Of a stretch of DNA of 29,314 bases, positions 1-29,314 are shown piece after piece (the stretch's first letter is position 1; every line of letters starts with the position of its first letter). The stretch covers positions 1 to 29,314 of IMG/VR virus record IMGVR_UViG_3300020395_000067. One strand, written 5' to 3'. Below the pieces are notes generated by a model, which worked only from the letters and a program-made list of their open reading frames with translations, was not told the DNA's origin and ran no database searches. Both the position numbers and the translations under genes were made by a program. The DNA comes from a virus. Its lineage: Duplodnaviria > Caudoviricetes.

Positions 1-1413
1 GTCCACTTTCCTATCTGGCATCAAGAGATCAGCGACATCTTGGTACTCAAAAACAACAAAGGAACAGAAGACAACAGAGTCAGAAAACTCGACTACTCAA
101 TCCAATTAAGCAAATTATTTTATGAGCGATTTATCCAAAACCTACCTATTACTCTATTCAGCCCTCATGATGTGCCTGGGCTGTATGACGCTTTTGGTAG
201 CGATTCCTTTGACGAACTCTATACTCGATACGAATCAGACGAGTCTATTCCAAGAAAAACAATCGGTGCTCAAGAGTTAATTCTTGACCTCTTGAAAGAA
301 AGAGCAGAAACTGGTAGAATATACTTGATGAACATAGATCATTGTAATTCTCACTCATCCTTCTTGGATAAGGTAGAGATGAGCAATCTATGCCAAGAGA
401 TTACTCTACCAACTAAACCTATACAACATATTGACGATGAAACTGGAGAAATTGCTCTCTGCATCCTTAGTGCTATTAATATTGGCAAAATTAGGGATGT
501 TTCGGATCTTGAGCTTCTTTGTGATCTTAGTATTCGGAGCCTTGATGAACTCATTGATTTTCAAGGATATCCCGTCAGAGCAGCAGAGATCGCTACAAAG
601 GCAAGAAGATCCTTGGGAGTTGGTTTTATTGGACTCGCACACTATCTCGCCAAGCAAGGTGTTAAGTACGAAGATCCAGAAGCGTGGAAGTTAATCCACG
701 ATCTTACTGAGGTCTTCCAATATAATTTGATTAAATCATCAGTTAATCTTGCAAAAGAGAAAGGTGCTTGTGAGTATTCGGATAGAACTAAGTATTCTCA
801 AGGTATTCTTCCTATTGATACTTACAAAGAAGATGTTGATGAATTAGTTCCTAATAATCTTAATTGTGATTGGGAATCACTTAGAGAGGAAGTAAAACAG
901 TATGGTATTCGTAATAGCACTCTATCTGCTCAAATGCCCTCAGAGTCTTCTTCTGTTGTATGTAATGCCACTAATGGTATTGAACCACCTAGAGGATATC
1001 TCTCTATTAAGAAATCGAAGAAAGGACCACTCAAACAGATAGTTCCTTCCTATAATACTTTAAAGAACAATTATACTCTTCTTTGGGATATGCCAAACAA
1101 TACTGGATATATCAATGTGGTTGCAGTAATGCAGAAGTTCTTTGATCAGGCAATCTCTGGAAACTGGTCTTATAATCCACAACATTTTGATGAGGGAGAA
1201 GTTCCAACAAGTGTAATGGCAAACGACTTTTTAACTACATATAAGTACGGTTGGAAGACCTCTTATTACCAGAATACTTATGATATTAAAACTGATGAGG
1301 TTGATTTATCAGTTTCTAATCCTAATGAGGTGGGTATTCAAGGTTCGACTAGATTAGATAATTTAATATCAGAGTTAGAAACTCAAGAGGAATGTGAATC
1401 CTGTGCAATTTAG
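1..1413 (+). CDS. nrdA: Ribonucleoside-diphosphate reductase class Ia alpha subunit (5' truncated by window)
   Basis: Frame open from base 1 (VHFPIWHQE...). Motifs SNLCQEI (catalytic Asn/Cys/Glu), ALCILSAIN, AQMPSESSS, KTSYY and C-terminal CESCAI. Confidence 0.98.
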   Translation, partial: VHFPIWHQEISDILVLKNNKGTEDNRVRKLDYSIQLSKLFYERFIQNLPITLFSPHDVPGLYDAFGSDSFDELYTRYESDESIPRKTIGAQELILDLLKERAETGRIYLMNIDHCNSHSSFLDKVEMSNLCQEITLPTKPIQHIDDETGEIALCILSAINIGKIRDVSDLELLCDLSIRSLDELIDFQGYPVRAAEIATKARRSLGVGFIGLAHYLAKQGVKYEDPEAWKLIHDLTEVFQYNLIKSSVNLAKEKGACEYSDRTKYSQGILPIDTYKEDVDELVPNNLNCDWESLREEVKQYGIRNSTLSAQMPSESSSVVCNATNGIEPPRGYLSIKKSKKGPLKQIVPSYNTLKNNYTLLWDMPNNTGYINVVAVMQKFFDQAISGNWSYNPQHFDEGEVPTSVMANDFLTTYKYGWKTSYYQNTYDIKTDEVDLSVSNPNEVGIQGSTRLDNLISELETQEECESCAI

Positions 1414-2587
1414 AAAATCATCAACAGAAAAAAAGTCAATGGCAGAAGTGAAAGGAATGACTGTCTTCAACACTGAAGATGTCGATACGAAAAAACAACC
1501 AATGTTTTTTGGTAAACCCCTTGGTGTTCAACGTTATGATAATTTTAAATATCCACAGTTTGAAAATCTAACAAAGCAACAGTTGGGATACTTTTGGAGA
1601 CCAGAAGAAGTATCCTTACAAAAAGATAGAGGTGATTATCAATCACTACGTCCAGAACAGAAACATATCTACACATCAAATCTCAAGTATCAAATAATGC
1701 TTGATTCTGTTCAAGGTCGTGCTCCAGGTATGGCTTTTCTTCCATACTGTTCTCTACCCGAATTAGAGGCGTGTATGGAAGCGTGGTCATTTATGGAAAT
1801 GATTCATAGTCGTTCTTATACATACGTGATTAAGAATGTGTATGCAGATCCTTCTGACGTGTTTGATAAGATTTTGAATGATGATAGAATATTAGAACGT
1901 GCTGCTAGTGTAACCGAATCTTATGATACTTTTATTAACTATGCACAAGAATACGGTCAGAGTAGTGCTTGGACACCTGATATGAGGAATCATCCTAATT
2001 CAGAATGGACAATTAAAGATTTAAAAAGACATCTCTATAGGGCAGTAGCAAATGTTAACATCTTGGAAGGTATACGCTTTTATGTTAGTTTTGCTTGCAG
2101 TTTTGCATTTGGTGAACTTAAACTTATGGAAGGGTCAGCTAAGATTATATCCCTCATTGCAAGAGATGAGAATCAACACCTCGCCATTACCCAAAACATA
2201 ATAAACAATTGGAGAAAGGGTGATGATCCAGATATGGTTCAAATAATGAAAGAAGAAGAGGAATGGACTTATAAGATGTTTGATCGTTGTGTAAATGAAG
2301 AGAAGATGTGGGCAGAGTATCTTTTCAAAGATGGATCAATGATTGGATTAAATGATAAACTTCTTATGCAGTATGTTGAATGGATTGCTAATAAGAGAAT
2401 GAAGTCTATTGGGTTAAAACCAGTATATGATATTCCTGCAAGTCATAATCCATTACCTTGGACACAGCATTGGATTAGTTCTAAAGGACTACAAGTAGCA
2501 CCACAAGAAACTGAAGTTGAGTCTTATATTGTTGGTGGTATTAAACAAGACGTAAAGAAAGACACCTTCGCTGGATTTAAATTATAA
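1394..2587 (+). CDS. nrdB: Ribonucleoside-diphosphate reductase class Ia beta subunit
   Basis: FWRPEEV, LDSVQGR, EMIHSRSY, LEGIRFYVSF, RDENQH di-iron motifs and VAPQETE tail. Overlaps the nrdA end. Exact GTG start uncertain. Confidence 0.98.
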   Translation: MNPVQFRKSSTEKKSMAEVKGMTVFNTEDVDTKKQPMFFGKPLGVQRYDNFKYPQFENLTKQQLGYFWRPEEVSLQKDRGDYQSLRPEQKHIYTSNLKYQIMLDSVQGRAPGMAFLPYCSLPELEACMEAWSFMEMIHSRSYTYVIKNVYADPSDVFDKILNDDRILERAASVTESYDTFINYAQEYGQSSAWTPDMRNHPNSEWTIKDLKRHLYRAVANVNILEGIRFYVSFACSFAFGELKLMEGSAKIISLIARDENQHLAITQNIINNWRKGDDPDMVQIMKEEEEWTYKMFDRCVNEEKMWAEYLFKDGSMIGLNDKLLMQYVEWIANKRMKSIGLKPVYDIPASHNPLPWTQHWISSKGLQVAPQETEVESYIVGGIKQDVKKDTFAGFKL

Positions 2588-2590
2588 ATA
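2583..2590 (+). promoter_or_regulatory. T4-type late promoter TATAAATA
   Basis: Exact T4 gp55 late consensus about 25 nt upstream of the ATG at 2615. Confidence 0.8.
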
Positions 2591-2614
2591 CTAAAAAAAG
2601 CGTCTGTTTATAAG

Positions 2615-5392
2615 ATGAAATCTTTTAGTAATCTTTTATTAGAAAAAGAAGAATTAGAACAACAGAAACAAAAAAAGGTTAAAAAGACAAAACCTACAGT
2701 TGATGTTAAAACTACCAATAGACCTGCAGAGGTTCAGGGTAGGATGGATGCTACTGATCCAAAGCAAGGTGGATATTCTCGTGTAGATGATAGTTTAGAT
2801 AGTAAATCATCAAGAAAAACAAGATTAGGTGATACAACTAAAGGTAGTGAAGTAAAAGTTACTAAACCTAAAGGTACTCTTGCAGGTGATGAGGCAAGAG
2901 ATTTAGGTAAATTAAATAAAAGAACTGGTAAATTAAATTGGGAAAAGAATGCTGAATTACAGGCAAAGAGAAAGCAACGTATAGATATTAAAACTGGTAA
3001 AGCAACACAAAAAGGTGTTGAGAACTTTGCATTAAATCGTGGTGGATATAGTAGAAGAAATATTCCAAAATCAGAGTTAGGTCAAATTAGAACAGATGCT
3101 AGAAGAATAGCAAGTAATCCTTCAAGTCGTGCATATAAAGAAATCGAAGCTTCGATAAATGCTAGTGACTATGCTGGAAGGAGAGCAAAGGGTGATCCCA
3201 ATGCAGCAAAGTTATCTGATGTAAAGAAAGCACTTGATTCTAAAAAAGGTAAGTTTGGAGTAGGAAGTGCTAATCCAACTCGTATTGGAAAGTCTGGTGG
3301 TAAACTTCCTGTACCAACAACAATTGGGGTAAAACAATCTGAAGTTTCTAAAAAAGCAAAAGCATTTCGTCAGACGATAGAAAAGATAAAACAAAAGAAA
3401 GCAAGTGAGATAAAGGATCCTTGGAAAACTTCTAAAGTTTCTAAAGGGACAACTTTTGATAATATAGGAACAAAGAAATATGATGTACCTGGTACTGGTC
3501 CTAAAAATCCAAATCCAGATTACTTAGCTAAGATGCAGAGGGGTGCTTCTGGAATGGATAGTAATGTTGGTGGTGGAGCAGGTGGAACTACTGGAAATAC
3601 AACATTTAAAGATTTTACTAAGAAATCTGGTGTTGCTAAAACTGGTAAATCACTTGAAGTAAGAAATACACCTAAAAATAAATTTAGTAGAATTACTAAT
3701 AAGGGTAATATAATAAATATTGATCCAAAAACTGGAGCTAAGACTTTTGGTGGAACGGCAAAGGATACTTCTAGTGCAATTGTTCCTTACAAAAAAGGTG
3801 GTGATCTTGCTGGCAAGATCCCCAGTGATCTTGCTAGAAGTGGAACTAAGGGATCAGATTTAGTTACACATAGTGCTAAACTTGGTAAACTTAGTCAAAC
3901 TAAACGAGCAGGAGATTTAAAGAAATTTGCTGATTTCAGGAAAACGGCTAATCCTTTACTTGGAAAGAATCTATCAAAGAACCTTACTAAGATTACAGGT
4001 AAAAAAGCACTGAAAGTACTTGGTAAACCACTTGCTGGTGTTGTAGACACTGCATTTGGATATGATCAATATAGAAGGAAAGGACATAGTAAAGCTGGTT
4101 CGTTAGTTAGAGGTGCCATAAAGGGTGGTGCTAGTGCTTTAGGATTTGCTGGTGGTGCTCTTGCTGGTGGTCTTGCTGGTGGTGGTATTGGTTCTCTTGT
4201 CACTGGAGCAGCAGGTGGTTATGCTGGATCAGAGCTTGCTGGTAATCTTGCTGATAAGATAATTGGTTCAGTTGATAAAAAATTAAAACTTAAAACACCT
4301 AAAAAATATCAGAGAAAGATAACTGGTGGTGGAACTAGTGGCGGATCAATACCTGGTCCAGGTAAGGGTAGTTCAGGTAAGTATAACTTTACTCCATTAT
4401 CACTTGGAACTAGTACAAAGGATTATAATAAAGGACAATCTGCACCTTGGAAGACTAAGAAAGAATCAGTTGAATATGTTCAAGAACGATTTAGAAGTCA
4501 AGCTATACAGACTTATCTTAAGAATAAGGCGGGTCAGCAAGATTTAACTAATAAAGCAAATAAGTTTAAACAGGAAAATCCAGGAACAGATTTTTCTAAA
4601 GGTGCTAGGATGTCAAATCCAAATTTGACACCATCTTCATCCTTTAATAATAACTCTACACAACAACCAGTACCAACTCAAACTACACAAGCAAGACCTC
4701 TTGGACCAACACAACGGGCTGCCGCTAATATTGATAAAATTGCATCTAGTGGACCAGGAAGTGGTAGTGTAAAGGTTGATGGTAGGGCACTTATGAATAA
4801 ATTAAGATCTGATAGTAGTAATCAAACACAGAGTAGTACCCCACAAGCACAACAAGCACAACGACCTGCACCACAAGCACAACGACCTGCACAACAAGCA
4901 CAACAAGTACAACGACCTGCACAACAAGCACAACAAGCACAACGACCTGTAGCACAAGCACAACCACAAAGAACGGTTGGTGGACAAGGTAACAGACAAA
5001 GACCTGTAAAAACTGGTGGTATTCAGTTAGGTAATGCAGTCAGAAAACCTATAGGTAGTGCAATTAATGCTGTACGAAGTGCTTTATCTAATAAAGGACC
5101 AATACGAGGAAGATCAGGTGCTAATGCTGCAATGAAAGCTAAAGGACTTGCTGGTGCTACTGGTGGATCTGGTGGTACTGCTCCACTTGCAAAACCAGTT
5201 ACACAAGCACCTGTAGCAAAACCAGTTACACAAGCACCTGTAGCAAAACCTGCTCCACAATTAACTGGTGCTCAACGGGCTCAGCAAATGGCAAAGCAGA
5301 GAATAGCTCAAGGTAGAAATACAGTTACTGGTGCTCTTAAATCTGCAGCAAAACCTAAACCTAGAGTTACAACCTGGAGAGATCTGGAGTAA
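2615..5392 (+). CDS. Large Lys/Gly/Gln-rich low-complexity protein, probable capsid-internal virion protein
   Basis: 925 aa ORF after a late promoter. N-terminus MKSFSNLLLE resembles T4 capsid-targeting leaders. Contains a glycine-zipper hydrophobic segment and Q/A/P repeats. Function is inferred. Confidence 0.7.
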   Translation: MKSFSNLLLEKEELEQQKQKKVKKTKPTVDVKTTNRPAEVQGRMDATDPKQGGYSRVDDSLDSKSSRKTRLGDTTKGSEVKVTKPKGTLAGDEARDLGKLNKRTGKLNWEKNAELQAKRKQRIDIKTGKATQKGVENFALNRGGYSRRNIPKSELGQIRTDARRIASNPSSRAYKEIEASINASDYAGRRAKGDPNAAKLSDVKKALDSKKGKFGVGSANPTRIGKSGGKLPVPTTIGVKQSEVSKKAKAFRQTIEKIKQKKASEIKDPWKTSKVSKGTTFDNIGTKKYDVPGTGPKNPNPDYLAKMQRGASGMDSNVGGGAGGTTGNTTFKDFTKKSGVAKTGKSLEVRNTPKNKFSRITNKGNIINIDPKTGAKTFGGTAKDTSSAIVPYKKGGDLAGKIPSDLARSGTKGSDLVTHSAKLGKLSQTKRAGDLKKFADFRKTANPLLGKNLSKNLTKITGKKALKVLGKPLAGVVDTAFGYDQYRRKGHSKAGSLVRGAIKGGASALGFAGGALAGGLAGGGIGSLVTGAAGGYAGSELAGNLADKIIGSVDKKLKLKTPKKYQRKITGGGTSGGSIPGPGKGSSGKYNFTPLSLGTSTKDYNKGQSAPWKTKKESVEYVQERFRSQAIQTYLKNKAGQQDLTNKANKFKQENPGTDFSKGARMSNPNLTPSSSFNNNSTQQPVPTQTTQARPLGPTQRAAANIDKIASSGPGSGSVKVDGRALMNKLRSDSSNQTQSSTPQAQQAQRPAPQAQRPAQQAQQVQRPAQQAQQAQRPVAQAQPQRTVGGQGNRQRPVKTGGIQLGNAVRKPIGSAINAVRSALSNKGPIRGRSGANAAMKAKGLAGATGGSGGTAPLAKPVTQAPVAKPVTQAPVAKPAPQLTGAQRAQQMAKQRIAQGRNTVTGALKSAAKPKPRVTTWRDLE
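4841..4965 (+). repeat. Coding tandem repeats (imperfect 21-30 bp units, QQAQQAQRPA)
   Basis: Four copies of caacgacctg with interspersed acaacaagc/ccacaagc units. Confidence 0.85.
5189..5250 (+). repeat. 27-bp coding tandem repeat x2.3 (AKPVTQAPV)
   Basis: gcaaaaccagttacacaagcacctgta at 5189-5215 and 5216-5242, plus partial gcaaaacc. Confidence 0.9.
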
Positions 5393-5409
5393 AGGAACGA
5401 TATAATAAT

Positions 5410-5417
5410 TATAAATA
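5410..5417 (+). promoter_or_regulatory. T4-type late promoter TATAAATA
   Basis: Exact consensus 26 nt upstream of the ATG at 5444. Confidence 0.8.
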
Positions 5418-5443
5418 TTACTTGTAAGAGTATAGTTTGACAA

Positions 5444-6700
5444 ATGTCTTATAAGCACCTAGAAGATATTCAGAATATCTATGAAAATATTTCTGAACCT
5501 ATAGATAAGCAATTAGTTTCAGAAGCAAGTGCAATTTTAATTGATACTATGTTCTCTGAAGGGTATTCAGAAAATGCCATTGCTCAATATGCATTAAATG
5601 CGAATCCAGACGATATTGTAGAAAGGATTGCAGTTGCTGCAGAGAATTATATTTACATAGAAGCATCTCAACTTAATGAAAGTATTGATGGTGTAGAGTA
5701 TGAGATATTAGAAGAAAATTCTCAACAAGTAGCAAACCTACAAGAATTAGTTGAAAAGGCAATAATAGGAAGAGCACTTGGTGCATTAAAAAAAGTTGCT
5801 GCACCTGCATTTAAAGGATTAAAGGGATCTGGAAAAGAAGCTCTTAACCTTGGTAAAAAGATTGGTGGTAAGGTTGCTGAAAAAGGTAAAGCATTAGTTT
5901 CTGGTGCTGGTAATGCATTAAGACCTGTAGGTAATGCTATCAAGAAATATGGTCCTACAGCAGCAATTGCTGGTGGAGCAGGTCTTGTTGGTGTACCTCT
6001 AGCTATTGGTGCTGCTAAGGGTTTATATAAGGCAGGTAAGAAGGTTGCTAGTACTGTTGGTACTTTTGTGAAGGGTGGTGCTGATGCTGTTAAGGATAAG
6101 AATATCTCAAAACAGGTAGATGATTATGTTAAGAAAAATAAAGGTGACAAACCAATAAGAAAGATTGATCCAACACCTTATAATCGTCAAGAGAAACCTA
6201 AGTCTAAAGTTGTACCAGGTAGTGAAAAGATAATACCTGCACGTCCAGCAAATCCTAGTGGTAAAGAGTTACCAAAAGCAAGAACAATTGGTTCTGGTAA
6301 AGGACAGGTTAATCCTAATTCTGCTAGAGGCAAGATGATTGCACAGAATAAGGAAAGATTTGGTGGGGATAAAGTTGAGAAGTTAAGAGATAAGAATGCT
6401 GCTTTCCAAAAAGCCAAGAAGAAAGGAAGTGGATATAGTATGGATGATTTTGCAAAAGACTTTCCAAATTCTAACACAGCAAAGGAAAGAAACAAAAGAA
6501 ATAGGGTTACTTCTGTAATGGATATGGAATCCTATGATGCTTTTGATATTGTTAGTAACTATCTAATAGAATCAAATCAAGTTGAGAATATGGATGAAGC
6601 ACTATATGTAATGAGTGAAATGGATGCTACAACTATTCAAGGTATTGTAAATGAGCATCATCAAAAAGATGAAAATGGTAATACAATCCCACACGAGTAG
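5444..6700 (+). CDS. Cyanophage protein, probable capsid-internal protein
   Basis: 418 aa. Acidic N- and C-terminal domains (ESYDAFDIVSNYLIES...EALYVMSEMD) flank a basic Gly/Ala/Lys-rich core with one hydrophobic segment. Late promoter upstream. Confidence 0.7.
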   Translation: MSYKHLEDIQNIYENISEPIDKQLVSEASAILIDTMFSEGYSENAIAQYALNANPDDIVERIAVAAENYIYIEASQLNESIDGVEYEILEENSQQVANLQELVEKAIIGRALGALKKVAAPAFKGLKGSGKEALNLGKKIGGKVAEKGKALVSGAGNALRPVGNAIKKYGPTAAIAGGAGLVGVPLAIGAAKGLYKAGKKVASTVGTFVKGGADAVKDKNISKQVDDYVKKNKGDKPIRKIDPTPYNRQEKPKSKVVPGSEKIIPARPANPSGKELPKARTIGSGKGQVNPNSARGKMIAQNKERFGGDKVEKLRDKNAAFQKAKKKGSGYSMDDFAKDFPNSNTAKERNKRNRVTSVMDMESYDAFDIVSNYLIESNQVENMDEALYVMSEMDATTIQGIVNEHHQKDENGNTIPHE

Positions 6701-6705
6701 GTTTA

Positions 6706-6990
6706 GTGAAAACATATGCACAATTTAACGAGGATCTAAAATCCTGGTGGAACAAGGGTAAAACTCCTTGGGAAGATACTGCTAGTATGACTGACCTCGT
6801 TAAAGATGATGCTAAGAAGATTGGTAGAATTAAAAATAAAGCAACAGGCAAACTTACCAAGATTCCAAATCCAGTTTGGTCTTTTACTAAAGGATTAAAA
6901 ACTGGTCCTACACCACTTACAAGACAAATGGTTGGTAGAACGGGTAAGGTTATTATGAAAGTTGCAAAGATTGCATCTAAACTTCGTTAA
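6706..6990 (+). CDS. Small basic protein with T4 internal-protein-like leader
   Basis: GTG start. MKTYAQFNE resembles the T4 IPIII capsid-targeting sequence MKTYQEFIAE. Confidence 0.7.
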   Translation: MKTYAQFNEDLKSWWNKGKTPWEDTASMTDLVKDDAKKIGRIKNKATGKLTKIPNPVWSFTKGLKTGPTPLTRQMVGRTGKVIMKVAKIASKLR

Positions 6991-6992
6991 AT

Positions 6993-7334
6993 TTAAATTC
7001 TAGTAACTGATTTTTTAATTAATACTTCTCCTTCTATTACTCGATCCAGAGTTCCCTCTGGATCTTTTAGTATCATGTCATAAAAATATTTTCCTGGTTT
7101 TAATTCACTAGTTATTGTTGATCCTATGGATAGTCTTGCACGTCCTTGATCTGGACCAGTAATACTAATTAGAAAATTTGCAGAAGCCGTTGATGATGGA
7201 TATTTTTTTATTTTTGCACATCCACTATAACCATTTAGATTTAATGCACTATTAGTATTTTCATCTTCAAATACAAAGGTTTGTTCAAAATCGGTTCCTG
7301 TATGTATTACAAGGTTAGAGGTAAAGACTGCCAT
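6993..7334 (-). CDS. Putative virion structural protein (small beta-rich domain), paralog of 7353-7697
   Basis: NLVIHTGTDF...LNGYSG...LKPGKYFYDMIL...RVIEG pattern typical of small cyanomyophage tail/baseplate-associated proteins. Confidence 0.7.
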   Translation of the reverse strand: MAVFTSNLVIHTGTDFEQTFVFEDENTNSALNLNGYSGCAKIKKYPSSTASANFLISITGPDQGRARLSIGSTITSELKPGKYFYDMILKDPEGTLDRVIEGEVLIKKSVTRI

Positions 7335-7352
7335 AATTCTTAGAAAGTAATA

Positions 7353-7697
7353 TTAGAAACATCCTGTAGATATACCTGGACGAACTAATGCAGTTCCTTC
7401 TACTGCAATAGTTTTTGTTCCGTTAGGTCTAAGAAGCATTATGTCATATACATGTCTTCCAGGTTTTATATAAGCACTAATAGTGTTTGCTATTGATACT
7501 GTAATTTTTCCAGTTTCAGCATTTCTAAAAGATACTGCAATACCAGTATATGTGGAACTATTAGGGGATTTTCTTAAATGTGATACTGCACTAAATCCAG
7601 TTATATTAACTGGCAACCCACTAGTTTTAACTATGTCCATATCTTCACTGAAATCTTCTCCAGCGTTAATGGTTAGGTTTCTTACATATACGGACAT
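7353..7697 (-). CDS. Putative virion structural protein, paralog of 6993-7334
   Basis: NLTINAGEDF...ITGFSA...IKPGRHVYDIML...AVEG. Colinear with its neighbour. Confidence 0.7.
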   Translation of the reverse strand: MSVYVRNLTINAGEDFSEDMDIVKTSGLPVNITGFSAVSHLRKSPNSSTYTGIAVSFRNAETGKITVSIANTISAYIKPGRHVYDIMLLRPNGTKTIAVEGTALVRPGISTGCF

Positions 7698-7720
7698 TGA
7701 TAGTATAACACTTTATTAGG

Positions 7721-7728
7721 TATTTATC
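7721..7728 (-). promoter_or_regulatory. Late promoter GATAAATA (minus strand)
   Basis: tatttatc on the plus strand, 23 nt upstream of the start at 7697. Confidence 0.65.
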
Positions 7729-7734
7729 AAGGAC

Positions 7735-7763
7735 TTGACACTAGTCTCAAATGTGTGTAAAAT
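7735..7763 (+). promoter_or_regulatory. Sigma70-type (early) promoter
   Basis: TTGACA (7735-7740), 17 bp spacer, TAAAAT (7758-7763). Confidence 0.7.
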
Positions 7764-7839
7764 CGCTTTGTAAGCGTTCGGGCAAATTTTAAGACTCTAT
7801 AAGACTAATATATAATTTAGATATTATAAAGATAATGGG

Positions 7840-8316
7840 ATGGAAACCACCAATGAGACCAAAGTGGTTGAAGGAGATTATGAAAATCCCTGGACCTATA
7901 AGGGTGCAACTTTTACTACTGACGATATTGACGATAAGTTCGGTTTCGTCTACAGGATTACTAATCTTCAAACTGGTAAGCAATACATCGGACGTAAATA
8001 CTTCTGGCAAAAGCGTAAACCTAGAGGTGGTAAGAGACGGGTTACGTCTGAGAGTGACTGGAAGCGATACTATGGAAGCTCTGAAGAGCTTAATACAGAT
8101 AGAAAGCTTCTTGGAAACACAGCGTTCAAACGAGAAATCCTCTCCTTACACTCCAGGCTCGGAGATGTAAATTATGAAGAAACAAAACAGTTATTTCTCA
8201 ATAATGTTTTACAAGAGTCTCTTGACAATGGAGAACCAGCGTATTACAATAGCAATATATTAGGACGCTATATGCGTAAAGATTATGGAAACTTTGGAAA
8301 AAACTCTGAGACGTAA
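7840..8316 (+). CDS. GIY-YIG family endonuclease (Seg-like)
   Basis: GFVYRITNLQTGKQYIG motif, downstream YYGSS, conserved Glu and YYN. Confidence 0.85.
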   Translation: METTNETKVVEGDYENPWTYKGATFTTDDIDDKFGFVYRITNLQTGKQYIGRKYFWQKRKPRGGKRRVTSESDWKRYYGSSEELNTDRKLLGNTAFKREILSLHSRLGDVNYEETKQLFLNNVLQESLDNGEPAYYNSNILGRYMRKDYGNFGKNSET

Positions 8317-8491
8317 TTATGATTGGGCAATACATCGTATGGATGTATTATGTAAATTGGGAACATATGAAGATATTATGGAAGCAGATTCTATTCGTCA
8401 AGAGTTTAGAGAATGGTTGAATCCTAATGCTGATGATCATGATATTCTTTCTCTTGAATATATTGGAGAAGGTAGTGAGTTTGATAAATAA
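8285..8491 (+). CDS. Hypothetical protein
   Basis: 68 aa ORF overlapping the end of the previous gene. Confidence 0.7.
   Translation: METLEKTLRRNYDWAIHRMDVLCKLGTYEDIMEADSIRQEFREWLNPNADDHDILSLEYIGEGSEFDK
8483..8490 (+). promoter_or_regulatory. Late promoter GATAAATA
   Basis: NATAAATA upstream of a GGAG RBS and the ATG at 8512. Confidence 0.55.
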
Positions 8492-8511
8492 AAATTACTT
8501 GGAGAAAAATT

Positions 8512-8784
8512 ATGTCAGAAAAGAAATGTCCAATCAGTTTTAATACTATTGCTAATGTTTTAGCATCAGTATCTGCTGTAGGATTAGCAGGTATTATTGG
8601 TGCTGGTACATATGTTTATGTAAATAAGGATGCTATTATTGATAATGTAAAGCAGCAAGCAATAGAAGCAGTAATGGGATCAATGGGTGGTGGACTTGGT
8701 GGAGATCTTCCTATAGGTACTCCTGATCTTGCTGCTCCTGATAATTCAGCATCTATTCCATCTTCTGGTATACCAAATTTCTAA
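8512..8784 (+). CDS. Single-TM membrane protein
   Basis: Hydrophobic N-terminal helix, Gly/Pro-rich tail, GGAG RBS. Confidence 0.75.
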   Translation: MSEKKCPISFNTIANVLASVSAVGLAGIIGAGTYVYVNKDAIIDNVKQQAIEAVMGSMGGGLGGDLPIGTPDLAAPDNSASIPSSGIPNF

Positions 8785-8808
8785 ATAGAATGAGTTACTA
8801 TCATTCTT

Positions 8809-9285
8809 ATGCCTGAAGAAATAAAGGAAGAAGTTGTTGAAGAACAAGTTGAAGAGAAGAAAAAGGGTGTCCTTGGTAAAGTAAAGGATGCTATACTTCC
8901 AGACCCTGAAGAACAGGCAGCAATCATCTCCACAATGGTCAGAATTACTGTCCTTGCCTGGAGCGGTGGAATATTGACATTAAATTATGTTGCTATTCCA
9001 GGTGTGCCACAACAGAAAATTGACCCAACATTCATAGCTTCAGTTTTTACGGGAGTTTTAGCTAGTTTTGGAATCCAGACCGCATCTAAAAAAGGTGATG
9101 GTACTATGAAGATGAATGGTAATGGTAATGGTGGTAATGGTGGACCTCCTCCTGTTACAGCAAAAGACATAGAAGCAATTATTGCTAAGTCTGCTACAAC
9201 TGCTCCTACTCAAACAATTAGAATAGAGCAAGCACCTATTAAGATTACTACAGATAACGATTCAACAGAAACGTTTAAAATGTAA
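8809..9285 (+). CDS. Two-TM membrane protein (holin-like architecture)
   Basis: Charged N-terminus, two hydrophobic segments (VRITVLAWSGGILTL, FIASVFTGVLASFGI), hydrophilic tail. Confidence 0.7.
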   Translation: MPEEIKEEVVEEQVEEKKKGVLGKVKDAILPDPEEQAAIISTMVRITVLAWSGGILTLNYVAIPGVPQQKIDPTFIASVFTGVLASFGIQTASKKGDGTMKMNGNGNGGNGGPPPVTAKDIEAIIAKSATTAPTQTIRIEQAPIKITTDNDSTETFKM

Positions 9286-9290
9286 TCATT

Positions 9291-9319
9291 CTGACAAAAA
9301 TAAGTTTTTGTGATAGAAT
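9291..9319 (+). promoter_or_regulatory. Sigma70-type promoter with extended -10
   Basis: CTGACA, 17 bp spacer ending in TGn, then TAGAAT, upstream of 9358. Confidence 0.55.
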
Positions 9320-9357
9320 AGTTTATAGATAATTTTAGCATTGTATTTTTTGATAAA

Positions 9358-9621
9358 ATGCCAGTATATAGAGACTATGAAATACGTATCAATCTTAATG
9401 AATTAATTGAGAAACGTATTCCATGTTGTGATCTTTTGCATCCTGATCATTGTTTTACGGAACCGCAGATAGCACAGATTGCACATGATATTAATATGGA
9501 TTTAGATCTACATCCAGTTTATCACCAGATAGATGAGCATATTATGAGATATGTAAAAGCTGCTGGTATTGATAATACTGAACATTGGGTAGAGCCACGT
9601 CTTCCAGATTTGGAGGAATAA
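9358..9621 (+). CDS. Hypothetical protein
   Basis: 87 aa ORF containing several His/Cys residues. Confidence 0.75.
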   Translation: MPVYRDYEIRINLNELIEKRIPCCDLLHPDHCFTEPQIAQIAHDINMDLDLHPVYHQIDEHIMRYVKAAGIDNTEHWVEPRLPDLEE

Positions 9622-9623
9622 TA

Positions 9624-10310
9624 ATGACTGTTGATAATTTTGCAAAGCAGTTAAAGGAAGGAACTAAAAAATCTCATTCAGCAGCAGAAAACACTGCTTT
9701 TGTAAAATCCTTTTTAAAGGGTGTTGTGAATAAAGAAAGTTATAGGGGATTAATTAGTGATTTCTATTTTGTATATACTGCTTTAGAGGAAGAAGTTAGT
9801 AAACTACATGATCATCCAGTAGTTGGATGTTTGGATCTTCCAGATCTGAGAAGAAAATTAGCATTAGAAATGGATGTTAGATATTACTATGGACCTATTT
9901 GGAGATCTCTCATTAAACCGTCAGAAGCGTGTGAGAGGTATGTAAACCGTATTCATGAGGTAGCAAAAAATGAACCAGAACTTTTGGTTGGTCACCATTA
10001 CACCAGATACTTGGGCGACCTCTCAGGGGGTCAAATCCTTAAGGGAATTGCTGAAAAAGCTATGGAATTGGGGAATGGGCAAGGTCTCAAATTTTACGAG
10101 TTTGAAAAAATAGAAGATCCTAAAGCATATAAAGCGGGATATAGGGGAATTCTTAATGATTTACCTATAGATCAGCACCAAGCAGATGCTATAATAGTGG
10201 AAGCAAATTATGCTTTTAGATTGAATATGTATATGTTTGATACTCTAGAAGGTAATTGGTTTAAATCTTTACTTCAAATTTTTATTAGTTCAATTTTTAA
10301 AAAGAAATGA
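9624..10310 (+). CDS. ho1: Heme oxygenase (ferredoxin-dependent, biliverdin-producing)
   Basis: LKEGTKKSHSAAEN (proximal His), HHYTRYLGDLSGGQIL signature, EANYAFRLN. Start placed at ATG 9624 after GGAGG. Confidence 0.96.
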   Translation: MTVDNFAKQLKEGTKKSHSAAENTAFVKSFLKGVVNKESYRGLISDFYFVYTALEEEVSKLHDHPVVGCLDLPDLRRKLALEMDVRYYYGPIWRSLIKPSEACERYVNRIHEVAKNEPELLVGHHYTRYLGDLSGGQILKGIAEKAMELGNGQGLKFYEFEKIEDPKAYKAGYRGILNDLPIDQHQADAIIVEANYAFRLNMYMFDTLEGNWFKSLLQIFISSIFKKK

Positions 10311-10606
10311 TTTTTTTATCAACTCCATCAGTGTATAATTTACCTGGTACATGGGAGAAACAACCTATGATCCATCATTTAAATCTTACTCCCGATCAAG
10401 GATTTATCTTATTCTTTGGTCTAGTTCTTTTTGGTTTAGTTGGATGGGGATTATATCTTACAGTAGGAGGTGGCAAGAAAGAATTGAGAGATCCTATTGA
10501 TGAACACGCAAAGATGCACGAACTTGGAATTGCTCACGGTCATGGTGGAAATAAAGAGGCATATGAAATGTCTGGAAAGTTAAAACATTCACACGATGAT
10601 GATTAA
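10307..10606 (+). CDS. psbN: PsbN-like protein with His-rich C-terminal extension
   Basis: TM helix followed by GWGLYLTVG...LRDPIDEH, matching the PsbN pattern G.ALY..FG.....LRDPFEEH. ATGA overlap with ho1. Confidence 0.7.
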   Translation: MIFLSTPSVYNLPGTWEKQPMIHHLNLTPDQGFILFFGLVLFGLVGWGLYLTVGGGKKELRDPIDEHAKMHELGIAHGHGGNKEAYEMSGKLKHSHDDD

Positions 10607-10653
10607 CTAACATAGTGTTGGAGTCCACATATTAATGCGTAAAAATACCTATA

Positions 10654-10667
10654 TGGTATAATAAATA
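10654..10667 (+). promoter_or_regulatory. Overlapping extended -10 (TGgTATAAT) and late promoter (AATAAATA)
   Basis: tggtataataaata upstream of 10693. Confidence 0.6.
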
Positions 10668-10692
10668 ACATTAGTATGGGATTGAAAGAATC

Positions 10693-10917
10693 ATGCCCCT
10701 AACGCAACAAAAGCATTACACAGTCGGTTATCACGACTTACAAAAGAATCATTATGAAATCTGTGAGTACGCTACAGATTCATATGAGGCAATACAACAT
10801 AGTAAAGAGGATGTTCCTACATTAAAGGAGCATCCTCATTTTATTGATTACTGCACTAGTGAAGAGATAGATAATATTTCTCGTTTAATGGCAGCAGGTA
10901 TCCCAATGGGACGTTAA
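10693..10917 (+). CDS. Hypothetical protein (picocyanobacterial-type HYTVGYHD...EICEYA family)
   Basis: 74 aa ORF behind a promoter. Family resemblance is from memory only. Confidence 0.75.
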   Translation: MPLTQQKHYTVGYHDLQKNHYEICEYATDSYEAIQHSKEDVPTLKEHPHFIDYCTSEEIDNISRLMAAGIPMGR

Positions 10918-10919
10918 TT

Positions 10920-11015
10920 ATGAAACATGAAATAATGTGGTGGATGAGTAGACTCACCATCATGGGAACCTCTTTAAGTTTATCAGTGTGGCTTGCTGCA
11001 CAGGCATATGCTTAG
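10920..11015 (+). CDS. 31-aa hydrophobic micropeptide (not in ORF track)
   Basis: MKHEIMWWMSRLTIMGTSLSLSVWLAAQAYA. Starts 2 nt after the previous stop. Confidence 0.6.
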   Translation: MKHEIMWWMSRLTIMGTSLSLSVWLAAQAYA

Positions 11016-11142
11016 ACCTTTAATAGAATGGATAGGGGAGAATATGAATACTCTTGCACTATTCAGTTGGGTAATATTTTTACCTATAGGATTCATGTCA
11101 ATAGATTCAGAAAGAAATCCTCATAGATATCATCACAAATAA
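11008..11142 (+). CDS. 44-aa single-TM protein (not in ORF track)
   Basis: MLRPLIEWIGENMNTLALFSWVIFLPIGFMSIDSERNPHRYHHK. Overlaps the previous stop by 8 nt. Confidence 0.55.
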   Translation: MLRPLIEWIGENMNTLALFSWVIFLPIGFMSIDSERNPHRYHHK

Positions 11143-11180
11143 ATAAGTATGCTATAATATTAGTATACTTTAATTGGAAA

Positions 11181-11462
11181 ATGACTTTTCTAATATCAAT
11201 AATGTCTTTTGCAAATTTTGTATTTTGGCCATTGGTCATAGGTACAATCATTGCATTTATTATTGAGCAGATCCTAAGACAAATAGGTAATGCATATGAT
11301 CCTGTAGCAGTTAAGAAAGTAGATATTGCTATGCGTGTGAGAAAATATTTTTGGAGACAAGCCTGGTTATTTAATATAATATGGTTTGTATGTTATGGAA
11401 TATTACTATTTTTAATGAGACCAGGGCAACAAGCAATGCCCGATATGATTTGGCAAGGATGA
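11181..11462 (+). CDS. Two-TM membrane protein
   Basis: 93 aa with two hydrophobic helices. TGcTATAAT at 11150-11158 upstream. Confidence 0.75.
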   Translation: MTFLISIMSFANFVFWPLVIGTIIAFIIEQILRQIGNAYDPVAVKKVDIAMRVRKYFWRQAWLFNIIWFVCYGILLFLMRPGQQAMPDMIWQG

Positions 11463-11701
11463 AAAAAAATTACGATGACTCCAATTGGAGAGAAGAATCT
11501 ATACCTTACCATACAGGTAAGCAGGTAGAATTATTGATGGAAGGTCCTAAGAGTCTTGCTCAATCATGGATGATGGGAGCAATGTATAATCAATGGAAAA
11601 AAAGGAATGGTTATCATAAATTAGATCCACAGGAAAATGAAGGTCAATTGCAGTCATCATTGAAAGAGTTTTTTCAACGTCAAAAAGATCAAGGTATATA
11701 A
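11459..11701 (+). CDS. Hypothetical protein
   Basis: Start reassigned to ATG 11459 (ATGA overlap): MKKNYDDSNWREE... Confidence 0.7.
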   Translation: MKKNYDDSNWREESIPYHTGKQVELLMEGPKSLAQSWMMGAMYNQWKKRNGYHKLDPQENEGQLQSSLKEFFQRQKDQGI

Positions 11702-11937
11702 TGGAATTAACAGAAGAGAATGTAGTAAAGGTTCTAGAAGAACTTGTTCCTTATATTGAAGCAGATGGTGGATCCCTTCAATTTGTGGAAATAGAACATG
11801 AAACTAACTTTGTTAAGGTTAGATTAGGTGGTGCTTGTGAGACATGTGCTATGAGTGTTATGACTTTAAAGCAAGGCATAGAAAAGAAATTGATGAGTGA
11901 GATACCTGATTGTTATGGAGTTGTTCAAGTCCTTTAA
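11701..11937 (+). CDS. nifU: NifU/Nfu-type Fe-S cluster scaffold/carrier
   Basis: PYIEADGG...VKVRLGGACETCAMSVMTLKQGIE: single NifU C-terminal domain with CxxC. Confidence 0.92.
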   Translation: MELTEENVVKVLEELVPYIEADGGSLQFVEIEHETNFVKVRLGGACETCAMSVMTLKQGIEKKLMSEIPDCYGVVQVL

Positions 11938-12123
11938 ATGGGAGAGGTAGTTTGGTCAATAAATATTTTATTAGCTATACTTCTTGTAGGAGTATGTGTT
12001 ACAATATACTGGATATTTAAATATGATGACTGGTATCCTAACAACAATGTTCATAGTCACATCTCCTCTGAATCCGAACACGGCAATTCAGGAGATGAGG
12101 AATTGGGAGTCGGAGAGAACTAG
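11938..12123 (+). CDS. Single-TM membrane protein
   Basis: N-terminal hydrophobic helix. Starts immediately after the nifU stop. Confidence 0.65.
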   Translation: MGEVVWSINILLAILLVGVCVTIYWIFKYDDWYPNNNVHSHISSESEHGNSGDEELGVGEN

Positions 12124-12179
12124 GACTCCAGTAGAAGAGATGATAAATAACTCACTACAAGAAATGGAGTGGGGAGATT

Positions 12180-12641
12180 ATGGGAGCGATGGTTCCACCG
12201 AGTCGGAAGAGTTGTTACAATTTCCGAGTAACAGAGATAGTCAAGGTATTAGACGGGGATACGATAGATGTTCTAATCGATCTTGGATTCGATTTATTCA
12301 AGAAAGAACGGGTAAGAGTTGCTGGAGTGGATACTCCAGAGAAGAGAACTAGAGATTTAGAGGAGAAAGCACTTGGTATTGACGCAACTAAATGGCTTAA
12401 AGACAAGCTCGAAAGTACTATTGACGGTGATGATGAGCTTACTATTAGGACTGAACTTGTTGGTGGGGTCGGTAAATATGGTCGTCTTCTTGGGTGGCTT
12501 TATATCGGGGATTCAAACCTGTCGCTTAACGAACAAATGATTACTGAGGGGTATGCTTGGGCATATGATGGAGGTACAAAACAGAAAGACTTTGAAACAC
12601 TACGTGAGATACGTAGATCATTTGGAACACTAACGGAGTAA
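12180..12641 (+). CDS. Staphylococcal nuclease (thermonuclease)-like protein
   Basis: VLDGDTIDV, RVRVAGVDTPE, GKYGRLLG, LNEQMITEGYA motifs. GATAAATA at 12142 and a GGGGAG RBS upstream. Confidence 0.92.
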   Translation: MGAMVPPSRKSCYNFRVTEIVKVLDGDTIDVLIDLGFDLFKKERVRVAGVDTPEKRTRDLEEKALGIDATKWLKDKLESTIDGDDELTIRTELVGGVGKYGRLLGWLYIGDSNLSLNEQMITEGYAWAYDGGTKQKDFETLREIRRSFGTLTE

Positions 12642-12645
12642 AAAA

Positions 12646-12801
12646 ATGTGGAATTTTAATCCAAAAGATGCTTTTAATAAAGCAGTTGAATGGGATAAGA
12701 AATGGGCAAAGAAGATACAGGATAAGTTTAAATTGACTGATTATCAAATGCTTTGCCTTGCGTTTGCTAAAGGGTTAGTTATAGGAGTAATTATTATATG
12801 A
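12646..12801 (+). CDS. 51-aa protein with C-terminal hydrophobic segment (not in ORF track)
   Basis: MWNFNPKDAFNKAVEWDKKWAKKIQDKFKLTDYQMLCLAFAKGLVIGVIII. Confidence 0.65.
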   Translation: MWNFNPKDAFNKAVEWDKKWAKKIQDKFKLTDYQMLCLAFAKGLVIGVIII

Positions 12802-12962
12802 TTACTTTATCTTTAGTTGATATAATAGTAATTTTAATTGTAGTTATTGGTCTATACTATACTCATTACAATTTGGGTATAGGAAAAAGAAAGAGAAAAG
12901 ATATAAAAAGAACTATATTAGAAGCACTTAATGAGTGGGATCGTTCAAACGATCAATATTAG
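12798..12962 (+). CDS. 54-aa single-TM protein (not in ORF track)
   Basis: MITLSLVDIIVILIVVIGLYY...KRKRK. ATGA overlap. Confidence 0.6.
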   Translation: MITLSLVDIIVILIVVIGLYYTHYNLGIGKRKRKDIKRTILEALNEWDRSNDQY

Positions 12963-12970
12963 GAGGTATA

Positions 12971-13234
12971 ATGGAACTTAAGGATACATTAGTAACAGGA
13001 GCAACCGTATTGGCAGTAGGAACCAGTAGTGTTGTTGGTGGAAATCAAGTAATGGATAAGGTTAATAAAGGACCAGAAAAAAGAAGAGATGCTACGGTTG
13101 AAAGGGTGATGGCAGAACTTGCTCCATACATAGATCAAAGGATTCAGCAATTGGTTCCTACTACAACTGGTCCAGTGGTTCCTACAACTAAAGAACCCCA
13201 ATTGGATTATAGGAATAATGTCCCCCAAAGATAG
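12971..13234 (+). CDS. Hypothetical membrane-anchored protein
   Basis: AGGAGG RBS at 12961 supports ATG 12971 (MELKDTLVTG...). Confidence 0.7.
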   Translation: MELKDTLVTGATVLAVGTSSVVGGNQVMDKVNKGPEKRRDATVERVMAELAPYIDQRIQQLVPTTTGPVVPTTKEPQLDYRNNVPQR

Positions 13235-13418
13235 TAAGGATAGGGTCATTGACCTTATAAGGTTTGTTATCTTTTTTCAATTGGCAATAGTAGGAGCAAC
13301 TATATTTGGTTGTTTTATGCCTGGTAAGGTATGTGATTCAGATGTAAAGCAACACATTGCTAACATGATGACTGTTATAACTACTTCTACATTCGCATTA
13401 TACGCTGCAGAAAAATGA
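13218..13418 (+). CDS. Two-TM small membrane protein
   Basis: Two hydrophobic segments with a Cys pair in the loop. Confidence 0.65.
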   Translation: MSPKDSKDRVIDLIRFVIFFQLAIVGATIFGCFMPGKVCDSDVKQHIANMMTVITTSTFALYAAEK

Positions 13419-13630
13419 AAAACATTCCAATCCCAGTACTTACATTCTTAGCAGCACAATTAGGTGCAGCAGTTTGGTGGGGTGCTCAAATAGATGCCAA
13501 AGTAAAACTTGTTGAAGAAAATAGAAGATACATCCAAGAGGTTGTAATTCCTTCTTATGAGATTAGTGATAATTGGGACAATCCACATTACAACAACTGG
13601 TTAAAAGCAGGTGGTTGGAAAGATAAGTAA
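13415..13630 (+). CDS. N-terminally anchored membrane protein
   Basis: ATGA overlap, hydrophobic N-terminus. Confidence 0.7.
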   Translation: MKNIPIPVLTFLAAQLGAAVWWGAQIDAKVKLVEENRRYIQEVVIPSYEISDNWDNPHYNNWLKAGGWKDK

Positions 13631-13914
13631 TGACTGACATTACAGAAAAGGATTCGGAACAAGATGTAAAGATTGCTGTTCTTGATAGTACTCTTGAGAA
13701 TGCTACTCGTAGAATGGAATTGATTCATAAGAGAATTGATAGAACAGACGAGAGAATCACTAAATTAAATGAAGATGTACGAGAAAGGATCAGAGCACTA
13801 GAGAAATGGGTCTGGGGTGCAGGTGCTGTACTCACTGCCTTTATTGTTATTGGTGGAGTAGTAGGTGATTTAAATCTTATTCCAGATGGAGATGTGATAG
13901 AAAATGCATCCTAA
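13630..13914 (+). CDS. Coiled-coil protein with C-terminal TM (XhlA-like architecture)
   Basis: Heptad-like region then RIRALEKWVWGAGAVLTAFIVIGG. Confidence 0.7.
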   Translation: MTDITEKDSEQDVKIAVLDSTLENATRRMELIHKRIDRTDERITKLNEDVRERIRALEKWVWGAGAVLTAFIVIGGVVGDLNLIPDGDVIENAS

Positions 13915-14176
13915 AGGTTACACTAAAGAAGATATTAAAAGGATCTTAGGATCCTCTTGGCCTACTATGCCTGAAGATCATGAAACTGGTAATCAGTTAA
14001 GAAGAAGAAAGGGTAGGGAGATGAGAGAAGGGAAAAGACCTTATCCCACATACCCTGCAAAGAAGGTAGGTCCAAACTTTGATGAGAATGGAAAATATAT
14101 TTACCCACCAGGTTCTGGATTTAATTATATGGACAGATTAGATCCTAATTCTGAATGGGGTGGTAAAGTATCATGA
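13904..14176 (+). CDS. Hypothetical protein
   Basis: 90 aa, overlaps both neighbours. Confidence 0.65.
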   Translation: MHPKGYTKEDIKRILGSSWPTMPEDHETGNQLRRRKGREMREGKRPYPTYPAKKVGPNFDENGKYIYPPGSGFNYMDRLDPNSEWGGKVS

Positions 14177-15075
14177 TTCCTTATATTAATACGCAGAATC
14201 CATCAATACCAAATGTAGGTATTAGAGGAGTGGGTATTAGAGGAGTTCAATTTCTTAATGTTAGAACTTCTAATATAAGAAATTTAAATATTGCAGATAA
14301 TCGTGTATGGATGAATGAACCACCAAAAGCAGTTCCTCCTGAAGTTCCTGTTGTTGTAGAGATAGGTAAACCCATTGTGGATATGCCTGGATGTGTCAAA
14401 GTTCATAAAGAGAATTTAAAGCAGAGATCAAAAAATAAAATGCTTGTGGATGATGATCCTAAAGGTAATACTACCTTGTGTGATTCTGGTATGCCTTATT
14501 ATGAACCACCTGATTATCAATATAGCGGTTTAACTTGGACTACTGTAGTTCCTGAAGAACCTGAGCAAGAACCGCAAGAGAATACTCCACCAGATGCACC
14601 AGATCCTCCAACACCACCAGGAGCACCAACTTTACCAGAATCTAGTGAAGAGAAAGAATGTCCTGGACCTGGTGATCTACGTGTAGGTGATTACACTACA
14701 AGTGGAAACGAAAAGGTTTCAGGACATGAATGGAATAAGGATAAAACTGTATGTATTACTTTATATGAGGATGTAGGATTTGTTGAAAAGTATCTACCTA
14801 GTCCTCAGATTGTGACGACGACTGCGACGATTGCTGTTGTTGCGACTTCATCCGCCCTACTTGCCAAACCCCTAGCAGATCTGCTCCTGAAGGTGATAAA
14901 GCCTCTTGTGAAGAAGGTTTCTGCCAAGGTAAAGAAAGCCCTCGGAAAAACCCCTTACCGTCCAACTGCTTCTGAGATAAGGACAAATCAGTATCGGGAG
15001 AAGAAGGGTTTGCTTCCAAAGAATTTTGAGAAGGAGTATCAGAAGAAGATGAAGAAGACTGAGAAGAAGAAGTAG
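14173..15075 (+). CDS. Membrane-anchored protein with Pro-rich linker and Cys pairs
   Basis: Two Cys-pair subdomains separated by a P/E-rich linker, TM-like TTATIAVVATSSALLA, basic tail. Confidence 0.8.
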   Translation: MIPYINTQNPSIPNVGIRGVGIRGVQFLNVRTSNIRNLNIADNRVWMNEPPKAVPPEVPVVVEIGKPIVDMPGCVKVHKENLKQRSKNKMLVDDDPKGNTTLCDSGMPYYEPPDYQYSGLTWTTVVPEEPEQEPQENTPPDAPDPPTPPGAPTLPESSEEKECPGPGDLRVGDYTTSGNEKVSGHEWNKDKTVCITLYEDVGFVEKYLPSPQIVTTTATIAVVATSSALLAKPLADLLLKVIKPLVKKVSAKVKKALGKTPYRPTASEIRTNQYREKKGLLPKNFEKEYQKKMKKTEKKK

Positions 15076-15892
15076 TAGTATTTCCTAATTGGTGTGTATG
15101 ATCTGGAAGTGAACCAGGTTTTGCTTGTGTTACTACTACATCAGCACATATAGAAGCATAAGGTGAACGAGGATGGAATATAATACCTTTCTGCATTAAT
15201 TCACCACAATTTTTTAGACGTGCGATCTCAAAGTCTAATCTTTTGTTAGCAACTAGTTGAGTTGCCATATCGTTTTGTGCTTGTGCTGCTTCATGGCATT
15301 GGCGTACCATTTTTCTATTGAGTGGTATAGAAAGAGTAGCAGATAAACCTAAGTTAAGACTTTGGTTCGCTTTCATATCAGTACGAACTGGTTTCTGCCA
15401 GATTTGTTTACCAGGATTATCAGGTATACCATCAGGACCATCTACATCTACAGTAATCTCCATAGGAACACCATCTTCCCACCATCTATCGGGTTGTCCA
15501 TCACCATCTACATCATAGAGTGGGTCATCAGGGTCACTTCTTACTGTTGTGTTATACCAAGGTTCCCAAGGATAGTTTTTTACGGTAGTGGTTTGTTCTG
15601 TAATTTTACCAGTGAAGTCTGTCATATCATATTGGGGTTCATAATAAAAATCTTCCCAAGGATCTTTTCTACTATCTGCAAACTGTACGTATGGTGTAAG
15701 GTTAAACGTACTACCTTGACAACTAACACCACCACCATAGGTGTTAGTTATGTATGGCCCCTGGAGGACCTGTATAGCTTGGTTAGTTACCGAGCCAGAT
15801 GAGTTAGCTATTGGATTTGCAGTTGCCGATACACCACCAACGCCTTGTGCTAGTGCGACGTTAGGACATAAAAGACTACTACAAGTTGCTAT
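14798..15892 (-). CDS. Exported/outer-membrane-type protein (start codon uncertain)
   Basis: Signal-peptide-like ...LLCPNVALA then QGVGGVSATANP. Frame is open back to 16195, but that part overlaps the upstream gene. Confidence 0.75.
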   Translation of the reverse strand: MATCSSLLCPNVALAQGVGGVSATANPIANSSGSVTNQAIQVLQGPYITNTYGGGVSCQGSTFNLTPYVQFADSRKDPWEDFYYEPQYDMTDFTGKITEQTTTVKNYPWEPWYNTTVRSDPDDPLYDVDGDGQPDRWWEDGVPMEITVDVDGPDGIPDNPGKQIWQKPVRTDMKANQSLNLGLSATLSIPLNRKMVRQCHEAAQAQNDMATQLVANKRLDFEIARLKNCGELMQKGIIFHPRSPYASICADVVVTQAKPGSLPDHTHQLGNTTTSSSQSSSSSSDTPSQNSLEANPSSPDTDLSLSQKQLDGKGFFRGLSLPWQKPSSQEALSPSGADLLGVWQVGRMKSQQQQSSQSSSQSED

Positions 15893-16353
15893 TGTGTAAA
15901 GGTACTTGTTGTATCGGTTATGCTTTCTATTACTGTTGTTCTTTGAATTATTGTTTGATTTGTCATTCCTGGTCCAGAATATGTCTGGGTAAATTGAAAT
16001 GCGTCTCCAGGATTGTGTATTGTAAATGCTGTTTGGCCTGAGAGATCTAATGAGTCGAATGAACTTGTTACTGATCCCGTTACTTCTCCTGTTCCGTCCA
16101 CTGTAGGACTTACTTGAACTGTCGTTGTATTCACGTTGGGGTTCAATGGTGCACCGTTGTTGTCGATGCCTACCCCAGTCACTGTGTATTCCCATCCTGT
16201 TCTAAAATCCACTGAATTAATTGTTTCCGTCACGTTTGACGTTGTTTCTGTATGGCTAGTCATTGATCCCTGGGTAAAATTAGGGACCACGGGAACTGCT
16301 TTCACAACAGTCCCTGCATTAAGTAACAGTAACACCGCTAGGAGTTTCTTCAT
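15889..16353 (-). CDS. Exported Thr-rich beta-strand protein
   Basis: Signal peptide MKKLLAVLLLLNAGTVVKA. T/S/G-rich mature region. Confidence 0.85.
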   Translation of the reverse strand: MKKLLAVLLLLNAGTVVKAVPVVPNFTQGSMTSHTETTSNVTETINSVDFRTGWEYTVTGVGIDNNGAPLNPNVNTTTVQVSPTVDGTGEVTGSVTSSFDSLDLSGQTAFTIHNPGDAFQFTQTYSGPGMTNQTIIQRTTVIESITDTTSTFTQ

Positions 16354-16367
16354 AATATATATGAATC

Positions 16368-16886
16368 CTACTTGACGGTAATTTCTGAAACAAATTGTCC
16401 TGTAGCTGAAGTTCCAGCTCCACCAGCTGTTATTGTCATTACACCTGCTGAAGTGATTGTACCCGCTAAGGTTCCAGCAACGCCTCCAGATTGTGTGGTA
16501 ACGTTACCATATGCTGGCATATCTGCTACGACACCACTGGTTACGTCTACACCAGAACCTATAGTATTTACAGAGTCTCCTGAAGTGAAACTTTCCGAGA
16601 AGCTGAAAGCCGAGCCCGCAGTGTTAATGTCGTATGTACCAGCATCAAGCGTTGCGGCTGCAGTACCACTAGGTGTAACTAATTTGCCAAAATGATCATC
16701 CGCAGATGCCACTTTGATATTGTTACCACTTACAGCATATGTTGAACCAACACGGTTAGCGACAGTTGCAGCTCCATCTACGTTGAGCTGAGTAGAAGTA
16801 GTCAAACGGTGAACTAAATCAGCATTTGCTGGTGCTACCACGGCACCTGTCATCAATAACATCACAATAGGTAGAAATTTTTTCAT
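16368..16886 (-). CDS. Exported Gly/Ala/Thr-rich beta-strand protein
   Basis: Signal peptide MKKFLPIVMLLMTGAVVAPANA. CTAAATA late-promoter variant about 30 nt upstream (16914-16920). Confidence 0.85.
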   Translation of the reverse strand: MKKFLPIVMLLMTGAVVAPANADLVHRLTTSTQLNVDGAATVANRVGSTYAVSGNNIKVASADDHFGKLVTPSGTAAATLDAGTYDINTAGSAFSFSESFTSGDSVNTIGSGVDVTSGVVADMPAYGNVTTQSGGVAGTLAGTITSAGVMTITAGGAGTSATGQFVSEITVK

Positions 16887-16987
16887 ACCCTGAGTATTTC
16901 TTACGTGTAGCTTTATTTAGCATTTCGTAACTTAAAAGAAAATTTTAAGATTTTATGTTATAATATATAATAAAAATTTGGTAAAAT

Positions 16988-17242
16988 ATGACACAATCTA
17001 CCATACATCAAACTCATTTAGAATCTGCAAAGGAGCAATTGCAGGGGATTTTAAACGAGGTTCAACAATTGAATAATCAGGTTGCATCAAAAAGAGAAAC
17101 TGCACTAAAGGTACAAGGTGTTATTGAATATCTTGAGCAAATAGTTGCTGTTGAACAACAACCACCTGAAAATCCTTTAGATTCTATGCCAGTTGCTACT
17201 CCAGATGCTGATGAAACTGCTGTTAATACTGCCCTAAGTTAA
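16988..17242 (+). CDS. Hypothetical coiled-coil protein
   Basis: 84 aa. TGtTATAAT upstream at about 16955-16963. Confidence 0.7.
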   Translation: MTQSTIHQTHLESAKEQLQGILNEVQQLNNQVASKRETALKVQGVIEYLEQIVAVEQQPPENPLDSMPVATPDADETAVNTALS

Positions 17243-17243
17243 T

Positions 17244-17894
17244 ATGAAAATTTTCTTAGATACTGCTGATACAGATGCTATTAAGGAGCATTTTTCTACA
17301 AATTTAATTGATGGTGTTACAACCAATCCAACTTTAATTCGTAAAAGTGGTAGAGATCCAGAAGATGTTTATCAAGAATTAATTGAATTGGGTGTTCCTG
17401 ATATAAGTATGGAAGTTGTTGGTGATTACACCACAATGTATGAAGAAGGACTTCGTCTTTCTCGTAAGTTTGGAAAAGATTGGGCAACTATTAAAGTTCC
17501 TTGTACACGAGATGGATTAAAAGTTTGTAGGGAACTTACTAGAGATCTTATTAAAGTTAATGTTACGTTGATCTTTTCTCCATCACAAGCAATTCTTGCT
17601 GCTAAAGCAGGTGCTAAGTATGTTTCACCATTTGCTGGTAGGCTTGATGATAATTCATTTTCAGGTTTAGAACTTATTGAAAGTATTAGTGACATATACA
17701 CAATACAAGGTATAAAGAAAACAGAAATCTTAGCAGCATCTATTCGTGATGTTAAAACTGTTTCTGATTCTTTTGCAGCAGGTTGTGATATAGTTACTTT
17801 ACCACCATCAGTATTTGAAAAAATGTATAATCATGTTCTAACAGATAGAGGATTATATCTTTTTGATATGGATTGGGCACAAGTTAAGAGATGA
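17244..17894 (+). CDS. talC: Transaldolase, TalC/MipB type
   Basis: MKIFLDTAD, GVTTNPTL, IKVP (Schiff-base Lys), NVTLIFS, YVSPF.GR, ILAASIR. Confidence 0.96.
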   Translation: MKIFLDTADTDAIKEHFSTNLIDGVTTNPTLIRKSGRDPEDVYQELIELGVPDISMEVVGDYTTMYEEGLRLSRKFGKDWATIKVPCTRDGLKVCRELTRDLIKVNVTLIFSPSQAILAAKAGAKYVSPFAGRLDDNSFSGLELIESISDIYTIQGIKKTEILAASIRDVKTVSDSFAAGCDIVTLPPSVFEKMYNHVLTDRGLYLFDMDWAQVKR

Positions 17895-17904
17895 AAACCG
17901 AACC

Positions 17905-17939
17905 TTGACACATAATGTAAACTTATGTTATGATAAATA
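17905..17939 (+). promoter_or_regulatory. Composite promoter: sigma70-type plus overlapping late promoter, with possible Pho box
   Basis: TTGACA 17905-10, 18 bp spacer, TGt-TATGAT 17926-34, GATAAATA 17932-39. CATA-N7-CTTA lies in the spacer. Confidence 0.7.
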
Positions 17940-17953
17940 AATCATACAAAGGA

Positions 17954-18038
17954 CTCGAAAGAATCGTAACCCTGCGTAGATGTAATAAAGAATCCCATGT
18001 CGGGGATTCTATCATCCGCAAGGGTTTTTTCTTGCGAG
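17954..18038 (+). ncRNA. Candidate structured 5' leader RNA
   Basis: Nested stems CTCG.AAGAA/TTCTT.CGAG, AACCC-TGCG-GATG/CATC-CGCA-GGGTT and AGAATCCC/GGGATTCT. Family not recognised. Confidence 0.55.
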
Positions 18039-18054
18039 ATACTTAAATACAATC

Positions 18055-18450
18055 ATGTCAATCAAATCAACAATCGCTGCTGTTGCAGCATCTCCTTTCC
18101 TTCTCGCTGGTGCAGCTTTTGCTGGTCCTTACGTGAATGTTGAAAGCAACCTTTCATATCCTGATGGAGACTACTCTGCTACTGGTACTGATATCCATCT
18201 TGGATTTGAAGGTACTGCTGGTGCGGAAGGAAAGATTGCTTACTACATCCAAGGTGGTCCTTCACTAAACCATGCTGATTCTACTGATGATACAGAGACA
18301 GAAATCTCTGGTAAGATTGGTGCTTCTTATGGAGTTTCTGAAGATCTAGGAATCTATGCAGAGCTTTCTGGTGCTACTAACGGCGAAGACGCTTCTGGAG
18401 ACACAGTTCGTGACTATGCTGCTAAGATCGGTGCTAAGTTCACATTCTAA
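18055..18450 (+). CDS. PhCOG173/DUF680-like exported small beta-barrel-type protein
   Basis: Signal peptide ending AAFA, then GPYVNVE, alternating beta-strands and C-terminal Phe (KFTF). Position directly upstream of pstS is typical for this cyanophage family. Confidence 0.8.
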   Translation: MSIKSTIAAVAASPFLLAGAAFAGPYVNVESNLSYPDGDYSATGTDIHLGFEGTAGAEGKIAYYIQGGPSLNHADSTDDTETEISGKIGASYGVSEDLGIYAELSGATNGEDASGDTVRDYAAKIGAKFTF

Positions 18451-18473
18451 ATATCTCTAGTTCGAGATGGATC

Positions 18474-18503
18474 AAGACCTCCACACAGTGGGGGTCTTTT
18501 TTT
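18474..18503 (+). terminator. Rho-independent terminator
   Basis: aagacctccac-aca-gtgggggtctt followed by a T run. Confidence 0.85.
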
Positions 18504-18544
18504 ATGCTATGATGTATAGATATTAATGCCCTAAGCGGATCCAA

Positions 18545-19510
18545 ATGAAAAGGCTTATCGCAGTAGCAGCACTTGCTGCTCTCACAGTACCTGGTTGTGC
18601 AGAAGCACGAACACGACTCTCAGGAGCAGGTGCATCTTTCCCATCTAAAATATACAGTAGATGGTTTGCCGACTTCGCAAAAGAAGGAGGACATAGAGTA
18701 AACTATCAAGCAGTTGGTAGTGGTTCAGGTCGAAAAGCATTCCTTGATGAAACAGTGGACTTCGGAGCATCCGATGATCCTATGAAGCAAAGTGATATAG
18801 CAAAAGCAAAAAGAGGATTAGTCCAGATACCTATGACAGGAGGCACGATTGCTTTTGGTTATAATATGCCTGGTTGTGATTTAAAACTTACACAAGAGCA
18901 AGCAGTTCAAGTTGCTATTGGCGAGATCAACAATTGGTCTCAGGTCGGATGTGATGATCAGAAAATGACTTGGGTATACAGATCTGATGGTTCAGGTACG
19001 ACTGCTGCATTCACAAACTCAATGAATTCATTCAGTAAGAAGTGGAAACTAGGTGTAGGTAAGTCAGTTCCTTGGCCAGTTGGTATAGGAAACAAAGGTA
19101 ATGCTGGTGTTGCTGGTAGTATTAGAACTACTATTGGTTCTATTGGTTATGTAAATCAATCTTATGTTAAAGATGAAATTGTTGCTGCTGCTGTTCAGAA
19201 TAAGAATGGTGAGTATGTTAAACCATCTGTAGAGGCAGGTGCATTAGCATTGAATGGAATTGCCCTTGATGAGAATCTAGCAGGTACAGATCCAAATCCA
19301 GAAGCAGAGGGTGCATATCCTATTGCTACATTGACTTGGGTACTTGCATATGAGACAGGTAATGGTAAGAAAACTGAAGCAGTAAAGGAAACTCTATCAA
19401 AATTATTGAGTACAGAGTATCAAGAAAAAGCATCTGTTTTAGGGTATGTTCCTTTAAGAGGTGACATTCTTGAAAAGTCTCGTGCTGCTGTTGAGAGGAT
19501 TGGAAAATAA
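18545..19510 (+). CDS. pstS: Phosphate ABC transporter substrate-binding protein
   Basis: LSGAGASFP, NYQAVGSGSG, DFGASD, RSDGSGTT, GNKGNAGV, YPIATLTW. Signal peptide present. Confidence 0.97.
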   Translation: MKRLIAVAALAALTVPGCAEARTRLSGAGASFPSKIYSRWFADFAKEGGHRVNYQAVGSGSGRKAFLDETVDFGASDDPMKQSDIAKAKRGLVQIPMTGGTIAFGYNMPGCDLKLTQEQAVQVAIGEINNWSQVGCDDQKMTWVYRSDGSGTTAAFTNSMNSFSKKWKLGVGKSVPWPVGIGNKGNAGVAGSIRTTIGSIGYVNQSYVKDEIVAAAVQNKNGEYVKPSVEAGALALNGIALDENLAGTDPNPEAEGAYPIATLTWVLAYETGNGKKTEAVKETLSKLLSTEYQEKASVLGYVPLRGDILEKSRAAVERIGK

Positions 19511-19550
19511 TATATAAAGAAAAGACTTTGTGTAAGACATAAGATTTGAA

Positions 19551-19808
19551 ATGGAAACAATTAGAGTAAGGTGCCGTTCCTGTGGGAAGGAATTGGAGAG
19601 TGCTGCTGGAAAATCCGTATGTTGTGGTTGTTCTAATATGACCACAATTAAGGGTGATGTTATCTCTGCGAATGATATGGGAGAAGTGATTATGCTGACT
19701 TCATATTCATCAAAGAAGAAAAATGAAGGATTAACTGATCAAGATCTTGAGTGGCAAAATCAGAGAAGAAAGCGTAAAATACGCAAGTTAGACTTTGAAG
19801 TTAGATAA
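19551..19808 (+). CDS. Zn-ribbon-like conserved cyanophage protein
   Basis: CRSC...CCGC motif and basic C-terminus. Confidence 0.8.
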   Translation: METIRVRCRSCGKELESAAGKSVCCGCSNMTTIKGDVISANDMGEVIMLTSYSSKKKNEGLTDQDLEWQNQRRKRKIRKLDFEVR

Positions 19809-19882
19809 ATACTTTTACTCAAATCAACAACTTGCATCCTCTACACAGCAGGGAGGTTTGAGAGAAGCATTTTAAAACTTAA

Positions 19883-20044
19883 ATGACTGACAGATCGATA
19901 GAGTCTGAACTTAAGGACGTTCATAAGAAACTTGACGATATTGAAAAGAAGCAAGAGATGATGAAAAAACTATATGATTTGGAAAGAGAGCAACAACAAA
20001 AGATGGGTAAACGCCCATTAAACCATGTTCACGAGATGACATGA
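19883..20044 (+). CDS. 53-aa coiled-coil protein (not in ORF track)
   Basis: MTDRSIESELKDVHKKLDDIEKKQEMMKKLYDLEREQQQKMGKRPLNHVHEMT. Late promoter GATAAATA at 19804-19811. Confidence 0.65.
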   Translation: MTDRSIESELKDVHKKLDDIEKKQEMMKKLYDLEREQQQKMGKRPLNHVHEMT

Positions 20045-20078
20045 TATAATAGATATAGAAACAGTTCATACTGATACA

Positions 20079-20408
20079 ATGACAGAAGAGGCAATTAAAA
20101 AGATCCTTCCTCACCTTTGTTATACTAAAGAAGAAGTTGATATAATGATTCGTGCGGCTGTGGAAGAGGCAAGAGCAATTGATGAAGCATCAATGGCAAA
20201 GCATAATCGAGAGGCAACTGTAATTAGTATGATTCTTGGATTTACTTGCTTGGCATTATTTGTTGATGGATTACTTAGAATATTGGGAATCATTCCTCCC
20301 TTTATGCATCTTGATGTAAATATAATTGATAAAGTCACAGAAAGAGTTGAGACTGATGTTATTGATAAGATAAAGCAAGTTCCATTACAAAAAATATTAA
20401 GAAGATGA
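20079..20408 (+). CDS. Membrane protein of unknown function
   Basis: TM segment ISMILGFTCLALFVDGLLRILGIIPPF. TGaTATAAT at 20042-20050. Confidence 0.8.
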   Translation: MTEEAIKKILPHLCYTKEEVDIMIRAAVEEARAIDEASMAKHNREATVISMILGFTCLALFVDGLLRILGIIPPFMHLDVNIIDKVTERVETDVIDKIKQVPLQKILRR

Positions 20409-20575
20409 AGAAACTATTATTACTAGCACCACTCTTAGTTGGATGCACTAATGCAGGTATGGGTAGTATCAACTGGAGTAATCCAGGAGTACCAGACTCA
20501 TACACTTGTGAAGAAGTAGCAGATCCAGCAAACTATTGTGCTACAGGTGAACACCCTAACCTATGTGAATGCTAA
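20405..20575 (+). CDS. 56-aa Cys-rich lipoprotein (not in ORF track)
   Basis: MKKLLLLAPLLVG-C lipobox plus four further Cys. ATGA overlap. Confidence 0.7.
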   Translation: MKKLLLLAPLLVGCTNAGMGSINWSNPGVPDSYTCEEVADPANYCATGEHPNLCEC

Positions 20576-20709
20576 TGATTTTAGAAACATTCCTGATACT
20601 AGCAGCACTTCCATTCGTAGGATTAACAATCTTCTTTGGAACAAAGAACGGATATTATGATAGTGATGATTATCAAGGTGATGGTTGTGCTCACGATGTA
20701 AAACGATGA
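20575..20709 (+). CDS. ndhP: NDH-1 complex small subunit NdhP (not in ORF track)
   Basis: [44 protein letters not shown] matches the NdhP pattern P.......FFGT.NG.YD.D.Y.G.G.AH. TAATG overlap. Confidence 0.88.
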
Positions 20710-20846
20710 ACTCACTTTTTAAAATCTTTTATACAAAATGGTTTAGGTCTGCACCAGTTGTAGCAACTATATGGTTGACTATTACAGCAGTTATTCTTAT
20801 TGAGTTTAATTACTTCTTCCCAGACCTTTTATTTCATCCAATGTAA
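20706..20846 (+). CDS. psaJ: Photosystem I reaction centre subunit IX (not in ORF track)
   Basis: [46 protein letters not shown] carries the PsaJ signatures APV...W and IE.N..FPDLL. ATGA overlap. Confidence 0.93.
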
Positions 20847-21388
20847 TGAAAGCAGTTTTTAATTACTTAAAAGAAATTAGAGATACTGCCAAGTATATGT
20901 GGCAAGGGTTAGAAGTAACCTTTGATCATATGAGAAGGCGACCTGTCACCATACAATACCCTTATGAAAAACTTATCCCTTCTGAGCGTTATCGAGGCCG
21001 TATTCATTACGAGTTTGATAAATGTATTGCTTGTGAAGTATGTGTTCGTGTATGCCCAATAAATCTCCCAGTAGTCGATTGGGTGATGAACAAACAAACA
21101 AAGAAAAAAGAACTAAGAAACTATTCAATTGATTTTGGAGCTTGTATATTCTGTGGAAACTGTGTAGAATACTGTCCTACCAATTGTTTAAGTATGACGG
21201 AGGAATATGAACTTTCTACATTCGATAGGCACTCACTCAACTTTGATAATGTCGCTCTTGGACGACTGCCCACTTCTGTTACAAGTGATCCCTCAGTTAG
21301 GGCAATGCGTGAACTTGCTTATTTACCAAAAGGAGAAATGGATCCGCATGAAGTACCCGATAGTGAACCCCGTGTAGGTGCAAGATGA
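20846..21388 (+). CDS. ndhI: NAD(P)H-quinone oxidoreductase (NDH-1) subunit I
   Basis: VTIQYPYEK...RYRGRIH, two 4Fe-4S motifs [12 protein letters not shown] and [21 protein letters not shown]. Confidence 0.97.
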
Positions 21389-21480
21389 TTGATACTTCAC
21401 CTAGTTCTATAAGAGTATTCTTTATAATTGTTTTATCGATTGCTTGGTTAGTTATTTTCAATTTACCCACAGAGGAATAA
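21385..21480 (+). CDS. 31-aa single-TM micropeptide (not in ORF track)
   Basis: [31 protein letters not shown]. Coupled to both neighbours (ATGA and TAATG). Confidence 0.65.
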
Positions 21481-21779
21481 TGGCTGCAATTTTTATATTC
21501 AGTTGGTTAATGTTATTGGTGTTTGCGGTAAGATTAATATTTAAAGGATGGTCTGCTGCTTCACAGTTAGGTGGAAAACAGTATATTGATGAAGGAACAA
21601 GATATGTAACCAGAGTTCAACATCCAGAAATGGCAGAAGTTAAACCTGGTGATGAGTTAATGGTAGTGAACTTTAAGAAACCACCATCTAAAGATCCATT
21701 GTTAAGATCATTAGAGGATCGTATTGATGAATTGAAGGATGATGATGACGATGATGGTGATATTATTGCAAGAGCTTGA
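21480..21779 (+). CDS. DUF2973-like cyanobacterial membrane protein
   Basis: N-terminal TM, HPEM...DELMVVNF, acidic tail. Start moved to ATG 21480 (GAGG RBS). Confidence 0.65.
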   Translation: MAAIFIFSWLMLLVFAVRLIFKGWSAASQLGGKQYIDEGTRYVTRVQHPEMAEVKPGDELMVVNFKKPPSKDPLLRSLEDRIDELKDDDDDDGDIIARA

Positions 21780-21804
21780 CTAGATAAGGTAAGTCCAGTA
21801 TAAT
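21776..21804 (+). promoter_or_regulatory. Sigma70-type (early) promoter
   Basis: TTGACT, 17 bp spacer, TATAAT. Confidence 0.8.
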
Positions 21805-21827
21805 TGTTACGTAAACAATTCAAAGCA

Positions 21828-22040
21828 ATGACGCTTACCTCAAAGTTCAAGAAAGACATAAGCACATTACGTGCTGCAGCAAATCAAGAAATTTTTCTTG
21901 ATGTCAAACATCCAAAGTTATATAAGAAACTTGTAAGGTATTATCAGAAAGAAATTAATTTAACTGGAGAAGATCCAGATGCTGATTACAACGCAATAAT
22001 GGAGTGCGTTACTGAAGATCTAGCGTCAGTAGAGGTATAA
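21828..22040 (+). CDS. Conserved cyanophage hypothetical protein
   Basis: Start moved to ATG 21828 (MTLTSKFKKD...), downstream of the promoter. Confidence 0.75.
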   Translation: MTLTSKFKKDISTLRAAANQEIFLDVKHPKLYKKLVRYYQKEINLTGEDPDADYNAIMECVTEDLASVEV

Positions 22041-22043
22041 TAA

Positions 22044-22277
22044 ATGAATGTTATTATGGAACGGTTTCCATACCGTTATGTTGAGGCAGGTACATTAGAA
22101 AACGGTAAACCTGATTTTCGTATCCAGAAGATGGGAAGGTATTCTCCTAGATATAAGGATATGTATCTTTGTGACAATGGTATGCAGTTAATGCAAGCTA
22201 TTGAAGATTTTGAGTACACCAAATGGTTAGATCCAGATGGTGTACCTTGTTATGTAAAGGAGGATGATGATGAGTGA
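22044..22277 (+). CDS. Conserved cyanophage hypothetical protein
   Basis: ERFPYRYV...RIQK...DMYLCDN. GAGG RBS. Confidence 0.8.
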   Translation: MNVIMERFPYRYVEAGTLENGKPDFRIQKMGRYSPRYKDMYLCDNGMQLMQAIEDFEYTKWLDPDGVPCYVKEDDDE

Positions 22278-22419
22278 AGAGTTCACTAGAATAGCATCAG
22301 CACTTGAAAGAATTGCTAATGCACTAGAGCACCTACATATTGAGAAGATTGATCACGCCCATATCGATGATATAGGTGAGATCCACGGTGATGTAGTAAC
22401 CCATCCAAAACAATTCTAA
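22270..22419 (+). CDS. 49-aa His-rich protein (not in ORF track)
   Basis: MSEEFTRIASALERIANALEHLHIEKIDHAHIDDIGEIHGDVVTHPKQF. GGAGG RBS, fills the intergenic gap. Confidence 0.65.
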   Translation: MSEEFTRIASALERIANALEHLHIEKIDHAHIDDIGEIHGDVVTHPKQF

Positions 22420-22421
22420 TT

Positions 22422-22640
22422 ATGCCAGAACAACAAACACTTAAGTTCACTATCAGACAAGATGGCACTGTTGCTGAAGAAGTTATCGGTGTCGTTGGTA
22501 ATGAATGTCAGGATATTACTGAATCAATAGAAAAAAAATTAGGCAATGTTATTGCTGTAACTCATAAACCAGAATACTATCTTCATCAAAAAATAGAAAA
22601 TGTCACATTTCAGCACAATAAAAACGAAAATCAGGAATAA
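22422..22640 (+). CDS. DUF2997 family protein
   Basis: KFTIRQDG.V.EEV.GV.G..C...T..IE..LG...KPEYY pattern. Confidence 0.8.
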   Translation: MPEQQTLKFTIRQDGTVAEEVIGVVGNECQDITESIEKKLGNVIAVTHKPEYYLHQKIENVTFQHNKNENQE

Positions 22641-22989
22641 ACCTGAATTGCAAGAGGCGTTAGAACTTCTACAATATAATGTAGTGGAAGATCAAGAACT
22701 TAGAGTTACTGGTTCTCATGGTATTAATCATGAAACAGTAGAAGCAGAACTTGCTATTTCAAGGGATGTTGGTTTTCGTATGAATCCACATACAGGTGAG
22801 TATGAATTAGTTGCTGATCTTGAAACTTGGAATCAACCTATTCCAGTGGAAAGGTTTATGGATAAAGTTACACAACAGTATGCTAGAATGACTGTACATA
22901 ATGCAGTTAAGAAAATGGGATTCCAAGTAGAAGAAGAGTGGGAGATGGATGATAATTCCATAGAATTAACAGTTACAAGATGGGTATGA
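22600..22989 (+). CDS. ycf35: Ycf35/DUF1257 family protein
   Basis: MSHFSTIKT, GF......YELVADL..W, QQYA motifs. Confidence 0.82.
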   Translation: MSHFSTIKTKIRNKPELQEALELLQYNVVEDQELRVTGSHGINHETVEAELAISRDVGFRMNPHTGEYELVADLETWNQPIPVERFMDKVTQQYARMTVHNAVKKMGFQVEEEWEMDDNSIELTVTRWV

Positions 22990-22996
22990 TTTAGTA

Positions 22997-23929
22997 ATGG
23001 ATTTAAGTATTGTCCTTGGAGGACGTGATGATAATTATGGTGAAAATTTCATAGAAAGATTACATCAGGTTTTAGATACAAATCTACGTTTGTTAGATAA
23101 TTGTGATTTAGAATCTGAAGTTATTGTTGTGGATTTTAATCCTATAGATGAAAAGTATCTGTATGAACATCCTCAGTTAAAAGAATCTTTATCAAATACA
23201 AGAGTTAAAAATATCATATTTGATAATAGTGTAGTAGTAGAGGAAAACTTAAATCCTACAACTTATTATGAATACTTTGCAAAGAATGCTGGTATAAGAG
23301 TTTCTACAGGGGAACTTATATTTGTAACCAATTCTGATATATTGTTAACTGAAGATCTATTAGATAAGATTAAGGTTGAATTGACTAATGAAGATAGGGA
23401 TAATTATTTTTATAGAGTAAGGTATAGGGGTGATATTTCATTAGGAGATTCTCCATCACCATCTCCTAGAATAATTCCTAACGGTGATGTTTTGACAGGA
23501 CCATTGAATGGGTGGGGTGATCCCGAACAAGTTCTTGATTTATACCAAAATCTTATACATCATAATTTACTTGGTCAAGATCCTGTCATTGGGTTATGGT
23601 CTGGTGATGCATCTATGTTCTCTAGGAATGTGATGAATACTGTTACTGGATATAATGAAGGTGAAATGGGTCATAGAACAAGTTTACATCAATGTAGTAT
23701 GGATAGTGAAATATTGTGGTGTTGTAAATTAAATGGTAAAGAATTAAAACTCTTAGAAGCACCTTATTATCACATATATCACGGTGATAGACCACCAAGA
23801 GATACTTTATATAATCAATCACAATATAAGAATAAAGATAATTGGGGTTTTGTTGATTATAATAAAGTTGACATTAATGACAATACGGTGCTAATATATG
23901 GAAAAGATGCAACTATTGAATATGAATAA
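22997..23929 (+). CDS. Putative GT-A fold glycosyltransferase
   Basis: LSIV..., EVIVVD, AKNAGIR...GELIFVTNSDI (DxD-like), late HIYH motif. Confidence 0.7.
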   Translation: MDLSIVLGGRDDNYGENFIERLHQVLDTNLRLLDNCDLESEVIVVDFNPIDEKYLYEHPQLKESLSNTRVKNIIFDNSVVVEENLNPTTYYEYFAKNAGIRVSTGELIFVTNSDILLTEDLLDKIKVELTNEDRDNYFYRVRYRGDISLGDSPSPSPRIIPNGDVLTGPLNGWGDPEQVLDLYQNLIHHNLLGQDPVIGLWSGDASMFSRNVMNTVTGYNEGEMGHRTSLHQCSMDSEILWCCKLNGKELKLLEAPYYHIYHGDRPPRDTLYNQSQYKNKDNWGFVDYNKVDINDNTVLIYGKDATIEYE

Positions 23930-24266
23930 TTTTGGTAAACTATTTGATGAATCTATAAAGGATACTGTTAATGAGGTTTTACTAAAAGGTGAACTTCCAG
24001 ATATAGTTTTTGCCGAAACTGATAATCTTGGTGAGGTTGTAGAGAAACTTTGTATCTTACATATCCGTACTTGGATGTTAGAAGATGCTGCACAAGAAGC
24101 ATCATCTGATGAAGAGTTAGGTGCATTAAAAAGAAAAATAGATATTTGTTTTAAACAAAAGAGACCAAAATTAGTTCAAGCAATTAATAGATTAGTTTCA
24201 GATTCTATTGTAAATAATACTTCTTTGGTTGAGGATTCTGTAAAACTCTACAAGGGTGTTGAATGA
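23922..24266 (+). CDS. Helical hypothetical protein (DUF4254-like)
   Basis: GEVVEKLCILHIRTWMLED...KRKID pattern. Start uncertain (23898 or 23922). Confidence 0.6.
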   Translation: MNNFGKLFDESIKDTVNEVLLKGELPDIVFAETDNLGEVVEKLCILHIRTWMLEDAAQEASSDEELGALKRKIDICFKQKRPKLVQAINRLVSDSIVNNTSLVEDSVKLYKGVE

Positions 24267-24838
24267 GTGTACTTTCTTTCTTTAAAGATCATATAGATGC
24301 AATCCAATACTCTTTGGATAATGTAGATTCTATGAAGGTATATGATTTAGTAGATCTTCTTTTAGATACTAAAGGGAAAATATTTTTTACTGGAATTGGA
24401 AAGAATGGTCATGTTGCTGCAAAAGCAGCGTCAACATTTTCATCTATAGGATTACCTTGTTTTTATATTAACGCTGTTGATAGTGTACATGGTGATATGG
24501 GTGTAATAAATCAGAAAGATACAATAATTGCAATATCAAAGAGTGGTAATACAGAAGAGTTAATACATTTTTTGCATCATGTGAAACATAAAAATTGTAA
24601 GATAGTTTCTATTCATTCTAATCCGAATAATAAGTCACTTGATTATTCTTATATGGATATAGATTTGCATGTAGATCAAGAAGCAGATCATCTTAATATT
24701 GTTCCTACTTGTTCTATTGCAGTATTTACTGTGTTTTTGCAATCAGTTGCTTGTGAGATTTCATCTATTAGAGAATTGACTATTGAACAGTTTGTTTCTA
24801 ATCATCCTGGTGGTAGTATAGGGCAGATAAAGATATGA
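24263..24838 (+). CDS. SIS-domain sugar-phosphate isomerase (KdsD/GutQ-like, no CBS domains)
   Basis: TGIGKNGHVAAK, HGDMG, ISKSGNTEE, PT.S, HPGG motifs. Confidence 0.88.
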   Translation: MSVLSFFKDHIDAIQYSLDNVDSMKVYDLVDLLLDTKGKIFFTGIGKNGHVAAKAASTFSSIGLPCFYINAVDSVHGDMGVINQKDTIIAISKSGNTEELIHFLHHVKHKNCKIVSIHSNPNNKSLDYSYMDIDLHVDQEADHLNIVPTCSIAVFTVFLQSVACEISSIRELTIEQFVSNHPGGSIGQIKI

Positions 24839-26355
24839 ATATTACTAATGATGATATAAAATATGTGATTGTTCAGGCGGGTGGTAAAGGAACTCGTATG
24901 GGACGTTTTGCTGAGAATAAACCAAAATGTCTTGTTCCTGTTAATGATATTCCAATTATTGTTAATACTTTAAATGTATATAAGGATAAGAAGGTTATTA
25001 TAATTGCTGATTATTTGTCTAATGTATTAGAGACATATTTGAATGTATTTTATAATGGAGATAATTATAATGTATTGCAGACTAATGAGATTGGTACTGC
25101 AGGTGGACTTACTGAAGCAGTTAGTTTAATTCCAGATAAAGAACCCTTTATATTAACTTGGGCAGATTTATTTTTTGAGGAGAAATTAAATTTCTCTTTT
25201 AATAATGAATTACTTGTAGGATTATCTGATACATTTAAGTGTCGTTGGAAGTTGGATAATAATAAATTTATAAATGAAGCATCAACGGAAATAGGTGTTG
25301 CAGGATTTTTTGTTTTTAAAGATAAGGAAAGATTTAATAATTTAAAAATAGATAAGTCTTTAGTTAGAGGATTTCTAAGTGATGATTATACATCAGAAGA
25401 TATTGATAGTTTCTATCTTAAAAAATGTTTTGAGGTTGGTGAGAAAGATAGATATGAAAGATTAATATCTAAAAGGATTACTCATAGATTTTTTAATGAA
25501 GTTAAGATAAAGGGTGATAAAGTTTATAAAAAATGTATTGATTCTAGATATGATGATGTTCATAGGAAAGAAAAGAGTTGGTATAAAGCAATTGGTGGTA
25601 GATTAAAAAATATTCCTACAATACATTCTATTAATCCTCTCATAATGGATAGGATAAATGGAGAACATTTATGGAATATTAAGAAAAACAAAAAAAATAT
25701 AATCGAAAATTATTGTGATGCTTTAGATTCTCTTCATAATCTGGTAAAAGTTGAATCAAACTATGAGGATATGATTGATGTATATTATACTAAAGCGTAT
25801 AATAGGGTTATGGAAGTTGAAGATATTGTTAGATTTATTGATGATGATATTATAATAATTAATAATAAGGAATGTATTAATCCATTTTACAATAAAGATA
25901 GATTTGAACGTATTATTAAATCTGTAGCATCTCAAGAATACTTTAATATAATTCATGGAGATGTTACTTTTAGTAATACTTTAGTTGATTCTAATAATGA
26001 TATATGGTTTATAGATCCTCGTGGATCTTTTGGTAGTACTGAAATATATGGAGATAGAAGATATGATTGGGCAAAGTTTTATTATTCAGCATTTGGTAAT
26101 TATGATTCTATCAATACTAAAAAATATAGAGTTAGAATATATAACAGGCAGGTTGATTTACAAATAAAATCTAATGGTTATGAAGAATATTCTGATTATA
26201 TTATTGAAAGGTCTGGTATGAGTAAGAGAGAGATGGGAATATTACATGCGTCCATTTGGTTATCTCTTACAGGTTATGTGAAGGAAGATATTGATGCTAT
26301 TTTGTATTCATTTTATAGAGGATGTCAATTATGGACAGAAGCAATTTCCCTTTAG
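24835..26355 (+). CDS. Nucleotidyltransferase fused to APH/choline-kinase-like phosphotransferase
   Basis: N-terminal QAGGKGTRM...KPKCL. C-terminal IHGDVTFSN, FIDPRG, YDWAK. Confidence 0.85.
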   Translation: MNITNDDIKYVIVQAGGKGTRMGRFAENKPKCLVPVNDIPIIVNTLNVYKDKKVIIIADYLSNVLETYLNVFYNGDNYNVLQTNEIGTAGGLTEAVSLIPDKEPFILTWADLFFEEKLNFSFNNELLVGLSDTFKCRWKLDNNKFINEASTEIGVAGFFVFKDKERFNNLKIDKSLVRGFLSDDYTSEDIDSFYLKKCFEVGEKDRYERLISKRITHRFFNEVKIKGDKVYKKCIDSRYDDVHRKEKSWYKAIGGRLKNIPTIHSINPLIMDRINGEHLWNIKKNKKNIIENYCDALDSLHNLVKVESNYEDMIDVYYTKAYNRVMEVEDIVRFIDDDIIIINNKECINPFYNKDRFERIIKSVASQEYFNIIHGDVTFSNTLVDSNNDIWFIDPRGSFGSTEIYGDRRYDWAKFYYSAFGNYDSINTKKYRVRIYNRQVDLQIKSNGYEEYSDYIIERSGMSKREMGILHASIWLSLTGYVKEDIDAILYSFYRGCQLWTEAISL

Positions 26356-26690
26356 ACGATTTAGTAAAAACTTGGATATTTGATCTTGATGGAACTTTAG
26401 TAGTTCATAATGGATATAAAGAAGGTGTTGATACTTTACTTTCAGGTGTTAAAGAATTTTATGAAAAGAATGTTAGAAGGGATGATTATATATTAATAAT
26501 AACTGCAAGAGAATCTAAATTTAAGGGTATTGCTGAGAAGTGTCTTCTTGACAATGGAATATATTATGATAAAATTATATACGATACACCAAGAGGTGAA
26601 AGGATACTTATTAATGATCGAAAGCCTTGGGATGGTGGATTAGATACTGCTTATTCATTTAATATAGATAGAAATCATTTTGACTTATAA
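26322..26690 (+). CDS. HAD-superfamily phosphatase (capless type)
   Basis: IFDLDGTL, ITAR, LINDRKP. Confidence 0.85.
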   Translation: MSIMDRSNFPLDDLVKTWIFDLDGTLVVHNGYKEGVDTLLSGVKEFYEKNVRRDDYILIITARESKFKGIAEKCLLDNGIYYDKIIYDTPRGERILINDRKPWDGGLDTAYSFNIDRNHFDL

Positions 26691-27567
26691 AGGTATTATA
26701 TTGGCTGGTGGTGAAGGAACTAGATTATTTCCAGCAACTTCTGTTGTATCAAAACAATTAATGAATGTATATGACAAACCTCTTATCTATTATCCTCTGA
26801 CTACTTTAATGCTTGCTGGCATTAAGGATATATTAATTATTACTAATTTACATCATTTGCATAGTTATCATAACCTATTAGGTAATGGATCTAATTTTGG
26901 GGTATCTATAGGATATAGGGTTCAGGAAGAACCAAATGGATTGCCAGAAGCATTTATAATTGCTGAAGATTTTATTGGTGATGATAATGTTTGTATGGTA
27001 TTGGGTGATAATATTATATTTGGAAATAATTTAGATCTTATTTTGAGAGACTGTCAAAATAATGAAGGTGCTACAGTATTAACATATCCAGTAAAAGATG
27101 CTCACAGATTTGGTGTGGTTGAATTTGAAGGTGAGGATGGACATCTTGATAGGGGAAAAGTATTATCTATTGAGGAAAAACCTGATAACCCAAAATCAAA
27201 TAGAGCATTAACTGGATTATATTTTTTTGATAATAGATGTATTGAGTATGCTAAACAACTTACTCCCTCTAAAAGAAATGAATTGGAAATGGTTGATTTG
27301 TGTAAGAAGTATTTAAATAATAAGGAATTGATGGTTAAAAATTTAACCAGAACAATGACTTGGATTGATGCAGGAACATTTGATTCTCTTCTCCTAGCAT
27401 CTAATTTAATTTGTAATTTAGAAAAGATACAATCATATAAGATATCTTGTCCTGAAGAAGTTGCATTTAAAAATGGATGGATAAGTGATTCTGATTTGGT
27501 GTCTATTGCTAATTCATATCCAAAAGGAGAATATCAAGATTATCTTAAAGATTTACAATTATTATGA
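26680..27567 (+). CDS. rmlA: Glucose-1-phosphate thymidylyltransferase
   Basis: KGIILAGGEGTRLFP, SKQL..VYDKP, LGDN, EKP, WIDAGT. TTG start. Confidence 0.95.
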   Translation: MTYKGIILAGGEGTRLFPATSVVSKQLMNVYDKPLIYYPLTTLMLAGIKDILIITNLHHLHSYHNLLGNGSNFGVSIGYRVQEEPNGLPEAFIIAEDFIGDDNVCMVLGDNIIFGNNLDLILRDCQNNEGATVLTYPVKDAHRFGVVEFEGEDGHLDRGKVLSIEEKPDNPKSNRALTGLYFFDNRCIEYAKQLTPSKRNELEMVDLCKKYLNNKELMVKNLTRTMTWIDAGTFDSLLLASNLICNLEKIQSYKISCPEEVAFKNGWISDSDLVSIANSYPKGEYQDYLKDLQLL

Positions 27568-28496
27568 CAGTTTTTATTACAGGCGGTGCTGGATTTATTG
27601 GTAGCAATTTTGCACATTGTATGCAACCATATGATGTTGTTATTCTTGATAAGTTAACTTATGCTGGAGATGTAGATAATTTATATCCATTAGATTTTCC
27701 TGTTAAGGGAGTTGATTTGGCATATAAGAGTCGTTTAGAAGAATTGTTTAATCAATATAGACCTAAATTTATATTTAATTTTGCGGCAGAAACTCATGTC
27801 GATAATTCAATTAATGATGCATATCCTTTTATTGATTCTAATATTATTGGGACAGTCAATTTACTTGATCTTTCAGTAAAATATGATGTTGAAAGATTTC
27901 ATCATATATCTACAGATGAAGTTTATGGGGCACTAGGATATGATGACCCACCTTTTACTGAGACTACACCATACAATCCATTAAATCCTTATTCAGCATC
28001 TAAGGCAGCGAGTGATCATTTTGTTATGACTTATCATAACACTTATGGATTACCTGTTACAATTACTAATTGTTCTAATAACTATGGACCAAGACAACAT
28101 ATTGAAAAGTTAATTCCTAAAACCATTTGTAATATATTGTCTAATAAAAAGATACCTGTTTATGGTAAAGGTGAGAATATTAGGGATTGGATTTATGTTG
28201 AAGATCATTGTAAGGGGATATTAGATGTTTTTTATGGTGGTAAGATTGGAGAAAAATATAATATTGGAGGAGAATGTGAAGTTAAAAATATAGATTTGAT
28301 TAAAATGATTATTAAATTAATGGGTGCTAGTGAGAATTTAATTGAATTTGTTGATGATCGTCCAGGACATGACTTGCGTTATGCTATTGATAATGCTAAA
28401 ATTAAAAATACAGTAGCCTTTAAACCTCAACATACACTTGAGGAAGGTTTGAAAAAAACTATTGAATGGTATGAGAGCAGAAGAAACAAATATTAA
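27564..28496 (+). CDS. rmlB: dTDP-glucose 4,6-dehydratase
   Basis: TGGAGFIG, AAETHVD, ISTDEVYG, YSASK, NNYGP, DRPGHD.RYA. Confidence 0.96.
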   Translation: MTVFITGGAGFIGSNFAHCMQPYDVVILDKLTYAGDVDNLYPLDFPVKGVDLAYKSRLEELFNQYRPKFIFNFAAETHVDNSINDAYPFIDSNIIGTVNLLDLSVKYDVERFHHISTDEVYGALGYDDPPFTETTPYNPLNPYSASKAASDHFVMTYHNTYGLPVTITNCSNNYGPRQHIEKLIPKTICNILSNKKIPVYGKGENIRDWIYVEDHCKGILDVFYGGKIGEKYNIGGECEVKNIDLIKMIIKLMGASENLIEFVDDRPGHDLRYAIDNAKIKNTVAFKPQHTLEEGLKKTIEWYESRRNKY

Positions 28497-29013
28497 AGGT
28501 GCATTTATTATCACCAATAATATTTTTGAAGATAAAAGAGGATTCTTTATGGAGTCTTTTAATGAAAAGGTATTTGGTAATAATATTGGATCATTTGATT
28601 TTGTTCAGGATAATCATTCTAAATCTTCTAAAGGTGTTTTAAGAGGATTGCACTATCAAATAGAACATCCTCAAGGGAAGTTGGTTAGATGTACTCAAGG
28701 TGCAATCTATGATGTTATTGTAGATATTAGAGAACAGTCTCCTACGTTTGGTAGGACTTTCGCAACAGTATTAGATAGACCAGAAGTACAACTTTGGGCA
28801 CCACCTGGATTGGCACATGGATTTTATACATTAAGTGATACAGCAGAGTTTGAATATAAGGTTACGGATTATTATTATCCAGAGTATGATAGAACACTTC
28901 TATGGAATTCTAGTGGAATGAATATTGCTTGGCCAACTAAAGATCCTATTCTTTCTGATAAGGATATAAATGGAAAATCTTTTGACGAATGTGAGAAATA
29001 TGCTATAATATAG
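28471..29013 (+). CDS. rmlC: dTDP-4-dehydrorhamnose 3,5-epimerase
   Basis: DKRGFFMESFN, FVQDNHS.S..GVLRGLHYQ, AHGF, YK. Start at ATG 28471. Confidence 0.95.
   Translation: MRAEETNIKGAFIITNNIFEDKRGFFMESFNEKVFGNNIGSFDFVQDNHSKSSKGVLRGLHYQIEHPQGKLVRCTQGAIYDVIVDIREQSPTFGRTFATVLDRPEVQLWAPPGLAHGFYTLSDTAEFEYKVTDYYYPEYDRTLLWNSSGMNIAWPTKDPILSDKDINGKSFDECEKYAII
28982..29009 (+). promoter_or_regulatory. Sigma70-type promoter within the rmlC 3' end
   Basis: TTGACG, 16 bp spacer ending in TGc, then TATAAT, 21 nt before ATG 29031. Confidence 0.55.
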
Positions 29014-29030
29014 TTAATGAATTGTCTTAT

Positions 29031-29314
29031 ATGAAAATACGTGATTCGGTTTTGCCAGTTCTTCGTCCTCTTGGAGGTGATGAAGAGATAGCATCAATAG
29101 CAGAATCTATTAAGAGTGGATGGTGGGGTAAAGGACCTAAAGTATCTCAGTTTGAAAAAGAATTTGCTGAGATGGTTGGTGCTAAGTATGCTGTAGCAGT
29201 AACTAGTAATACTGCTGGTCAGGATCTTTTATTAAAAGCAAAGGGTATAAAGGATTGTGATGTAATCAATCCTACAATGTCTTTTATGACTACTGCTATG
29301 GTTCCTTTATGGAA
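29031..29314 (+). CDS. DegT/DnrJ/EryC1/StrS family PLP-dependent sugar aminotransferase (3' truncated)
   Basis: MKIRDSVLPVLRP...SGWWGKGPKVSQFEKEFAEMVGAKYAVAVTSNTAG...P.MSF.TT. Open to the window end. Confidence 0.88.
   Translation, partial: MKIRDSVLPVLRPLGGDEEIASIAESIKSGWWGKGPKVSQFEKEFAEMVGAKYAVAVTSNTAGQDLLLKAKGIKDCDVINPTMSFMTTAMVPLW

Follow-up and report, generated by a model that had tools for sequence, protein, structure and literature searches.

Cyanophage NDH-1 genes are credited to Alperovitch-Lavy 2011, Sharon 2011, Nowaczyk 2011, and Philosof 2011 (via PMC10452541, PMC3877843, and PMC3903132). In the portions of the literature available to us, cyanophage ndhI, ndhD, and ndhP are described together with a proposed role in cyclic electron flow and ATP supply (PMC10452541, PMC3877843, PMC3903132, PMC6596454, PMC12801897), and a single viral psaJ is given as one of three known organizations of viral photosystem I (PSI) genes (Sharon et al. 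2011, via PMC4511924 and PMC5019241). Each of the three genes treated here, ndhP, psaJ, and ndhI, is in print from cyanophages, as the first-pass annotation of this DNA had said, and so is the cyclic-flow proposal for phage NDH genes. We found no literature description of the three genes as a trio; the scaffold maps or supplements of Sharon 2011 and Philosof 2011 may already show it, and the parts of PMC5083919 and bioRxiv 109157 available to us hold nothing on it.

Roles of such subunits in photosynthetic organisms are described in sources of the same kind. NdhI docks ferredoxin and is the first to accept electrons (PMC6992706, PMC7021789), and NdhP, found specifically in NDH-1L, holds that complex together (PMC4131877, PMC11794437); NDH-1L serves both respiration and cyclic flow (PMC4131877). 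In algae and plants PsaJ supports PsaF, and the contact of the two on the lumenal side influences the docking of plastocyanin (PMC11449065).

The window, by which we mean the whole stretch of 29,314 bases that was analyzed, is also the whole virus record. The contig is that of a T4-like cyanomyovirus with Kyanoviridae as its closest annotated relatives, and because of these relatives and its position in the ndhI tree the host is likely to be Prochlorococcus. Beyond the trio, one finds nrdA/B, heme oxygenase, a PsbN-like gene (10307-10606; PF02468 at the cut-off) that overlaps heme oxygenase, nfu, talC, pstS, a cyanophage outer-membrane protein, and sugar-nucleotide genes. The latter lie with glycosyltransferase genes at 22997-29312 (SIS domain, NTP transferases, epimerases), where the GC content is low (25-31%). 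Two long low-complexity ORFs rich in Gly, Lys, and Gln, of 925 aa (2615-5392) and 418 aa (5444-6700), are each closely preceded by a TATAAATA motif and likely encode late or virion-associated proteins. Three genes (172, 154, and 465 aa; 14798-16886) are on the minus strand of an otherwise plus-strand contig, and related loci show similar blocks.

The first-pass annotation had placed ndhP (44 aa), psaJ (46 aa), and ndhI at 20575..21388, had called PsaJ unfused and NdhI a complete two-cluster protein, and had seen no psaA/B/C/D/E/K in the window. Positions, lengths, and identities stand, with all three genes on the plus strand, and no ORF resembling these psa genes was found among the window ORFs when they were read by eye and 31 of them were compared with Pfam. 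The profile searches that it proposed for all three subunits put PsaJ and NdhI above curated cut-offs; NdhP has no Pfam or NCBIfam match and is supported by a solved structure instead. All three genes are under purifying selection, with dN/dS among viral copies of 0.155 for ndhP (1794/4950 pairs), 0.068 for psaJ (442/1225 pairs), and 0.084 for ndhI (690/2485 pairs), pooled by the Nei-Gojobori method over pairs with pS of 0.05-0.5 only, and no copy of any of them contains an internal stop.

The product of ndhP (20575..20709) is a 44-aa, single-helix NDH-1L subunit whose only profile match is PHROG 2173 ("unknown function"). It matches the solved NdhP structure 6khi_P in phmmer (E 1.2e-8), is 69% identical to the "putative NADH dehydrogenase subunit P" of Prochlorococcus phage P-TIM68, and has the C-terminal G-x-x-NGYYD...G-x-G-x-AH stretch of the NdhP family, conserved in the alignment. 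The NdhP of P-TIM40 has no Pfam match either. Since the gene is short and lacks a Pfam or NCBIfam match here, it is under-annotated; copies without annotation (95.5% identical) occur in P-SSM2 and P-SSM5, and 383 IMG/VR stretches match it. Judged by these matches, ndhP is far commoner in cyanophages than annotation suggests, which contradicts PMC12801897 (2025), where the passages available call it uncommon.

Next in the block, psaJ (20706..20846) encodes PSI subunit IX of the viral lineage, as placed by the tree. It scores 60.1 bits against PF01701 (cut-off 22.4) and 81.5 against NF002743 (cut-off 69), and it is unfused because a stop codon follows directly after residue 46. A PsaJF fusion is absent from the window locus, and PsaJ is 41% identical over 29 aa to the J part of the P-TIM68 PsaJF. 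Viral-lineage PsaJ reads TAVIL and FNY where the host operon copies read TAG/TAS-I and F/W-NR; V thus stands in place of host G or S, and Y, in all viral copies shown, in place of the R of the 13 host operon copies. Solo viral psaJ mostly have M instead of E at residue 33. The TAA that ends the window gene (20844-20846) makes it one residue shorter than most relatives and gives the TAATG junction, most relatives having Q or S as their last residue and an ATGA overlap into the next gene.

The third gene, ndhI (20846..21388), encodes a 180-aa two-cluster subunit of NDH-1 and scores 308.9 against TIGR00403 (cut-off 302.35). Both CxxCxxCxxxC sets, the N6a and N6b ligands, are intact (C60/63/66/70 and C100/103/106/110), and an ungapped alignment to 6hum_I equates K83/K86/K88 with the T. 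elongatus ferredoxin-contact lysines K86/K89/K91. Phage and host copies hardly differ in the core; what differences there are lie mainly in the N-terminal helix and the tail. A phylogeny against hosts, also among the checks proposed at first pass, was run for ndhI and unites the 71 distinct viral sequences in one clade against 20 host rows (SH-aLRT 99), adjoining high-light Prochlorococcus.

The first-pass annotation took the overlapping start and stop codons as coupling the three genes. The overlaps are as it described, ATGA between ndhP and psaJ and TAATG between psaJ and ndhI, but the chain runs on over seven ORFs (20079-21779), and overlaps of -1 or -4 occur at 16 of the 51 same-strand junctions of the window (ORFs picked by hand). 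They therefore weigh little, being generic in the window and extending beyond the trio, and as proof of a coupling specific to these three genes they had to be rejected. The flanking members of the chain, all on the plus strand, are an ORF of 109 aa (PHROG 7360) and a 56-aa Cys-rich, lipoprotein-like ORF upstream (20079..20575), and ORFs of 31 aa and 99 aa (DUF2973-like) downstream (21385..21779). We regard them as neighbors and not as members: on the 44 contigs with the whole trio discussed below, the 109-aa ORF is present in 18, the DUF2973-like ORF in 15, the 31-aa ORF in 5, and the 56-aa ORF in none.

The 56-aa ORF (20405-20575) was also considered as a fourth member and rejected, a trio gene being nearby in only 2 of 30 viral loci. 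It has no Pfam, NCBIfam, or PHROG match, and its C-terminal motif is common to 30 IMG/VR loci. Homologues are found 3' of a second psaJ in three host islands and 5' of a solo viral psaJ at L209 and L210.

No promoter or terminator bounding the trio was found; promoter-like sites numbered 14 against 20 expected, and promoter scans, a late-promoter motif included, gave nothing above chance. Contigs of relatives from four of 20 listed RNA libraries, which may include DNA, cover the trio genes with at most 0.21 of words shared; single contigs among them span ndhP-psaJ and psaJ-ndhI, and one joins the end of ndhI to psaJ, that is, I-P-J minus P. A complex prediction for NdhP and PsaJ returned a score of 0.01, which is evidence neither for nor against binding, and a search for PTOX is uninformative, its controls having given no match either.

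The distribution of the genes among viruses was examined as well. Relatives were drawn from IMG/VR as the best matches to the alleles of the window phage (the best 80 of 192 for ndhI, all 69 for psaJ, and the best 80 of 383 for ndhP); near-duplicates are included and the matches are not independent events, so that linkage is overstated in the counts that follow. All three genes are on 44 of the 69 viral psaJ contigs, pairs are on 4, and psaJ is alone on 21. Of the best 80 ndhI loci, 56 have flanks of at least 700 nt to either side; 46 of these have an ndhP no more than 1.5 kb away, and 27 hold the complete trio. From the side of ndhI, ndhP-ndhI is thus a stable pair and psaJ an add-on, found mostly in one ndhI subclade. 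Solo copies amount to 47/80 for ndhP (best 80 of 383), 21/69 for psaJ, and 21/80 for ndhI (best 80 of 192), some of them cut by contig ends, and to 33/53, 11/39, and 10/56, respectively, after filtering for flanks. These copies rule out an obligate three-gene operon, and with solo occurrence so frequent for every member, the genes need not work together.

The 44 trio contigs fall into 10 neighborhood classes defined by hand, with 2 contigs unclassed. These include the nrdB-purS region (20 contigs), cobT/cobS-like genes (6), terminase, gp46-purM, the helicase loader, the baseplate wedge, gp55-gp47, and an hli cluster; PsbN-like family members are near the trio in 10 of the 44. The gene order is P-J-I in 30 contigs, I-P-J in 10, J-I-P in 3, and P-I-P-J-P in 1. 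The three-gene orders are all cyclic permutations of one another, and at least five order changes are needed on the ndhI tree (recombination could mimic them), for which duplication followed by loss would be the simplest route. As the trio stays together across about ten neighborhoods and in three orders, more than its neighbors do, the label "module" is fair, and the synteny search in viral metagenomes that the first-pass annotation had proposed upholds its coupled module to this extent; the module is not obligate. In sum, the cluster is genuine, frequent, mobile, and optional, and it consists of auxiliary genes already known from cyanophages.

Some details of these loci deserve mention. At L022 the arrangement is P-I-P-J...P, three ndhP around one ndhI and one psaJ, possibly a duplication intermediate. 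An apparent P-I-J order at L043 (2873-3971) is ndhP-ndhI directly 5' of a gene of psaJF type at the end of the contig; it was left out of the order counts, and it links the pair to a probable PSI cassette. Trio loci carry several ndhP allele types. Repeated independent assembly of the trio was set aside: a first AU test rejected a single trio-ndhP clade (p 2e-8), but it is confounded by psaJ losses and its group was named after the tree had been seen, and a fairer AU test gave p 0.098.

One trio-bearing genome, G126, is CheckV-complete at 202.5 kb and contains psbA, with no match for psaA/B, petF, or petE. Neither psaA nor psaB was found in any of four trio-bearing records (this complete one and three partial ones), the P-TIM68 control being positive. 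The block therefore needs no viral PSI core, and its products would act in host complexes.

In cyanobacteria the three genes are apart, as the first-pass annotation had expected. None of 80 cellular ndhI loci has psaJ or ndhP beside it within flanks of up to 4 kb, and in MIT 9107 the three genes are near 467, 741, and 1,092 kb, with psaJ adjoining psaF. Additional psaJ matches without psaF are present in 6 of 121 genomes of the host family, that of Prochlorococcus. These six genomes, of 1.8-1.9 Mb (G002, G063, G082, G097, G110, and G122; L310:1504-1638, L345-L349, and L351), hold a second psaJ of viral type, and decayed extra copies are seen at L311 and L350. This second psaJ carries TAVIL, with G and M replacing E and H of the host motif; four copies are in hli clusters, and in three of these a homologue of the 56-aa ORF follows. 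It groups with viral psaJ in the best tree (99/95), although the AU test leaves host monophyly standing (p 0.125, 123 columns), and is likely a phage-to-host return. One of the carriers, MIT 0916, is probably a low-light (LLI-type) strain, judging by its genome size and its place in the tree.

How might these genes serve the phage? We lean, with some reserve, toward the trio being a mobile block of intact host-derived auxiliary genes whose proteins would slot into host NDH-1L (NdhI and NdhP) and PSI (PsaJ). The proteins would be made during infection and enter the host's own complexes, where the phage subunits would sustain both electron flow from ferredoxin to plastoquinone and the supply of ATP. 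NdhI would supply the iron-sulfur entry point and NdhP would hold the NdhD1/F1 arm on, the pair thereby propping up NDH-1L and hence cyclic flow and respiration; because NDH-1L is also respiratory, such support would serve more than cyclic flow. PsaJ may be an optional companion of this pair and serve to maintain PSI on the side of PsaF. To our knowledge, cyclic flow is not an established function of PsaJ. Contact among the three products is not required, and their genes are likely clustered through shared transcription and joint transfer.

The same data can be read with less function in mind. Three separately useful genes may simply share an 814-base block that is copied and moved whole, psaJ being unconnected with either NDH-1 or cyclic flow, if the T4-like cyanophages maintain a stock of small genes that relocate in blocks; we think this possible but distinctly less probable. 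It is a real rival because other small genes (nfu, PsbN-like, DUF2973, and the 56-aa ORF) shuffle likewise, being found at many sites and also inserted between trio genes. The abundance of solo copies fits it too, as do the failure to reject a single trio origin and the restriction to cyclic permutations plus one P-I-P-J-P contig, which duplication and then loss would give. What speaks for more than passive transport is that the trio stays within 1.5 kb through at least five order changes and about ten neighborhoods while its immediate neighbors drop off, and that the ndhP alleles within it are visibly different. A shift of emphasis toward dark respiration or photoprotection through NDH-1L, and away from light-driven cyclic ATP synthesis, would suit the double role of NDH-1L (PMC4131877), as well as statements in the parts seen that NdhP links NDH-1 with either respiratory or photosynthetic flow (PMC6596454) and that its loss worsens high-light ROS in a mutant background (PMC11794437). 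The phage-type psaJ in hli clusters at four host loci, and the trio beside an hli cluster in one virus, point the same way. PsaJ, however, is a PSI subunit with no role in the dark, and Fridman 2017 reportedly found cyclic flow enhanced by a phage that carries both a PSI cassette and ndhI, so we consider this main benefit very unlikely.

A stronger claim is that modified phage subunits displace those of the host and drive electrons toward the cyclic route with no PSI core of viral origin, a less acidic NdhI hairpin and short tail capturing ferredoxin better and an altered lumen-side loop of PsaJ loosening donor docking at PsaF. We regard this as improbable. Hairpin position 84, which lies between the ferredoxin-contact lysines (PMC7021789, in part), is Q in the window, where the host has E; of 80 viral sequences (best 80 of 192), 58 have Q or K there, and 69 of 79 cellular sequences have E. 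Since E persists in 22 of the 80 viral copies, and A or S is found in 10 of the 79 cellular copies, the departure from E is not fixed in phages and not confined to them. The window NdhI has a shorter tail than host copies, and viral NdhI measures 169-195 aa against 199-223 aa in cells, yet drift may account for short tails and variable ends, and the core hardly varies. The Y of viral PsaJ, set against the R of the host operon copies, could be of interest given the effect of the PsaJ-PsaF contact on plastocyanin docking in algae and plants (PMC11449065, in part). Any functional effect of such phage-specific NdhI and PsaJ residues is something that we infer from the sequences. Also doubtful, when all its parts are taken jointly, is a minimal kit in which a basic-hairpin, clipped-tail NdhI, NdhP, and a changed-loop PsaJ are swapped in for cyclic flow, are selected as a unit, and hop between core-gene junctions by duplication and loss, with psaJ flowing back to high-light islands of low-light Prochlorococcus.

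Should the subunits enter host complexes as we favor, cyanophages could, with less than 1 kb of DNA and no viral PSI core, support or steer electron flow in photosynthesis, which bears on the function of viral ndh and psaJ genes that occur singly. As it stands, the trio is an extension of known auxiliary-gene biology, and its relation to the described systems can be set out as follows. Like the single viral psaJ class (PMC4511924), the window psaJ is unfused and has no other psa genes beside it; unlike that class, 44 of the 69 viral psaJ contigs here also hold ndhP and ndhI, a linkage on which the citing passages are silent. The trio shares ndhI, ndhP, and the proposed role with the published cyanophage NDH-1 genes, which in the parts available are described gene by gene. 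It differs from the viral PSI cassettes (psaJF-C-A-B-K-E-D and psaD-C-A-B) in that neither a PsaJF fusion nor psaA/psaB is among the window ORFs.

Two phages offer the closest comparison. P-TIM68 shares ndhI (86.5%) and ndhP (69%) with the window, both located away from its psaJF-C-A-B-K-E-D cassette, and its NdhI is annotated as "confirmed using proteomics." Homologues of the 109-aa ORF (78%) and of the DUF2973-like ORF are directly before its psaJF (L382:1849-2891); the two neighborhoods are therefore related, and a neighborhood of this type has received photosynthesis genes in at least two phages. P-TIM68 encodes a whole PSI core and a PsaJF fusion, whereas the trio phages searched are without psaA/B. 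In P-TIM40, which infects Prochlorococcus NATL2A, the "hypothetical" PTIM40_27 (L383:2873-3004) is ndhP, 60% identical to that of the window and joined to ndhI by an ATGA overlap; this phage differs from the window in having no psaJ match in its record and a long-form NdhI of 191 aa. With ndhP-ndhI in a cultured phage on NATL2A, P-TIM40 is a practical handle on this pair.
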